Shown piece after piece: positions 1 through 64,000 of a stretch of DNA of 64,000 nucleotides (the first letter of the stretch is position 1; the number at the start of each line of letters is the position of its first letter). The notes below the pieces were generated by a model. The model was not told the DNA's origin and made no database searches. It saw only the letters and a program-made list of their open reading frames with translations. The position numbers and the translations under genes were made by a program. The stretch lies in the IMG/VR virus record IMGVR_UViG_3300045125_000071, positions 186,001-250,000 of that record; one strand, 5' to 3'.

Positions 1-214
1 ATAATCACATTCATCCCCATCGGTTCTTGCGGATTCATGACAAAATTTGCAAAATGCCGAATTGGTCTTTGGATTATATCCATATGCGCATTTTGTGCTT
101 AACCCTTATGTCGATGTTCAAAGGATAATCCAATTCAAGCGTGTTCTCAAATTGAATTACCCTTGTCCCATCTCCATGCAATTCAATCATTGCATTTCCG
201 TTATTGTATATCAT
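1..214 (-). CDS. Radical SAM protein, N-terminal part (runs off window; one frameshift)
   Basis: Manual translation from ATG at 214: MIYNNGNAMIELHGDGTRVIQFENTLELDYPLNIDIRV / STKCAYGYNPKTNSAFCKFCHESARTDGDECDY. It has a Cys triad ending CxxCHES, as in phage radical SAM proteins. Not in ORF track. Confidence 0.7.
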
Positions 215-239
215 TGTTTGTCCCGCGAAATTATAAATC

Positions 240-1118
240 TTATATCTCCGTTATGGTGAACCTGATAACCTTGACCAAACCTGGAACCTTTCTCATCTCA
301 TCCGTTATCAACTTATAACGTTTCCCCCAATCATTGTCATTTTTATTAATCAAACCCTTCCGCTCCAATTCCTTCTGAATCTCATAATAACGATTATCAT
401 CCTCCCTTTCCAAAAGGATTTCGCCATTTGAAAAATCCTGATGCAAATGGTGTCCAAGTTCATAGAAAACTCCGCGATGTCTGGTGATTTTCCATAAAAT
501 CGAATCATCGCTATTAAAACGACCATCCTCGCTTACCAACACGCCCCCCAAAAGCGAATGAATCGCATCACTTATCTCTTCATCCGTTGGCTTGGTCAAA
601 AACTTTGCGGTTGTCTTGAAATTATCAATGGTTAACTCAAACTTGAATTGCGGACGAATCATCTTCCCCATCCCTGTACTCAGGAACATGATAAAATTCG
701 GGAGCAGCCGTGCTGTTGTCATTGCCACCAAATAACCATGAATTCTTGTTGAATATGAAATTCCTCAAATCATGCTTGCCATTCGGAACAATGCCATATG
801 ATTCATGGTCAATGTAGCCATCATCCAACCCATTAAATCGAACATCCGTCGCCCCAGTCTGCTCCATGATTACCTCTTTCAACATTTCCAACTTTTCATC
901 ATTATTGGCGAACGATTGGGCGGCATAACTCGCCTTGGTCGGAGCATCATTATTTTTGAACCAATCCCAACCATATTCCCCACCAAATATTTCCACAACA
1001 CCATATTGGTCTGGATATAAGGTGTCAAGAACAAATTGCTTATCCTCCGATGCAAGCGAAATGGAATGTGACGATGAGCTGTTTGTCTCAAAACCCCCTT
1101 TCTGATTAATTTCTTCAT
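240..1118 (-). CDS. Conserved phage protein with IRKGVFETNSSSSHS motif (two frameshifts)
   Basis: MKKLIRKGV (879..1118 frame) joins FETNSSSSHSISL...YIDHES...FIFNKNSWLFGGNDN (637..1170 frame), then the 240..731 frame. I recognise this family as a usual neighbour of phage radical SAM genes. Confidence 0.65.
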
Positions 1119-1135
1119 GATTCCGTTTGTTTGTA

Positions 1136-1700
1136 TTAATAGATATTTGATTTGACCTGGTCCATCTCAACGCTTCTCTTCTGCATCAATATTTCATTCT
1201 CATATGTTATCTTCACCTGTTTGTATTTGGATATCTCAACCTGAACATTTGTGTTATCCTTATATAACCATGTTGTGGAATATTGGCAATTTTCAGATTG
1301 AACCGCAACCATTTCATAACCATCATTCAATTCATATGGTGCGGTGAATTTTTCCGATATATAATCTGGTTGACCATATTTCTTTGTCAAAGTTTCAACC
1401 ATCTCTTCGTATTTTTCATTTAACATATCCCAGGTTTCCTGCTTTTCCAAATATACGGTTAATCTACAGAACTGTTTTGATTTTGGTGTCAAAATCAAAT
1501 ACAATTCAACATCCTGCAACATGATTTTTCCGCTCATGTAGATTGCAAGGTCGTCGGTTTTCATTACTTTGAACCCCTTCTGTTTGAACCTCTCAACTGC
1601 CACCGAAGCATTGCCAGAAATGTTAACCCCATAAAATTGTTGGGAATAAGATTGAAAGCGAGAATAAAACGAAAGCCAGGATTGAAATAACTGTTCTCAT
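1136..1700 (-). CDS. Exported hypothetical protein, Bacteroidota-like
   Basis: ATG at 1700 gives a signal-peptide-like start (MRTVISILAFVLFS) that joins ORF 1136..1603 after a frameshift. Confidence 0.5.
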
Positions 1701-1787
1701 GATATATTTTTTGTAAAAATATGCAATTCTTTTTCTATTTACCAAATATTTTTATTTATTTGGAAAATTTTTGTTTCCCGCGAAATC

Positions 1788-1820
1788 AAAAAACGGCACC
1801 GTTTCATGGGTGCCGCCTTT
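1788..1820 (-). terminator. Rho-independent terminator
   Basis: CGGCACC/GGTGCCG stem followed by a T-run on the minus strand. Confidence 0.65.
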
Positions 1821-4704
1821 GGTGTGGTTTTATTTAATTTAAAACCCTTAACACATGTTGGTCGTTATGGCTGAATAATCCTTAAACCCATCAGATGGCA
1901 TGTCCTTATATTCCCACCCTTTCTTCCCATAAAAACATCTCCTAAAATCAAGAAACTCACTGCATTCTCATATTCCTCCTTCGCCAAGAGCATCATCAAA
2001 GCAATATCACACATGTCATCAAACTCTTCCAAGGTATAATCCTCATACTTATCCTTTATGAACATCTCAACAAAATCACTGGGCAATGTTATGGACTTGT
2101 TGGTGACCTCTTTTACATGGATAAGCAATCGGCAGAATTGCAACATGTTCGGCATCTCCCTCGTAAAAACATTCATCAATATCTTCTTCATCTTCTTCCG
2201 TGTATTTGGTCAATGTAATGGTATTCTCCACCTTCATCCCAAATCAATTCATAAAACGCATCATCCCGTCTGATTGTGAAAGCAAGCACCTTTCCTCGAT
2301 ATTGGTTTCATACCTAAAACCTTGTAATTCAATGAATTCTCTTGTCAACCTCATGATAATGGATTTAGTTACCTGTGAAGGTAATAATGTTTATCCATAT
2401 AACCAAATTTATCATTCATATTTGTCCATGTCCGCCCCATCAAGATGGTCGTAAATCCAATCCAAAGCATTGGTAAAGAACAATCCCATACAAATCAAGA
2501 CAAGAACGGTGATTAGAAACATCATATGGTTTAAAGCTTGAACGGTTTCGGTTACATAATACTTTTTCTCGATATTAACGATTCTATCTGGGTCCACGAA
2601 CGACCTATTGCTGACCCAATATCTTCCTTCATATAGAAAGGTTCTAACCTTCCTCTCAATGCCATTATCGATTGCAGTTACCTCATATTGGTTATTTGGG
2701 TCGAACCTGGCATGAAATATCAACGTATCTTCTTCTTGCCTGGATAAACTTTCCTGATATGTTGAATTCTTATTCAACCATTCAAACATGTGAATCCTTT
2801 CATTCTCCGACATTTCATTCCAATACCTGCTCGTTAAACTCTGCCAAAACATGGCTCTTGCGATGGGTCTAGGCGGAATGCAAGCTTCTGCAAGGAAAGC
2901 AAGTTCAAAAAAATCAATCGTGAAGTTGCTCATTTTGTTGTGGTATTGTGTCGTTGATAATACTATAAAATTCTTGGGCAGATTTCGGGTTTTGTTGTTC
3001 GAATAATTTGAACGCCAACTGATATTTGATATATGAATCTCGCATATACTCCAATTCAGATACCATGGAATCACTCACATCTTTTTGTCTGGACAATTCA
3101 TTCAAATTGGTATTGAGCGTTTCAATCTTTAATTCGGCATCACTTAACTTGTCGCCCAAATTAATCAGATAGAATAACATTAATACCAATGTTATAATAC
3201 TTAATACATTATATGTGATAACAAACCCTTTTCTATTCATAAAGCTTTGGTTTTTTGAATTGATAAAATTTTTATACTTGCGTGTGGAACGGATTCTGAT
3301 GGGTCTGTTTCCAATAATACATATTTCAAGATGAAATCAACATCAACATTTTCATCATGCAGCATCCACACATCGTCTGGATGAATGGGGTATTCGACGA
3401 TACTTCCATCTATTTTTTTGCAGGATACAATCCAGCTATCCTCTCTCTGATATACAGTCCCTCTCATTATCTGTTTCTATTCGGTGAAGTTAACAAATAT
3501 CTTGCAATCAATACCAAAATCATTATCCCCCATATGGTGAAAATTATCATGGCTCTTTTTGTTCCTGTTGAATATTCATGCCATGACTTGCTGGTCAATT
3601 TATTTAAGATGTCACAACCCTGGGTTTTGGTGATGATTGCTATATAAATTGCCAACAAGGATATTGATTTCATGTTATTTCTATTTTAACGAATCCCGTT
3701 TTTTTGTTCTTTCAATACATTTTACACAATCAATGTAGTGTTCAATGTTACACCTATCATTAAGTTTGTAGATAAGTAAATATTCATGACCATCACTACC
3801 TAATACAATGCCATTACCATCCCAATCAATTTCATCATCAAACATTATTTTAAATGGTTTTGGGTATGTAGATGTAATTGTATCTCCAATTAATCTTTTG
3901 TACTCTTTTTTGGAGATTGTTATTGTATCGTTACTACCACACGAAAAAAGTGTAAGAGTGATAATTGAGAATAAAATTGTCTTTTTCATTATTTGTTGGT
4001 AATTAATTATATTTTATTTATTTTTCTATACGGACCATCATCATTATAATGATGAAACTCCCAGTCAACATCTCCACTAACTTTTTGATTTCTATCAATC
4101 AATTCATTTATAGCTTGATTGAACATATAATTTATATTTGGTTTTATCGGTTCCATATTCTGGATATAAGCCAAGCAAGCATATAAACCATCATATGCAT
4201 ATTTTTCAGTATGTTCCAATATCCAATCAAAATCTTCTTCAGCTATCGATACGGATTGTGCGGTTGCAAACGCAAAGAAATCATTGGCATTCATATCAGC
4301 ACTGAACATCGATTGATGGAACATCTTAACCGCTTCGTGCTTCGATTTTTCCATTTCCCTTGCTTGTTCAAGAAACTCCATAAGTGTTTCTTTATCCCAA
4401 ACTTTATTACCATTTATATGGTCGCAAAATTTATCCGATTCTATCTGTTCTATTAACCAATTAGTTACCTTATGTTCAGTCATGTTATTTGTTTTAGATA
4501 AGCCTACCTTCACCGCTCTCATACCATTTTTCAACACTTCCATACTTATCAATCATCGCATTAGTTTCCGACTCTACTTTTCTGTAAGCGTTCCTCCAAT
4601 AAATTCTTGTTTGTTCATCTGCGGATTTATTATATGTACCCGTAAATAACATCAATTCATCTATTTCTTTATCAGACAAATGAAATGGGTCTTTATGATT
4701 TAAT

Positions 4705-5097
4705 TTATTTTTTTCCATATCTTTCATTGTAATATTCTTCCGCTTCTTCCAAGTACACTTCTTTGTCAGGAGTTGGTAGAAATGGTGCTGTTACTCTTGC
4801 TTCTATCATCTGCTGCTTCTCCATTTCTTTGGCTTGCTCAATTATATAATTGAGTTCAATCATTTCTGGTTTATCAGTAATCCACAAAAATCCTGCATCA
4901 AATGCAGCATTTATAAACCATTGAACTGCTGTCTGTGCCATTGCTGGTTTTGTTTCTTTTTCTGTGAGTTCGTTCACTTTATCATACAGCTCATTCAGTT
5001 CTTCCTCTGTTGCGTTCTCAAAGAATGAGTCAAGCTTGTCAAGGATTTGTTGGTGTTTATTGTTCTGTTCCATGTGTTTGGTTGTAAAATTTTTCAA
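4705..5097 (-). CDS. QTAV-family small phage protein
   Basis: AQTAVQWF...EQAKEMEKQQMIEA...EEYYNERYGKK. Paralogous to 5057..5482, 7784..8029 and part of 4007..4552. Confidence 0.6.
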   Translation of the reverse strand: MKNFTTKHMEQNNKHQQILDKLDSFFENATEEELNELYDKVNELTEKETKPAMAQTAVQWFINAAFDAGFLWITDKPEMIELNYIIEQAKEMEKQQMIEARVTAPFLPTPDKEVYLEEAEEYYNERYGKK

Positions 5098-5482
5098 TAT
5101 ACGGTGCTTCTACTTTTGTCAACCCCCAATTTTCAGCAACCTTGACACCAAATTCAATCATACGCTCCTTCTCCATTTGTTTTGCTCTTTCAAATAATCC
5201 TTCATACGCCATCTCCTGTTCGTGAGTGAAACTATCGTACAAACATTCCCGTAGCCAATCAACTGCCGTCTGTTGTGCCATATTATTATTTTGCATCGGT
5301 GTTTTTATCTTGAGTTTTGATATCAAGCCTTTTCTTCGAACCTTCCAAAAAAACAATAAACCAAATATGGTTATAAACCACCTCAAAAATGGGACGGTAT
5401 CATGGTATATGAAATGTCTACATACATACAGACCAATCAAACCAGCATAAACATAAGATAAAAAACTGAACAACTTTCTCAT
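5057..5482 (-). CDS. QTAV-family protein (probably fused in the track to an upstream small membrane ORF)
   Basis: QQTAVDWL...ERAKQMEKERMIEF...FYNQTHGTEQ. Confidence 0.55.
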   Translation of the reverse strand: MRKLFSFLSYVYAGLIGLYVCRHFIYHDTVPFLRWFITIFGLLFFWKVRRKGLISKLKIKTPMQNNNMAQQTAVDWLRECLYDSFTHEQEMAYEGLFERAKQMEKERMIEFGVKVAENWGLTKVEAPYIEKFYNQTHGTEQ

Positions 5483-5703
5483 ATTTTACATTTTTTTATT
5501 TCATCTTCCACTTTGCTCCAATAGATGGCATATATGGCTGATACGTCATTGCTAAGGTTTTCTATAAGTTGTTTTTTTACCTCAGCACATACGTATAAAG
5601 CAATGTCTTTAGCAGTGAGATGATTCTTATCATCTGATGGTTCATGACACCATCTTGTATAAGCATCTTCATAAAGTCTGTCTGCCATTTTTTTCGGTGT
5701 CAT
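5479..5703 (-). CDS. MTPKE-family small protein, copy A
   Basis: About 90% nucleotide-identical (by eye) to 6500..6721. Confidence 0.7.
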   Translation of the reverse strand: MTPKKMADRLYEDAYTRWCHEPSDDKNHLTAKDIALYVCAEVKKQLIENLSNDVSAIYAIYWSKVEDEIKKCKI

Positions 5704-6281
5704 AACTTTGTGATTTCTTGTTTTGTTTTATCAATAATTAGCTGTCCTATATATTTTCTACATATGTCTGCTGTTTCTAATTGATTTTGTTTTTTTGCAG
5801 CATCATAAGCAGCAGCAGTATAAGCAGCATAAGCAGCATCAGCAGCATAAGCAGCATCAGCAGCAGCAGCAGTATAAGCAGTATAAGCAGCATCAGCAGC
5901 ATAAGCAGCATCAGCAGCAGCAGCAGCAGCAGCAGTAGCAGTATAAGCAGCATAAGCAGCATCAGCAGCATAAGCAGCATCAGCAGCAATATCCAATTGT
6001 CTTCTATTTATTTTCCCTTCTCCAAAAGAAATTGCAGCATCAACTGCCGCTATACTTCTTTCATCCTTCATTAAGTGTCTGACAGTGTTCGCACAATGTC
6101 CTTTTGCTAACGTTATAGGTTGTAATTTAATGTCCACTCTTTGTGCTAACCACAAAAGCCAATCGCCTCTATGGCATTTTTCGACCACCTCTTCAATAGT
6201 CATATCACTAGCCCAGTCTTTGGCTTCTTGACAGGCATTTAGGTTTATTAGCAGTTGTGCGAATGTTTTTTCTGTTTTCAT
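5700..6281 (-). CDS. Phage protein with Ala-rich (DAAYAA)n repeat
   Basis: MKTEKTF...ACQEAKDWA...CHRGDWLLWLA...DERSIAAVDAA...(ADAAYA)n...ADICRKYI. The likely true start is 6281; the upstream part of ORF 5700..6488 looks like a separate small gene. Confidence 0.65.
   Translation of the reverse strand: MKTEKTFAQLLINLNACQEAKDWASDMTIEEVVEKCHRGDWLLWLAQRVDIKLQPITLAKGHCANTVRHLMKDERSIAAVDAAISFGEGKINRRQLDIAADAAYAADAAYAAYTATAAAAAAADAAYAADAAYTAYTAAAADAAYAADAAYAAYTAAAYDAAKKQNQLETADICRKYIGQLIIDKTKQEITKL
5797..5987. repeat. Coding low-complexity tandem repeat (GCA-rich on plus strand)
   Basis: Repeated gcagcataagcagcatcagca units encoding AADAAY. Confidence 0.9.
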
Positions 6282-6499
6282 GTTATTCGGTTTTTGTTTG
6301 CGGTCTTGCAAAATCCTAAATCTTTTTCCGTCTTTATCTTTAAATTCTAATACATCGTTTTCAATTGCAGCTATTGTCATTTCCAATATTTCTTTGCCAT
6401 ACGCAAATTGCACAGGTTCATCATCATCGAATTGAAAACAGTATTCTACAGAGTCTTGTATCCATTCTTCGTATGTTTGTATTGCCATGTTATTTGATT

Positions 6500-6721
6500 T
6501 TACTTTTTACTTATTTCACTTTCCACCTCACTCCAATAGATGGCATGTATGGTTGATACGTCATTACTAAGGTTTTCTATTAGTTGTTTTTTCACCTCAG
6601 CACATACGTATAAAGCAATGTCTTTAGCAGTGATGTGATTCTTATCATGTGATAGTTCGTGACACCACCTTGTATAAGCATCTTCATAAAGTCTGTCTGC
6701 CATTTCTTTAGGTGTCATCAT
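6500..6721 (-). CDS. MTPKE-family small protein, copy B
   Basis: Direct repeat of 5479..5703. Confidence 0.7.
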   Translation of the reverse strand: MMTPKEMADRLYEDAYTRWCHELSHDKNHITAKDIALYVCAEVKKQLIENLSNDVSTIHAIYWSEVESEISKK

Positions 6722-6906
6722 ATCTCTATTTTTGATTTAATACCCATAGTCCATTCGTTTTTGAATTTCTTGTTGTAATTCACTATAAGAATAACCAGAC
6801 TTGTTATAGTCTTCTGATGATGGGTTGTAGTTTCTATCACATACAGCATCTTTAAAATGCTCTAATAACTCACTATTTGAATAGTCTTCAAGTTCGATTT
6901 TCTTTG

Positions 6907-7155
6907 TCATAGCTTTTCTATTTCTTGTTTTACTTCCTGTAAATAAACGCTTTGAGTAGATTCTGCAATATCTTTTTCCATACCCATAGCGTGCAAAGCT
7001 GATGCATATACATTCATCATTTCATCCACAGCTATTAATGCACATTGTTTCTTACAGTACGTTTTATCAAAACCTCTACCATCTTCAGAGATTCTTGTTT
7101 CTACATACTCACCAAACATCTCAAATAATTCTTTTGCTTTTTCTTTTGGTGTCAT
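6907..7155 (-). CDS. MTPKE-family small protein
   Basis: MTPKEKAKELF...KQCALIAVDE...YLQEVKQEIEKL. Confidence 0.7.
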   Translation of the reverse strand: MTPKEKAKELFEMFGEYVETRISEDGRGFDKTYCKKQCALIAVDEMMNVYASALHAMGMEKDIAESTQSVYLQEVKQEIEKL

Positions 7156-7415
7156 AGTTTTTCTATTTCTCTTTTAACCTCTTGCCAATAAATCAACGCC
7201 TCTTCTCGTTGTGCTTCATAATAATACTGATGAGTTCCACCAACATCGTCCCAGTCGACGTTAGACGGGCTTCTTGGCTCTGACTTTATTATCTCATCCA
7301 CCGCTTTCGATGCACAGTTTTTAGCATTTCGGTCTTTCATATTATCAGTTAAAAATGATAATATTAATTCTCTAAATTCTTCAAATAATTCTTTCGCTTG
7401 TTCTTTAGGTGTCAT
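7152..7415 (-). CDS. MTPKE-family small protein
   Basis: MTPKEQAKELF...KNCASKAVDE...YWQEVKREIEKL. Confidence 0.7.
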   Translation of the reverse strand: MTPKEQAKELFEEFRELILSFLTDNMKDRNAKNCASKAVDEIIKSEPRSPSNVDWDDVGGTHQYYYEAQREEALIYWQEVKREIEKL

Positions 7416-7783
7416 GATTTATTATACCTATAAGTTTGATTGTAATATTGTTAATAATATCAAAAACTTTTGGCATATCAAAATATTTGCCATTTTTTTT
7501 ATCATTTTTTACCAAAATATTTGTTTCTCCATTCGGTGACTTGTCTTTTATATTCGTTCTTTTTTCTCTATGCCTGGCGATTTCTTCAAGCAATGACTTA
7601 ACATAATCGTCTTTTTTATATTCTTCGTTTCTATTTTTGTATTTGTCTTTTAATTCATCCAATTCACTTTTAAGTTCTCCAATATGAAACTTCAGAGATT
7701 TATTCTCTTTCATTAAAAGTGATATGATTTCATTTTCAGACCAGTTCCTTTTAATCTGTAAAAGGAGTTCTCGCTTTAAGTAT

Positions 7784-8029
7784 TTATTCTGTTCCATAAT
7801 ATTTGTTATAATATTCCATACCTTGTTGATACGCCTCGGTTTCCAACGGTGAAACAAGTCCAACCACATGGGCATCCACAATTTGCTTCATTTCCATTGT
7901 TTTTGCGCTCGATACAGCGGCTGATAATTCCAAAAGTTGTTTTGGTGTTAATGATTGTGGACCCAGGATGGTCTCAAGTCTCATTTCCAAATAATCAACC
8001 GCAGTTTTTTGTTTAATTTCATTTTCCAT
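7784..8029 (-). CDS. QTAV-family small phage protein
   Basis: KQKTAVDYL...SAKTMEMKQIVDA...EYYNKYYGTE. Confidence 0.6.
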   Translation of the reverse strand: MENEIKQKTAVDYLEMRLETILGPQSLTPKQLLELSAAVSSAKTMEMKQIVDAHVVGLVSPLETEAYQQGMEYYNKYYGTE

Positions 8030-9304
8030 GTTATTTGTTTTTTACAATTTACTCACTTCAAAAGAACAATGTGGTTCTTCAATATTGTTGTTCATGGTAT
8101 TAAGTTTTATTATAAATGTATTTACCCACCCATTCGGTTCTCCCATCCTGGTTGGTAAATGTTTTTGGTTTGTCAGCATTTTTATTCTTAATCCTACTAC
8201 CACTCCCCTTTACTCCCTTTTCTGCCCCGATATGATTATACTTGGGTTCCTCCTCAATTCAAACCCAATAGGTAGTTTGGATTGGATGGATTGAATATAT
8301 TCCGCAAGTATTTTTCTATTAATATTATTATTATATACTTTTTCAGAACCATCCATTGTTGGATATTTATATCTGTATTCAGATTTATTAAGGTCGAAGG
8401 AATTATAATAGTTTAAAAAACCAAGAAGATGTTCCTCCGTGAACATACACTTTTCACGGGCTTTATTATGGCCAGCTACAAAACCAATAACCATATCAGG
8501 ACGTGAGTTTTCAGCCATCATTCTATCAGGGTTTCTTTTCCAATAAAAATCTCTAGCCAATTGGTCAACATCGTCTTCATCCTCAAGATATTTTTGGAAT
8601 TTTAACAACTTCATCGTAATGTTTAAAATTATCCAAATTAAAATCTTTCATTGTTTGTAGACATATTTCATATTCCATCCCAGTTTCGTAGTAATTATCT
8701 ACAAACCACCTAATCCTCTCTTCATAGGATAATTCCCTCATCTTTTTAATTGGGGGTAACACTGATATACCATCCAAATATTTCGCACCATTAAGTGGTA
8801 AATGTGCAAGTATTTGGTATTGATTTTTCTCATCCCAATCGTTTGGATTATCTACTTGCCAAACATGATACTCGCCAGTAGTTAGTTTTTCTATGACCAA
8901 ATATGGAAATATATCAGACTTGTAGTTCTCACCTATGGTAAATAAGTAATCATCTATCTTTACTATTGGATGTGTCATAGTTCTATTTCTGATGTGAGGA
9001 ATGTTTGTTTATCTTCTTGGTATAACCCATTCATGTTATCATGTTCACAGTTATAATTTATGATTCCAATAGATTTACCTTCTTCAAAACACTTCTCAGC
9101 AAGAAGTGCTGATGGGATGAGTTGTTCTTTCACTTTCTTTAATGACGTTGCCATCTGGCTATCAATAGTTGTAACTGTTTTTCCCAAATTTGATTCTTTA
9201 ATTAATGCGTCAAGCACAGCATTACTGATAAGAGAATAATCTTCAAGTTTTATTTTCTGCTTCATAATCCGATAGTTTAATGATACAATATTAACAATAA
9301 ACTG

Positions 9305-10385
9305 CTATAAATCCAATTTTTCCATAAAGGGTTTGCTCCATTTAGGTTTAATCATTTTCCATATCATATCATCTAAATCGGGTGAATATGAATTTAATCT
9401 CTTGAATAACAAAGATTTAATTGGGTTATCAACAACCTTTTGCGCAAATTCCTTTTATCTACCAATTGGGCAAATTCGGCCTCCATATTGGTTTTGATTT
9501 CGTCAAATTGTTGTTGTAGATTATAAACAACACCTCGTACCCAGTTATCAAACTCGTCAGGAACACTATCCAGGTATCGGTGAATATCTTCCCCAGTACT
9601 AAGAATTTCCCATATCATAGTGGTCGAAAAATTAGTCAATATCCTATGGAGTCTGATGTACTCATTCCCCTTTATTTTACACATACTTCCATTGGAAAAT
9701 TTAACAACAAACCCCTCTTGGTTATCTTTTATTATACCCTTTAGTATGTTTAAATCAGAAACACCATCATATTGTTTAACAATCGGACACCCAATTATTT
9801 CAGATATTTTTTTGACTTGAGAATACGTTAACTCTTTCCCTGTCTTTGTATGAATACAAGATAATAAGAAAAGTTCTTCAGTATCACCATAATCAACAAC
9901 TATCCTATTATTTTCTTTTATTAACTCGAACATATAGGTTAGTTCATCACCACTATAATTATAATCTGTTGCCTCATATACGTCTTTATCTGTTAGTAAA
10001 GTAGTTCGATATTTTTCATCCATTATTTTTTTGACCATATTGCTTGGTCCGAAATAAATGAACCTTTAGATGATATGATTAATTCTCCGTTATAAAAAAA
10101 CGCCAAAATAAATGAACCATCTAATTTTTCTTGGACAATAAAATCTTGAGTTGGGATATGATAATTTTCTTCAATATTCCAAAATTTTTTAAATGGTTTG
10201 GCAACAACATTCCCTTCGTTGTCTAAAACAAGACCACGGCACATAATTGTCACATCATCCCAAGCATTATCATATTGACACGCTCTTGAATAGTTATAAA
10301 TGGACAAAGGTAGAGTCGGATGGTCTTGTTTAACCACCAAACCTCTACCAATATAATCGTTTAATATGTTCAAATCTATTTTCAT
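9305..10385 (-). CDS. T4 Rnl1-like RNA ligase (frameshifted)
   Basis: CRGLV, KPFKKFWN, motif I QEKLDGS, FELI, EGFVV, KIKGNEY across ORFs 10023..10385 and 9394..10038. Confidence 0.85.
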
Positions 10386-10389
10386 TCTA

Positions 10390-10982
10390 ATGAATTTGGT
10401 AAAAAAATTAATGTCGGATTTTTTTTCTGTATTTCTATTTCAGGGAATTGCTTTTTGAATTCCATAACATCAAAACGTTTTGTGATAAAATGAAAACCAT
10501 TTTTGGTTGGAATAATGGCTACTACTTTATCACCCAGTTGGTCTACAATAATCAATATGCTGTTTTATTGCCAATGTGGACATCCATAATCTGGTATCCA
10601 CATCAACGACCCACCTTTTCTCATTTGTTTTGATTTGACCAACAACGGAGTCAAAAACATTCTTTTGATTTATTTGTCCTGATTGAATCCGATTGACAAT
10701 CTCGGTTATCATGTTCATACCAACATCCCTATGATTCTGTTTCTGAACATGGATATATGCACGAGCCTTGAAGAATTCACACATCTGCTTTATCTCCTCG
10801 TATCTCTTCTCCAGGTATTCAATTGAGTTGATGCAATATGTTTTAATTGTCCTAACCGATTGATGATTATCTTTCTCACCTTCGGGTTGGTCCTTTTTCC
10901 TTTTGAGAATGAGACAAAAATAAAAATCACCCTCGTTTTCGAAGTTCAACAAGGGTTTGATTAATTCGATGTTGTCAATCAT
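10390..10982 (-). CDS. Conserved hypothetical phage protein (frameshifted C-terminus)
   Basis: DFYFCLILKRKKD...IKTYCI...KRWVVDVD continues in another frame into GYHLITKRFD. Confidence 0.5.
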
Positions 10983-10991
10983 AAAATTATT

Positions 10992-11408
10992 TTATAGACG
11001 GATTTCAAATCTGTCCTTCATTTGTTGTATCTTCTCTTCAGGGACACCATGTTGGTTCACACCATTATGTCTATTTTCCAAAATTACTGAGAACACACGA
11101 TACCCATATGTTTCAGCCAATTTGTAGTAGTCTTCCATCTCCCATTCTTGGGTGAATGTATTTGATACCACAACTGGTGAATGGTCATATTTCATAAGGA
11201 ATTCGACCTCCATTTTGCACCAATTGTGTGCATCCTTTATTTTGGATGGTTCGAATTTGTAATTACCATCTCGGTCAACAAAGTACATATCCGCCTCCTT
11301 GTGACAAAAAGTCTTTTCGCCAACCAATAATTTGGCTAACGTGCTTTTACCGCTCCCAGGAATTCCTCTCAATAGTATTAGTTGTTTCATAATTCGTATT
11401 TTTTGCAA
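10992..11408 (-). CDS. Polynucleotide kinase-like P-loop kinase (AAA_33-like)
   Basis: LILLRGIPGSGKST, EADMYF, VVVSNTF, HGVPEEKIQQM. Confidence 0.8.
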   Translation of the reverse strand: MQKIRIMKQLILLRGIPGSGKSTLAKLLVGEKTFCHKEADMYFVDRDGNYKFEPSKIKDAHNWCKMEVEFLMKYDHSPVVVSNTFTQEWEMEDYYKLAETYGYRVFSVILENRHNGVNQHGVPEEKIQQMKDRFEIRL

Positions 11409-12358
11409 ATGTTATTTGTTTTTTTCGATTTTAATAATTTCGAAACCAAATTCTTTCATGTCAGAGCGGAGTTTTTTGAATCGAATCATACCATCTTCTA
11501 ATACCCTATCTTCATAAGACGATAATTGGTCCCCCCATGGATTCAATGGCATTGATTTTATGGTTTCTGTTCTTATGTTTTCCGCAGTTATTAACCGCCT
11601 CCAAATCCTACCATCCTCAAGAGAAAGTCCTTAAATACTGCCAACTCGTATTTGTTTTTAGTTTGGATTAATATAAACTGGTCAACATAGTCTTTATACT
11701 TTTCATTCAATTCTACAACCCTATCTTTCAGTTTTTGATTTTCTTCCTCTTTCTTCACCCTTTTCTCCTCTTCTTTTTTCTTCTGTTCTTCGGGTGTCGT
11801 TTTTTTGAAAAGATTCTTGAACATATTAGTTGGTTTTTTTAACTATTTCATTAATCTTGTTTTCAATATGGAATTCCAAAGCAGATTCCAAATGTTTGTT
11901 CACCCATTTGCTATCAAAGTAGAATCTTGCCATACCAAACTTCATTTTGATTTGATTTAACTCAAACCCTGGAATGGTTATCATATCTTGCATAACTCCA
12001 TCAAGATAGGTTGTTACCTCTGGAATGTCAAACTCCAATCCACCCCATCCATCAGGAATGTATTGTTTATACTTCTCGTTGAATTCGTCTGCTGTCATGA
12101 TTGATTGTTTTTACCAATTAAATGCTTTGCCTACAATGTATTTTACCATTTTACTGGGTTCTTTGTCTTTACTAAAGGGAATAAGAACACCCTCTATCGG
12201 TGCCATAAGTACAAAAACATAGAGCCAAAAGTAATTTTTAATTAACTTCTTCGATGCTAAACGAAACATAAAGATTGGAATTAAACAAGCCACTAAATAA
12301 AGAATGAAATATTTCATAGACATTTGTAATGACAATGTATTTTTTGGTTATATTGATA

Positions 12359-12389
12359 CAAATATAACATAATATAACACATAAACAAA
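12359..12389 (-). promoter_or_regulatory. Bacteroidota housekeeping-sigma promoter
   Basis: Minus strand reads TTTG-N19-TATATTTG, an exact match to the TTTG/TAnnTTTG consensus, just upstream of ORF 12111..12335. Confidence 0.75.
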
Positions 12390-12409
12390 AAAATATGGGT
12401 TAACCCATA

Positions 12410-12955
12410 TTATTTGTTTAGTTTTTCAATACATTCATCGATTTTATCCCGCAATCGACCGCCTTGCCCATTATCCCCATCGACATGGATATGCCGCCAT
12501 TTGGGGATTCTTGGTTTAAAATGTGTGAATTGATTACCAATGTTCAAGTCATCAATGGCAATCCAATTCCGTATCTTATTGTCTTTCACCCATTTGGCAA
12601 TCTGAGCAGCCCTCTCCCATTCCAATGGTGGTCGGCTCAATTTCATCCATAAGTCCATGTGGGTGGTGGTGTCAATCAAATGGTAACCTGGAATACCATA
12701 GTATTCAAAAATCCTCCTCATTTGAAGAAGACTATAGTGCATTCTCCAATCGGAACTTAATACCAGTTTGGCTTCGGTTTCATCAATAATCTTCCGAAGA
12801 GCGGCGCAATCCTCCTCAACCCATGGGTATGGTATTGTGAACATACTCGACCCTTGACTCAAAGACACACGACCCTTTCCCCATGTCAGCCATGCCAAGG
12901 GTCCGTCAATATCAATGAATATGATTTTTTGGGTTGATTGATTAATCGTTGCCAT
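12410..12955 (-). CDS. HAD-domain phosphatase (Swiss Army Knife RNA-repair type)
   Basis: IIFIDIDGPL, LVLSSDWR, WIAIDD. Confidence 0.75.
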   Translation of the reverse strand: MATINQSTQKIIFIDIDGPLAWLTWGKGRVSLSQGSSMFTIPYPWVEEDCAALRKIIDETEAKLVLSSDWRMHYSLLQMRRIFEYYGIPGYHLIDTTTHMDLWMKLSRPPLEWERAAQIAKWVKDNKIRNWIAIDDLNIGNQFTHFKPRIPKWRHIHVDGDNGQGGRLRDKIDECIEKLNK

Positions 12956-13224
12956 TAGGTTTTGCTTAACTTCTCAATGTGTTTCTTAATCCACTTGATT
13001 CTTGGTTTGATTTTATCTACTTTCCACCAATATCCTAAGAAAAAACACGAGCCCACCAAGGTTTGTTTCCATTTATGTACATTCTCAAATCACGTAATTC
13101 AGAATGTGTTATAATATTACTATAACATAAATTTAGAGACCATAAACACAAACCAAGTTCAAAATGTTTCTCGTTATCAAGCATAATCTGAAGCAACTCC
13201 TTGATGGGTCTATTCTGTTCCATG

Positions 13225-13749
13225 TTATTTGTTGTTTACGTAATCAACCAAATACTTCAAGTCATTGTAGACCTGGATGAGTCCAGCCCTATCATCCAAC
13301 AGAGCCGAAAAGAATGGTTTTGCTGATTCCCAACCCAAATTAATTCCCTTGGTATTAATACCATCGAATGGGATATTGTGTTCCTTTAAGAAGGCATCAA
13401 CATAATCCAATTCTTTATATGCTGTCCAACAAATCAACTTGCAACCGATTGCCTTCAAGTCACGGAGCAACTGACGAACTTGCTCGTAGGTTGCACCCGT
13501 CTTATGGTAGTCATGGACGGTTCCGTCAAAATCGAATCCAATTGTTAATGAACCATACTTTTTGTACTCAGCAACAAGTCTTTCGCAAGACTTGTTGTGT
13601 ATCAAAAACTCATCGGTATTGAGTGAATTGCTAACCAATTTTTCATACAACCATTTGAATGAAACATATTGGTCTTTGAAGCAACCAACCGAATTTGGAT
13701 TCTCAATTCTGAAATCCTCCCACAAATTCTCAAAATTTTTATTTAACAT
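13225..13749 (-). CDS. HAD-superfamily hydrolase
   Basis: TIGFDFDGTV, LICWTA, KPFFSALLDDRAG. Confidence 0.7.
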   Translation of the reverse strand: MLNKNFENLWEDFRIENPNSVGCFKDQYVSFKWLYEKLVSNSLNTDEFLIHNKSCERLVAEYKKYGSLTIGFDFDGTVHDYHKTGATYEQVRQLLRDLKAIGCKLICWTAYKELDYVDAFLKEHNIPFDGINTKGINLGWESAKPFFSALLDDRAGLIQVYNDLKYLVDYVNNK

Positions 13750-14530
13750 TTTCTTTCATTTTTGTTTTGATTTCTTCCAACGTTGCAAGGTAAGTAAATT
13801 GACCGTCCTTGTAGAGTGTTTTCAATTCGCTATTAACTTCATAACCCCATGAAACTCTGTCAACTAAAGGTAATCACCGTCATAGTTTTTGGTAACTTGT
13901 AACAAACCAGTCGCAGATTTCTTTGTTCCATCATCGGTAACAGGATTCTTGAAAATCTCACGACTTTCACCATTCACCTCGACATAGGTTGCTTTCATTG
14001 CAAAACCAAAAGTGTCGCGGGTATTGTACTGATATGTGAATGAACCAACACCAAATACAATGTTCGTGGATGCGAACCCTTTGGATGCAAAGTCGTTTGC
14101 AGATTTCCTCTGCCCTCTCAAGCGTAATAGAATCCCCATAAATGACTCCAATGTGCGGGTCCAATACTTTGTATCCTTGGTCATTTACGGTGCCACCAAA
14201 GACATCCCAAAGCAGTTCTACAACACCTTTGAAAGATGGGTGATTGGCATCGTAATCGTGGTACTCAAGAATCTCTGCGGTGTTGTATCCACAAACGATG
14301 TCAGCTGGGTTTCCGCTATCAGGACGAATAACCAATTTACCATCACGGGCGACAATTTTGTCTTTCAGAATCGGAAGATATTCAGTACACATCCTCCAAA
14401 TATCAAAAGTGTCGCTAACCATTGAGAAAATACCTGTTGGGAATTTGTCCAATAGTTCATTAATCCCATTCAATTCGTTGGTGACTTTCTTTTTGACGAC
14501 TCTCTTTCTTGTTTCGATAACGGTTTTCAT
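13739..14530 (-). CDS. nadV: Nampt/Namat-like enzyme, C-terminal half (separate gene; frameshifted)
   Basis: Own ATG at 14530 (MKTVIETRKRVVKKKVTNELNG). Then PTGIFSMVSDTFD, LVIRPDSG, VIYGDSIT, NIVFGVGS, TRDTFGFAMKAT, KKSATGLL. Confidence 0.85.
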
Positions 14531-14581
14531 GATTTTTTTGTTTTTAATGTCATTTGTGTAGGTAACAATATATTTATTGTT

Positions 14582-15319
14582 ATGAATCACAAACAAATAT
14601 ACCAAAATATTATTGACAAAGCAAAATCCCAAAACAGAAATAAAAAAGAATCATATTTTGAGAAACATCACATTATACCAAAAAGTGTTGGTGGTAACAA
14701 CTCAAAAGATAATTTAGTATTATTGACTGCTAAAGAACATTTTGTTTGTCATCGTCTATTATGTTTTATATATCCCGAATCCAAATCTCTTTATTTCGCA
14801 TTTTGGGCAATGTGTAATCAAGTAAAAGGTGATGTTAAACGTGATTACAGAATTAGTTCCAGGATTTATGAAAACGCAAAATTAAAATTTAAAGAAGTTA
14901 ATTCTTTGTTACATAAGGGTAAAAAACTTTCCGATGAACATATATCTAAAATCAGAGAAAGAATGTTATCTGACAAGAATCCAATGAAAAATCGGAAAGG
15001 TGAAAATAATCCTCTATATAAAAAAGAACGTAACTCAAACATTAAATCTAAAATTTCAAAAACCAAACTCTTAAACCCCACAAAAAATTGTAATTTCAAG
15101 GGGATTTACATTACTCCTTTAGGTGAATTTTTCACATCTACCCAAGCATCCGAAAAACATAATTTAGATAGGTCGGTAATAATTGAAAGATGTAAAGAAA
15201 AATCTAATAAAGTCATAACTAAAAAAAGTGTTTGTTTTTCAAAAGATTTAACATCTAACGACATTGGAAAAACATATAAAGAAATTGGTTGGTATTTTAT
15301 ACCTCAGTTTCCGAAATGA
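14582..15319 (+). mobile_element. Free-standing HNH homing endonuclease, T4 MobE-like, with NUMOD3-like tail; antisense to and inside nadV
   Basis: MNHKQIYQNIIDKAK...EKHHIIPKSVGGNNSKDNLVLLTAKEHFVCHRLL, then HKGKKLSDEHISKI and KGENNPLY. Confidence 0.88.
14594..14625 (-). promoter_or_regulatory. Consensus Bacteroidota promoter antisense within HNH gene, facing the Nampt C-half
   Basis: Minus strand TTTG-N20-TATATTTG, about 64 nt upstream of ATG 14530. Confidence 0.55.
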
Positions 15320-16121
15320 TATTTCCATTATCATCATAAACTACTTGAACTTTATACTCCTCTTCGATTTCAATTTCACTAAATTCAGTTATAGAGCACA
15401 TCACCGAATGTTCGGTTGCATTTACACTACCAACAATCGTCCCTTGTGCCCCATAGAATTTCCTTGCACCATGAATGACTGGGAGACTATCGGAGCCTGA
15501 GAATGAGATTGCGTGTCCAAGACCCGAACTAACACAAGCTTCGACAGAATCAAGTCCCCGCATGGAGAAGTCATGTGCTTGCCAATCGACAAACCATGAT
15601 TTTTCCTTGTCGGTTTTTTCTTGCCAACTTGTCAAAACCTTGCGATATTGGGCTGCGATGGTTGCGGAAGTCATTGGTTTCCAAAGCAGATTGGAAATGA
15701 TTGTTTCCAAGTAGTTGGTAATCCAATAAAAGTCTGGGTGCGTGTTGTAAATTGTCAACACAGGAACCTTGATGCCAACAATTTCACCTTCGGGAATGAT
15801 TTTGACATGAATGGGTAAATAACCCAAATCATGGAGTTTCTCGAAGTGTGAAACATCGTAATCTGTATTTAAGTACAAACTCAATTCTCTTTTCATTTCA
15901 CCACAAACCTCTTCCTTAGGTCTTGAGAAAAACTCTTTTTGGAATGCCTCATGAATTTGCATCATGACCATTTGTTGCCCGAATGAAACGACTTTATCGC
16001 AACCTTTCGGGGCGTGTTTATTGCTTCGGGGTGTGAAATTGGAGTACACCAGGGTTGTTCCTTGAGGGTACATCAAGTGGTGGCCTGTCTTATAGCCATC
16101 AGTTAAAAGCAACGGATTCAT
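15297..16121 (-). CDS. nadV: Nampt/Namat-like enzyme, N-terminal half
   Basis: LLLTDGYKTGH, VYSNFTPRS, HDFSMRG, ATEHSVMC, then a non-homologous acidic tail and a stop. Confidence 0.9.
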   Translation of the reverse strand: MNPLLLTDGYKTGHHLMYPQGTTLVYSNFTPRSNKHAPKGCDKVVSFGQQMVMMQIHEAFQKEFFSRPKEEVCGEMKRELSLYLNTDYDVSHFEKLHDLGYLPIHVKIIPEGEIVGIKVPVLTIYNTHPDFYWITNYLETIISNLLWKPMTSATIAAQYRKVLTSWQEKTDKEKSWFVDWQAHDFSMRGLDSVEACVSSGLGHAISFSGSDSLPVIHGARKFYGAQGTIVGSVNATEHSVMCSITEFSEIEIEEEYKVQVVYDDNGNIISETEV

Positions 16122-16158
16122 AATTCTTATTTTAATTGTGAGGTAAAGTTAATACATT

Positions 16159-16617
16159 TTATTGTTTGATACCCATATCAACAAATAAAACTTCAAAAGT
16201 TTCATAAACGGGTATGTTATAATACTGACAAACTATGTCAACATTCCCCTTTCTCCAAAATCCTTGTGGACAAACGACCCGAATCTTGCCAGAATGGGCG
16301 AATAATCCAAGTTCCAACAAGGATATTGGGGATTTGGTGTCAGGGGCGAAGTACATTATAATCAAGTCAGCGTTCTCCAAGGCATTTAATTCCCAGGTGA
16401 CTTGTTGAAAGAATTGCGGGTTCTCAAACTCTTGTGTCCAAGAGGAATCCCAATCGTCCCTTCTTGGGTTCAGAATGTCATATCCGCAATCACCCAAAAT
16501 GGTTTCAAGTTTTTTCTGCCAATCTTCGGCTTTACCCATTTCGATTGAGCCAGCAAGAAAGACTGACTTTCTGTCTCTGTCCCTCTTTGCAATATTCATT
16601 GGTGGTTTGTAAATCAT
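16159..16617 (-). CDS. Nucleoside 2-deoxyribosyltransferase-like protein
   Basis: VFLAGSI, LNPRR, QVTWE, SPISLLELG. Confidence 0.8.
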   Translation of the reverse strand: MIYKPPMNIAKRDRDRKSVFLAGSIEMGKAEDWQKKLETILGDCGYDILNPRRDDWDSSWTQEFENPQFFQQVTWELNALENADLIIMYFAPDTKSPISLLELGLFAHSGKIRVVCPQGFWRKGNVDIVCQYYNIPVYETFEVLFVDMGIKQ

Positions 16618-16784
16618 AGTTATTTAATTTGTTGTATAATTGTTCTATCGATTGGAAAAAGTTTTGCAATCCATCTTCGGTTTCAAAATAATAATACCCG
16701 CTTATTGTATGAAACTTTTTAACATTTATAAGATGAATGACATCGTAATATGCTGAAGTACCACTACTTAAAATGACCGAAACT

Positions 16785-17126
16785 TTAAACTCTTTCATAA
16801 TCTATGTATGTTATTTTAATTCCCTTCTTTGTTGCAAACTCAATCTCCTCTTTAACACCTCTTGATTTGTCCCAACCATCCATTTTGTATACAATCATTT
16901 CATCACATTTATCAAGAAGAGTTAAACAAAAGTTTTTCCAAGATTCCCAATCGGTTGGCATTGTTACATGACTCACCAAGGTATGGCCATATACAATTGG
17001 TGAGATGGCAACATCACCCATCGAACAAAGAAACCCAGCGAATTTGGCAACCTTTAAATAATTCTCCTCAACCACATTCGCATCTTCATGTGAATATGGT
17101 GATGATATAAAAATTAGTTTAGACAT
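16785..17126 (-). CDS. DUF1937-like (N-deoxyribosyltransferase fold) protein
   Basis: IFISSPYS, AISPI, CDEMIV, MDGWDKSRGVKEEI. Confidence 0.7.
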   Translation of the reverse strand: MSKLIFISSPYSHEDANVVEENYLKVAKFAGFLCSMGDVAISPIVYGHTLVSHVTMPTDWESWKNFCLTLLDKCDEMIVYKMDGWDKSRGVKEEIEFATKKGIKITYIDYERV

Positions 17127-17148
17127 AGATTATTTTCGTTTTAACACA

Positions 17149-17815
17149 TCAATAAAATTTCCTCAATATTTGAATTACGTCCCAAGCGTCTTCAAGTGCA
17201 TTGTGTGTAACAACACCATCAACATTCGCACGTTCTTTACATGTTGTTAGATTGGGTAATGATTTATCATTTTTCCAATCTGTCATTAAAATTGCTGGGT
17301 CCAAAATTCTTTGTCTTATTTTAATCAATTTTTCCACCAAGGAAGTTGTTCCAAAAACAATTTATCAAATGTCGCGAAGTTTTTTCCTGCAACATTTATT
17401 GTGATTGGAATAGTATCTTTATTAATTAGAGGGTGGGTTATACTGTTTACAACTTCAACATATCCACCACTATTCAGAATACCCTGATAATACCCATTAC
17501 CATGCAACCATTGATAAAATTTTTTAACGACCTCATCCTTTTCTAAAAACAGATAATCGGAATGTGTTTGGAGATTTTGTTTCGTTTCATCATCACCTTC
17601 AAGATATTCACCAATCATTGCGATGATATCTTTATTCATTGTAATTGCTCTCGGTGAACCAACAATCTCCCTTTGAAGTATTATGGTATTGAACTTTGGA
17701 CATTCATCATATGGTAATTTCTTTTCTGTGTCTTCTATAATTGCTCCCATTGAAAGAATACAGTTTTCTCTGGGTCTAAACCAGATGTCTCAATATCAAT
17801 ACTAATATACTTCAT
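17149..17815 (-). CDS. DnaQ/DEDDh 3'-5' exonuclease (frameshifted)
   Basis: MKYISIDIETSGLDP (manual translation), AGKNFATFD, HNALEDAWD. Confidence 0.78.
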
Positions 17816-17819
17816 TTTT

Positions 17820-17876
17820 TTATTCTTTATATTTCCAAATAAATCCACTACAAGTTTTTTTATAACTCCTACGTAG
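17820..17876 (-). pseudogene. Remnant C-terminus of a homing endonuclease (NUMOD1-like)
   Basis: Start-less frame LRRSYKKTCSGFIWKYKE*, similar to KAETAGGYKWKYK in the GIY-YIG gene. Confidence 0.5.
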
Positions 17877-17877
17877 A

Positions 17878-18313
17878 TTAAAACACATTTAATTGTTTAA
17901 CAAAACTGTGAATTGTTTTATGTTTTGAAAATGTGTCAACGATTGTACCATCCTGAATATCTTTGACACTATTTGTACAAAAGATACCATCGAGGTGTTG
18001 AACCAAGAAATCAAATCCGCACTGAATATTCCATGGGTTACAACCAAATAGACCTTACCACAATTTTTTGTTTTAATATTTTTGATAACTCAATAAACGT
18101 CCGACCCCCATCAATTACGTCATCGACTATTAAACAATCCATACCATTTAAATCATCTTTATATACTATCGTTTCAATGATGTTTCCAGTAGAGATATCC
18201 CTAAGTTTATCGCACCGTATTATTTCCCCATCATATCCGATAGATTTTGCCAAATCAAAAATTTTCTTATTTGACCCCGCGTCTGGACTGATTAAATAAA
18301 ACTTGTTATTCAT
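17878..18313 (-). CDS. prs: Prs/Adps-like pyrophosphokinase, C-terminal half (separate gene; frameshifted)
   Basis: Own ATG. LISPDAG, PRT motif LIVDDVIDGGRTF, then VYLVVTHGIFS in a shifted frame. Confidence 0.85.
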
Positions 18314-18323
18314 TTTTAGAGTT

Positions 18324-19109
18324 TTATATTTGTTTTTTACGTTCTAAAAATATTGTTGATTCATCATAAAGATAATCTAATATTTTGATTACTTCTCGTT
18401 TTCCACTATATTCTAAACAAAATATTTTATCTTCACTTATGTAACCGCCAACATTTAATCGATTATTTAAATGTTTTTTTAATTCAGCGCAAAATTGTTC
18501 AGTACCTCTAAATGTTAATTTTTGTTTGTGTGTTTGTGTATTATCATTTTTATTGGTGTTAAGATACAAAGATAATCCCCCATCACCATCAAAATAACCT
18601 CTAATAAAATGTTTTATCATATTATTGGGTATAAAATTAGGAATGTAATTTTAAATGTTTTGTTTTGAACACACCTAAAATTTTTAATCTTTTGGATATC
18701 TGTTACATTGTTAATGTCCAAATATTTTTGTTTATAATTTTCACCTCTTGACGTATCAACACCTAAAGGTCTATTAGATTCCAAAACATTTTTTATTTTA
18801 ATCAATATTTCTTCATCACTTTCTTTTAGTGATAAACGAATTGATTTTCTTTTTCATTATGATATCCATCAGCATATAAAAACCCCAAAACGTATGAACT
18901 ATTCTCATTTAATTCATCAAAAAAATTCTCATTGATTGTATAAATTCTCCTACTTTCAGAAAAGTTTTTTAATTTTCTCCTCTTCTTTTCAATAAATTTC
19001 TCACCGAAGTTCTATGTATCTTATATTTCAATGAAAGTTCATTTAAACCAATACCATTTCGATAGTCATCAATTAATGTTATTTTTTCTGTATCTGTTAA
19101 TTTTCCCAT
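18324..19109 (-). mobile_element. Free-standing double-motif LAGLIDADG homing endonuclease inside prs (frameshifted)
   Basis: ATG 19109 (MGKLTDTEK, HTH-like), YVLGFLYADG, HFIRGYFDGDG, FLERK. Confidence 0.82.
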
Positions 19110-19137
19110 ATTATTTAATTGTGATGTCTTTGTGGTA

Positions 19138-19605
19138 TTATTCTTTTACCACATCACTATTATAAATACTATCAATTGCAAATAAAACCAATTCATTGTT
19201 TTTAATTTCAACAAAATTATTTAAACAACACTCTAAACTAGATGAATGCGGGTCAAGTGTAATAACCTTAGAATAGTTTTGACTATTGATGATAGGACAA
19301 ATTACTTGTTTGAGATAATTCACACCGCCCTCAACAAACTTCCTATCACTTCGTGACCCCAAGAAATATGGAACATATAGTTCAATCTTTCTACTTGGTT
19401 GAATATTGCGAATCGCCTGGGTTGCACAAATGATAAGTTCAGGGTCACGGAAGGAATTGAGTCGGGATTCAATCCTTACAGGGTCGGTATATCTTTCAAT
19501 ACATGACCAATCCGTAAGGTCGATTGTTTGTTGACCATCAGGGAAGTTAGATATTTTAAATTCTACTTGAGAATTTTCAGGATATGCTAAAGAAAGGCTA
19601 CACAT
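19138..19605 (-). CDS. prs: Prs/Adps-like pyrophosphokinase, N-terminal half
   Basis: FPDGQ, LYVPYFLGSRSDR, VITLDPHS; stops in the inter-domain linker. Confidence 0.85.
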   Translation of the reverse strand: MCSLSLAYPENSQVEFKISNFPDGQQTIDLTDWSCIERYTDPVRIESRLNSFRDPELIICATQAIRNIQPSRKIELYVPYFLGSRSDRKFVEGGVNYLKQVICPIINSQNYSKVITLDPHSSSLECCLNNFVEIKNNELVLFAIDSIYNSDVVKE

Positions 19606-20394
19606 ATGATTGTTTTTTTATGAAATAAAGGTATATGTTAAACTAACAACACTTAAAATTTGTAATATAACCCAGATAATAAAAATTATTGAATAATTCA
19701 AATTATTCTGTTCATAATTAACTGAAGTGAGATGTTCCGCAAATTTCTCAATGAAAAAAACACCTACTATGGGCACCCACCAATACCATATCATTTTTCT
19801 CATACTATTGATGTTTGATTGTTTAAATAATTTCAATAGATTCTGTCACCCAATTTTTTCTTCCTTCACTTTTTTATAGTGTTTCCAAACTTTGGATGAT
19901 TTTTCATAATCTTCATAATCATTGAAAATTGTTATTAACATTTTTGAGAAAAGTTCGAATGTTTCTTCATCATACTCATAATCAGAATGAATAAATTTTT
20001 CATCGATATCTCTGGGTAATGAAAGTAACCCATTACTGACCACACCATAATCGGCAAAAACTTTTAGTAACACACCCACATGTGATATTTCTCCGAAAAA
20101 AACCATCGATGGGTCATCATCATCTGGTTTTAAATCGTTATTGTTAACTTTTAATAGCATTTTGATAGCTATTAATTTTGAAACTATATCACATTTATCC
20201 TTATCATCATTAATGCCTGGAAAATGATGTATACCAAGAATATTTGATTCATCAACCCAAAAAACAACACAAAACTTGTGCTCAATTTTTTTGGTATATA
20301 TAATGAACTTACCACCTTTATGGGCGTATTCACTATCAAAATCTTGACAAGCAATAATTTCACGAGTAACTTTCATATATAATTTTTTTAATGG

Positions 20395-20635
20395 TTAATC
20401 ACCACCACCACTGTCTCCACCTCCGCTATCACTCCCACTGTCACTACCCCAATCACCACCAGAACCACCACCACCAAAATCACCGCCACCGTAACTGAAG
20501 TTTGATGTCATATGTGTCGTTACATCATCATCAAAACTAAAAACACTAGTATTAAACATTGATGAGTCAGATGTTGAATAAACATTGCCATCTTGTTCAT
20601 CTTTTTTCTTTTCTTTTCTTATTCCAGGGCCACAT
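20395..20635 (-). CDS. Small Gly/Ser/Asp-rich protein (frameshifted)
   Basis: ...FSYGGGDFGGGGSGGDWGSDSGSDSGGGDSGGGD*, resembling the Gly-rich tails of TPM-domain proteins. Confidence 0.55.
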
Positions 20636-20639
20636 GATT

Positions 20640-21518
20640 ATTCAGATTTTGTTGTGTTATCTGATTTTGTTTCAACCGTTATTTTTGTTGCACCGCCCTC
20701 TCTCTCATAACTTCAAGACCAACATTTTCAATGCCTCTGCTCTTATAAACTTTCATTGCGGTGGCAACATCAATTGCTTGTCTTGTTTGTTCATCAAGGT
20801 CAAATGTAAGTGTGATGAAGTTTAATTTAACACCGAACGGTTCAAGAATTTTATTGCTCTCGACAAGTAATTTATCTTCCAAATCTGATTGGTCCAATTC
20901 AACAATATCTTCATCAACAAAAAGGCCTTTTGCAGCTTCTTTTATCCTTTTATCAATAACCATATTTTCAGCACCTTCAAAGTTGCTACCAATTGCAGCA
21001 TCATCATCAGCATCGCTATTGGCTTTACCCAAAAATTTTGCTTGTTTAATAAATGCAAGTGGTTCTGTTATTGAATAATCATAATCAATGTGAGTAACGG
21101 TTCTAACCTTGTCTTTTAGATTTGTAACGAACCTACTTTCACCTTGCATCGGAAAATTGGGGATTACAACTTTCATATAGCATGGGTTTACACCAGGCCT
21201 AGGAACAGCTTCGCCAGCATTAATTTTTGACCATGTTACACGCAGTCATCTGAAACAACAACTTGTTGATTTGATTTGGCGTAATAGCATCCTTGCAATG
21301 TGAATAGAAGACCAACAATTAGAAAGGTCCAAATTCTTTTGAGAACATCGAAACCATAATAAATAAAAAACACACCACCGAGTAGAAGAATCACGCCAAG
21401 TGAAAAAATTTGTTCTGAAATAATTCAAATCAAATAGTCTGTAGATGCCGAAAGCGATTAGAATTATAAAATTGATAACAGAAGTGCTGCAATTACTTTG
21501 TTGAATTTTTTCGCCATG
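20640..21518 (-). CDS. Membrane-anchored SPFH/band-7-like protein (frameshifted)
   Basis: Hydrophobic N-terminal fragments, followed by DYDYSITEPLAF...VIDKRIKEAA...NKILEPFGVKLNFIT. Confidence 0.4.
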
Positions 21519-22107
21519 ATGTTTAGTTTATGTTGTTAAAGATAAAAAACTTTTTGTTAAGAAAAAAATTATAGAACAAATATTTCTGATAATTCCTTGA
21601 GTTTTTTTTCAGAGTATGTTTGTTTGTTTATACATCAGACCGTATTCATCATGATATACTTCCAAAATGTTTGTTTTTTCCATTCTTTTATAACCAAAAA
21701 CAATAAAGCAATTATGAATATCTGAGGAAGCAATACCATTAAATAAAAAGATTTGGTTATCTTTTATATCAGAGAATTCGATTTGACGATATTTTTTATT
21801 TTGCAAAACGTAAAAAAAATTATTTTGCAAAAACTTCGACATTATGGGATATTTTATACGTCTATAAATTATCTTAGTCGTTAATTTTTTTCAAAATATC
21901 GTTACTGAGATACATTAACCAGGCAAAAATGGCTAGTGTTTGTAATGTTACTGCACTGGAGAAATCACCTTTGAATACGTTGTAGGTTATCCCGCCTATG
22001 CAGAACACATTAAAAGACATTAAAAGTCCCTTCACTAGTTTTCTTATTTTATCGATGTTCATATGCAAATTTGTTTTTAAATGTTTCTTTATATTTTTCA
22101 CCATCAT

Positions 22108-22547
22108 CTATTTCATCCAATTTAATCATGACATCCATTACCGCCATAAGACCATCGAACTGGTCTTCCATGATTTCTTTTTTCAGTTTTACGCCCATAT
22201 TCGATAAATTCTAATATTGTATTGTTTTCGAATGCAAATTCTATTTGTGCCAATTCTTGATGAGTATACCCTGTCAATTCTTTCAGCCTTGTACTATAAG
22301 ATAATAATTCACCATCAATAATTTTAGGTATTTCTTGATGTCCATGTGTCGTTATAAATAATTTTGACCAGAATGTGTTATTTCAGATTACACCGAAAAA
22401 AGAATCTTCATCGATTTTTATTTTGGCACCCATAGCATCTGCAACAATGTTTCCAACCGCACAAGCGGCACATGTTCCTTTTGCCAATGTGCCATTCATG
22501 AATGCGTTGTACAAAGCATTGTACGCCTTTTCGAATCTTTGGGTCAT
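22108..22547 (-). CDS. Conserved hypothetical protein with CAACAVGNI motif (frameshifted)
   Basis: MTQRFEKAYNALYNAFMNGTLAKGTCAACAVGNIVA...TGYTHQELAQIEFAF...DQFDGLMAVMDVM. Not called intact by the track. Confidence 0.55.
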
Positions 22548-22801
22548 GGTTATTGGTTTTGTTCTGAACCGTATGTTCTGTTGTAATAATCCTCGGAAGT
22601 TAATTGTTTGTCCTGGATGCTTCCGTTTATCATGGTAAAAATACCATCTTCTCTTGCTTTGATTATTTCTGCTTTTTCATCTGGAATGTAACATTCCACC
22701 ATCTCAACGCAATCTTGTGGAATATTCAATTTCAATTGGTTCTCTTTTAACCATTTTAGCAAATTAAAAAGCGGAGTGTTCATTTTGTTTGGTTTAGTTT
22801 G

Positions 22802-22885
22802 CGGAGAGGAAGGGAATCGAACCCCCAAAGCCATTACAGCCCAGCTGATTTCAAGTCAGTGTCCTCGTCCATTCGGACCCTCTCC
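22802..22885 (-). tRNA. tRNA-Ser(TGA)
   Basis: Acceptor stem GGAGAGG/CCTCTCC with discriminator G, anticodon loop CTTGAAA, long variable arm, GGTTCGATTCC T-arm; CCA not encoded. Confidence 0.92.
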
Positions 22886-23073
22886 ATATATAAATACTAC
22901 CTAATCCTATCCTCTTTGATTTTTGTGCTGCTGATTTGTTGGTAATGAAAATATTTTCTTTCGTTTTCCAAAAGCTGATAATATTCATCGAATGATATCA
23001 GTTGACCAGCGTCATAAGATTTACCATTCAAAGATTTGAACGATGTGTTGCACTTGTACATTTTTATTGATTT

Positions 23074-23109
23074 AAAAATGGGTGAGGGAAATTAATCCCC
23101 CACCCATTT
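23074..23109 (-). terminator. Rho-independent terminator after AAA ATPase
   Basis: AAATGGGTG...CACCCATTT stem with an inner GGGA/TCCC pair and a T-run. Confidence 0.65.
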
Positions 23110-23118
23110 GATTTTTGA

Positions 23119-24515
23119 TTAACCGTTTGCAATGGCCTTCACCGTGTTGCTAATTTGACCGAAGTAACCTTCGTCATGGAGCATAGCCTTGAAAGCATTC
23201 ACAAATTGACTATCCTTGCTTGCGGATGTATCTTTCGTCTTGGACAATTGTACCTGACGGAGATATGAATCGATGCAAACCTTAAAGTGTAGTGCCTTGA
23301 TAGTTTGCTCATCCCGCATAACCATATTACTCTTCACATTTTCAATGATTTCAGCCATGAAAGCGGGGGCAATATCGTTCTTTTCAATCATCTCATAAAT
23401 CGGGGTGAAGTCACCTTCAAGTTCGATTCCCTGGCAGAAATGATTGATATACTTTTCAGCGGTTTTCGCGTTGAAGAGCCCATCGAAATGATGCTACCAA
23501 TCCTCTTCACCGCGAAGGAAGGTCGGTTCAATCAGATTGATAGCTGATTGGTGGTGAACAGAGAAATCACATTCATGTTCTTGGTATCGCCACCATCAAG
23601 GGTGTTGAGAATGTCTTGCAGAGCAGCATCCCTGTCACCTCTGGTAACTTGATCAATATCCTCAACGAATACGATGATACCGTTGCCATTTTTGTCAAGC
23701 GTCTTGGACATTCTCAGCGTATCTGCGAGGAGTTTCGGACTCTTGAGGTAGATGAATGACCAACTATTCTTGATGGCTTCTTTTGCCAATTTGAAGGCGA
23801 GAAGGGTCTTGCCCGTACCATACGGTCCTTCGAGAATGCAACCAAATTTCAGGGAATACCATTTGGACACATTTCTGAGGATGAATGATTCTTGCTTTAA
23901 GTGGACTCAAAGCATATTCGGTTTCATCCGAAAGAATCATAACCTCCTTGTCAATGTTCGAAAGGTCGATGATTTCAGGTTGACCATGATTAACATTCTC
24001 ATTTATCTCAAAAGCCTGATTCCTGTAAATGGAATCGGTATTCAAGAGATAAATTGTCCTGTCGATAATTTGGTCAATCAGACCATTGAATCTGAACTGG
24101 CAAGTTCCCTGAACGTGGAGAGTTTTGGAATCAAGGTGATAACGGATATCAATTTTGGCATCCTCACCCATGTCTGGCAAGCTAATCTCTCCATAAGGAA
24201 TCTTTTTCCTCACACCGTTTGCGAGTAACATCAATCGTGTCGATGGGTTGGTTGCCAGATGATGGTGATGTTTTCTGCTCCTTTACAGTGGATACACCGA
24301 TTATTTCCTCGATGCTGCGATAGAGTTGGTAAACACCATCATTCAAAAAAACACGGGATTTTGTAGTTGAAATTTGTCATCCGCTTTGACATCTCTATCT
24401 CATTTTCGAGATAGGACAGAATCTGCGAATACGGCTTCTTTCCCTGTCCAAGACTTACTAATTCCGCTTTCTTTTCCTTGTCCCAGGTCTTTTGGGCTAA
24501 TGCAATTTGTTGCAT
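23119..24515 (-). CDS. AAA+ ATPase (several frameshifts)
   Basis: Walker A GPYGTGKT, Walker B VFVEDID, sensor-1 FTTN, then PTFLRGKRI. Confidence 0.82.
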
Positions 24516-24774
24516 ACTGTTCTGATTATTGATTTACATTGTTGGTGACTTAGTTCTAGACATCCGAATGATACCATATCATTACGGATTATCATCATCA
24601 TGTTTTGACTTAACCTGATTCTATCCATTCCCGATTCATAAGCTGCTTTTAGATTATCAAATAAGAACCTATTATCTTTATAAACCATTTCATTTGTAGT
24701 CTCATCGTACATGATTGGTAGTCCGTTCCTGCAATGGTCTAGTAGATACATCTGTGTCTTGTTTAATTGCTTGA

Positions 24775-24804
24775 CAAAAATAACAAGAATTTTTGAATAC
24801 CAAA
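24775..24804 (-). promoter_or_regulatory. Bacteroidota-type promoter
   Basis: TTTG-N18-TATTTTTG upstream of ORF 24497..24751. Confidence 0.55.
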
Positions 24805-25088
24805 AATTTTTTTTAAAATTCTTTTTCTTCGTCCTCGTCGTAGTTATCTTCTTTTATGACCTTTATGAAATCTATAATCACATAAACCATAAGTATAGCT
24901 ACAGCCAATCCAACGATTTTTATGAACATATTACAATTATTTTTTAATATTTTATATAAGGCTTATGTTTTGAATATTTGTTTAACGATGTATTAAACTT
25001 CCTCATTCCAAAACCAACTATATGCATTTTGGGATTGCAGTTAGTTGCAAATATAATTATCGTGAATATTATCAATAATTTATATATG

Positions 25089-25529
25089 TTACCACATATT
25101 TGCGCAAGTAAGTTTTTTACCATCATAATCTATTTGAATTTGTTCAAATACTCTATCGACAGTATTCTTATAGTGTTGTTCTACAGTATATCTATCGTGA
25201 AAACTTCTCAATCCATGAATTACGGTTGTGTGGTCTCTATTTGCTACGATTTTCCCAATGTCTTGCAGACTTAATCCACATCTCAATTTAAATGCCGCAA
25301 AACATATATATCTCGCATCAACTATATTTTGTTTTCTAGATTTGGAAAGTATATCTTCCACTGTAACATCACACTCGTTAGCAACAATTTGAAGAATTTC
25401 GTTCTGTGTTATTTTTAAGGGTTTTGTTGCTTTTTTAGGGGTAACTTCTTTTGCGTATGTTTCCATAATTTCTTGATAATGAACACCAACAAATATATAT
25501 GGGTGTACTATCTGACGTTCTTTAGGCAT
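25089..25529 (-). CDS. Stand-alone DnaA C-terminal (domain IV) DNA-binding protein
   Basis: ILQIVANECDVTVEDILSKSRKQNIVDAR...SLQDIGKIVANRDHTTVIHG. Confidence 0.85.
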   Translation of the reverse strand: MPKERQIVHPYIFVGVHYQEIMETYAKEVTPKKATKPLKITQNEILQIVANECDVTVEDILSKSRKQNIVDARYICFAAFKLRCGLSLQDIGKIVANRDHTTVIHGLRSFHDRYTVEQHYKNTVDRVFEQIQIDYDGKKLTCANMW

Positions 25530-25624
25530 TTGGTTTTAAATTAATATCCCCAAATATATAACATTCTATTGAATAAATAAGAAATAACGGAAAAATTAAA
25601 AATTCTAAAAAAACGGGATAATTG

Positions 25625-25861
25625 TTACTTTTTACCTAAAATTTCACCTGTTTGTGTATTAATCGCATAAACAGTACCATCTTTATCTTGTGTTAAAAGA
25701 AACCTAAAGGTGCGTCTGGATTTACAACTTCTGAATTTGAAGTAGCGTCATCACCTATTTCGTCAGTATCGATTTCTTCATAAGTATCCATTGATTCTTT
25801 CAACAATATTCTTAACGATAACCTCAATATCTTTCTGTTTGATTTTAACAACTTTTGACAT
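25625..25861 (-). CDS. Small putative late/virion protein (frameshifted)
   Basis: MSKVVKIKQKDIEVIVKNIV..., preceded by TATTTAT; ends ...QDKDGTVYAINTQTGEILGKK. Confidence 0.45.
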
Positions 25862-25889
25862 ATAATCTTTTTATATAAATATTGGAAAA

Positions 25890-26440
25890 TTAGAAATAGT
25901 GTTTATTTAAATCGAAATACGGTAACGAATTATCTTTATCTGAAATTATAGCTTCTGAAGAATCAACACCCCAATTTATATTCAATGATGGGTCGTTGTA
26001 TTTTAAACCAGAATCGAATTCTGGTTTAAAAAAGTTATCTACTTTGTATTGTACAAAAGCTTGTTCTGATAAAACAGAAAATCCGTGTGCAAAACCTTTT
26101 GGTATGTATATAATCTTATTATCAGTTAATTCCACAGACATGTGCTTACCAAATGTTGGTTGATGAATTTCTCAAATCAACTATCACGTCGATTATTGTG
26201 CCATAAACACATCTGACAAGTTTTGCTTGTGCATATTTTTCCAACACTGGAAATGTAATCCTCTGATTACATTTTTTTTGAAAATGATTCATTGTCTTGT
26301 ATGAATTCGACATTGTAACCAAGAAGAGAACTGAATTCATTTTGATTATATGTTGTTGAAAAATGACCTCTGAAATCTCTGAAAACATCGAAGGCATATA
26401 ATTCAACACCAACAAGTATGGTTCCCTTATAATTTTCCAT
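25890..26440 (-). CDS. rmlC: dTDP-4-dehydrorhamnose 3,5-epimerase (frameshifted)
   Basis: FRDFRGHF, QDNESFS, RGLHFQ, QAKLVRCVYGTIIDVIVDLR, YIPKGFAHGF, YNDPSLNINW, ISDKD. Confidence 0.9.
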
Positions 26441-27036
26441 AGGTCAGATTAATCTTCATTATATTCAGCTATCTCCCATGAAAATTTACGCTTACCATAT
26501 AGTTGATAAACATGATTATTTTCTTTCCAATCTTTTGCTGAGATATTTTTAATCTCTTTGAGGTATTCTTTTGCTTCCTTTAGATTGTTAAATACTTTTG
26601 GTGTGTATCTTTCATCTTTTGGTTTATTAATCTCCCAAAATTTCCACCAAATGTCTGTTCTTGAAGATGATTCTTCGGCTAAGTACATTTCCATTTCGGG
26701 GTCGTGATTGAAATCCCTGATTACGTACTTCTTTTTCCATTTTTTTTGATTTTTAGATTTCGATATAGATTGGGGTTTTTTCGCCGACGTAAGCTGACCA
26801 AGTGTTGTATTCAAGATATTCGACAGAATCTTCAAATGTCATATCCTGTGTCTTTACAAGAATATCAATCATTTTATTTCTATCATAAACTAAAACCATT
26901 GTATCTGGTTCAACACCAATAATGGCATCATCAAACCCATCCGCCTTTAGAAATTCTTCGTCTGGGTATAAGTCTAAAATTTCATCAAATGTCACTAAAA
27001 TTCTTTGATATATGATAATATAGGAAAAATTTTTTG

Positions 27037-27072
27037 AAAAAAAAATCCCGACATGAAAGTCGGGATTTTTTT
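27037..27072. terminator. Bidirectional intrinsic terminator
   Basis: AAAAAAATCCCGAC-ATGAAA-GTCGGGATTTTTTT perfect inverted repeat. Confidence 0.8.
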
Positions 27073-27117
27073 ATCACTTTAAGTGCCTGGATTTTATTTC
27101 ATCCAGTATTCTTTTAA

Positions 27118-29250
27118 CTAAAAATTAGTCTCTTCTAAATTACCAAATGTTTTTTGTGAGATGTCAATACCAACCAACGCTTGCTGTGGGTCGATTGCTT
27201 TGACTTTATCCATAAAGTCATATATCACTTGTTCGAGACCTTCTCTAACAGGTAACAAATCAATAATAGTTGTTACTGTATAATGTACCTTATCTTTATC
27301 TGGTAATTGGTTGAATTCTTCAGCCGATATTACTTGTCCTTCTGGTACTGACATACCTTGGCTACTGGTATATTTTCTTTGAGATATGAATGTACTATCT
27401 AAATTCATATTTTCATCAAGACCAACCTCTACGGTACTTTCAATAACCGAACCATTATAAACATCATTGATAAATTCAGGGGATAAATTATAATCTTTAA
27501 AATCTACTTTACCACCAAAAACTTCATCATTTTCGTACCGTATTGTAATTTCATTTTAAGATTCATCACGAATTTATTGTTTTCCTTTTTCCCAAACAAT
27601 GTCCATAACTGTGATAATGTTGTAGATGGGTTTGGTTTCTGATAACCATATCTATCCAAAGAATATATTGGTGATGTACCTTCCCATCTTGTAATAGTTT
27701 TATCATCAGATGTTTCTTCAGGATTAAGTTCAAATTGCGCACCCTTATCAAGGTTCCAGTTACTATAAATTTTGTTAAATCTTCTGGCTACATAGTACAT
27801 ATTGGTTCCAAGATAGTTTAACGCCCACTTGTTACCGCTTTTTTGACCGACAACATCATCAATATTTATTGTTAACCTATTTCTTTTATTATCATAAGCA
27901 ACAATATGACCTTTAATATAGTTGTTTTTACCCAAACCAAATCCAATTTTATTATCAAACAACTCTAATACAACTGGCGCGTTTTCTTTTCTTGGACCAT
28001 CATATCTAACATCAACGTCTAATCTTATGGTGTCACCAATTTTTAATTCTTTTAAATTAAGAAAAGTTTCTATAATACGAAAATCGTATTTTTTACCTTG
28101 TGCTCTTGCTAAAATTTTGGTTAAGAAATCATCATCACTATCAAAACTTACATAATTTAAACCTTGATATAAGATAGTATTATTTGATAATTCACCTATA
28201 TGATTATTGAGGAATTTTCTAGAAAATATAATCGGTGGTATGCTTCTACTCGTAAAAAGATTATAATATTCTTTACCGTCTTCAAATTTTTCAGTCATTA
28301 AATCATTTATCTTTGTCTTAATCATTTCTGAAACCGAAGCTTTATTTCCAGTAACTTTTGCTGCACTTCTTACAGCAACATCTTTTGAATATTTTTCAAT
28401 ATCGATAGGTGTTGTTGGTGTTACAATATTAAGTTTACCTTTTGGTTGGTCAGTTGGTCTAATATTTTTTTGTAGTTCGCCGCCAACTCTTCTCTGGCAA
28501 CGAATAAATATGGGGTTTAATTTATGATACCTCTGGATTAATTTTAACCAATCAATATTATTTTTTATAAACTCATCAACATTTTCACATGTCAATGGAA
28601 TAACCATAAATTCTTCACCCTCAACCTTATTTGGATTTAAAATCCAATAATCTGGTTCTGGCGTTTTTCTGAATTTTTTTCCACATAGGGGCGGCTGCAA
28701 CAATATCGCGACGAGTTATGAATGCCCCATAATTTGGGTTTTAATCTTATTACCCTCAGGGTCTTCTATATATTTTCGATAATCTCTAGCTGGTTCTGCA
28801 CCATGTTCTTTATATCCAAGATATTTTCTTAATGTTCTTTGATATGGTAAAAGATGGCTCACATCCCTGGATTCAATTTCAGGAAAATATCTATTGTGAT
28901 TGGGATTTCTTGTCAATGGTGTAAAAGTTTGACCATTTGGTTTTTTTACTTCGACTGGTGGCGCATCCCCCAGCAATTATAAAAATTCTTTTGTTCGGTT
29001 GCTGGGTCCAATGCGGAATAATCTTTGAAAGATAAAATGGTTCCTTTTTTATTGTTTGACCATTGGATGTTGTAAAATCAATTTCTGCTTTCCATTTCCC
29101 ACCTCTCAAATCTTCATCATAATTCACAATGTCTCTATAACAATCACGAGGTTTTCTTGGTGTTGTGGCTTGTCTGGTCAACGCTTCATCTACCTCATTT
29201 TGTGCTTCAATAATTAAATTAATTATTTGTAATTTGTCTTTTTTTAGCAT
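27118..29250 (-). CDS. Large hypothetical, probably late/virion protein (ORFs 28891, 28716, 27504 and 27118 likely one gene)
   Basis: Contiguous same-strand fragments, TATTTAT upstream, N-terminal IINLIIEAQNEVDEA segment. Confidence 0.45.
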
Positions 29251-29506
29251 TATAAAAATATTTTCCTACTCATTATTATTATCATAAATATTATGATTTT
29301 CCGAATTATCATCTGGTATTTCGGGATTCCTTAGTTTATATTCATAACAACTTTTACAAAATTGCCCAACACCTTCGACATAACCATACCGATAATATAT
29401 ATCGGTTTCAAAATCATAATTGGTTTCGCGACCGCACATAACGCATTTGTCCTTTGCCATAAAATATGTTTTATGCAATATAAACAATTTCGGAATAAAA
29501 AAATTT

Positions 29507-31068
29507 TTATGATAAATTAGAACCAATAAATTTTTCTATTTTCCTACCACTTTGAGCTATTAGACTGTTCCCGCTATTCTTTCTCCTCTCAATCATCAAC
29601 TCGGCTAGTGTTTCAGGGTCCGTTGTTCCAGATTCCACCAAACTATTCATCGTTTTAGCAAATCTTTGAAACCAGCCAGGCCCATTGTATGTGCATATAT
29701 AAAATTAAATGTTAATTTTGGACTCGTACTGATTATTGATTTGGACTCATCGGATAAATAATTATTACTATTTTTAATATATTCATTTTTAATCATATCT
29801 GTGGCTAATTTTTGAAGTTTCGGTCTATAATTGCCACCCATATAATTGTAATTCCAATTTTTTCTAGCATTTAGCGAATCTAATATTGCAAAAAATTCTC
29901 TACCTTCTGCGTATCTTTTTCCCAATCACCAGTTTTTCTATCAATACCAAACATTGTTTCACCAGAACCACCATATCTGCCATCTTTAATTCTCCCATCC
30001 GTTAACATATCTGGATGGTAATAACCACCTTCTAATTTTTCGATGATGATATTCATCATACCATCAAAATCACCAGCAGATAACCCTTGAGTGAACCTGA
30101 AACTTTTGAAGTTTCAACATATCGTTTTAAATCATCGGATGTTATATTTTCTGATTTCAATTTTTCATACAATAAATCAACCATACTTTGTGTAACAACA
30201 GATAGATTACTACCCGTATTTGAAAAACCACTTAATTCAGCATCTGACGCTCCAGACCTATTTGATACATGTAGATGATTGTAATGATTACCACCAATAT
30301 TTGTCTGCCATAAAACAGCTTTGTCGTTTCCAGATTCCTTATTCCAGGTGTAACCAAGGGCAACCAAAGCATCCTTCAATCTAAATCCTAATTCCTAAAT
30401 TTTGGATTACCGTTTGATTGATTAGTTGCACCACCCGAACCAACACCATCAAGAATCGCAATATCAACCGCAGTTTGTGACATGTGACGACTTACTCTAT
30501 TTGAATTAGACACACTATGCTGATGCCCAGATTTTGCGGTAGTTATAGTTACAACTATACCAGCAGCCTCAGCCGCTTTCTGTAAATCATCCAACAAAGC
30601 TTTATTAACAGAATCATATTGTGTAGCATCATTATCAAACTTAACATTTGAATATGAAGTATCGGCTAATTGAATCATTTCAAGTTCATTCAATATCCTA
30701 AACAATTTTGATTCACTTAAAGGTTCATTTTGATTTAAATCATTATCTTTTTTAAATTTTTCAACCGCTTTTGCGGTTTCTGGACCAAATAAACCATCAA
30801 CACCGAATCTTGGTAATTGATAACCGAGAAGAATCAACGCTATCTGTATAGTTTCAACATCTTTCTGAAAATTCATACTACCTCTTTGTTGTTGAGAAAG
30901 AGGTGTTTTAATGTTCTTTAGATTATCAAAAAATTTGGTCACATCATCTGTGACCAATTCAGCTTTTTCGGCTTGCTCCCTAATTGTGTTTAATTTGGAT
31001 TTAACATCCTTTTCACCGTAGATAAGTGAATATATTCTAAATATCTGTTCGTTGAATTGTCTCCCCAT
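29507..31068 (-). CDS. Multi-domain peptidoglycan hydrolase: PG-binding + M15-like Zn peptidase + GH108-like lysozyme (frameshifted)
   Basis: IQIALILLGY..GVDGLFGPETAKAVEKF; SRHMSQTAVDI and HYNHLHVS; LEGGYYHPD...GSGETMFGID. Confidence 0.72.
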
Positions 31069-31081
31069 GTTTAATAAATAG

Positions 31082-31804
31082 TCAGTCGTATAAATAAAAC
31101 TCTCTAAATTTTTTATTAAAATTTTCGATATATTTTCTCAATGTACTATTTTTTAACTTATCTGGTAATCCCGTCGATAAATAAGCCTGAATCTCATCAT
31201 CGATTATTTTCTTATTCTGTGAATAACCAATTTCTGTTAAATAATTCTTTGCGAATTGATATGTTTTCTTGTCTATTTTTTTTAATAATGTATTGATATC
31301 TTTTCTATATTCTGAGTTTATATAGTATAATCCATGTGCTATCTCATGTCTGGTCATTAAAGTGTTAATGTCATCAACACCTATAAGATAATATTTTTCA
31401 TTTAAACTATGTTCTTCACATTTTTCTATAATTTCTCTCATTAATAAATTATATTCATCAATTTGTCTTTCAAATACTTTATATGATTTTTGTAAACTAT
31501 CAGATGGTATATTATAACCGCCCCAATCAAGATGATACCTAAAAACATTCTTTTTTGTTTTAATCATGTAGTGTTTAACAAAATATTCCAAACTGAATTC
31601 TTTACCTCTGAATTCTTTATATGGTGATTCGTAAAATTCTTGATATCTACAAAATAACATTGCGCGGTCATAATCATTTTCGATTACGACCGCGTAAATA
31701 CCTGGAGCGACTATCTGAAGATACCCCTTTACAAGGGTTGTTTTGAAACTATGTATTAGTGGTTTTTTTACCACATGTTTTTTTATTCTTTTCCACCATG
31801 GCAT
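31082..31804 (-). CDS. HExxH-motif putative metallopeptidase
   Basis: RHEIAHGLYY with downstream DEIQAY. Confidence 0.5.
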   Translation of the reverse strand: MPWWKRIKKHVVKKPLIHSFKTTLVKGYLQIVAPGIYAVVIENDYDRAMLFCRYQEFYESPYKEFRGKEFSLEYFVKHYMIKTKKNVFRYHLDWGGYNIPSDSLQKSYKVFERQIDEYNLLMREIIEKCEEHSLNEKYYLIGVDDINTLMTRHEIAHGLYYINSEYRKDINTLLKKIDKKTYQFAKNYLTEIGYSQNKKIIDDEIQAYLSTGLPDKLKNSTLRKYIENFNKKFREFYLYD

Positions 31805-32374
31805 TTTTTTTGGTGGTAGTGGTTTTGGAAAATGTTATGTGTGAATGTGACTTTATTTAGATACTTGGTTGTGAGCATATTCAAAAATATCTCTCGATAC
31901 TCTTCTGGTATCTGAACCATATCCGCAGTCACATCAACTTCTAGGCTGACTTCACCCTGCTCAGTGTAAATTGTAAATAACTCTTTAAGTTTCACAACAC
32001 ATGATGCTTGCATTAACAAATAAGAAGAGCCTAAAGCAAGTTCTGTTTTTTCATCATTCGATTTCATTCATTATTTTTTTATAGAGTTCTGGATTCTCCC
32101 TTTCTACCACTCCCCCATCATAACTTCGTACCTACTTAATTGAATATCCCATACAAATATTTCTGTTTAATACTATCAACCTCACGTTTACAACGAACAT
32201 TCTCTAAATAGACTTGTGATGTTTTTTCCATTGTCTTATTGGAGAGCTTCATCACAAAGATTATCGAAAAAATATTGACGATTAATACAACAATCAAAAA
32301 AATTTTTAATTTATCCATAAATCAAATTTAACTAAAACTTTTAAATAAAAAAGTGTGGTTTGGAATATTTTTTA

Positions 32375-34086
32375 TTAAAAAAAGACATCTTCCACATAAG
32401 TCTCTGATTTTACGCGAGTTGTCTCGATTACGTTTAGTGAATTTTTTATAGCCAAAATTCGAGTTATATTAGTCAAATCTGTGATTGCGGTTAAAAAATG
32501 GTCTGGTGGATTTTGATTACAAAAATATCTTGATTGTAAAAGTTTCCCCGTTTTTACATCATGTTCACAAGTAACCCTGTCTTTACTTTTTGTATCTCTT
32601 ATAGATACTATTATTGAAGTTTCTTTATCAAAATATCCAGCAACACAATGATGCATATGGGAACCTTCATCAATGTATTCCAATTCAGTTGTCAACAATT
32701 TAAAATTAAATCTATACTCTGTATTTGTTTCCTGGTCAAAATAAGTTTTATTACTATCAATTGCTTTTATAGTATCATCATAAAATCTTTTAATACCATA
32801 ATATTGTTTTTTAATTTGTAATAGTAATCGTGCAAAAGATAAATGTTCATTATGAAACTCATCATAATTGTTAAATCTAAACCTCACATTAATATTGTAT
32901 TCAATTAATTTATTTAATTGGTCTATATGGTCAACTAATAAATTTAATTTATTAATAGTTAATGTAAGAGAATCACAAATAAATTCTGGTTCTCGTAAAA
33001 GTTTAATTACTTTCCTTTTATCGTGTTCAGAAAGATTATATTTCTCAATTCTTCTAAAAATGTGAGAAATACCAACTAATTCACCATTTGCCGAATTTTG
33101 AAAATCTTCGAGTCTAAATTTAGGTATTTCAATATTATTCAAATAATGACCGCTATTATCACCCATAATTTTAACTATATAGGTCAAAAAATGATATTCA
33201 AATCTGGCTTTTCATTGAATATTTTGATTGTTTTTTTTGATTTAATTCCGAATTTATCAAGAATCGCAACCAGAAGTTTTCTATCACTCTTTTTAAGATG
33301 TTTTTCAGTTGGATAAAAATGTCGAATCAACCAGCTTGGTGTATTGTTAGCTATTTTAATTTTTTTAAACTTAATGAAAGTATCTATTATGTTATCGTAA
33401 AATGATTTGTTAGATTTTTCATCAATACCTAATTCATCTAAAAAAATATACATGAAATTTTGAATATCATTGAAATCATCAAAAGCATCTCTTAATTTTT
33501 GATTTGCTAAAATATCAAGACCAAATTTTGTTAACAAACTACTCTGATATATCACACGATGTAATAAATTGAAATTGTTCACTCTAAAGGTTTTGGATTC
33601 ACCTTTATTATGTTTATTTAAAATGCTGATATGTATATTACCTGTTTTTGTATTGATAGTGATTGAATTTATGTTGGTTGTATATTTAAAAACATATCGT
33701 TGTAATCCCTGGATTTAGTATGATGAAAAATTTTAATGGTCAATTTATCACCATTCCTGATAATTTTTCTCTCAATATAATGTGTTATAATTGAAACAAA
33801 AGGTTTTCCATAATATTTTTTTATTTTATCATCTTCATTTGTCCATATCGTTTTATTTACACGTTCAAAATACCCATGATGATATACCCCATTCTGGTTA
33901 TTATGAAAAAATTTTGTTGTTCTATTTTTATATTTTGGTGGAATGTTTAAATTAACAAAAAGAATTACCTATTGAACCAAAAATATCTGATTCATTTTCG
34001 TAAAGGTGTTTTTTACTTATTTGGCAATAGTTTTTCACCATAGTAATAGATGCATAATTAATTTTCTTACAATACAAAATTTCCAT
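32375..34086 (-). CDS. PcfJ-domain protein (frameshifted; ORFs 32375, 33184 and upstream fragments)
   Basis: EGSHMHHCVAGY...IVSIRD...RVTCE...QSRYFCNQNP. Confidence 0.7.
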
Positions 34087-34123
34087 GTTAAAATTTTTTG
34101 TTAGGATATTTATAAAAAAAATT

Positions 34124-34250
34124 ATGGCTAAAAGTAAAAGTGTAAGTGAGAAAACAAAGATTTCTTTTGGCAAGAGAAAAGAGGTAGGGTCGCAAGTCAT
34201 ATAATAAACATGACAGAAGCGAAAGAAATTATAACGGTCAAGGTCGTTGA
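34124..34250 (+). CDS. Small basic protein ending YNGQGR (one extra G), missed by ORF track
   Basis: TATTTAT at 34107, then MAKSKSVSEKTKISFGKRKEV/GRKSYNKHDRSERNYNGQGR*. Confidence 0.65.
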
Positions 34251-34476
34251 TTCCCCATAAGTGAATCTTGTATTTCATATTGCTTCTGAATCATAAAATC
34301 TATCTTTTGACTCATTGAATCCAATTTTATGTTTGTTAATTCCAACTGCTTTTCAACTGATGCTGAGTTAGAATGTGAATTTACTTTAACAACATCATTT
34401 ATTTTCTTGAGCATAATATAAAAAAATATGATTGTCACAATGATTGCAACAAAAAATTCGATATATTTTTGATTTT

Positions 34477-35145
34477 TCATGGTTTGAAGTTATCTAAACT
34501 TAGAGATGTGTTCACATTTTTATAGAATAGATATAAAAGATAAAAAATTATGATAATAGCACTTGTAATGACACCAGCGGTTGCTCCACGCATTATATTA
34601 TCACCGATATTAATTCCACTTTTTTCAATTTCTTCTTTGTTCTTTATTTTCTTTTCCATTCTTTTTTGTTCTATTAGTTGATATTCTTCATCCTGTTCAA
34701 AAATTTCAGGATTATTAACAACGGTTTTTAAAAGAGCCTTATTAGTTAGTTCGTTGAAAAAATATTCATTATTATGACAAGAGACTATGGCATTATAAAT
34801 CAATTCACTATCATCACTTTTTGTTAAATAAGAATTAGCACCAAGACTCATCATTCTACTAACCATACTTGTTTGATTATGCATGGATAATATGATGACT
34901 TTGATATTTCGATACTCTTCATTAGATTTCAATATTGGTAGTACCGCCATACCATCCATATTTGGCATGTTGATATCCAGCAATATCACATCTGGTTTTA
35001 TGTTTCTCAATTTATACAATAAATCGGAACCATCAACGGCCTCACCAACAATTTGAATATCATCCTTGGTTGATAATGCCATTTTAACACCTTGTCTAAA
35101 TAGGGTGTGGTCATCACAAATGAAGACTTTAATCGGACGATTCAT
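34477..35145 (-). CDS. NarL-type response-regulator receiver domain with C-terminal TM helix, no HTH
   Basis: ICDDHTLFRQG, VILLDINMPNMDG, ILSMH, GANSYLTK; C-terminal GVITSAIIIIFYLLYLFY. Confidence 0.85.
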   Translation of the reverse strand: MNRPIKVFICDDHTLFRQGVKMALSTKDDIQIVGEAVDGSDLLYKLRNIKPDVILLDINMPNMDGMAVLPILKSNEEYRNIKVIILSMHNQTSMVSRMMSLGANSYLTKSDDSELIYNAIVSCHNNEYFFNELTNKALLKTVVNNPEIFEQDEEYQLIEQKRMEKKIKNKEEIEKSGINIGDNIMRGATAGVITSAIIIIFYLLYLFYKNVNTSLSLDNFKP

Positions 35146-35189
35146 AATTAACCCAATTATAGACGGTAAAGATAGGGTAAAGTATTCAA

Positions 35190-35816
35190 TTAATAAAATT
35201 TTATTTTAGGGAATAGGATATTTTCCATAAAATAAGTTGCGGAGACCTCGCCAATCTTCTTTTTCAATACATTATATGTCCTGGGATTTTTTGATTGGAT
35301 TTCACAGTAATTATTCTGAATCTCAATGATTTTCCTATAATCACCAGTCTCTTTTATATTCAAAATTTCATTAATATACCAACTATACTTTGATATTGCC
35401 CAATTGCAAAATCGTTTTAGCTCATCCATTGATGATGGTTTAATCAATATGAACCTATCGCTAAAAACAGTTGCCCATTCTGGTAATGGTTTCCTTTCAT
35501 CCCAACTAACACCCTCATCAAAGGGGTAGCTTTTGAGACCAGGACTTAAATCCATGTAAGCACCAATTGGGTTGTTATCACTTATAATGACATCAAATCC
35601 AAAAATAGGTTCTGACTCAATGGTGTGGAAATGTTGTTATATGAAGAACATCGACTTTGGAATCTGTGTATCTTTCAACATGTGCCATCCTAAAGATGTC
35701 AGATTTGAAACGATAATTACTCCACCCATAATCTTCAGTTGTTAATTCAACAACATTATTTGTTGCATTGATTACGTCTAAAAACTGTAAGAAACATCAT
35801 CTAGAAAATTATACAT
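35190..35816 (-). CDS. Ferredoxin-dependent bilin reductase (PcyA/PcyX-like; frameshifted)
   Basis: YGWSNYRFKSDIFRMAHVE, VLHITTFP, PIFGFDVI, MDLSP, LPEWATVFS, QNNYCEIQSKNPRT, FMENILFP. Confidence 0.8.
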
Positions 35817-36351
35817 TGATTGTTTTTTTGTGCAATTTTTCGAATATATCAATTATAAAATCATAACCTTTATTAACCTCATCGGCCCATTCATCTTTCT
35901 GTCGCTCTCTTATGATTTTTATAACTTCTTGACTATTTTCAAAATCGTACATTTTACCTGACCCTGGAATTTTAGACTTCATCATTTGTCCACCAAACAA
36001 CAAAGCTAAATAATTTAAATAAACATGGGGCCAAATTGTTTCTTCATCCAATGTAGATAGATAATTACAATAACTATCAGCAATTTTTGTTTCTTGGTCT
36101 ATGATATTATTTTGGTTATTACCATTATAGTACGCAAGATTCATTTCTACAATATCCTGATATATTTTACCTGACCTTAGAAATTCATTCGGTAAAAGAA
36201 TGATACTTTCTATTTTTTCGAATATCTTATGTTGTGATTTTAAATATTCTAAGTATTGTAATTGAGTTAATTTGCCATCAAACATGATGAGATTGAATGG
36301 CATCCTTTCAGCTAACTTATGTTTTATTGCGGTAGCTTCTCTTAAATTCAT
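35809..36351 (-). CDS. Heme oxygenase
   Basis: LREATAIKHKLAE (proximal His), HVYLNYLALLFGGQMM, WADEVNKGYDF. Confidence 0.8.
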   Translation of the reverse strand: MNLREATAIKHKLAERMPFNLIMFDGKLTQLQYLEYLKSQHKIFEKIESIILLPNEFLRSGKIYQDIVEMNLAYYNGNNQNNIIDQETKIADSYCNYLSTLDEETIWPHVYLNYLALLFGGQMMKSKIPGSGKMYDFENSQEVIKIIRERQKDEWADEVNKGYDFIIDIFEKLHKKTINV

Positions 36352-36599
36352 TAAAAGAATTTACTTCCCTCATTTTATATTGGTTAACAATCTGTTTCGG
36401 TATATAACTTCTACCAAACATATCTAATTTTTCAATTGGTTTTCCAGTTTTAATTATTTCCTGAGCTTTAACTTTATTTGTCACAAAACCAACAATTTCA
36501 TACTGAGCATTAAAACCGATTAACTTTCCATTATCTGTCAATAACTCCTCTATTAAATATATTTTCTTCATAAAATCCGATTATTATAATAATAAGAAA

Positions 36600-36933
36600 A
36601 AAATTTGAAAAAACAAAATTTTTTAATTATTTTTATTATCGAATTTTCTAATTGGTGAATTATTATTTTTTGGTTAGGTTGTTTTGGTGTATAAACCTTT
36701 CTTGGTTCTTTTTTAATATATGGTTGTTGTATTAAAAAATCAAAAGGTACATATGGATACCCATAATAAAATTGAGGAAAGAATTGTCTTTCCCAAAACA
36801 TTTGATTCCTGTAATTGTATTCTTCAAAAATATTTCTTGGATTGGAATAATACACATCGTCAGGATAATATTCTTTAGTTGTTACACAACCAACATTAAC
36901 CAATAGAAAAATGAATAATATATACTTTTTCAT
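36600..36933 (-). CDS. Putative lipoprotein
   Basis: MKKYILFIFLLVNVGC lipobox-like start; TATTTAT 4 nt upstream. Confidence 0.5.
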
Positions 36934-37899
36934 ATTAATAAATATGGTCAACTAAGTCAAATATTATTTCCAAAATATTTTGGTCATTAACTTTTTTACC
37001 GCTTTCATCTGTTACAGTATAATCAACCATATTTTCACCAGTACCATGTTGCTCAAACTCATCATAAGTGTATTTTTTACCATCTATGCTTATTTCATAA
37101 ACACGATATGTTGTTTTTGATTCATAATGATTAATAATTTTTGCGTTCATATTATTATTATTTAATCCCACCAGGAGCGAATATCAGAACCATCAAAATT
37201 TTTATAATTATACTCAGTTTTTTTGTACCTCTGATAATATCCCATAATTCTTCCCATTCCATTTCTTTTAATCTCTCTGCTCTGAGATATATTCTACGAT
37301 TATAATCAACATCGTCTGGATTGTTATCGTTAGTAAAAATATTAATTTCTTTGAGTTCACCCATTTCTTTCTCCGCTTTTTCGATATAATGGAACTCATC
37401 AATATTATTTAATATTTCTACTGCCCTCCGCATTTTTTTTAACTTCAGGTTTTTTGTCTCAGGTATTTCCATACCTCTTTTATCGGTTTCTTTCTCCATT
37501 AAAACCAAACAACGAGAAAACATTTGTAATGTATATGAATAATCCCACCATTGGAAATTCATTAATTCTTTTCTGAAAAGCCAAATATTTCTAAAGAAAT
37601 TTGGTATATCGTATCTAAAATAATGATACAATTTATACCACCAGGTTTCGTGCATTTTCAATTTTTCTAATGACTTAAAAAATGTGTCTGCAAAAGTGAT
37701 TCGCATAATTAATCGTTTTCGAGTTCGAGTTGTGATTCATTAAATATGTGTAACATACCATTATCCCTCATTTCAGCAACAACCCTGGTTTCACCAGATG
37801 TTGTTTTAAAGATTGCAACAACAATACCTGGGAATTTATAACCTTTTGGTTTATAAACCTTGTCTCCTACCTTGAATTTGTAATTATTTTCCATATTTT

Positions 37900-39353
37900 T
37901 TAATTTGTGTAAACATATACGCAATCAATTGCCCTTGACATTGCAACATACTTTAATTGTTGTTCAACTTGTTTATCGCTGAACCTTTTAATCGTATCTT
38001 CAAGAACAAAAACTCTACTGTAAGTTCCGCCTTGTGATTTATGAATGGTATGTGCATAACCATAACCCAATGTTTGCTTTATTTTATTTTTTCCAGAAAC
38101 ATCTTTGATGTTTTTCATAAATGCTAATTGTGATTCAATCATTCTAGCTTCTTTAAAACAAATCATCGCCTTATAATAATCTTTATCTTTCATAAATTGG
38201 CCACCCATTCTATTTTTATCCGCAATAGCTTCAACAAATAATTGTATTTTATCATTACTTTCATTATTATCAACAACAAAAATATTTTTGAAACTATCCT
38301 CATCATTCATAAGGTTTTTAAGAATAAGATAAAAACCAGAAAATTCAACATACTCATTTTCTATTTTTACATTTTTAGTACCCTTATTAACTTCATGGAC
38401 CAGATAATCACCACTATTGATTATCAAGGGTTCTTTTGTATCATAATCAATATCAAAATTATTATAACCCATCAATATATCGTTGACAACAATTTGTTCA
38501 TCTGTTTGAAATAATACATTTCTCACATAATCGTTTAAACTGTTTACACCAGAATTAGTACCAGATAAAATCCTGAAAAAACAATTTATTTTCATTGAAT
38601 TCTTTAGATTTAAAATTCTCATTTATGATTTTTCTAGCACTATCCGAATCATTCACATAATGAACACTACCATTATCTCTAATATCTGTTATGTAAGAAA
38701 AATCACCACCTAACCTTAAAATTGTAGATTCTTTTAAAATTGGATTATCGCCAGTTCTTTCAACTTTGGTCAATTGTATTTTTTTACCTTTTCTAAAAAC
38801 TGGTGAAACATCAGAATCTTTTACAGGTTTAAGTTGTGCGGGGTCACCTACATATATGATTTTAATTTTATACTTCGTTTTTCCAAGTTTCCAAAAATCC
38901 ATATAAAGATTCTGACACCATGGAAGATTCATCAACTATTATAATATCTCCACGTTTAATTTTTTGGTTTATTTTTTTGCGAATTCTAAATCCTTAATAT
39001 CGTAATCACCATTTTCAAATTTTAATATCTGGTGCTAACCCAAATAAAGAATGTAGTGTTATTACTTGAGCACCAGGATTTTTCATTTTAGTTACGGCAT
39101 TTGCCCTATGCGTTGGACTTGTATAATATTTTTTTACTTTACGGTGTTGTAGGTATTGGTCAAACAACGCAATAATTGTTGTTTTTCCTGTGCCAGCATA
39201 ACCCAAAAGTGTTATTTGGTTATCAAATTTTTCAGGATTTTCAATAAATTCTTCTAATTTTAATAACGCGTTTTTTTGTTCATCATTTAAACCAAATGAT
39301 AAATTTATGCTAAAACCATTTTTAAATTTGAATACATTCTTATTTTTTGCCAT
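37900..39353 (-). CDS. dda: Dda/RecD-like SF1B helicase (frameshifted)
   Basis: GYAGTGKTT, SPTHRA, IVDESSM, VGDPAQLKPV, LTKVERT, YAHTIHKSQGGTY, YVAMSRA. Confidence 0.85.
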
Positions 39354-39357
39354 AGTT

Positions 39358-39388
39358 AAAATATAATAAAAATTTACTCAAAATCAAA
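39358..39388 (-). promoter_or_regulatory. Bacteroidota-type promoter (near-consensus)
   Basis: TTTG-N19-TATATTTT immediately upstream of the helicase. Confidence 0.5.
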
Positions 39389-41257
39389 ATCTTTTTGGTC
39401 TTTGTAAATTTCTTTTAAATAATGATTTGTTTTACTGTAAACTTCTTTTATATCATTTTGAAACTCGTCATATGTTTTTTCTTTACAACAACCACATTCT
39501 TCAAAATCTAAAAAATACATAGATGATTTATTTGAATAACAAGTACCAGTCCGACCATCATACCAATCACTACCTACTTTATAAATTGGGAATCTAGCAC
39601 CATTTTTTCATCAAATCGGTATTCGATTTTTTCTATCGTACTTTTATTATATCCACCCAATGAGTTTTGGCCCATTGATGTGTAACTATCCATGTATACA
39701 ACATCACCTACTTGTTTACTTTCCATTTTTTCTTTTCTTTTTATACTCAACGGTACCTGCCGTTCCAATGAACGCACCGATTAATGCGGGTATCAATAAT
39801 GATTTATCCTCAACGTAGTTTGTGGTGACCACCGCACCAGCCAACATAATACTTGCTGACCATATTCCAGCTGCAATCGATTTTCTTTCTTCGACTTTCA
39901 TGAAATAAACAGTCCAACATACATCTGTTAGAATCATCGCAAACATTACAATAAAAAACTTAATAACGTAATCCATATTTAATTTATTATATTAATTTCA
40001 GCTTCTGTTTCAATCACCACTCTAGCACCACAAGATAATAATGGTTTGGAGTCACAACCTGGTCCACCATAAATGATTCTGCTTGGACCCAATATCTCAA
40101 CTTCATTACAATAGATATTCTTTCTTCCTTGTTTGATTGTTATCACTGGAAGATTTGTGTCCTTTGTTTTATTGGACCTTATGTTATGCTGATTGACATG
40201 AATTCGTGTTTTCATATTTTATAACCACATTAATGCAAGACATAACATTATAAAAAAACAATTGTAAAACCGAATGATAGCCATACTAAAAATTGAAATA
40301 TTTCTATAACCCTATTCAAAAATCCTAATTTATTTTGTTTAGAAATGACTAACAATCCAGTACAAACGGACATTAAAATAAAACTAATTATAAGTACCGT
40401 TGACGAAATTTTACTTGCTAATAAAAGTATTTCTTTCATAATTTTTATTTTTTAGGTTCAATATAATCAATTCTTGTTATCCTATGTGGTGGTATATGTC
40501 TATACGCTATATTAGCGCTATATTCTTCTTTGGGTAATTCATATGAAAAACCAGTTCTAAAAACATTATCAATAAACATTTTTCTTTCATCGTAATTATT
40601 TACCCTATTAAGGTTAACCTCATACCAGTTTTCTCGGTTGTAATCTTCTTGGTAATATATGTAATAGCGAGCGGGATAATATTTTTCTTGATTTTCCATA
40701 TTTTTGCGTTAATCAATAAAAATTACACAATTTTTTTTGTTTTTCCAAATTTGGTAGGTGTTTTTTTCTACCAAACAATACATACATCTACGAGTTCCTG
40801 ATATGAGTCCCATAACTTATGATTTAAGGTCTTCTTCAATTATATTGACCATCTCATCAAAAGAAACATTTTCGTTCTTCTGCCAATTTTTTTATATAAT
40901 CCTCACTTAGTTGAATATACGATGCCTTACTGTTTCTATTTGAATCTTCGATTAGTTTACTTGCTTCGAGTAGTTTTGATACTAATGATTTTTGATTATT
41001 CATAAACTTCTATTTTTTTGTTTTTTTCATTTTCAATATATGATTTTAACTTATTAATACACACCTTTACTTTACCATCGATGTCAATAACTGTTGGATT
41101 TTCTAATGCCCGTAAAAAATCATGTATTGTTTCTTCTGTTATGTTTCTTTTAATATATTTAATCCCATCATAAAGATGTTCCGCAGTATCAATATAATCA
41201 GAAGTTTCTAATATATTAAGGATTTCCAAAATAGTTTCTCGCCTTTTGCTATTTTCG

Positions 41258-41627
41258 TTATTCATAAACTTCTATTTTTTCTCCGTTGTATGTCTAATGT
41301 GATTTGTTTGGTTGGAATTTTATACGGTGTATTATCCACATTACTTGGAATCATGATACTGGATAAGAGTCCGTATTTCTCTTTCCATATAGGAAGCGCA
41401 AGTTGATATCGCTCATCCAAACTCAACTCTCGTTCTTCAATTTTTAATCCCCATCTATCGGAGAAGCCTTTATCGGTTTTGATTTTGTTGATGAATTCAT
41501 CTTTTGTTAATCTCAAACCAATTTCTGTCATTTTTTCTTTTGACATATTTGGTAAAATCTTCGCATCTTCTATTAAATAAATCCAATAAACCTCATCAAT
41601 GATTTGGTTGTATCGTTCTTTACTCAT
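41258..41627 (-). CDS. KERYNQII-family protein
   Basis: KERYNQIIDEVY...EFINKIKTD..FSDRWGLKIEERELS...IPTKQITL...KIEVYE (last part frameshifted). Confidence 0.65.
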
Positions 41628-43550
41628 AACTTACATTTTTACTCTTTATATTTGTTTGCTAAATAGGTTTTATCCTCACCATCCCAACATATCTTGTCGA
41701 TATAATGTGGTCCGAACCATTCGTGTCTGCCATCGATTTCTACACGATACCCAGTGCTCCATATCTTCTCCGCATGTTCTCTCGCTTTCTCTGCGGAGTC
41801 AACATCGTATGTGAACACGTTTCCGTTCTTAAAGTAAATGTACATTTTCATGGTTGAATATTTTATTTTTTCCGTGATTTTATTTATCAGTCAAAACAAA
41901 GTGTACCATCGGTATTTTTTTATCGTTGACATATACTATAACAGTATCTGTTTTTATTGTTTTATGGTTATGTGATTGAAACTCTACTCTATACTTTACA
42001 ATATCTATAAAATGTTCGACCATTTCTGTTGAAATATTTTCGTATTCAAAAAAGTATGGTCTGTTGATATACATCGACCAACACTAAATAATTGTTCAAC
42101 GACATGATTAACAATTCGAGTTGTTCTACCAGTTTGTCTATTATTTTCCATAATTTTTTATTTAATCTTTTAATAACTCTAATACCCTTTGCTTCAGTTC
42201 TTCAAACTCCATATCTGTATGCGGGCGTTGGAAACACTCAAATTTAACCCCACCCCCCGTAAATTCATCCGCAGTTACTAAAATGTGATAATCTTCCGCA
42301 AGGGGGGATTTGTTTAATTTTTCCGAATACGCCTCTATTATTTCTAAATTACTTTTGGTAATCTTACTATAAAAATTGGTTTGCTCATGGTTTTGTTTTG
42401 ATTTTAAATTAAAAAGAGTACTCTCGCACTATAGTATCCTCCCCTATTTTATTGTTAAAAGTATCATTGTGTCTCATGTATAATCTTTTCAGCCTCTGCA
42501 ATATCTTTTGGGAATGAAGATAAATAGGATATAACATTTGTCAAAATTGTATTTCCTCCAATATCCTGCCAAACTTCACTTACTGTTGATTCGTACTGAT
42601 TATCTAGCGTGTACACTTTACTTGAGGAATGAAGACTGTACATTTCTTTGCTTCAATCGTGTATTTTTTCTGAATAATTCTGTATTCCATAGTTTATCAT
42701 TTAAAAGGTATATTAATAACTAATCCGTGTTTCATATCCATTATCTATTTTCATAAACTCATCAATCTCTGCCTAGGATAATTCTTAGGAAATGCACAAA
42801 ATTTTGTTGCAGTTGGAGCCATATTTTGAATGTTCTCCTATCCTCTTTGTCAAGATTAACATGATTGGTTCATTGGATGTGTCATATATTTTATTGCCGA
42901 TTTTTACTTTCATAATTTATTGTTTTTATTTAAATCTTCGAATTGGTTCTTTTTTGAAGAAAAACCCAACTACATCAACATAAGGAAGTAGTTCTTTGTC
43001 TCCTTCAATTGTTGTGTTTCCTTTACTAGCCTTCAACATTATTATTTTGAATCCAAATTTATTGGATAACCACTTGATGAATTTTACGTGTACTCTATTC
43101 ATTTGTTTTTTAATTTATTTTATTAACAACAGGAAAAATTCCTTCATGTCTCAAGTACTCATAGTTTTCCATCTCTTCGGGTTTATCAATTGGCATTTGA
43201 ACCAAATTAACTGATGTTTCATTGTATTCAAGTAATGTCATCGTCATAACGTATAAGATTCCTTTATTGTTTTTATGTTCTAATTGTTCTTTAAAATGAG
43301 AAAGGTTTAATGTTTCCATGATTTTTAATTTAATTTTCTTTTTTAACTATCTCGTACTCTTGAGTCTCATCATCATCATCACTCAAACATTTTATTTCGA
43401 TTCCGAAATTTTGTTTGAGAATCCAATTAATTGTATCCACCACTTCCCATGGTGTGTAATCAGTATTAATTTCAAATTTGTTTTTTTTCATGATTTTTTA
43501 ATTTGTTTGTTAATAAATGTATCAAATATATTTGTAATTACCAAATTTAC

Positions 43551-44381
43551 CTATATCGCAATTTCTAAAGGTGAAACAATTTTTAGAATATTTTCGGTTC
43601 CTAAAATATCAAAATCATTTATTGTGTAATCATAGAAATTTTTGTTCTCTTTCAACATTAATTTTGGTTGTACATTCATTGGTGTTCTATTTAATACCTC
43701 ATTAAGTGCATCAAAATGTCTGTCATATATGTGAAGATTTTGAACCAAATGACAAAATTTACCAACCCTATACCCACAATGTCCAGCAACCATCATTTGC
43801 AATGCGACATATTGAATCTTGTTTATATACCCCGCGACCAAGTAATCGTTGCTACGTTGAATCAATGTCATATCTAATATTAAACCATCATTATCTTTTC
43901 TGACCGAAAACATAACCTCGTATGCACAAGGAAACAAACCTTTTGTTTCAGACAAATCATGGTATTGAAACATGTTTATGATATGTCTTCTACCGAATGG
44001 GTCATCAACTAAACCTTTTAACTTTTCATCAATTAAGTTATATCTACATATTGTTGCACCGTACCTTTGTCCGATTGTGTCATCACCAATATTCCATTCA
44101 TCCCACCAATTAATACCCATTTCTCTTGCAACTTTAAGTGAGGATGTTTGTTTTTGGTATATCCAAAATATTTCTTTGATTCCAGTTTTGATTGCAGTAT
44201 TTCTTAGTGTAGGAATTGGATATTCACCTTTTGATATATCATATTCTTCGAATACTCCAGTGATAAACTTAGAGTGTGCTCGAATACCGTCAGGATATTT
44301 TGCTCTTGGATTTTCATCGAAACAGCCTTCGTTGATAATTCTGTTGAGATTATCAATATAATACTTGTCTGCTTTATTCAC
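43551..44381 (-). CDS. thyA: Thymidylate synthase
   Basis: IGQRYG, RRHI, LFPCAY, QRSNDY, NKIQY, NLHIYDRH. Confidence 0.95.
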   Translation of the reverse strand: MNKADKYYIDNLNRIINEGCFDENPRAKYPDGIRAHSKFITGVFEEYDISKGEYPIPTLRNTAIKTGIKEIFWIYQKQTSSLKVAREMGINWWDEWNIGDDTIGQRYGATICRYNLIDEKLKGLVDDPFGRRHIINMFQYHDLSETKGLFPCAYEVMFSVRKDNDGLILDMTLIQRSNDYLVAGYINKIQYVALQMMVAGHCGYRVGKFCHLVQNLHIYDRHFDALNEVLNRTPMNVQPKLMLKENKNFYDYTINDFDILGTENILKIVSPLEIAI

Positions 44382-45237
44382 GATTTAAAATTTTATACTT
44401 CCATTTATATCCACCCGCAGTTTCGGCTTTACCCATACAAACATTACCAATATTTAAAATTTTTGTTTCATTTATTGCGTGAGATATACTTTCCCAACTT
44501 TTTATATAATTTCCAAATAAATCGTATTGGTCTACAGGTTTTCTTTTTCGATTCAGCATTTTTACATGGTATACCTTTCTTTATTTTGGATAGTGTTTCT
44601 GAAAATCCTTTTGGCTTAGGTTTTCTCATTTTTTGTTTGGTTTCCTCCGATAATTTCCTTCCTTTGAATGCGTTTTTAATTTTTTCCTTTGCTTCGGGTG
44701 AATGTGTCCATCCATTTTCCATTTTATACTTTTGATACTCGGATATTTTAAGTCTCCATTCTAAATGTCTTCTATTCGCTTCTTCCTCGCCATACTTCTC
44801 TACCCACAAAGCATACCTACCTTTTTTGTTAATGGTGTACCAATTTGTTTTAATGTATCTGATAATTTTTTTATTTGGTTTTTTCTCCTCTCTATTGCTT
44901 CTTCTTCCCCATATTTAGAAACCCAATAATTATATATTCCATTTTTTGCTATTTCATGTCCAATTTTTCTATCTCCTTCCTTACTACCTTCACTAATGTT
45001 ATAGCCAGATTCTCTGTCAGTACTATTATAATATTTTATCCAATATACCTCTCTTTCATTTAAATGATTTTCATCAACACATTCTTCTAATATATCTTTT
45101 TTAAAATTTTCTCTTCCATATTTTTTTATTGCCTTTATTAGTTTCAAACCACTACCATAATATGATGGATTGTTATTTTTATCTTGTCCAATGTAAATTT
45201 TTCCATCAATTAAATTTGTTGTTTTATAGATAATCAT
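44374..45237 (-). mobile_element. Free-standing GIY-YIG homing endonuclease (Seg-like) with NUMOD3/NUMOD1 tail; three track ORFs are one gene
   Basis: IIYKTTNLIDGKIYIGQ...YYGSG...EREVYWI...GYNI; HSPEAKEKI, LSEETKQKM; KPVDQYDL...TAGGYKWKY. Confidence 0.85.
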
Positions 45238-46776
45238 AGTAAATTATTTACTATAAATATCTTTCTATCTTATTTATTCTACATAATCCTATCTTTTTTT
45301 GTTATATAAACAATGGTCCTATCCTTTTTCGTATTTCCGAATCGTAGGATGTGTTCAACAAGTTCTAAATACTGACGGTCGATGTTATTATTCATATTCA
45401 ATTTCAAATGTATCGGGGTTAATGTATTTAATTTTTTTATCACCAGTTAAATCAACCATCTTATCATCAGGTATTCTATTTTTAATGATTAAATCTTTTA
45501 ACTCCTGTGATATATCAGGATTATTTAGAATTTCATCACGTAACTCTTCGTGTTTACGTGCTAATTCAGCTCCTTTCTCTATTAGTTTATCTATGTTATT
45601 CATTTTCGTTTTGTTTATTTATTAGTTGATAATTTAATTTATTGACGTAATAGTTATCATCACCATACCCATATTTAATTCTTGCTTCTTCAGCTTCTTT
45701 ACTTGTATTGAATGGCGCAAGTATTACTACATTCTTGTCTTTTCCGTGTCTCGGTTCTTTTTCATAAACCGCGTATTGTTCGCTATTCATTTTCGTTTTG
45801 TTTTAGCTTTAATAGACTTCATTAATGATTTGGTTGTATCTTTCTTTATTCATATACCATATTTTATTGTGTACAACATTGATTGAAGTTGGTATTTACT
45901 AATGTTATTGTCAAAAATTCTCCAATTACCAGAAGAATTATCAGAAGTGTCTAATTCAGCAACAACATCGCCATAAAAATAACTACAATTATTTTTTTTA
46001 TTGTATATTTCTACGGCTTGCTTTTTATTTTCAGCTTCTATTAACTGTCCATCAGTGTAATAAATTTCAGGAGATTCCATCAATCCTTCGCATTGCAATG
46101 CGACTATGTACTTACTTCATAAACTTCTGTAAGATTTTTTATGTTTATTAACCAATATTTTTCCCCGCTTTTACAACCAAAAACCGTTTCCTTTATCCTC
46201 AACACACGTTACCACTTTTCCATTAGGTTCTAAATCGGGTCTTAAAGAATCCCATGATGACTGCACTATAAATTTTTTACCAATATTACTCATAAACTTC
46301 TATTTTTTCGTCTTTGTGTGTTAGACTTATTTGTTTGGTTTCGATTTTTAATACCCTATTTTAGTTCCTCTAACTATATACATTACTTCATTCATGACCC
46401 TACCATCGATTATGGAATTTTGTCTTTCTTCTATGATTTGATAAACATGAGTATAATTTTTATTTATGAAATCCTCCAATTCTTCTTTCACTCTTGAAGG
46501 GTCTTCCATTTCTGAATAAGTTTTGGTTAAATCATATTTCCTCAAAATGGTATTTTATGCATAAAAACTGAATATCTATTCTTTTTGTAAATAAAATGAT
46601 GTGAATTTACAATTTCAATAGTTAGTGATAATTTATCCAACGGAATTATGTATCTCCATGATTTATGAATATCATCAATTTTAAGGGTTCGTGTTTCACA
46701 AAACTCATCAATTGATTCGTGCCACAATTGCCCCATATATCCACGCCAAGATTCTGTCCTTTCTTTTATAAATTCG

Positions 46777-47198
46777 CTATTCATAAACTTCTATTTTTTC
46801 GTCTTTGTAATGTAATGTGATTAGTTTGGTTGGGATATTTTCTTTATCACAATCTTCGTGAGTTGTATATTTCGACACATCAAATCCAACATTAAATTTA
46901 GGTCCGTCATCATTAATTTCCAATTCAACCCCATTCGATAATTTAGTGTATAGAATTTTTAATCTTTCCTTTAAATTCAACTCTCGTTCTTCAATCTTTA
47001 GCCCCACTTATCTGAAAACTCTTGGTCGGTTTTACTTCTTCTGATAAATTCTTGTTTGGTGTATGGTCTACAGCCGTCATCCTCAGTCTCTAAAACTTTA
47101 TCATACTTAGTATCCCACGATTGTAACATTCTACGTATATCTTTACAATACCTCTCATAGACTTCATCAATGATTTGGTTGTAGCGTTCTTTATTCAT
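46777..47198 (-). CDS. KERYNQII-family protein (one frameshift)
   Basis: ORFs 46998..47198 and 46777..47007 join at SDKWG/LKIEERE. Confidence 0.65.
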
Positions 47199-47393
47199 AT
47201 CTTAATTTTATTTGGTCATAATCTCTATCGTACCATTCACCATTTTCATTTTTATGGTTTCTAATAAGTTAGTGCTAACAATATCTCACATAATCCCACA
47301 CCTGAACAATCTCCTTTGTCCCACCTCTTGTAGTGGTTGAGAGTTTCACTATCTGTCATGTCGAGTAGTTCTTCTATCTTGTCTCTAATAGAT

Positions 47394-47782
47394 TTATCCA
47401 TATACTTCTATTTTTCTTCGTTGTGTGTTAGTGTGATTAGTTTGGTTGGGATATTTTGTTCACTTAATGATTCTTCTTGTGTTTTACCATGCCCCCACAT
47501 TAACATTATACGTAATCCTTCAGTACGTTCATTCCAAATTTGCATCCTCTCATCCAAACTTAATTCTCGTTCTTTTATTCCCAATCCCCACCTTTCGGAA
47601 AATTCTTGGTCGGTTTTCATTTTGTTGATGAATTCTTCATTGGTCATCAGTCTGGTTCGATTCTGTGATGGGTCATCAACGTGGTACTCGTAGTCAGGTT
47701 CTTCAAGAAAACCCGCGAATTTTGAATAGCTTTCGTAAACCTCGTTAATGATTTGGTTGTAGCGTTCTTTATTATTTTTCAT
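47394..47782 (-). CDS. KERYNQII-family protein
   Basis: Same three conserved blocks as 41258..41627. Confidence 0.65.
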
Positions 47783-48973
47783 TTAATATCTGTTTGTTTT
47801 CCATTGTTCATCACTTTGTTCTTCTAATTTTTTTAGAATATCATATGCCGATTTTGTGGTTTGAATTTTGCAATCAAAATCATACGCAATCATACCGACA
47901 TAATAAATTAAGTATCCCAGGTATTTCCTATCTACCGTTAAAGTATGTTCAGAATCGTATCGCACATTTCTTTGATGACATCTCTCTTGGTTCTTATCCA
48001 TTCATCAACTTCTTTATTACGAACAAGTATTGAGTGCAACCTTTCTTTTTGCTCATCGGTTAACTTATCAAGTTCAGATGTTATCCACCAATCAACATCA
48101 CCGATACCAGAGAAGAAGTTGTAACAATGAGCAAACTCTTCTTCACCTCCCAACATAACACCGTCACCATAAAAACAACCCGCCCAATATGGACTAAACC
48201 CTCTCCATTTACTCAAATACTCACCATTATCCAATTTTATCATCCAATCTCTTTTCATATCTCAATTTTTTTCTTTGTATTTTTCCACACTTTAAACATA
48301 TTCTTTCTTGAAATTCCTCTTACAACATTCAAAGTTTTATCTAAATGAGGAAAATAACGCATACTTTCTTTCCTGAATGTCGCCCACCTTGTCCATTTAT
48401 GAAAAAAGAAACATGAACCTTTTTTCTCGTTATTAAACGCTTCAAATGTTGTCATTCCGCTGACTGGTTGTGATGTATTGTTTTCCATGTTCATTAATTT
48501 TCATCAATTACATTATATGAAACCCAAACCAAGATACACAAATACAAATATAAAATCCGTAACTAAAACCCATTTAAATGTGTTTATATATGTTTCGTCT
48601 TTTATATCAAAAGTTGCACCAATAATAAACATGCTTAACATGATTATTGTGTGTAAAATCATAAATGCTAATATTGGTTTATTAATTTTCTTCATAATTT
48701 TGTTTTTTGTATATTAGTTTGGCATCTTGAAACGATGTTGTAGATGCGAATTCATCATTTAAGTAATTTATAACTTGTTCTATTAACTCATAATCTCGTA
48801 TTCCATCTTTAAGATTAACACTCTTAACTACCAAAGAAATTGCAGATGCCATTATCATGGCAGCATTTTCAATTTGAATGTTTTCTGTATGGCCTATTTC
48901 AATATCAATACCACCCCTATCATTAGCCTTACAGGTAACCGAGACCTTCGCCTCAAAATCTTTATCTACCATA

Positions 48974-49433
48974 TTAGATGTTTTTCTTCTCAATATATTC
49001 AAGGGTATTCTCGAATATAGTTTTAAGTTGTTTAGACATACCAAATCTTTGGGAATTGATTTCGATTGACCTCGCCATGTTCCCATCCTTGGTCCTTTCA
49101 CCAGCAGCCTTCCAATCGAAAACATCTCCATCAAATCGAATAGATTCATCCCATTGATGCGATTCTCATAGTGTTGCGGGTGATGACTATTAACGGAATA
49201 ATGATGGTCAAGAGCGGTTTAATCTGCCTGGTTGCTTCGGTATATTCCTCGCTCCCAAATGTTAAACCAGCAATAAGTGGTGTGACCTCATCAAAGGTGG
49301 ATTTTTCGGGTTCCTCCAATTTCGATTGGTCATGATTTTTTGCTCTTTCCAATAATTCACATGAAGCATTAATCAGATATTCATTAACCTTTCTGATGTG
49401 CTTCAATGTTTCTGCTGTCGAATCGTAATTCAT
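48974..49433 (-). CDS. HD-like (DUF5662-type) protein (frameshifted)
   Basis: HDQSKLEEPE...NSHHPQHY..RINGMNLFDLMEMF.DWKAA. Confidence 0.6.
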
Positions 49434-50815
49434 AATATTAATTTACCAGTTTATCGAGATTAATATCTCTTTCTTTTAAGATTTCCCAAAATCTTTCATA
49501 CACAGCATCCAACAAATCTTCTTTGGTTTCATATTTGTCAATAGACCATTCAAACCCTTTCTTTGTGTTGTGACTAAATTCCCACAATGATAATGCCATA
49601 TCGGTTGATTTTGACCATTCTCATATGTGCCTCAATGTCATCTGGTTCGTTTAGGTCGAACTCGAATATTCCTTTTGCCATAAATGATGGTTTTTTAAAA
49701 TGTAATCAAAAAATTTAATTCCCAAAATTTTTCCATATTTAATTTCCAAAATATTTTTTGGTGTTGGTGTATAATATGGATTATCAAAATCAGGTATATC
49801 AGGATAATATTTTTCCATACCTGTTTCGTAATTATTGAAGAACCAATAATCATAACGCTCAACATATTTTGCCTCCCTTTCGGTTATTTTGGTTTTCCAT
49901 TTTTTGGAAACTCATTATCCGTTTTAACTTTTTGAATGAAATCCTCTTTGGATAATGGTATAACAGTTTTATTTAAAAAATTATTATACGCCTTGTCCAA
50001 TATGTCGTCAAAATTATTTTTCACGATTACTCAGTATAATATTATTCCTTTGAAATCATAACCATCATTTTTATCCGCTTTTTCATGTTTACCATAATAC
50101 CATTCAGTATTGACATTTTCATTGAAAACCGATTCTTTAACATCCTCAACATCATCAAAACCACCCTCATAGCCACTGATTAACACTCTCATGTCTTCGG
50201 GATATGTTTTCAGAATTTCTATAAGCTCTTTGGTTGTCATATAAATGATTTATTCAAATATATTTAAAATTATTTTTCTTCTTTTAAAAATATTTAAACA
50301 ATTATACACAACATGTGACTCTTGAAATGTGTATAATCCATTATGTTTGTGCGTGTTGTAATGCTAACTCTATTAATTTAATAGCCATTTTTTTATCTTT
50401 TTGATTCGAATAACTTATTTTAATTCTTCGTGTGATTCAAATTCCTAATAATCCGTTGTATAGTATTTCCATAATGCAGTATTTTATTTCTATAATGTCA
50501 AGTTTACATGATTTATGGGATAGAAATTCCCAGCTCGAATATAATGCACCATACCAGAGGATATTGACAAGAGGTATGATGGGTCGAGAAAACCTGGATG
50601 GTTGCACGGTTTTTAAATGTTAATAAGGGGGCACCATTCCTCTGGACTGAAGAGACTGCAAAATACCTCTCGATATTGTTTTTACACGTTACAATAGGGT
50701 TAGTAGAATACACCCAAATTGTCCACGCAGCAGAGCCACATAGCATGAATCCGCCGAAATATTCTGGAAATTGGTGACCATGCTGTTGAATTCCCTGCTG
50801 GCATGGCTTCCAAAT

Positions 50816-51487
50816 TTAAAGTTGGTGACCAAGTTCGTATGTACCTTGGTTCACCACAGAATCCAGTTCGTTAATTAGTTTATTGTATTCAACTTCTTTA
50901 TACAAGAAGAATTGTCCGCACGTAAAACTACCTCTAAAATCAACTGGTAATTCTAAATAATGTATATTTTCATAAACTTTATGCCTGTTTTCTCTTTTTT
51001 CTCTACCCAGGAATGAACGGGTTGTTGCTGTGAAAAGATTAATAGCAAACATTTTATTATTATAACCAATAAGCATATCTATACCATCATTCACGTCTAA
51101 TTTTCTATTGTATATAACATCGCCAGCAAGATTTTCTTTTACATAACAAGTAAAATGAACATCCCTAACTAATGATGGTATGTTCTAAAAATCCTCGCTT
51201 TTAAAGCTAACATAATTTTATCATCAAAATTTTTTTATCAAAAATTTCTTGTTATCTTTTAAATAACATTCCCAAAATTCTTCTTGAGTTGGTATTGTCT
51301 TATTTTTATAAAGATATCTGTAAAAACTTGTTAAAAATGTCGGAAATTTCATTCTCCATTCAACATTATCATCTTTTATTGAGGAAAATGTTAATTTGTA
51401 ATTCAAGATTTGTTCTTCAATAGATTTGCTGGTTAATTCGACATAATCAAAAAAATTTTCAAAATCATCTTTATTGAGTATTCCCAT
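50816..51487 (-). CDS. TaqI-family-like endonuclease (frameshifted)
   Basis: IPTQEEFWECY...LKARIFRTYPSLVRDVHF...YNRKLDVNDGIDMLI; family recognised from memory only. Confidence 0.45.
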
Positions 51488-51577
51488 ATTTACTATTTAT
51501 TTTTTTATTTCAATTTTATATATTTAAAATATAGATAATAAAAACAATAAACCAAATATTTATAAAAAACAAAAATT

Positions 51578-51748
51578 ATGGGCGGTTGTGGGTGCAAAAA
51601 AAAGAAAACCGAAGCGGCTGTAGTAACGCAAACAAATACTACAAATTCAACAAATGCTGTCAATGAATCTCAAACTACAAAACAAACAGACGTGTTTTCA
51701 GCACAAGTTCAAGTAATTGTTGATAAAATCAAGGAACTTAATAAGTAG
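51578..51748 (+). CDS. Small protein with MGGCGCKK N-terminus (56 aa)
   Basis: Clean ORF after TATTTAT (51557), followed by a terminator. Confidence 0.7.
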   Translation: MGGCGCKKKKTEAAVVTQTNTTNSTNAVNESQTTKQTDVFSAQVQVIVDKIKELNK

Positions 51749-51749
51749 T

Positions 51750-51786
51750 AAAATAAAAACCACAAACTATGTGGTTTTTATTTTTT
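51750..51786 (+). terminator. Intrinsic terminator
   Basis: AAAATAAAAACCACA-AACTA-TGTGGTTTTTATTTT. Confidence 0.75.
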
Positions 51787-51837
51787 CTTACAATATATAC
51801 TTATTTATTTTTTATATAAATTTTTTTAAAACAAAAT

Positions 51838-52074
51838 ATGGAAAGAGATTTAACTAAATTGACGAGTGTTAAGATTATTAAAAAAATTATCTTGAATTCA
51901 AGAAAAACAACAATAAATACGGATTTAACATTACAGAAATTTGTTAATAGAACTATTGATTTGTATATGAGAGATTCTGATTTTAGAGAGAAAGTGAACT
52001 CTCATGAAACAAATGGAATAAAGAATTCAAAAGTATTAATAAATGAAGAAAAAGAAAATACTGTTATTGTCTGA
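51838..52074 (+). CDS. Small conserved protein, possibly ribbon-helix-helix
   Basis: KLTSVKI...TLQKFVNRTIDLY. Confidence 0.45.
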   Translation: MERDLTKLTSVKIIKKIILNSRKTTINTDLTLQKFVNRTIDLYMRDSDFREKVNSHETNGIKNSKVLINEEKENTVIV

Positions 52075-53420
52075 TGATTTAAGGTCAATGAGTGGTGTGG
52101 CAACAATGTCCAAAGAAATTGTTGTTGGTACATGTTTAAAATATGATTGGATTCAAGTGGGTTCAATGATTAATCATCCTGATTATGGTAAATTAATAGA
52201 TGTTAGTGAAGATTTAAGAAAACTTTATAATAAAGACGATATTAATGTTAAAATTCTAGCATATAACAATTATGGTGATATTCTCTTAATAAGAGAACTT
52301 ATCAAACATGAAAAACCAGATGCCATAATGCATTTTACAGACCCGCACTATTGGCAATGGTTATATGATGCTGAACATGAAATAAGACAACATGTTCCAA
52401 TTCTATTTTATCATGTTTGGGACAATGTGCCAGACCCAATATACAATAGAGATTATTATGAAAGTTGCGATTGGATTGGTTGTATATCAAAACAAACATT
52501 TGGTATTGTGCATCGAGTTGGAAAATTAGACATTTCAGATACATTTATACCATTAACAGATGACCAAATAAAATATGTTCCTCATGGAATCAATTCAAAT
52601 GTTTTTAAACCTGCACAAGTTAGTGATGACATCAAAATATAATTTATGATAAAGATTATGAATTCGTTTTATTTTTCAACAATAGAAACATAAGAAGAAA
52701 AAACCATCGGATGTAATATATGCATATAAAGTTTTTTGCGACCAATTTACCAAAGGAAAATCTGATAGGTGTTTATTATTAATGCATACAACACCTATAG
52801 ATGAAAATGGTACGGATTTGATTACGGTAAAGAGAAGCTTTATGTCCAGATTACAATGTGAAAATACTTAACAGTAAAACTTCAACAAGAACAATTAAAT
52901 GAATTATATAATGTTGTTGATTGTACTAATTAACATCTCAAATAATGAAGGCTTCGGTTTAACAACATGCTAGAAAGTATAATGGCTGGAACACCGATTA
53001 TCGTTAATGTAACAGGCGGATTACAAGACCAATGTGGTTTTAACATGTAAATAGGTAAAGAGTTTGATGAATATGATTATATAAAATATGGTTCATTGCA
53101 TGAAAAGAAAAATGGGACTTTATATCACACGGTGAATGGGTGTATACCTGTTTGGTCAGTATCCCATAGCTATAAATGGTTCACCATTAACACCATACAT
53201 TTTTGATGATTCAATTGAACCTGGATGATGTTTCAGATGCTATAATGAAAATGTATAATTATGGTAAATCCAAAAGAAAAGAAATTTGGGCATGAAAGGT
53301 AGAGAATGGGCGATTAGAATCTCTCAAGTGATGCAGCATGTGTAAAAAAATGATTGAAGGTATTGAAGAGGTTATAAATAATTTCAAGAATAAAGAAAAA
53401 TATCAATTTATAAAATTATA
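52043..53420 (+). CDS. GT-B (GT4-like) glycosyltransferase (heavily frameshifted)
   Basis: ILLLSDDLR.MSGVA, FTDPHYW, YVPHGIN, NNRNIRRK, NEGFGL, TGGLQDQCG. Confidence 0.8.
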
Positions 53421-54675
53421 TGAGTAAACCGTTTTTATTATTTAGAGCACCAGTTGAAACAATATCTGGTTATGGGGCGCATTCAAGAGATATTTTAAAA
53501 TCATTATACAATACTAAATTATTTGATATTAAAATTGACAGTTGTTTGTGGGGAAATACTCCAATGACGGCATTAGATACTGAAAATGATTTGTTTCATT
53601 TGTGGATAAAAAATAATATGATTACGCATCTTGATAGACAACCAGATTATTATGTTCAAGTTACAGTACCTAATGAATTTCAAACATTAGGAAAATATAA
53701 TATTGGGATAACTGCTGGTGTGGAAACCACTATGATACCTAAAGATTGGATAACAGGTTGCAATAAAATGAATTTAATCATTGTACCATCCGCATTTTCA
53801 AAGAGTGTTATGTTAACAACACAATATAACGATATGTTACTAACAAAAATATGTACAAAAATAGATGTTATATTTGAAGGGGTTGATACTGGATTGTACA
53901 AAAAATTAAATTTTAATGAATTAAAAGATACCAAAATAAAAAATTATTTAGATGGTATTGATGCCGACTTTTGCTTCATTTTTGTTGGTCATTGGTTGAA
54001 AGGAGAACTCGGTCAAGATAGAAAAGATGTTGGAATGTTGATAAGAAAATTCGCTGAAGGTTTTAATGGTGTGGATAATAAACCAGCGTTGGTATTAAAA
54101 ACTTCTTCTGCGAATTTCTCGGTGAAAGAAAGGGAAAGATTAAAAAGAAGTATAAAAAACATATTATACGGTATTGAAAAACCCCCGTCTGTATACTTGG
54201 TTTTTGGTACGTTGGCGGATGATGAAATGAATGATATGTATAACCATCCAAAAATAAAGGCAATGGTTTCCTTCACAAAAGGTGAGGGTTTTGGTAGGCC
54301 ATTATTAGAATTCACTATGACGGGTAAACCTGTATTAACATCTAATTGGTCTGGCCATTTGGACTTTTAGACCCCGATTTATCAGTATTAATTAATGGTG
54401 AATTGAAAGATGTTCATCCCTCTGCCGTTGACCAATTTATTATTCAGGGTTCAAAATGGTTCCAGGTTGATTACGATGACGCGATATCTAAAATGAGAGA
54501 TGTTATAGCTAATTATGATTTATATTTAGAAAAATCGGAACTAATGAAAGTTAATAATATGAAAAACTTCTCATTGGGGGCAATGAACACAAAATTCAAT
54601 GATGTAATGAGTAAATGTCTTGGTGAACAAAGATTAAATGAAATTTCATTACCGAAATTAAATAAATTATCATGA
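53420..54675 (+). CDS. GT-B (GT4-like) glycosyltransferase
   Basis: SGYGAHSRD, GITAGVET, VGHWL, TKGEGFGRPLLE, NWSGHLDF. Confidence 0.85.
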
Positions 54676-55282
54676 AATTAATTTATGCAATAACTGTTTC
54701 AACTGAAGAGGTTGAAGTATTGAATCTTATTCAATTCATAAAATCAAATTGTGATGACCAGATTGTTGTTCAGATAGATTCAACAAAAAGTAATGATTTA
54801 TTATTTAATAAAATTGCAAAATTAACATCAAGCGTTTACTTGTGTCCATTCAATAATAATTTTTCAGAATTCAAAAATAATTTAAATGAGACATGTCTAA
54901 ATTATAATGCTGATTTTGTTTTTCAATTGGATGCCGATGAAATGATAACCAATAAATTAATAGAGAATATCAAACAAATTCTGATTAACGATGCTAACGA
55001 TATTGATTTGATTTATTTACCAAGAATCAACACTGTTAGTGGAATTACACAAGAACATTTGATAAAATGGAAATGGTCAATGGATATCATGGGTAGGATA
55101 AACTACCCCGATTTTCAGGGAGAATATATAGACCAAACATGAAATGGATAAATAATATTCATGAGAGAATTGATGCTAAAAGAATTGCGTATATTGAGCA
55201 TGAAGATTATTGTATATTACATAATAAAACAATAGAGAAACAAATATCACAAAATCTTTTATATTCAACATTAAAAACTGAT
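54672..55282 (+). CDS. GT2-like glycosyltransferase
   Basis: NNFSEFKN, FQLDADE, LPRINTV, NYPDFQ, IHE. Confidence 0.8.
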
Positions 55283-55299
55283 TTTATAATTTAAATTCT

Positions 55300-56700
55300 A
55301 TGATTACAATAGGTTTTTCAACAAGAGAAGATAATCCAGAATACATTGAACATTTACAGAAAACGTCAATGTATAAAGAAGTTCAAATTATCCAGAAAGT
55401 TAATAATGGCGAAAAGTCATTACCACAAGTATATAATGAAATTATCAATGAAGCAAAAAACGATATTGTTGTATTGGTTCATGATGATTTAATATTTGAA
55501 ACAAAAAATTGGGGTGAGAACATAATTAAACATTTTAAAAAAATCAAGATTATGGAATTTTAGGTTTAGCTGGTACAAAATATCTACCAGAAAGTGGTAC
55601 CTGGTGGGAAGTCATTGCCGCCGCATATGGTGTTGTAAATCATACAGACGGACAAAAGAAATGGGCATCCACATTCTCTAAAGATGGTGGTAAAAGGATT
55701 GATGAAACGGTTATTATTGATGGTTTATTTATCGCGATTGATAAAAACAGAATCAAACATAAATTTGACGAATCTTTTAATGGTTTTCATTTTTACGATT
55801 TGAGTTTTTGTCTTCCAAATTTTTTAGATAATGTTGGTGTTGGTGTGATATATGATGTTAGGGTTACACATTTATCTGTTGGAATGACAAATGAAAAATG
55901 GGAGGAAAACAGAAAAAAGTTTGTTGAAAAATATTCAAATGAATTACCAATTGATATTAGTGATGATGGTTTATGTGAAACATTTATATTTGTTCACGAC
56001 CAGGATTTAATTATCAATTTTGAAGAGAATAAAAAATTTGAAAATTTATACACCTATAGGTATGTATTTCTTGGTAACAGACCAATAGATAAAATATCCC
56101 ATATGGATAATGTCATCATAGCAAGAAACTATGAAGATAATTTAGAAGAATATCCTTTATTTACATCTTATACAGGGTGGTATTTGTTGTGGAAACATAA
56201 ATTAATAAAAACTAGATATGTCAATTTATTTGAATATGATATTGTTTTAGATAATAATTTTAGTGTTGTTCAATCTAAAATTTTATTTGAAGGAATTCAG
56301 ATGATGGGGTTACGTACCATTCCCTATGGCAAATTATCATTTCGTAAATAACGCCGATTGGAATGAACATATATTACCATTGATTTTCAAAATTAATAGA
56401 TTTGATGTTCGTTCATATGTTCAAAAACTTTTGAGACAAAATCCAAACGCTTTATGGTCATCAACATCTAATACAACATTCAGAGTTGATATTTTTGATG
56501 AATATATGAGATGGTTCCAGCCAATAGCACAAAAAATTAAAGATACCAGAACATGTGGTCATGCACATGAAAGGTCTATAACATATTTTTCATTTATTAA
56601 AAATAAGAAATTGGCTCTTACAAATAATTTATTGAAACATTATCAAATGGATTCACATAAAACACAAGGTCATGAAGTTAATGTAAATCTATTATCATGA
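55300..56700 (+). CDS. Two-domain GT-A glycosyltransferase-like protein (frameshifted)
   Basis: YNEII..AKNDIVVLVHDD, IDGLF, GFHFYDLSFC, FEYDI, GHAHERS. Confidence 0.65.
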
Positions 56701-57354
56701 ATTATGTTAGTTTCAGTGTTTGGGGTGATAAACCAATATATAATGTTGGTGTAATTAAGAACGCTGATTTGATGGTTGAATATTATCCAGATTGGAAAAT
56801 GGTTGTCTATTATAATGATAGCACACCAAAAGAAACGATTGAATTATTAAACAAAAAATGTTATAACAAAGTATTTCCAAGATACTTCAATTTTTGGAGA
56901 ATTTTGGAGATTTTTTGTTTTAGATATTTCTGATTGTGAATATGCGATTTTTAGAGATGCGGATTCTAGAATATCATTAAGAGAAAGTTTAGCTGTTAAT
57001 GAATGGATTAAAAGTGGTAAAACACTTCATGTGATGAGAGACCACCCATATCATAAAATCCCAGCTGGAACTAATCAAATGGGTATTTTGGCGGGTATGT
57101 GGGGTATTAAAAATAATGTTATTCCAATTACTGATATGATTAAAAATTCAAATAAAAGTAAAGAACATAGATATGGTAGTGACCAGGCATTCCTAAAAAA
57201 TGTTTATAATATATTGATTAATGATAGATGTACACATGATGAATTTTTTGAACAAAAACCGTTTCCAATAATAAGGGAGGGTAGAAGATTTATTGGTGAG
57301 AGAATTGATGAAAACGATAAACCATTAACAGACGACTATAATTTAATATCATGA
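56697..57354 (+). CDS. GT-A-like nucleotide-sugar transferase
   Basis: SFSVWGDKPIY, FRDADSR, MRDHPYH, ILAGMWG, DQAFL. Confidence 0.65.
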
Positions 57355-58079
57355 TGAATAAAATAGATTATGTTGTAATGGGTGCTAATAAAAACCCTTT
57401 GTATTTAGATTTTTGGCCAATAGTGTCCAAAATATGGAAAAAAAATTTGGAATCACCCCTGTTTTAGGGTTAATCGATGATTATGACACAGAAATCGAAA
57501 AATCTGAATATGGATTAATAAAAAGATTCAAATCTTCGAACAATGTTAGTACTGAATTACAATCTCAAATTGTACGATTATATTTACCAAAATATTTAGA
57601 TGGTTATTGTTTAATTTCAGATATTGATATGTTTCCACTATCCAAAAAATATTTTGAAGAATGTGCAAATAATTTGACAAATGACAATATGGTAATATAT
57701 TCTTCAAATCACCCTCAAACAATAAATAATAATATGTACCCTATGTGTTATGTATCTGCACATAGTAGTATATACAAAGAAGTATTCGATATAAATTTAG
57801 ATTGGGATAATTTTTGTGAATTATTATTTCAGAGAAATGAACATTGGTATACTGACCAAAAATATCTATATGAAAAAGGCTATCAATTTTCAAAGAAAAA
57901 CAAATAAGTTAATATTATTGAATAGAATCTGGAACGCACCGATTGATAATCGAGTTGATAGGTCAAGCTGGTCATATTCTCCAGAATTGGTTAAAGAAGA
58001 TTATTATATTGATTGTCATTCATTGCGACCATATAATCAATATAAAAAAGAAATAAATAAATTAATAGAGTTATTATGA
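57351..58079 (+). CDS. Glycosyltransferase-like protein
   Basis: YLDFWP, QIVRLY, ISDIDMFPL, YPMCY, WYTDQ, RVDRS, DCHSLRPY. Confidence 0.6.
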
Positions 58080-58715
58080 CAATATACAAAAATGTTTTAT
58101 TAGAAAAAACAAATATCAAACCACAGACAGTGTTAGAAATTGGTTCTAGAGATGGTGATGATGCTGAAAAGTTAAGGTTACTATTTGGTATTGATTCAAA
58201 AAATGTTTGGGTTGTAGAACCAAACCCAATACAACAAAATAAAATATTAAAAAAATATCCAAATATTACTTTAATAAAAAAACCAATATTTAATGAAGAA
58301 AAAATAATTACATTCTATGGTGTCAATGTTGAAGACCAAACTTTAAATGGTGTTAGTTCATTATTGAATAGGGTTGACAATTTATATGATAAAATCAATA
58401 CTAATAAAATTGAAATTGAAACTATTTTAGGTTCTAAACTTCTTGAAATGATATCGAAAGATATTGATTTATGTAAAATAGATGTTGAAGGTGCTACTTT
58501 TTGAAGTGTTGGAAAGTTTTGGTAATGATATTGAAAAAATTAAATCAATGCACATTGAATGTGAGCATAGGGTTGTTTGGACAAATCAAAAATTGTATAA
58601 TGATGTTTCAGAATATTTAAATAAAAAAGGTTTTAAAGAAATATATTTTAATTATTGTAGTAATGATACTTTACAATCAGATAGTATTTGGGTACAATCA
58701 AATTATTTAAAATGA
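58076..58715 (+). CDS. FkbM-family methyltransferase
   Basis: LEIGSRDG, VEPNP, SSLL, KIDVEGA. Confidence 0.8.
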
Positions 58716-59385
58716 AAAAATATTGATTTTAGTAATGTCACATTATGGTGATGAAATATTCGATAACTATAAACATATTTGGGATATAAAGATATCATTA
58801 ATTAAAGAAAAATATCCAATAGACGTTTTGTTTTTATATAGTGATGATAAAATTGAAAATGATTATATTGTAGTTGGTAATAAATTAATTTCTAAATGTA
58901 TAGAAAATTATTGGACAGCATTATTAACTAAAGTTATGAATGGTTTTGATTATTTTAAAAATAATAATTATGATTTAGTTTTTAAAACCAACTTATCAAC
59001 AATAATAAATTTTGATAAATTTTATGAATATTGTTCTTCCATAAACACTGATGAAATTATTTATCAAGGTGTTACTGGTAGTTATTTGGATTATGTTTTT
59101 TGTTCTGGCGCTGGAATGTTATTGAATCAAAAAATCTGTTGATATTGTTTTAAATAATAAAGATAAAATTGATGATACTTGGACTGATGATATTTTTATA
59201 GGATATGTTTTAAATAAATTGAATAAAATACCAGCAAGTCAAGGTGGGTTGAGTAGGCTAGATATATCTAAAAATATAAACTTGAATGAGACTATAAAAA
59301 ATTATACACATATTCGTATAAAAATAAGAACGGAGAAAAAGATATTTTTTATACAAATAAAGTTTTTGAAATACTTTATGGTTAA
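58712..59385 (+). CDS. GT31-like glycosyltransferase
   Basis: YDLVFKTNLS, FCSGAGML, WTDDIFIG. Confidence 0.55.
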
Positions 59386-59402
59386 AAAATGAAAAGCATA
59401 AT

Positions 59403-60416
59403 ATGAAAATAGCTATTATTGGTGGTGGTTGGGTTGGTTGTCATCTTGCTTATAAATTACGAAATAATCATGATGTTGTCATTTATGAAAAAAATGATAA
59501 ATTATTTTTAGAGACATCATATAATAATCAAAATAGATTGCATAATGGGTATCATTATGCCAGAAATTATCGTACCAGAAATCTTTGTATATCAACTTTT
59601 GAAAATTTCATTAATGATTATGGATTTTTAATCGGTGATATTGACAAAAACTACTATTGTGTACCTGGAAAAAAATCATTTATAGATTTTAAAACTTATT
59701 TACAAATATTTGAAAATAAAGAAAAGATTATTGATGTTAATATTTTACAAAATATTGATGGTTGTATAAATACAAATGAAAAATATATAAATTTTAAAAA
59801 AGCACACATTTTCTTCAATAATAAACTATCAGATTTATTTGTACAAGAAACTATATGTAAAAATAAACTTAAACGGTTATTAAAAAAATTTGATTTGGTA
59901 ATAAATGCTACTAATAACACATTAAAGGATAAAAAATATCATGATAGTTTTTTGAATTAACTATATCATTATTATATGAAAAAATTAATGATATATCATT
60001 CGATGCTTTAACATTGGTTGACGGCGACTTTTTCTCCATATATCCTTACATTGATAATTTATATACTGTAACTGATGTTCAATATACACCGATTAAAAAA
60101 TTTAAAACAAAAGAAAATTCATTAGTTTATGCTAAAAAAATTGATGATATTTTTTGTGGAAAAAAGAAAAATGATATTGAAAAAAAAATATTAAATTATT
60201 ATACAAATTTCAAAAATAATTTTATTTACAAAAGACTTTTTCTTATCAATCAAATCTAAATATAAAAATGCATCTGATGATAGATATCCAATTATCACAT
60301 TAGAAAATAATATTCTTAATTGTTTCACTGGTAAAATCCAGGGTATCTACATTATAGAGAATGAGGTTAATAATATTATAAAAAACTTAAAGAACAATAT
60401 TAATACTATAGATTAA
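59403..60416 (+). CDS. FAD-dependent oxidoreductase (frameshifted)
   Basis: IAIIGGGWVG, NQNRLHNGYHY, VDGDFFSIYPY, GKIQG. Confidence 0.75.
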
Positions 60417-60455
60417 ATCACAATAAAAGTTTATATTATTATATAAATTAATAAG

Positions 60456-61231
60456 ATGAAAAATATAATCATTGGCTACACTGGTGTAGTTGGAAAAACA
60501 TTGGTTGAAAAAAATACGTATAATTTATTATACAATTCAACAAATATCAATGATTTCAAAAATCAAGTTGAAGATGGTGACGAATTAACATTATGTTGTT
60601 TACCAGCAACAAAGTGGTTAGTAAATAAAAATCCAATCGCCGATTTAAACAATATAAGAAATATTATAGACATTATATCACAAAAAATATTCTAAAGTAA
60701 TTTTAATATCAACTATAGACATTTATAGTGATTCACCATTATATGTTGATGAAGAATATTCACCAAATATTAAATCATTATCATATGGTTCAAATAGATA
60801 TTTCTTTGAATTATTAGTTAGAGAATATGTTAAAACTGATGATTTAAAAAATATTTAGACTTCCAGCCGTATTTGGTAAACATATTAAAAAAAATATATT
60901 ATACGATTTACTTTATGACAATAATGTTAATGAAATTACTATTGATTCATCATTTCAATGGTATGATTTGGAATTGTTAAATTTAGATATTCGTAAATAT
61001 AGTGAATACTACCCTGGAGCGACATTGTTCAATTTTTTTACCGAACCATTACATACTAGTTTTATTGTTGATTTATTTCCACATTTAAAGGATAAGATAT
61101 TTTATTTCAAGAAAGACTCAATACAATACGACTATAAGACAATGTACAATAGTATTAATGGATATATGTACAATAAAAATCAAATATTCAATAGTATCAA
61201 AAGGTTTGTAGATGGCTTTAGCGTTAAGTAA
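60456..61231 (+). CDS. NAD-dependent epimerase/dehydratase-like (frameshifted)
   Basis: IIGYTGVVG, LPATKW, ISTIDIY, YGSNR, RLPAVFG. Confidence 0.7.
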
Positions 61232-61970
61232 TTTTGCGTGGGATAGAGAAGATGATGATATAATCTTCAATAAAATTAAAGAAATTGGGTTCTCAAATAT
61301 TGAATGTGTACTAACAAAAATTAAAGACTGGTCAGATTTATCTACGCAAGACATAATCGATTATAAGCATTTTTAAATAGTGAAAAAATTAATCCACATT
61401 CAATACAATCATTATTCTATAATGTAAAATGTTCTGGTATTAATGATATTGAAATTATTATATCACATTTTGATAGATTAATTCATTATGGTAAAATATT
61501 GGAAACAAAAGTTTTAGTTTTTGGTTCCCCAGGTTTAAGAAAAGCTATTGATAATTGGGAAAAACACATATCAATAATTTTTAAAGAAGTTGATAAATTA
61601 TTATCGAACACCAATATAACTGTTGTTATTGAACCAAATGCTCCAGATTATGGTGGTGATTTTTTTATAGTGTTTCTGAAATTGTTAATTTTATTAAAAA
61701 ACATGATTTAATCAATATTAAAACAATGATAGATACGCATAATTTGGAAATGCAAGATTTTAACCCAACAATTGTTTATTTAGACAATATTGATTATATT
61801 AGACATATACATGTATCTGAAATTGGATTAAACGAAATTAAACCAAAAATGTTACATTATTCATTATCAGATACATTAAAAAAAACAATTACAGTGGTAT
61901 AATAACTTATGAGGTCAATAAATGTAAAAATTTGTTAGCTTCAATTAATGAATTCTATAAAATTTATGAA
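61212..61970 (+). CDS. Xylose-isomerase-like TIM-barrel sugar isomerase/epimerase (frameshifted)
   Basis: LALSNFAW, LVFGSP, IEPNAPDYG, MIDTHN, HIHVSE, TYE. Confidence 0.7.
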
Positions 61971-63064
61971 AACAACATTAGTATTAGCAGTATATAATAA
62001 TTTTGAATTGACAAAAAATTGTTATAATAGAATCAGAGAGATTTACCCAAAGGCACCATTGGTGATAAGTAGTGGTGGGTCAAATGATGAAACATTAGAT
62101 TGGATACATACTATTAATGACGATTTTACAACATTCACACATACCAATGATAGAATAACATTCTCTGATACATACAACAGGTGTGTTATTTGTAAAAACG
62201 GAAAAATTAGTGTTTATCCATAACGATATGGTCATTGGTAAACACTTGGAAAACATAGATAAGATGTTGGAAGAGGATATGATATTATCCTATACAACAA
62301 TAGAACCACCAGTATTTGCGGGGCACAATAGGCCAGGAAAGATTTTATTAAATATGGGTGATGATTTTGATAAGTTCAACTATCAATTATTTGACAAATA
62401 TGTTGAAGAACATAAAGATGATTGTAAACTATACGATGGTGCCGTATTTTTCATGTCTATGTATAAGAAAGTATTCGAAGATATTGGCGGTTTTGATGGT
62501 AAAACATTTACACCCGCATTTTGCGAGGACGATGATTTTCTTTTGAGAGCCAAATTAAAGGGGTACAAATTAAAAACAACAGAATGTGCAATAACATACC
62601 ATTTTGTTTCAATGACATCAAGGTTCGGAAAGGATATGAAAGAAGATTCATCAAAATATGAATTAAATTCAAATAAAAACTTTGTAAGAAAATGGGGATT
62701 CCAACCATGTTCTTCACTCAATGGGTTATTTAATAAAAGACGATATAAAATACGAAAGAAAACAATGTGTCTTGTATGTGATAACAAGACCCTATTTGTA
62801 AATTACATATTTCATCTTGAACCGTTCTTTTGATAAAATCATAACAACATCTGATGTTGAACCATTTATAAAACTCGAACAAGGGTTCGCTAATGTTGAT
62901 TTAAAATCCAAATTTGAATCACCGTTTGATTGTGATATCGTTGTCTATATTAACGATGAGATTACAAATGAGGATTTCGATACCATTCAGAGATTAAGGA
63001 TTATACACTCCCTATATGAAAAGGAAAGTATAATGTTGGTACATTGACAGTCGAAATCAACTGA
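61966..63064 (+). CDS. GT2-family glycosyltransferase (frameshifted)
   Basis: FIHNDMV, GGFD, FCEDDDFLLR, YHFVSMTSR. Confidence 0.8.
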
Positions 63065-64000
63065 TTATCTTATTGATTTGATTCTATTACCATGTCGGGT
63101 GTTATCTGTTTTAGCACGATTCGAATTGCCTTGGTGTGTCTTTATGTTCAGGGCACCAATACCAATCTCCTGGGTCAAATTCGTGTCTACTCCTAACATC
63201 CATGGCAAACATTCTTGTTAATCACACGATATACACCATCTCTTGGGCTCTAAATCATCATCTGTAAATCCACTGATTAATACTGTTGGGACATCACAAG
63301 CCCATGCAAGCCAAGATAAACCACTACTTAATCCGATGAACATTTCCCGATCTCCTGAATGGTTCTAATCACGTTCTTAATGTCTCCAGGAGGGTGCTGG
63401 GTAGCTCCTAGCAGGGTTTGTATTCCCCATATATCCATCTCCTTCAAATTTGACCAATGTCTTCGACTTCATATCCCTTTGATTTGAGGTAATCAACGAC
63501 TTCCTGCCAACCATTCTGGTTGTTCCAATACTTAGCTTGCGCGGTTGAATGAATTGCTATAGATACTTTTTTCTTTTTATTGACATTGTGTTTTATAATC
63601 GTGGTTTTAGTTCTATATAATCAAGACCTAATATATCAGACGCAATTTTAGTTAAAGGTCCAGATATTGGATTGGTTGGATGATAATCCATATCAATATT
63701 TTTATCTTTTTAAACAACCCTAATCTATATTGCGCATATATATTATTAACAACAGAACCTGGTTTAACAAATTTGATGTCTGTATATGTTTCTCTGAATA
63801 ATTTATTCCAAAATGTTGAACATACGATTTCAACGTTGTATTTCTTTCTGAATTCTTCCACATATGGCATCCATGCTAATGTATCTCCTAATGATTTAGA
63901 TTCAAATGTTATCAATATTTTTTATTACTATAGTCACTGATTAATATCTTTTCATATTCATTAGATTTAATCACCATCTTCCAATCAACAAAATATTTTT
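63065..64000 (-). CDS. TibC/BAHT-like autotransporter heptosyltransferase (5'-partial, frameshifted)
   Basis: FESKSLGDTLAWMPY, CSTFWN, HSTAQAKYWNN, IGLSSGLSWLAWA, LISGFT, DPGDWYWCPEHK. Confidence 0.75.

What the first reader, a model, noticed from the sequence alone, without database searches (positions are those of the whole stretch)
14530..14625. The invading HNH gene supplies an outward-facing consensus promoter for the orphaned Nampt C-half
Seen: codons 5-15 of the HNH gene read TTTG-N20-TATATTTG on the minus strand, an exact Bacteroidota consensus aimed at ATG 14530. A TATTTAT motif (14571-14577) points the other way, at the HNH ATG. Inference: overlapping promoters would express the C-half early and the nuclease late with mutual interference, which would explain how an antisense insertion is tolerated. 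Caveat: the motif could arise by chance from the QIYQNIIDKAK codons.
Basis: partly seen in the sequence, partly recalled or inferred. Interest (0 to 1): 0.6.

Follow-up and report, generated by a model that had tools for sequence, protein, structure and literature searches.

The report
Promoter-like site inside antisense homing-endonuclease gene
A selfish nuclease gene that splits a phage NAD-salvage gene (Nampt) carries, in its first codons, a textbook Bacteroidota promoter sequence aimed at the downstream gene half; it probably can fire, but sister phages with the same split lack it, so it is an optional extra and not what makes the split tolerable.

Summary
The sequence facts are correct. 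On the minus strand, TTTG (14625-14622), 20 nt and TATATTTG (14601-14594) lie in HNH codons 5-15. They sit 63 nt before the C-half ATG at 14530. TATTTAT is at 14571-14577.

The genome is a 251-kb T4-like phage that lacks Shine-Dalgarno sites and uses TTTG/TAnnTTTG promoters. A matrix built from its own promoters ranks this site 6th of about 500,000 positions and best in the window.

The motif also follows from the HNH family's conserved N-terminal peptide. QIY gives the -7 box if Gln is CAA, and A/S-K gives TTTG. Two homologues carry it with nothing to drive.

The same tail-HNH-head cassette splits Nampt in 11 distinct metagenomic phages. The motif is in 5 of 6 close relatives and 0 of 5 distant ones, all with intact C-halves. 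The promoter is therefore dispensable.

Tolerance is better explained by three things:
- the cassette's own stop, start and leader;
- charge-complementary tails (predicted complex 0.92, best control 0.00);
- read-through in a long co-directional operon.

The window's C-half "frameshifts" are homopolymer assembly errors.

The HNH-side ATATTTAT-N4-ATG matches a second, recurrent upstream element, so a convergent promoter pair is plausible. No transcription start data exist.

The parts
14594..14601 (-). -7 box TATATTTG (TAnnTTTG) of the candidate C-half promoter; it is HNH codons 5-7 (CAA ATA TA-) read backwards
   Evidence: invariant in five close relatives
14622..14625 (-). -33 box TTTG, 20 nt upstream of the -7 box (the modal spacing in this genome); it is HNH codons 14-15 (gCA AAa)
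14531..14589 (-). predicted 5' UTR of a C-half transcript (start about 14587-14590, inferred); includes the A-rich, Shine-Dalgarno-less leader before the ATG; the 51-nt spacer is conserved among cassettes
   Evidence: start position inferred from the -7 box, not measured
14570..14577 (+). ATATTTAT element 4 nt before the HNH ATG; member of a second start-proximal class of element in this genome (candidate phage-specific promoter)
   Evidence: 34 of 81 genome copies lie within 45 nt of an ORF start; 9 cases of TATTTAT-N4-ATG; conserved in cassettes
14582..15319 (+). free-standing HNH (+ weak NUMOD3) homing-endonuclease gene, antisense to the surrounding operon; its last 23 nt overlap the N-half 3' end
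15297..16121 (-). Nampt N-half (274 aa); residues 243-274 (15300-15395) form an acidic non-Nampt tail
13739..14530 (-). Nampt C-half; residues 1-20 (14471-14530) form a basic non-Nampt head; a single open frame once the two homopolymer lengths seen in Illumina data are used
14089..14091 (.). AAA run, one base too long in the window relative to an identical Illumina contig (apparent frameshift 1)
13866..13868 (.). AAA run, one base too short in the window relative to the same contig (apparent frameshift 2)

Best explanation
A mobile cassette splits the phage Nampt gene in the loop after the ATEHSVMC motif. The cassette consists of an acidic tail plus stop, an antisense HNH homing-endonuclease gene, a 51-nt spacer, and a start codon plus basic head.

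In the window's sub-lineage, the first codons of the HNH gene (Q-I-Y ... A/S-K in AT-rich codons) happen to spell a full host sigma-A (Bacteroidota) promoter on the opposite strand: TTTG-N20-TATATTTG.

The most likely reading is that host RNA polymerase recognises this site. It would then act as an auxiliary internal promoter, starting about 57-60 nt before the C-half ATG. It would top up C-half mRNA, which is otherwise made by read-through of the long leftward operon. Its footprint would cover the HNH gene's own ATATTTAT element.

The promoter is an add-on that arose from coding sequence. It is not a constitutive part of the cassette and not the reason the insertion is tolerated.

Shown: the sequence, its rank, its phylogenetic distribution, the cassette anatomy and the intact halves.
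Inferred: promoter activity, start position, timing and interference.
For: - The genome uses this promoter type. Only 18 of 234 genes have a Shine-Dalgarno-like motif, TAnnTTTG boxes pile up 21-30 nt before ATGs, and about 13 full-consensus sites are intergenic, 15-38 nt before starts.
- The candidate scores 23.6 bits, rank 6 genome-wide and best in the window. Its spacing of 20 nt is the modal spacing.
- The next strong same-strand site upstream is 10 kb away, at 24782. No terminator-like site lies between the two halves.
- The motif is retained in window, L163, L210/211, L214 and L215 (15.0-23.6 bits), although third-codon-position identity is only 62-70%. Codons 5-7 are invariant while spacer codons 10, 11 and 15 vary.
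- Independent hints that C-halves attract promoters: L163 has a canonical 21.8-bit promoter plus a 63-aa ORF inserted just upstream of its C-half. L068, which carries a different endonuclease, has a 14.0-bit site 48 nt before its C-half ATG.
- A 5' UTR of about 58 nt is normal for Bacteroides, where the mean is 52 nt (PMC7366714).
- Promoters for downstream genes embedded in endonuclease ORFs are documented in T4, in segG, segA, segE, mobB and mobC (PMC2988022).
- The halves are predicted to reassemble: ipSAE 0.92 against a best control of 0.00, runs agreeing in at least 99% of contacts, partner pLDDT at least 89. That mark was reached by 51 of 78 solved complexes and 2 of 108 mismatched pairs. 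The tail (residues 246-276) and head (residues 1-19) lie in the interface.
Against: - There is no transcription start evidence. The only RNA run holds a single 305-nt contig inside the C-half.
- The motif is largely forced by the peptide (probability about 0.33 given QIY..AK). It occurs at the family baseline rate of 3 in 61, against 2.8 expected. It is present in L087/L088 and L177, where the HNH gene is co-oriented with both neighbours.
- It is absent from L002, L165, L216, L217 and L218, and lost in L212, all of which have intact C-halves.
- It lies 63 nt from the ATG, whereas this genome's clear promoters lie 14-38 nt away.
- The synonymous-site signal rests on 3-4 sites (p about 0.06) and may simply reflect descent.
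Confidence: 0.5

Rival explanations
1. The motif is a coding by-product with no meaningful promoter role. It is a side effect of the conserved HNH N-terminal peptide in an AT-rich genome. The C-half is transcribed only by read-through from promoters far upstream in the leftward operon, and it is translated from its own cassette-supplied start.
For: - Family baseline: 3 of 61 N-termini carry both boxes, against 2.8 expected.
- L087/L088 and L177 carry the same motif with no divergent gene to drive.
- Five distant cassettes and L212 lack it yet keep intact C-halves.
- The bare consensus is at chance level in the window.
- Its distance to the ATG is atypical.
- There is no terminator between the halves.
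Against: A perfect -33/-7 pair at the optimal spacing, scoring with the genome's strongest promoters, would be expected to bind host polymerase whatever its origin. It is retained in 5 of 6 clade members with invariant box codons. L163 and L068 show other promoter-like sites ahead of their C-halves.
Confidence: 0.35
2. The site is active, but its main effect is to silence the endonuclease. A convergent host-type promoter inside the HNH 5' end would occlude or collide with the ATATTTAT-driven HNH transcription and produce antisense RNA over the HNH start. Nuclease expression would stay off until host sigma-A transcription declines. Any C-half output would be secondary.
For: The geometry fits: the predicted starts are about 7 nt apart and convergent, and each promoter lies in the other's transcribed leader. 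Phage homing endonucleases are typically tightly repressed and expressed late (PMC2988022).
Against: Read-through of the leftward operon already gives antisense transcription across the whole HNH gene, so an extra promoter is not needed for that. Distant cassettes lack it. There are no expression data.
Confidence: 0.1
3. The C-half is a decaying pseudogene left by the insertion, so any promoter in front of it is irrelevant.
For: The window sequence itself has two frame breaks in the C-half.
Against: Both breaks are one-base differences in AAA runs that are absent from an otherwise identical Illumina contig. The neighbouring PRPP-synthetase gene shows similar breaks, and apparent coding density is only 68%, which points to an indel-prone assembly. 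All 10 other cassettes have intact C-halves of 259-302 aa.
Confidence: 0.03

Closest known systems
Aeromonas phage Aeh1 nrdA-a / mobE / nrdA-b 'genes in pieces' (Friedrich 2007; Crona 2011, PMC3045599)
   Same: A free-standing HNH endonuclease gene splits a conserved nucleotide-metabolism gene into two ORFs. Non-homologous C- and N-terminal tails of opposite charge arrive with the insertion. Both halves are retained.
   Different: Here the endonuclease gene is antisense to the split gene. The target is Nampt, not RNR. The charges are reversed (acidic on the N-half, basic on the C-half). The cassette is found in at least 11 phages and in two divergent Nampt lineages. Function of the tails is predicted only.
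Promoters for downstream phage genes embedded in T4 seg/mob endonuclease ORFs (segG and gene 32; segA, segE, mobB, mobC; review PMC2988022)
   Same: A promoter serving the host gene downstream of the insertion lies inside the endonuclease coding sequence. Such a promoter would favour retention of the element.
   Different: The T4 cases are co-oriented and experimentally mapped. Here the site is on the antisense strand of the first 15 codons, is of Bacteroidota sigma-A type, is unmapped, and is present in only part of the cassette family.
T4 segD, the one antisense free-standing endonuclease gene in T4 (PMC2988022)
   Same: The endonuclease gene is oriented against the surrounding operon.
   Different: segD lies between genes rather than inside one. 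No segD promoter was found, and none is reported there as serving a neighbour. The HNH gene here has a conserved ATATTTAT element of its own.
'Fractured genes' with split inteins and a free-standing endonuclease (Dassa 2009, PMC2677866)
   Same: [quoted passage not shown] Complementary charges are proposed to guide reassembly. The authors also asked where the downstream half gets its transcription signals.
   Different: There is no intein here: the tails are about 20-32 aa and lack intein motifs. In the described fractured genes all three ORFs are on the same strand.
Bacteroidota sigma-A (sigmaABfr) promoters, TTTG (-33) / TAnnTTTG (-7) (PMC7366714 and references therein)
   Same: Both boxes are exact, the spacing is 20 nt, and the implied 5' UTR length is within the normal range.
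   Different: The site lies inside coding DNA of a phage selfish element. Activity has not been tested.

Membership tests
Bacteroidota sigma-A-type promoter | -7 box TAnnTTTG | tested here: met
   TATATTTG at 14601-14594 (-)
Bacteroidota sigma-A-type promoter | -33 box TTTG about 19-21 nt upstream | tested here: met
   TTTG at 14625-14622 with N20, the modal spacing among this genome's own promoters
Bacteroidota sigma-A-type promoter | The organism uses this promoter type | tested here: met
   Start-proximal enrichment, a cluster of intergenic full-consensus sites at genome 152-181 kb, and no Shine-Dalgarno usage
Bacteroidota sigma-A-type promoter | Placement typical for a gene start | tested here: inconclusive
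   63 nt before the ATG and inside an antisense ORF. Clear promoters here lie 14-38 nt before an ATG in non-coding DNA. The distance is within the published 5' UTR range (PMC7366714).
Bacteroidota sigma-A-type promoter | Conserved at the orthologous place | tested here: inconclusive
   Present in 5 of 6 close cassettes and 0 of 5 distant ones
Bacteroidota sigma-A-type promoter | Transcription start mapped a few nt downstream | not testable with these tools
   The only RNA run gives one 305-nt contig inside the C-half
Free-standing HNH homing endonuclease (MobE / I-HmuI-like) | HNH catalytic motif | tested here: met
   PF01844 at 28.4 bits, above the 21.4-bit cut-off
Free-standing HNH homing endonuclease (MobE / I-HmuI-like) | NUMOD-type DNA-binding module | tested here: inconclusive
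   NUMOD3 at 18.3 bits, below the 20.4-bit cut-off
Free-standing HNH homing endonuclease (MobE / I-HmuI-like) | Presence/absence polymorphism at a conserved target gene | tested here: met
   Nearly all of the 80 related Nampt loci are intact, 486-568 aa. HNH homologues lie inside or directly beside Nampt in 13 distinct loci.
Free-standing HNH homing endonuclease (MobE / I-HmuI-like) | Site-specific cleavage and homing | not testable with these tools
   Needs enzyme assays or co-infection crosses
Free-standing HNH homing endonuclease (MobE / I-HmuI-like) | Orthology to T4/Aeh1 MobE specifically | not tested
   The best isolate hits are annotated homing endonucleases at 28-31% identity. Only family-level membership is claimed.
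Genes-in-pieces split by a free-standing endonuclease (Aeh1 nrdA type) | One gene appears as two ORFs, broken where relatives are continuous | tested here: met
   Alignment with intact relatives; the break lies between ATEHSVMC and GTFxxLL
Genes-in-pieces split by a free-standing endonuclease (Aeh1 nrdA type) | Both halves kept intact | tested here: met
   True in 10 other cassettes, and in the window after the homopolymer correction seen in reads
Genes-in-pieces split by a free-standing endonuclease (Aeh1 nrdA type) | Insertion-derived tails of opposite charge | tested here: met
   Acidic N-tail and basic C-head. In L165 they are more conserved (41-57%) than the N-terminal Nampt body (32-33%). 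They lie in the predicted interface.
Genes-in-pieces split by a free-standing endonuclease (Aeh1 nrdA type) | All three ORFs on one strand, as in the described cases | tested here: not met
   The HNH gene is antisense in all 11 cassettes
Genes-in-pieces split by a free-standing endonuclease (Aeh1 nrdA type) | Reassembled enzyme is active | not testable with these tools
   There is only a structure-model score: 0.92 against a best control of 0.00
Group I intron or intein insertion | Ribozyme core or intein splicing motifs | tested here: not met
   No Rfam intron in the window. The halves have their own stop and start, and the tails of about 20-32 aa are too short for intein halves.

The most novel reading that the evidence does not exclude
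The antisense HNH cassette carries a selected, convergent pair of promoters of two temporal classes within 60 bp. One is a host sigma-A promoter written in the nuclease's own first codons, which feeds the downstream Nampt half early. The other is a phage-specific ATATTTAT promoter for the nuclease. The two would exclude each other. Because the embedded promoter overlaps essential nuclease codons, it would tie expression of a useful host gene to retention of the selfish element, as an addiction-like anchor.
Probability: 0.2. Interest if true: 0.65.

Novelty: new variant of a known kind. Interest (0 to 1): 0.45.

Why it matters
Homing endonuclease genes persist only if they do not cripple the genes they invade. 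The described solutions are introns, inteins, intergenic insertion, and one studied "genes-in-pieces" case (Aeh1 NrdA), all co-oriented with the host gene.

This locus shows a widespread antisense version in uncultured T4-like phages that use Bacteroidota-type expression signals. The same Nampt site is also hit by a second, unrelated endonuclease.

If the embedded promoter is active, it extends the T4 "embedded promoter favours retention" idea to the opposite strand and to Bacteroidota-type transcription. It would also give a compact natural example of overlapping convergent promoters of two classes.

For annotation, it shows that split Nampt ORFs in these phages are functional pieces, not pseudogenes. 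It also shows that this assembly's frameshifts are artefacts.

Tried and rejected
- Megablast of the locus against isolated phages found nothing.
- Rfam found no intron, only one tRNA at 22802-22885.
- The sigma-70 and terminator scan gave nothing informative except that no terminator lies between the halves.
- A Bacteroidota-type promoter for the HNH gene on the plus strand is rejected: the best site scores 8.0 bits and has no -33 box at usable spacing.
- A T4-type TATAAATA late box on the C-half strand of the spacer was considered, because it is exact in several cassettes. It is not start-proximal in this genome (9 of 77 copies). Its reverse complement family ATATTTAT is (34 of 81), so the signal belongs to the HNH strand.
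- PHROG annotation of genes behind either promoter class was mostly "unknown", so timing classes could not be assigned. Only a baseplate wedge subunit and a tRNA nucleotidyltransferase were named among the ATATTTAT genes.
- The tail-sheath gene start could not be defined because of frame breaks.
- The predicted 5' UTR hairpin is not significant (z = -1.7) and is not conserved.
- The pseudogene reading of the C-half is rejected by reads.
- The RNA run gave no start, strand or level information.
- L002's 10.8-kb locus has no site of 14 bits or more anywhere. Its lack of the motif is therefore informative only together with the other four distant cassettes.
Full report
**The sequence itself**

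The window is bases 186001-250000 of a 251,358-bp linear IMG/VR virus record. Its GC content is 31% and it is estimated to be about 75% complete.

Around the finding, the minus strand carries a Nampt N-half (15297-16121, 274 aa; Pfam NAMPT_N plus the start of NAPRTase). It also carries a Nampt C-part that starts at ATG 14530. Between them, on the plus strand, lies a 245-aa HNH (+ weak NUMOD3) ORF at 14582-15319.

HNH codons 5-15 (CAA ATA TAC CAA AAT ATT ATT GAC AAA GCA AAA) read on the minus strand as TTTG (14625-14622), N20, TATATTTG (14601-14594). This is 63 nt before the ATG at 14530. TATTTAT is at 14571-14577 on the plus strand.

**The C-half is not a wreck**

In the window the C-part is in three frames, with breaks near 14090 and 13866.

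One aquatic metatranscriptome run holds a 305-nt Illumina contig identical to 13806-14110, apart from one A fewer in the AAA run at 14089-14091 and one A more at 13866-13868. With those run lengths the C-half is one open frame (13739-14530) that aligns end to end with intact relatives.

The neighbouring PRPP-synthetase gene shows similar frame breaks, and crude coding density is only 68%. The assembly is indel-prone and the gene is intact. The contig cannot show strand, start or level.

**What kind of genome this is**

Only 18 of 234 ORF starts have a Shine-Dalgarno-like tetramer, and the leaders are A-rich. This is the Bacteroidota pattern (PMC6847099 abstract).

TAnnTTTG boxes pile up 21-30 nt before ATGs. 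Of 35 full TTTG-N19-21-TAnnTTTG sites, about 13 are intergenic and lie 15-38 nt before a start. Most of these cluster at genome 152-181 kb. About 11 others lie in coding DNA far from any start. This is the sigmaABfr consensus (PMC7366714).

The genome has a Gp23-family major capsid gene, so it is a T4-like jumbo phage. No isolate is close.

**How good the site is**

The bare consensus is not special: 6 matches in the window against 3.26 +/- 1.67 in shuffles.

A two-block matrix trained on 15 of the genome's own start-proximal promoters gives the candidate 23.6 bits. That is rank 6 of 502,626 positions and the best in the window. Sixteen sites reach 20 bits, and all are non-coding except the candidate and one inside a doubtful 72-aa ORF.

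On the minus strand between 14531 and 25000, the only other sites of 10 bits or more are a shifted shadow at 14609 (16.4), 15043 (11.8) and 24782 (20.4). There is no terminator-like hairpin on the minus strand between the two halves.

**Why chance is still on the table**

The HNH family has a conserved N-terminus, MN[YH]xxIYxxIIxxAK. Q-I-Y yields the -7 box whenever Gln is CAA (usage 0.82). A-K yields TTTG whenever Ala is GCA (0.40). Given the peptide, the motif has a probability of about 0.33.

In 80 homologous loci, 16 have their best antisense hit at exactly this offset and spacing. Among 61 distinct N-termini, 12 carry the -7 box, 14 the -33 box and 3 both, against 2.8 expected under independence.

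Two of those three (L087/L088 and L177) sit co-oriented between two large genes, so the motif there points at nothing.

**The cassette is widespread**

Nearly all of the 80 related Nampt genes are intact, at 486-568 aa.

The same split, with an N-half of 274-286 aa, an antisense HNH gene overlapping its 3' end, and an intact C-half of 259-302 aa, occurs in 11 distinct sequences. These are the window, L163, L210/211, L212/213, L214, L215, L216, L217, L218, L002 and L165. The two divergent ATGs lie 31-93 nt apart, except in L163 (353 nt), which has an extra ORF there.

L165 has a divergent Nampt (32-33% identity in the N body), yet its tail and head are 41-57% identical to the others. The tail-HNH-head unit therefore moves as a whole.

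HNH homologues also sit free-standing next to intact Nampt genes: upstream and antisense in L084, downstream and in sense in L164. L068 has a different, NUMOD3-bearing endonuclease-like ORF, also antisense, at nearly the same Nampt site.

**Distribution of the promoter motif**

| Group | Locus | Score (bits) |
|---|---|---|
| Close clade (HNH 78-83% identical) | window | 23.6 |
| Close clade | L210/211 | 21.7 |
| Close clade | L215 | 21.7 |
| Close clade | L163 | 17.7 |
| Close clade | L214 | 15.0 |
| Close clade, motif lost (QIY>LLY) | L212 | 12.9 at the site (nearby shadow site 14.1) |
| Distant cassette | L216 | 2.8 |
| Distant cassette | L217 | 9.0 |
| Distant cassette | L218 | 9.4 |
| Distant cassette | L002 | 2.9 |
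| Distant cassette | L165 | 8.0 |

The Ala14>Ser change in the clade uses TCA, which keeps CAAA, but this is simply the one-step mutation from GCA.

In the five motif-bearing genes, 65 of 162 same-residue degenerate codons are invariant (0.40). Codons 5, 6 and 7 are all invariant, while spacer codons 10, 11 and 15 all vary. This is suggestive (about 0.06) but rests on too few sites.

Related loci do use this promoter type elsewhere, for example L214 at 1246 and L217 at 1540. It is rare in them, with 10 sites of 18 bits or more in 1.44 million positions.

Two other arrangements hint that a promoter ahead of the C-half is useful. L163 has a 63-aa ORF with a canonical 21.8-bit promoter inserted between the HNH start and the C-half. 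L068 has TTTG-N19-TATATTTA (14.0 bits) 48 nt before its C-half ATG.

**The other strand**

No Bacteroidota-type site points at the HNH gene (best 8.0 bits).

Genome-wide, TATTTAT is the most start-proximal of all 21 permutations of its letters: 23% of copies lie within 30 nt of a first-ATG ORF start, against 3-12% for the others. For ATATTTAT, 34 of 81 copies lie within 45 nt. The modal spacing is 4 nt, with 9 cases.

It precedes a baseplate-wedge gene and the 237-aa ORF immediately upstream of the capsid gene. It is conserved before the HNH gene in the close clade (4 nt from the ATG) and in L216 and L217 (6 nt).

It is probably a second, phage-specific promoter class, possibly late. This parallels the late-promoter control of T4 endonucleases (PMC2988022). 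The timing is inferred, not shown.

**Mechanism**

If both sites fire, the C-half transcript starts at about 14589 going left and the HNH transcript at about 14582 going right. Each promoter then lies in the other's leader, so polymerases would exclude each other.

Tolerance of the insertion does not depend on it. The cassette supplies the stop, the start and an A-rich leader. It also supplies an acidic tail (SITEFSEIEIEEEYKVQVVYDDNGNIISETEV) and a basic head (MKTVIETRKRVVKKKVTNEL).

For the L163 halves, the structure model gives ipSAE 0.92 against a best control of 0.00. The three runs agree in at least 99% of contacts and the partner pLDDT is at least 89. That mark was reached by 51 of 78 solved complexes and by 2 of 108 mismatched pairs. 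Tail residues 246-276 and head residues 1-19 lie in the interface. Because Nampt structures are known, this pass shows likeness rather than proof of binding.

This mirrors the Aeh1 NrdA tails (PMC3045599). Read-through of the long leftward operon can supply mRNA in the cassettes that lack the motif.

**Comparison and verdict**

Promoters for downstream genes embedded in endonuclease ORFs are known in T4 (segG and gene 32, among others). All T4 endonuclease genes except segD are co-oriented with their neighbours (PMC2988022). The described genes-in-pieces and fractured genes are all on one strand (PMC3045599, PMC2677866).

This locus is an antisense variant of those known kinds.

My estimates are:
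- about 0.5 that the site is an active auxiliary promoter;
- about 0.35 that it is a silent coding by-product;
- about 0.1 that its main role is to silence the endonuclease.

I left out no step for safety reasons.

Noticed in passing
window 13866-13868 and 14089-14091; also 17878-18313: One-base homopolymer differences from an identical Illumina contig break the Nampt C-half frame. The PRPP-synthetase gene next door shows similar frame breaks, and crude coding density is only 68%. The assembly looks indel-prone, so many 'short ORFs' and 'gaps' in this record are probably artefacts.
   Followed up: partly
genome-wide; in the window e.g. 14570-14577 (+), 31080 (-), 36944 (-), 45259 (-), 51557 (+): A second start-proximal element, ATATTTAT[A/T], lies 4-24 nt (mode 4) before many ORF starts. 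These include a baseplate-wedge gene and the ORF upstream of the Gp23 capsid gene. It is largely segregated from the TTTG/TAnnTTTG promoter cluster at genome 152-181 kb. It is a candidate phage-specific (late?) promoter, possibly giving near-leaderless mRNAs.
   Followed up: partly
window 18038-18620 (-); L210 3973-5727: The PRPP-synthetase (Pribosyltran) gene 2 kb upstream is also interrupted, by a co-oriented LAGLIDADG-like ORF ('IRGYFDGDGG'; a faint LAGLIDADG_3 hit in L210/L211). This may be a second endonuclease-split gene in the same NAD/nucleotide-salvage cluster.
   Followed up: no
L068 2661-5083: A different endonuclease-like ORF (264 aa, NUMOD3 motif, no HNH hit) sits antisense at nearly the same Nampt loop, with its own unrelated tails. 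This is an independent invasion of the same site in the same orientation.
   Followed up: partly
L084 1445-3726; L164 231-2345: HNH homologues (49-53% identical) lie free-standing directly beside intact Nampt genes: upstream and antisense in L084, downstream and in sense in L164. The family appears to be Nampt-associated, much as mobE is nrd-associated.
   Followed up: partly
L163 2170-2400 (-): A 63-aa ORF of unknown function, with a canonical TTTG-N19-TATATTTG promoter 26 nt before its ATG, is inserted between the HNH start and the C-half.
   Followed up: partly
genome 160-170 kb (L208), e.g. upstream of the starts at 163214, 165678, 166242 and 167410: Several strong early-type promoters share an extra 'TTAAC' motif (ATTTTAACA / AATTAAC) about 10 nt upstream of the -33 TTTG. 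GGGTTAACCC precedes the promoter at window 12389.
   Followed up: no
window 12359-12389 (-) and about 24782 (-): These are the only other strong host-type promoter matches on the minus strand of this part of the window (23.1 and 20.4 bits). Both are intergenic and at normal distance from a start.
   Followed up: yes
window 22802-22885 (-): A single tRNA gene (Rfam, 32.9 bits).
   Followed up: no
window 12410-17126 (-): The Nampt gene sits in a nucleotide/NAD-salvage block. It contains a HAD_SAK_2 phosphatase-like ORF, a nucleoside 2-deoxyribosyltransferase-like ORF (PF15891), a DUF1937 ORF and PRPP synthetase.
   Followed up: partly

What the first reader, a model, noticed from the sequence alone, without database searches (positions are those of the whole stretch)
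35190..36351. Heme oxygenase plus bilin reductase in a phage with Bacteroidota promoters
Seen: overlapping heme oxygenase and FDBR genes. The FDBR retains His (VLH) and Asp (GFD) at positions matching the PcyA catalytic pair. Known: ho1 with pebS/pcyA occurs in cyanophages, and hemO with pcyX occurs in uncultured non-cyanophages. Inference: phycobilin synthesis in a host group not known for phycobilisomes, implying a non-photosynthetic role (iron release, redox, signalling or anti-defence).
Basis: partly seen in the sequence, partly recalled or inferred. Interest (0 to 1): 0.7.

Follow-up and report, generated by a model that had tools for sequence, protein, structure and literature searches.

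The report
Phage heme-to-bilin gene pair
A large freshwater phage that probably infects Bacteroidota carries the known two-gene cassette that turns host heme into a bilin pigment; the second gene belongs to an undescribed PcyA-like branch and is broken in this assembly, most likely by sequencing errors.

Summary
The two genes are real and lie at the stated coordinates. The heme oxygenase (35809-36351, minus strand) is intact. The bilin reductase (FDBR) starts 8 nt before the oxygenase stop. It is not one open frame: the window lacks three single bases that 209-aa homologues have, so it reads in three pieces. Other genes in the window are frame-split the same way (about one event per kb), and all three pieces show strong purifying selection. 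I therefore read the breaks as assembly errors; no reads covered them.

The record is a 251-kb T4-like phage from freshwater. A Bacteroidota host is supported by a -33/-7 promoter motif with the right spacing, by the absence of Shine-Dalgarno signals, and by capsid and receiver-domain relatives.

The reductase belongs to a virus-only clade outside PcyX and cyanophage PcyA. It keeps the PcyA Glu/His/Asp triad, so I predict phycocyanobilin.

Heme oxygenase plus PcyX or PcyA cassettes in non-cyanophages, including large freshwater phages, are already published. This is a new member of a known kind, with a probable new host phylum. A membrane-anchored receiver-domain gene sits next to it in the closest relatives. 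The physiological role is untested.

The parts
35809..36351 (-). Heme oxygenase gene, intact, 180 aa. Proximal His11; distal-helix GGQ.
35778..35816 (-). FDBR piece A: start codon (8-nt overlap with the HO stop), 12 codons, then a premature TAG. Homologues have a T6 run where the window has T5 at 35780-35784.
35617..35780 (-). FDBR piece B, in a shifted frame. It holds the Glu (HVE) and His (VLH) that match PcyA Glu76 and His88, and ends at a TGA at 35617-35619. Single G at 35618 and single C at 35614 where homologues have GG and CC.
35190..35612 (-). FDBR piece C, back in the frame of piece A. It holds the Asp (FGFD) that matches PcyA Asp105 and the C-terminal helices. Pfam PF05996.
34477..35145 (-). 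Orphan response-regulator receiver domain with a C-terminal transmembrane helix. It lies immediately downstream of the FDBR here and in six close relatives.
32375..34086 (-). PcfJ-like gene. It is one ORF of 566-612 aa in relatives and is split over four frame segments here. It shows the frameshift load of this assembly.
37158..37706 (-). Virus-only hypothetical protein (p182), conserved 0.4-1.3 kb upstream of HO in many relatives. Its C-terminus is frameshifted here. No globin or bilin-binding similarity found.

Best explanation
This is a viral auxiliary metabolic cassette for heme breakdown, carried by a large T4-like freshwater phage (at least 251 kb) whose host is most likely a member of the Bacteroidota.

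Step 1: the heme oxygenase opens host heme to biliverdin IX-alpha and releases Fe2+ and CO. This is inferred from family membership and conserved ligand residues.

Step 2: the translationally coupled ferredoxin-dependent bilin reductase reduces biliverdin using host ferredoxin; no ferredoxin gene was found in the phage. The enzyme keeps the full PcyA triad (Glu, His and Asp at the Glu76/His88/Asp105 positions). It lies outside the PcyX clade, which has Asp, Ser or Asn at the first position. I therefore predict a four-electron reduction to phycocyanobilin, as was shown for the PcyA of freshwater phage CB_2. This product call is an inference.

The three missing bases that break the reductase frame in this record are most likely assembly errors, so the gene is probably intact in the real phage.

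Why a phage of a non-phototroph makes a bilin is not shown. My ranking is: first, heme catabolism and iron release, with the reductase removing the biliverdin product; second, supply of a chromophore or signal to a host bilin sensor.
For: Identity of the two enzymes:
- Pfam matches above cut-off.
- The HO profile hits solved HOs at 1.4e-21 with His and GG conserved.
- The FDBR's best solved relatives are PcyX at 3e-19 and PcyA at 4e-15, with no PebS hit.
- An AlphaFold model of the 89%-identical intact homologue has pLDDT 91.7 and TM 0.82-0.85 to PcyA.

Triad and clade:
- E48, H59 and D76 are invariant in 22 homologues.
- In a tree of 128 FDBRs the window's clade is separate from the PcyX clade. 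That clade is anchored by the pelagiphage Mosig and by P0173, which scores 280 bits to 5OWG.
- Glu76 is PcyA-specific and needed for 18-vinyl reduction; PcyX has Asp there.
- The CB_2 phage enzyme without that Asp makes PCB.

The cassette is a conserved unit:
- HO lies directly upstream of the FDBR in 17 of 18 IMG/VR loci (the 18th starts inside the FDBR), in phages with different capsids.
- Natural HO-FDBR fusions exist in both orders.

The breaks are probably artefacts:
- Each is a one-base loss at a repeated base.
- dN/dS to relatives is 0.03-0.09 in all three pieces, including the out-of-frame one.
- Two glycosyltransferases, DUF192, the PcfJ-like gene, p182 and a Dda-like helicase are also frame-split against intact homologues, about 12 events in about 12 kb.

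Host:
- TTTG-N19-21-TAnnTTTG occurs 35 times against 7.6 in shuffles and 7-16 for permuted motifs. The spacing peaks at 19-20, and there is a co-oriented intergenic cluster at genome 156-181 kb.
- Relatives show a peak of 45 at spacer 20.
- Shine-Dalgarno motifs occur upstream of only 4% of starts, and the upstream region is A-rich.
- The nearest cultured capsids include Flavobacterium and Rhodothermus phages.
- Five of the six best bacterial hits of the receiver protein are Bacteroidota.
Against: - No read data covered the break sites, so a real recent pseudogene cannot be excluded.
- The 3.3-kb RNR ORF and the capsid and portal genes are intact, so the indel rate is uneven across the record.
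- The homopolymer spectrum is only weakly suggestive of long-read errors.
- The product is not assayed. The family has Pro at the PcyA Asp220 position, as PcyX does, and FDBR regiospecificity is known to be hard to predict.
- No Bacteroidota-type promoter lies near the cassette or in the closest relatives' short contigs.
- A Microcystis phage is as close in capsid sequence as the Flavobacterium phages.
- The HO-FDBR complex prediction gave no answer.
Confidence: 0.7

Rival explanations
1. The reductase is a genuine, recently inactivated pseudogene in this phage. Only the heme oxygenase works, so heme is converted to biliverdin, iron and CO.
For: The deposited sequence has two premature stops. 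HO and the receiver gene on either side are intact. No reads were available to contradict the sequence.
Against: All three pieces show dN/dS of 0.03-0.09 against relatives, including the out-of-frame piece. The three losses are single bases at repeated bases and add up to one codon. At least six other genes in the window, among them a replication-type helicase, are split the same way. All close relatives are intact.
Confidence: 0.12
2. The reductase works like PcyX or PebS and makes phycoerythrobilin, or stops at a two-electron product, rather than making phycocyanobilin.
For: Its best solved sequence match is PcyX. It has Pro at the PcyA Asp220 position, like PcyX. FDBR product specificity shifts with subtle changes.
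Against: Glu is invariant at the Glu76 position, and that residue is PcyA-specific and required for 18-vinyl reduction. The clade is outside the PcyX clade. The freshwater phage CB_2 enzyme that lacks the PcyX Asp makes PCB. The structural best matches are PcyA.
Confidence: 0.22
3. The host is not a Bacteroidota member. It could be, for example, a freshwater cyanobacterium or a proteobacterium, in which case the bilin could serve a classical pigment or phytochrome role.
For: Microcystis phage Mel-JY01 is among the nearest capsid relatives. The published freshwater phages with this cassette were assigned to methanotrophs. No promoter motif lies near the cassette. No CRISPR or prophage link was obtained.
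Against: The bipartite -33/-7 motif is enriched with a spacing peak, and it is clustered and co-oriented with genes. Shine-Dalgarno signals are absent. Sigma-70 consensus sites are not enriched. No psbA or phycobilisome gene was found. GC is 31%.
Confidence: 0.2

Closest known systems
hemO-pcyX cassette of uncultured marine phages and the pelagiphage Mosig (Ledermann 2016, cited; PcyX structure 5OWG)
   Same: A heme oxygenase lies directly upstream of, and overlaps, an FDBR of the PcyA/PcyX lineage, in a non-cyanophage T4-like genome. His and Asp are conserved, and Pro stands at the PcyA Asp220 position.
   Different: Identity to Mosig is only 34%. It scores 73 bits to 5OWG, against 250-280 bits for true PcyX clade members. 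It has Glu, not Asp, at the PcyX Asp55 position. It is shorter, at 209 aa. It comes from freshwater, and the predicted host phylum differs.
ho1 plus pcyX-like or vPcyA of large freshwater phages (Chen 2020; Wegner 2024, CB_2 enzyme shown to make PCB)
   Same: Large freshwater phages with non-cyanobacterial hosts. An FDBR without the PcyX Asp, predicted or shown to be a PcyA.
   Different: Those phages were assigned to proteobacterial methanotrophs and often carry AlaS. No AlaS was found here. The two hallmark motifs of this clade are absent from the FDBR sequence set of that paper, so the clade was not sampled there.
Cyanophage ho1 with pcyA or pebS
   Same: The same two-step pathway carried as a phage auxiliary gene set.
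   Different: Identity to cyanophage PcyA is 24-29% and the clades are separate. There is no PebS sequence match. No photosynthesis genes were found.
Alphaproteobacterial AX-clade PcyA (Bradyrhizobium ORS278 hemO-pcyA-alaS island beside bphP)
   Same: Glu/His/Asp triad and the local motif pattern AHVE ... PIFGFD. The setting is non-cyanobacterial, and the chromophore there feeds a phytochrome.
   Different: It is cellular, about 50 aa longer, and linked to alaS and a phytochrome gene. Neither was found here.
pre-PcyA clusters of heterotrophic bacteria, with HO and bilin-binding globins
   Same: FDBR plus HO in non-phototrophs.
   Different: pre-PcyA proteins lack the Glu76 and His88 equivalents, and this protein has both. 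No globin or phycobiliprotein-like neighbour was found.

Membership tests
Heme oxygenase (canonical HO-1 type, PF01126) | Sequence match above the curated cut-off | tested here: met
   41.7 bits against a cut-off of 23. The homologue profile hits solved HOs at 1.4e-21.
Heme oxygenase (canonical HO-1 type, PF01126) | Proximal His ligand in the first helix and Gly-Gly in the distal helix | tested here: met
   H11, G120 and G121 are invariant in 14 sequences. They align to the EAH and SGGQ motifs of human HO-2.
Heme oxygenase (canonical HO-1 type, PF01126) | Converts heme to biliverdin IX-alpha | not testable with these tools
   Needs an enzyme assay.
Ferredoxin-dependent bilin reductase, PcyA/PcyX lineage (PF05996) | Sequence match above the cut-off, and the FDBR alpha/beta/alpha fold | tested here: met
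   PF05996 at 52.1 bits against a cut-off of 31 for piece C. The model of the 89%-identical homologue has pLDDT 91.7 and TM 0.82-0.85 to PcyA.
Ferredoxin-dependent bilin reductase, PcyA/PcyX lineage (PF05996) | One uninterrupted reading frame | tested here: not met
   Two premature stops and three single-base losses relative to homologues in this record. Judged a probable assembly artefact, but not verified with reads.
PcyA (phycocyanobilin:ferredoxin oxidoreductase) | Catalytic triad Glu76, His88 and Asp105 | tested here: met
   E48, H59 and D76 of the family align to the triad and are invariant.
PcyA (phycocyanobilin:ferredoxin oxidoreductase) | Product is phycocyanobilin, via 18(1),18(2)-dihydrobiliverdin | not testable with these tools
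   Needs an anaerobic FDBR assay with HPLC.
PcyX (phage phycoerythrobilin synthase) | Asp (Asp55) at the position of PcyA Glu76 | tested here: not met
   Glu at that position. The PcyX clade shows D, S or N there.
PcyX (phage phycoerythrobilin synthase) | Placement inside the PcyX clade | tested here: not met
   The clade is separate in a 128-sequence tree. It scores 73 bits to 5OWG, against 250-280 bits for clade members.
pre-PcyA (Pre-1, Pre-2, Pre-3) | Lacks the equivalents of Glu76 and His88 | tested here: not met
   Both residues are present.
PebS / PebA | Sequence membership in the PebA/PebS/PUBS lineage | tested here: not met
   No PebS or PebA hit at E up to 1. The structural match is weaker, TM 0.62-0.71.
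Viral hemO-FDBR auxiliary cassette | HO directly upstream of the FDBR on a phage genome | tested here: met
   8-nt overlap here. The same order occurs in 17 of 18 viral loci (the 18th starts inside the FDBR) and in Mosig. Phage hallmark genes are on the same record.
Phage of Bacteroidota | Bacteroidota sigma-A promoter type (-33 TTTG, -7 TAnnTTTG, spacing about 19-21) and no Shine-Dalgarno use | tested here: met
   35 sites against 7.6 expected, a spacing peak at 19-20, and a co-oriented cluster. Shine-Dalgarno 4-mers occur at 4% of starts. This is indirect evidence; no direct host link was obtained.

The most novel reading that the evidence does not exclude
In the sub-lineage that holds this window, HO, FDBR and the membrane-anchored orphan receiver domain form one phage-borne bilin signalling module. 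The phage-made bilin would load a host phytochrome-type sensor kinase. PHY-domain kinases were found in 22 of 401 sampled Bacteroidota genomes. The phage receiver would then capture or drain that kinase's phosphoryl signal, making infection of a non-phototrophic host responsive to light or redox state. The evidence is only conserved adjacency in seven contigs, intact phospho-acceptor residues and the absence of any kinase gene in the phage.
Probability: 0.06. Interest if true: 0.85.

Novelty: new member of a known kind. Interest (0 to 1): 0.42.

Why it matters
Phage-encoded bilin synthesis has been explained mainly by light harvesting in cyanobacterial hosts. Each non-phototroph case weakens that explanation and points to a more general use of heme breakdown during infection, such as iron release, removal of heme or a bilin signal.

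This case adds three things:
- A probable new host phylum. The reductase family was not found in any of 401 sampled genomes of that phylum.
- A compact, abundant, virus-only reductase clade with a PcyA-type active site. It could serve as a small PCB synthase for optogenetic tools.
- A candidate signalling partner gene next to the cassette.

It also gives a practical warning. This IMG/VR record carries about one frameshift per kb in the compared region, so gene calls from it are unreliable.

Tried and rejected
- Read-level check of the break sites. One low-depth freshwater run (X1) holds the phage but does not cover the sites. A second search listed no run, and laying X1 on another frameshift-rich stretch also gave nothing.
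- ORF-length statistics as a sign of fragmentation. I rejected this because the relatives' regions have similarly short ORFs.
- Homopolymer spectrum. There is only a weak deficit of long runs, and it is confounded by GC.
- HO-FDBR complex prediction gave no answer.
- p182 as a bilin-binding globin. Its Cys is not conserved, it belongs to a virus-only hypothetical family, and it has no globin-like structural neighbour.
- Bilin acceptors, lyases and helpers in the 251 kb. No GAF, GAF_2, phycobilisome, 2Fe-2S ferredoxin, AlaS-type aminotransferase, psbA or histidine-kinase ATPase gene was found.
- T9SS sorting domain as a Bacteroidota marker: not significant.
- A conserved third gene downstream of the FDBR in more distant relatives: the neighbours vary.
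- Bacterial copies of this clade: none among 185,579 species genomes by its signature motifs.
- DNA similarity to GenBank phages: none.
- Sigma-70 promoters and intrinsic terminators near the cassette were uninformative.

Full report
WHAT IS THERE

On the minus strand, an intact 180-aa ORF (35809-36351) is a heme oxygenase (HO). It matches Pfam PF01126 at 1.5e-10, above the cut-off. As a single sequence it is divergent from solved HOs (E 1.3e-4). A profile of 14 homologues from related loci hits human, cyanobacterial and bacterial HOs at 1.4e-21 to 1e-15. The proximal His (H11) and the distal-helix Gly-Gly (G120, G121) are invariant.

The next gene starts with an ATG at 35816-35814, eight bases before the HO stop (ATGTATAA), and ends at 35190. 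It is a ferredoxin-dependent bilin reductase (FDBR). Its C-terminal part matches PF05996 at 9.3e-14.

THE REDUCTASE IS BROKEN IN THIS RECORD

Three-frame translation shows three pieces:
- Twelve codons followed by a TAG.
- A 52-codon stretch in another frame that carries the HVE and VLH motifs and ends in a TGA.
- The remaining 140 codons, back in the first frame, carrying FGFD.

Intact homologues of 209 aa exist at up to 89% identity. A DNA alignment with three of them shows the window has T5 where they have T6, a single G where they have GG, and a single C where they have CC. In 1.85 kb aligned to the closest contig, these are the only non-triplet indels inside coding sequence.

WHY I READ THE BREAKS AS ASSEMBLY ERRORS

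(a) All three pieces, including the out-of-frame one, show pN of about 0.05 against pS of about 0.65 to the nearest relative. dN/dS is 0.03-0.09 against four relatives.

(b) Other genes in the window are split over frames when compared with intact homologues on short-read contigs. These are two glycosyltransferases (52058-54660), a DUF192 gene (50537-50868) and the PcfJ-like gene (32384-34086, four segments), and the C-terminus of p182. A Dda-like helicase is in three ORFs, 37900-39353. This is roughly 12 events in 12 kb compared.

(c) The losses sit at repeated bases.

There are caveats:
- Some long genes elsewhere on the record are intact (RNR of 1090 aa, capsid, portal).
- ORF-length statistics do not discriminate, because relatives' regions have similar values.
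- The homopolymer spectrum is inconclusive.
- No public reads covered the sites.

I give a true pseudogene about 0.12.

WHAT KIND OF REDUCTASE

The best solved relatives of the intact homologue are PcyX (5OWG, 3e-19, 73 bits) and Synechocystis PcyA (4e-15). PebS and PebA do not match. The alignments place the family's Glu, His and Asp on PcyA Glu76, His88 and Asp105, and all three are invariant in 22 homologues. An AlphaFold model (pLDDT 91.7) matches PcyA best (TM 0.82-0.85), then PcyX, then PebB, PebA and PebS.

A profile search of 1.8 billion representatives found 349 relatives. In a tree of 128 of them plus phage references, the window groups with its 209-aa family in well-supported nested sets. 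That clade is separate from two others:
- The PcyX clade, which contains the pelagiphage Mosig and P0173. P0173 scores 280 bits to 5OWG. This clade has D, S or N at the Glu76 position.
- The cyanophage PcyA clade.

The literature states that Glu76 is PcyA-specific and needed for 18-vinyl reduction, that PcyX has Asp there, and that pre-PcyA proteins lack both Glu76 and His88. A freshwater phage enzyme (CB_2) lacking the PcyX Asp was shown to make phycocyanobilin. I therefore predict PCB. The family has Pro at the PcyA Asp220 position, as PcyX does, and FDBR specificity is notoriously plastic, so I keep about 0.2 on another product.

THE CASSETTE IS A MOBILE UNIT

Seventeen of 18 IMG/VR loci found with the family profile have HO directly upstream of the FDBR; the 18th starts inside the FDBR. 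Only one of five large relatives shares this phage's capsid type. Downstream neighbours vary. Metagenomic proteins fuse the two enzymes in both orders. No bacterial genome among 185,579 species carries the clade's signature motifs. None of the FDBR sequences in the supplement of the 2024 freshwater-phage paper carries them either.

THE PHAGE AND ITS HOST

The window is part of a 251,358-bp linear IMG/VR record, about 75% complete, from freshwater. It has a T4-like capsid, portal, terminase and baseplate, a class II RNR with an intein, a CCA-adding enzyme and five tRNA genes. It has no DNA similarity to GenBank phages.

Host evidence is indirect but consistent:
- The Bacteroidota bipartite promoter TTTG-N19-21-TAnnTTTG occurs 35 times, against 7.6 in shuffles and 7-16 for permuted motifs.
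- The spacing peaks sharply at 19-20.
- About 15 co-oriented sites, many of them intergenic, cluster at genome 156-181 kb.
- In relatives carrying the cassette, the peak at spacer 20 is 45 against about 4.
- Shine-Dalgarno motifs are absent and the region upstream of starts is A-rich.
- Sigma-70 consensus sites are not enriched.
- Capsid relatives include Flavobacterium and Rhodothermus phages, but also a Microcystis phage.
- The receiver protein's best bacterial hits are mostly Bacteroidota.

No motif lies near the cassette itself. I put Bacteroidota at about 0.75-0.8.

POSSIBLE PARTNERS AND ROLE

The 251 kb held contain no ferredoxin, AlaS, GAF, phycobilisome, psbA or histidine-kinase gene. 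PF05996 was not found in 401 sampled Bacteroidota genomes. PHY-domain kinases occur in 22 of them above the cut-off.

Directly downstream of the FDBR, here and in six close relatives, lies an orphan NarL-type receiver domain. It has intact DD, D57, S87 and K109 residues, a variable charged linker and a C-terminal membrane helix. This is the basis of the speculative signalling reading.

The enzymology (heme to biliverdin plus iron and CO, then to a reduced bilin using host ferredoxin) is inferred from family membership. The benefit to the phage is unknown. I rank iron release and heme removal, with the reductase clearing biliverdin, ahead of chromophore supply.

COMPARISON AND VERDICT

HO plus PcyX in marine non-cyanophages, ho1 plus pcyX-like genes in large freshwater phages, and a proven freshwater phage PcyA are all published. 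My searches found no paper linking the cassette to phages of Bacteroidota or Flavobacteria.

The finding is therefore a new member of a known kind. It has a probable new host phylum and an unsampled PcyA-like clade. The copy in this record is frame-broken, most likely by sequencing error.

Noticed in passing
window 32384-34086, 37158-37250, 37900-39353, 50537-50868, 52058-54660: Many genes are split across reading frames when compared with intact homologues on short-read contigs. They are a PcfJ-like gene, the p182 C-terminus, a Dda-like helicase in three ORFs, a DUF192 gene and two glycosyltransferases. This is about one frameshift per kb compared, so gene calls from this record are unreliable.
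   Followed up: yes
window 13967-16121: A nicotinamide phosphoribosyltransferase gene lies in two parts on the minus strand (15297-16121 and 13967-14632). An HNH endonuclease ORF on the plus strand (14582-15319) sits between them. This looks like a homing-endonuclease or intron-type insertion.
   Followed up: partly
window 34477-35145: An orphan receiver domain with a C-terminal transmembrane helix and a conserved tail motif. It is conserved next to HO-FDBR in six relatives (L003, L004, L005, L033, L034, L035). No kinase gene was found on the phage record.
   Followed up: partly
proteins P0141, P0147, P0171, P0179, P0181 (FDBR-HO); P0183, P0264 (HO-FDBR); P0136 (FDBR-methyltransferase): [quoted passage not shown] One reductase is fused to a methyltransferase domain.
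   Followed up: partly
window 37158-37706; L008-L018 about 8150-9170: A virus-only hypothetical protein of about 176-197 aa lies 0.4-1.3 kb upstream of HO in many otherwise different phages. Its function is unknown, and no globin or bilin-binding similarity was found.
   Followed up: partly
genome G000:C1:156000-181200 (mostly before the window start): A dense run of about 15 co-oriented sites of the form TTTGGT...TAnnTTTG on the plus strand, many of them intergenic. It is probably a block of host-polymerase (early) promoters.
   Followed up: partly
genome G000:C1:14384-17656 (outside the window): A class II ribonucleotide reductase ORF of 1090 aa with weak, below-cut-off Pfam matches to an intein splicing domain and a LAGLIDADG domain.
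   Followed up: no
L012:11226-11312: A second, 29-aa fragment similar to the FDBR C-terminus (76% identity) lies about 0.6 kb downstream of the intact FDBR in one relative. It may be a remnant of a duplication or recombination.
   Followed up: no
window 36317-36571: The small ORF upstream of HO is 84 aa here and 73-74 aa in relatives, and it overlaps HO by 35 nt. Its stop may have been shifted by another single-base error near 36350.
   Followed up: no
window 43551-44381: An intact thymidylate synthase gene (PF00303, 8.6e-58).
   Followed up: no

What the first reader, a model, noticed from the sequence alone, without database searches (positions are those of the whole stretch)
40996..47415. 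A ~22-bp stop/start junction repeat shared by unrelated genes: cassette-like array
Seen: minus-strand AAAAATAGAAGTTTATGAATAA and close variants (encoding KIEVYE* and containing the next gene's ATG) recur at about 40996, 41258, 46112 (partial), 46286, 46777 and 47394. Some genes ending in it are unrelated to each other (40996..41265; 46348..46545 after a frameshift). Each copy launches a different downstream ORF, and ORF 40996..41265 is exactly bracketed by two copies. Inference: the junction is a standard plug for recombination and translational coupling, letting single-gene cassettes be gained and lost without promoters or an integrase.
Basis: partly seen in the sequence, partly recalled or inferred. 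Interest (0 to 1): 0.65.

Follow-up and report, generated by a model that had tools for sequence, protein, structure and literature searches.

The report
Shared tail of ThyA-derived phage genes
The repeated 22-base stop/start junction is the conserved last seven codons of one multi-copy small-gene family, in whole copies and deletion remnants, and not a plug shared by unrelated genes; the family itself appears to be a cut-down thymidylate synthase, which is the unusual part.

Summary
The repeat is real. There are five copies with 0-2 mismatches (0.01 expected) plus one 13-nt partial copy. All lie in window 40996-47415, and nothing else in the 251-kb virus record matches.

It is not a universal plug. 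Four copies end a ~63-nt homology block, the 3' end of one paralogous family of ~125-aa proteins. That family has at least 870 clusters in metagenomes, nearly all ending IPTKLITLTYxxE[KT]IE[VS]YE*. In an AlphaFold model KIEVYE is the last beta strand.

The fifth copy ends an unrelated ORF (D). In a relative, the D homologue is fused to a whole family gene, so the window copy is a deletion remnant. Similar remnants occur in two other phages.

The ATG inside the motif gives an 8-nt stop/start overlap. All 14 full-length family genes checked in six related contigs have it, so the translational-coupling idea is reasonable though untested.

The frameshifts in copies A and C resemble the homopolymer assembly errors documented elsewhere in this window.

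Unexpectedly, the family matches two insert regions of long phage thymidylate synthases (ThyA). It lies next to thyA and shares hypervariable "alleles" with thyA genes of other phages. This suggests sequence exchange between thyA and these mini-genes.

The parts
47394..47782 (-). Family gene A. ORF 47408-47782 plus its tail; junction copy at 47394-47415 (2 mismatches).
   Evidence: Family HMM E=8e-48. The tail is out of frame because the A-run has 5 A where relatives have 6.
46777..47198 (-). Family gene C, split into two halves by a 1-nt frameshift near 47001-47007. Junction copy at 46777-46798.
   Evidence: HMM positions 1-65 and 65-128 lie in two frames. The tail reads ...KDEKIEVYE*.
46286..46360 (-). 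Remnant F: only the last ~20 codons of a family gene. Junction copy at 46286-46307.
   Evidence: HMM positions 109-128 only, E=1.6e-4. The conserved Pro is lost (IETKQISL). The upstream ORFs 46348-46545 and 46542-46784 get no family-HMM hit.
46116..46128 (-). Partial sixth copy, an exact 13-nt core, at the end of ORF 46104-46205.
   Evidence: 0.01 expected by chance. Without the G of GAAGTAA the ATG frame would run into ORF 45850-46098 (read). Inference only.
45812..45853 (-). Remnant E: the first 14 codons of a family gene followed by a stop.
   Evidence: HMM positions 1-14, E=2e-4; tblastn.
41258..41627 (-). Family gene B. Junction copy at 41258-41279 (exact).
   Evidence: HMM E=9e-33. An extra G 36 nt before the stop shifts the frame; in the tail frame it reads TYNGEKIEVYE*.
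40996..41265 (-). ORF D: an unrelated body ending in a 23-nt junction copy (40996-41017, exact).
   Evidence: D homologues normally end differently (e.g. P0122 ends ...KSLGI). In P0124, P0125 and locus L010 the D domain is fused to a full family gene.
49654..50030 (-). Family gene G: diverged, in two frames, and without the motif.
   Evidence: HMM hits 49887-50030 and 49654-49911. It is a precise one-gene indel relative to L008.
40857..41003 (-). Downstream ORF started by the ATG of copy 40996.
47261..47401 (-). Downstream ORF started by the ATG of copy 47394. The same pairing exists in L015.
   Evidence: 64% identical to L015 8057-8164, the gene that overlaps family gene L015b by 8 nt.
46542..46784 (-). 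Downstream ORF started by the ATG of copy 46777.
46171..46293 (-). Downstream ORF started by the ATG of copy 46286.

Best explanation
The 22-nt motif is the conserved 3' end of a multi-copy family of small phage genes. It comprises the last seven codons (K-I-E-V-Y-E-stop) together with the overlapping ATG of the next gene. The window holds four full-length family members (A, B, C, G) and several decay products: a tail-only remnant (F), a head-only remnant (E), a 23-nt tail fused to an unrelated ORF (D), and a 13-nt trace. The peptide is the last beta strand of the protein. The bases ATGAATAA double as the stop of one gene and the start (Met-Asn...) of the next. Terminating ribosomes can therefore restart on the following gene; this step is inferred, not shown. 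Copies look alike because they are paralogues with a constrained C-terminus and strongly biased codons, not because unrelated cassettes use a common plug. Deletions that removed family-gene bodies left the tail behind, which makes neighbouring genes look 'bracketed'. The family itself is derived from a long-type phage thymidylate synthase (ThyA). It keeps the two variable insert regions and two flanking core strands, and it lacks the catalytic core.
For: Distribution: there are five copies in the whole record, all within 6.4 kb. Four of the five sit at the end of a ~63-nt homology block. The family HMM finds A, B, C, G, F and E and nothing else in 251 kb. Family size and C-terminus: 870 clusters at E<=0.001, nearly all listed members ending ...IPTKLITLTYxxE[KT]IE[VS]YE. 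In six related contigs all 14 full-length family genes end this way with an ATG 5 nt before the stop, and L008b carries the identical 22-mer. Structure: the AF2 model (pLDDT 84.6) has strands at 105-111 and 114-119, so KIEVYE is the last strand. D: its homologues end differently; P0124/P0125 and locus L010 show the order B-like gene -> D fused to a full family gene. Other remnants: L015 9843-9908 (tail only) and L017, where 18 nt of tail serve as the leader of the next family gene. Frameshifts: a conserved helicase and a DUF5662 gene are each spread over three frames. The two DUF5662 shifts, when aligned, are 1-nt losses in C3 and T5 runs. ThyA origin: the family HMM hits long ThyAs in two colinear pieces. 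hhalign gives 95.6% for the first piece. The top ESM-Atlas fold matches are viral ThyA clusters at TM 0.51 and 0.49.
Against: The nucleotide identity of the tail (21-22 of 22, also in another phage) is higher than the 40-60% protein identity of the genes would predict. Synonymous sites such as ATA (Ile) and CTA (Leu) are conserved, so a nucleotide-level role or gene conversion may add to plain paralogy. Two independent remnants (D in the window, L017) stop at almost the same left edge, the A-run. That could reflect selection for the junction or a deletion hotspot. The D-remnant reading rests on one short contig (L010) and three fused representatives out of 21. Frame relations in the window are uncertain because of homopolymer errors. 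PDB fold searches gave no ThyA match.
Confidence: 0.85

Rival explanations
1. One reading: the junction is a standard recombination plug at which unrelated single-gene cassettes are inserted and excised.
For: ORF D is bracketed by identical 23-nt copies. A second ORF (45596-45790) is bracketed by another exact 18-nt junction repeat. Gene-boundary indels occur between relatives. A 23-nt unit survives on its own in L017.
Against: The motif occurs nowhere outside the family's 3' ends or remnants, in the 251-kb record or in IMG/VR (two exact hits, both family-linked). D's bracket is explained by L010. Two junction pairs are conserved in distant relatives. There is no integrase and no hairpin or attC-like symmetry.
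Confidence: 0.08
2. The last ~23 nt are kept under their own selection as the translation-initiation or coupling region of the downstream gene. This would explain why tails survive when family-gene bodies are deleted. It is complementary to the best explanation.
For: The 8-nt overlap is present in 14 of 14 full-length family genes in relatives. Remnants D and L017 retain just the motif in front of an intact downstream gene. Synonymous positions in the tail are conserved. There is no promoter or terminator excess in the array, consistent with long polycistronic transcripts.
Against: The L015 remnant keeps the tail, but only 5 codons follow its ATG. F and the L015 remnant keep ~60 nt, not just the motif. 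Deletions ending in the A-run may simply reflect microhomology. No expression data are available.
Confidence: 0.35
3. Chance or convergence: an AT-rich genome with biased codons produces the same 22-mer independently.
For: All seven codons are the favoured AT-rich ones. ATGAATAA overlaps also occur at unrelated junctions in this genome.
Against: Shuffles give 0.01 matches against 5 observed. Homology extends 40 nt further upstream in four copies.
Confidence: 0.01

Closest known systems
PeSL mobile regulatory cassettes of T4-type phages (PMC2839356, PMC4122927)
   Same: Short repeated sequences in a hyperplastic region full of small ORFans. Recombination between copies is held to cause gene gain, loss and mini-circles.
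   Different: PeSLs are intergenic, consist of a sigma-70-like early promoter plus a stem-loop terminator, and are dispersed in many copies. This motif is coding, has no promoter, terminator or stem-loop, and exists only as the end of one gene family.
Stop/start overlaps with translational coupling in compact operons (ATGA, TAATG and longer overlaps; established knowledge)
   Same: The upstream stop lies inside the first codons of the next gene on the same strand, and this is conserved across relatives.
   Different: The overlap is 8 nt (ATGAATAA) and is locked to a conserved C-terminal peptide on one side and Met-Asn on the other. Coupling itself was not measured.
Integron gene cassettes with attC sites
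   Same: Promoterless single-gene units bracketed by a repeated element.
   Different: There is no integrase in the record and no imperfect inverted-repeat structure, and the repeat is part of a coding sequence.
Lactobacillus casei-type thymidylate synthase 'small domain' insert (textbook knowledge, recalled from memory)
   Same: The first half of the family matches the insert at this position of long phage ThyAs, including the ...EEFINKIKTD.EF..KWG block.
   Different: The family lacks the catalytic core, including the Cys-containing PPCH segment. It has its own start and its own C-terminal strand, and it is multi-copy. A sequence search against PDB chains found no ThyA.
Silent-cassette gene conversion systems such as Neisseria pilE/pilS (recalled from memory; an analogy for the novel case only)
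   Same: One full-length gene sits beside several partial copies that carry alternative versions of its variable segments between conserved blocks.
   Different: The mini-genes here have their own start and stop codons and conserved family-specific ends, so they are probably expressed proteins. Conversion events were not observed directly.

Membership tests
Paralogous gene family (ThyA-derived mini-genes) | Significant full-length similarity among the carriers of the motif | tested here: met
   Family HMM: A 8e-48, B 9e-33, C halves 1e-19 and 8e-17. 870 relatives at E<=0.001.
Paralogous gene family (ThyA-derived mini-genes) | Every motif copy belongs to a family member or a traceable remnant of one | tested here: met
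   F covers HMM positions 109-128. D's tail is explained by D-family fusions in P0124, P0125 and L010. The 13-nt trace at 46116 remains unassigned.
Thymidylate synthase (PF00303) | Match to the Pfam model and presence of the catalytic core | tested here: not met
   No Pfam hit at E<=0.01. The homology covers only ThyA ~86-139 and ~213-278, so the segment between them is absent. The family is derived from ThyA but is not a ThyA.
PeSL-type mobile regulatory cassette | Early promoter plus stem-loop terminator in an intergenic position | tested here: not met
   No promoter or terminator at the copies. Folding is no better than shuffles, z from -0.8 to +1.0. The motif is coding.
PeSL-type mobile regulatory cassette | Mini-circles or indels with joints in the repeat | not testable with these tools
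No near-identical relative was found.
Integron cassette / attC | Tyrosine integrase and a structured attC site | tested here: not met
   PF00589 is absent from the record, which CheckV estimates at 75% complete. No hairpin at the motif.
Translationally coupled overlapping genes | Stop of the upstream gene overlaps the start of the downstream gene on the same strand, conserved in relatives | tested here: met
   5 of 5 copies here; 14 of 14 full-length family genes in L006, L008, L010, L013, L014 and L015.
Translationally coupled overlapping genes | Downstream translation depends on upstream translation | not testable with these tools
   Needs reporter or ribosome-profiling experiments.
Gene-conversion cassette system (pilS-like) | Variable segments shared between the expressed gene and partial copies, flanked by conserved blocks | tested here: met
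   Variable core of the small domain: thyA_L006 vs window B 88%, thyA_L001 vs window A 68%. Second insert: thyA_L008 vs P0065 65%. A 24/24-nt shared block between thyA and a mini-gene of the same contig.
Gene-conversion cassette system (pilS-like) | Partial copies are silent, and conversion is seen within a population | tested here: inconclusive
   The copies have their own start and stop codons and conserved ends. No population data. L008 and L009 diverge inside a family gene, but that may be an assembly effect.

The most novel reading that the evidence does not exclude
The mini-genes and the neighbouring long thyA form an exchange system. Conserved blocks shared at nucleotide level (around DAYKNY, EEFINK...KWG, RELS.EER and NIPT..I.L) flank two hypervariable segments. 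These segments move by recombination between thyA and the mini-genes, and between phages. A phage would thus carry a small library of alternative surface inserts for its thymidylate synthase, or decoy/regulator proteins displaying them. In each of the five contigs that hold both, the thyA variant is unlike every mini-gene in that locus (0-28% identity), while 43-88% matches exist in mini-genes of other phages.
Probability: 0.3. Interest if true: 0.8.

Novelty: new variant of a known kind. Interest (0 to 1): 0.5.

Why it matters
For the scan, this is a caution. A short repeat at gene junctions can be the conserved end of a decaying paralogue array, and direct repeats that 'bracket' a gene can be deletion scars rather than insertion sites.

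For phage biology, the by-product is more interesting. A large family with no Pfam or PHROG match (at least 870 clusters) turns out to be a thymidylate synthase stripped to its two variable inserts. It sits beside thyA in large phage contigs, several over 200 kb, and shares insert variants with thyA genes of other phages.

If exchange between thyA and these mini-genes is real, it points to diversifying pressure on a nucleotide-metabolism enzyme, for example from a host defence or an inhibitor that recognises it. It would also point to a cassette-like way of answering that pressure.

Tried and rejected
- Pfam and PHROG scans of the ten ORFs around the motif gave nothing useful.
- A phage-collection DNA search found only thyA matches and no close relative. 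A protein search with the largest window ORF found nothing.
- PDB sequence search, Foldseek PDB and VIA wide gave no convincing fold match. The ESM Atlas feature search gave no hit.
- A degenerate back-translated motif search in the first three loci found nothing.
- The promoter/terminator scan and RNA folding around the five copies were no better than shuffles.
- The idea that the frameshifts in A, B and C are programmed slippage was rejected. Relatives have in-frame tails, some without an A-run, and the window shows homopolymer losses in conserved genes.
- That F and the L015 remnant both start at HMM position 109 was considered as evidence for a breakpoint hotspot. It was rejected as a detection artefact, because the profile cannot see the variable region upstream.
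Full report
**What the window is.** The window is bases 186,001-250,000 of a single 251,358-bp virus record: an IMG/VR contig, linear, with a CheckV completeness estimate of 75% and about 30% G+C. The region of the finding is a minus-strand run of small ORFs.

- The 22-mer is found at 40996, 41258, 46286, 46777 and 47394 with 0-2 mismatches, against 0.01 matches in shuffles.
- Allowing four substitutions over the whole record adds nothing.
- The partial copy at 46116-46128 shares an exact 13-mer, again with 0.01 expected.
- Every copy contains an ATG five bases before the stop, and each ATG opens a different ORF.
- ORF 40996-41265 (D) is bracketed by two identical 23-nt copies.

**What the copies belong to.**
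- Four of the five copies end a block of about 63 nt that is 67-79% identical between copies. A second block of about 70 nt is shared at the 5' ends of the same genes.
- These are the ends of a paralogous family: A (47394-47782), C (46777-47198) and B (41258-41627). A diverged member G lies at 49654-50030.
- A profile built from 111 database relatives finds exactly these in the six-frame translation of the whole record. It also finds a tail-only fragment F (46289-46360, profile positions 109-128) and a head-only fragment E (45812-45853, positions 1-14). It finds nothing else.
- The family is large but unnamed. A word search gives 870 clusters at E<=0.001, mostly 115-140 aa, with no Pfam or PHROG match.
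- Nearly all listed members begin M[NS]KERYNQIIDEVYENY and end NIPTKLITLTYNNE[TK]IE[SV]YE.
- An AlphaFold model (pLDDT 84.6, pTM 0.71) puts KLITLTY and KIEVYE into the last two strands of a small sheet.
- So the motif encodes a conserved terminal beta strand.

**The junction in relatives.**
- In six independent related contigs (L006, L008, L010, L013, L014, L015) all 14 full-length family genes end this way with an ATG at -5 from the stop. Gene callers start the next gene there, and the downstream genes differ.
- L008b carries the identical 22-mer although the proteins are only about 40-60% identical.
- The 8-nt overlap is not special to the family. In L008, six of the 22 consecutive same-strand gene pairs I tallied from the gene table overlap by 8 nt, three of them non-family. 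The window's genome has other ATGAATAA junctions with unrelated upstream sequence.
- Any gene that overlaps an ATGAATAA start in this frame must end in [YHND]E-stop.

**The two 'unrelated' carriers.**
- D has 21 relatives in the exhaustive search. They share the body but not the tail; for example P0122 ends ...KSLGI.
- In P0124 and P0125 the D domain runs straight into a complete family protein, and in P0126 into the start of one.
- In contig L010 the order is a B-like family gene, an 8-nt overlap, then a D homologue fused to a full family gene ending KIEVYD. This is the window's order B -> D, except that the window keeps only the last 23 nt of the gene after D.
- D's tail is therefore best read as a deletion remnant. 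It lies just after two A7 runs, so even its reading frame is uncertain in this assembly.
- F is a tail-only remnant that has lost the nearly invariant proline.
- The same kinds of remnant occur elsewhere. L015 9843-9908 is a tail whose upstream 187-aa gene ends in FIPN-stop; against the family consensus this looks like a 4-nt loss in CCAACCAA.
- In L017 the 18 nt between an unrelated gene's stop and a family gene's ATG are the motif's first 15 nt plus three more bases.
- The only other exact IMG/VR hit, L016, ends a family-like gene and starts a short-type thyA.

**Frameshifts.**
- As assembled, A, B and C each carry one frameshift.
- Against L008, a one-piece 480-aa helicase and a 153-aa DUF5662 gene each map to the window in three frames.
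- The two DUF5662 shifts are 1-nt losses in a C3 run and a T5 run.
- I treat the frameshifts in A (A-run) and C (TT) as probable assembly errors. B's extra G is not in a homopolymer and remains open.

**Turnover and recombination.**
- Some junction pairs are old. A and its downstream gene are paired in L015 as well (64% identity), and B -> D is paired in L010.
- Others differ. G is a precise one-gene indel relative to L008, lying between a stop codon and the next ATG.
- The homology between the window's thyA and L016's starts exactly at the start codon inside the overlap.
- L008a is a mosaic: its first half resembles B and its second half resembles A.
- Two scaffolds from one sample are 99.9% identical for 10.57 kb and then part 38 nt into a family gene's conserved 5' block. 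That may be biology or an assembly break.
- Together these show gene-boundary turnover and recombination within family blocks. They do not show a plug used by unrelated cassettes.
- No integrase, promoter, terminator or RNA structure accompanies the motif.

**What the family is.**
- The first related loci were hits inside a thymidylate synthase gene.
- The family profile matches long phage ThyAs (373-402 aa) in two colinear pieces. Profile positions 10-65 match ThyA about 86-139, the 'small domain' insert. Profile positions 64-126 match ThyA about 213-278, a long insert in the hairpin after the PPCH segment.
- hhalign gives 95.6% probability for the first piece.
- The two best ESM-Atlas structural matches of the model are viral ThyA clusters, at TM 0.51 and 0.49 over 98 and 96 residues.
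- ThyA's NIPTRAISLMWNQRSVD aligns with the family's NIPTKLITLTYNNETIE, so the motif sits where ThyA has its QRS.D segment.
- The catalytic core between the two pieces is absent.
- Family genes lie 1-3 kb upstream of thyA in L006, L008, L014, L015 and L017, and near thyA in the window.

**Shared variants with thyA.**
- In the variable core of the small domain, thyA of L006 is 88% identical to window gene B and thyA of L001 is 68% identical to window gene A. ThyAs resemble each other at 28% or less there.
- In the second insert, thyA of L008 is 65% identical over 48 aa to family member P0065.
- At DNA level, thyA of L006 is 79% identical to B over 129 nt. thyA of L014 shares a 24/24-nt block with a mini-gene of its own contig.
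- Within each of five contigs, the thyA variant is unlike every mini-gene in that locus, at 0-28% over 11 pairs.
- All family members share one architecture, yet the variable segments match different thyA genes. The simplest reading is repeated exchange between thyA and the mini-genes. This is an inference; no exchange event was observed.

**Verdict.** The repeat is real and is explained: it is the conserved tail of a paralogous family, in whole copies and remnants, with a built-in stop/start overlap. The plug-and-cassette reading is mostly not supported. The ThyA-derived nature of the family, and its variant sharing with thyA, is the part worth following up.

Noticed in passing
window 43551-45443 (minus strand): The thyA locus looks like a homing-endonuclease-linked gene replacement. 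A ~27-codon N-terminal remnant of a long-type thyA lies in ORF 45279-45443 (56% identical to the start of L008 ThyA). It is followed by a GIY-YIG endonuclease gene in three frames (44374-45237), then a complete short-type thyA (43551-44381). That thyA is 74% nt-identical to L016's and 73.6% identical to uncultured phage LR756504. This phage thus seems to have lost the long ThyA from which its mini-genes derive.
   Followed up: partly
window 45597-45614 and 45784-45801 (minus strand): A second exact junction repeat, ACAAAACGAAAATGAATA (0.04 expected by chance), brackets ORF 45596-45790. That ORF matches the N-terminal extension of longer family proteins such as P0024 and P0120. Its own last ~14 residues resemble a family N-terminus.
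   Followed up: partly
window 37906-39341 and 48977-49433: Conserved genes (a helicase and a DUF5662 gene) are each spread over three frames. The two DUF5662 shifts are 1-nt deletions in C3 and T5 runs relative to L008. Only one ORF of 350 aa or more exists in the 64-kb window. The assembly has systematic homopolymer errors, so any frameshift seen here needs read support.
   Followed up: yes
window 49711-49757: A 24-nt tandem duplication inside the tail of family gene G. G has lost the YE-stop ending and runs about 30 nt into the next gene.
   Followed up: no
L008 / L009, position ~10573-10579: Two scaffolds of one metagenome are 99.9% identical for 10.57 kb and diverge 38 nt into a family gene's conserved 5' block. 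Afterwards L009 resembles another family copy (95.8% over 71 nt). This is either a recombinant strain variant or an assembler break at a repeat.
   Followed up: partly
L014 1-9100 and L008 4389-6632: Related large phage contigs carry notable genes. L014 has TonB-dependent-receptor-like ORFs (CarboxypepD_reg, OMP beta-barrel, Plug) and a ferredoxin-dependent bilin reductase (PF05996). L008 has an intein-containing DNA methylase. These may be host clues, but the host remains unknown.
   Followed up: no
L004 6225-6255: In a phage where D has no family neighbour, the D homologue's 3' end still resembles the motif, with a 1-nt and a 6-nt gap. This could be chance in A-rich sequence or an older trace of the same junction.
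   Followed up: no
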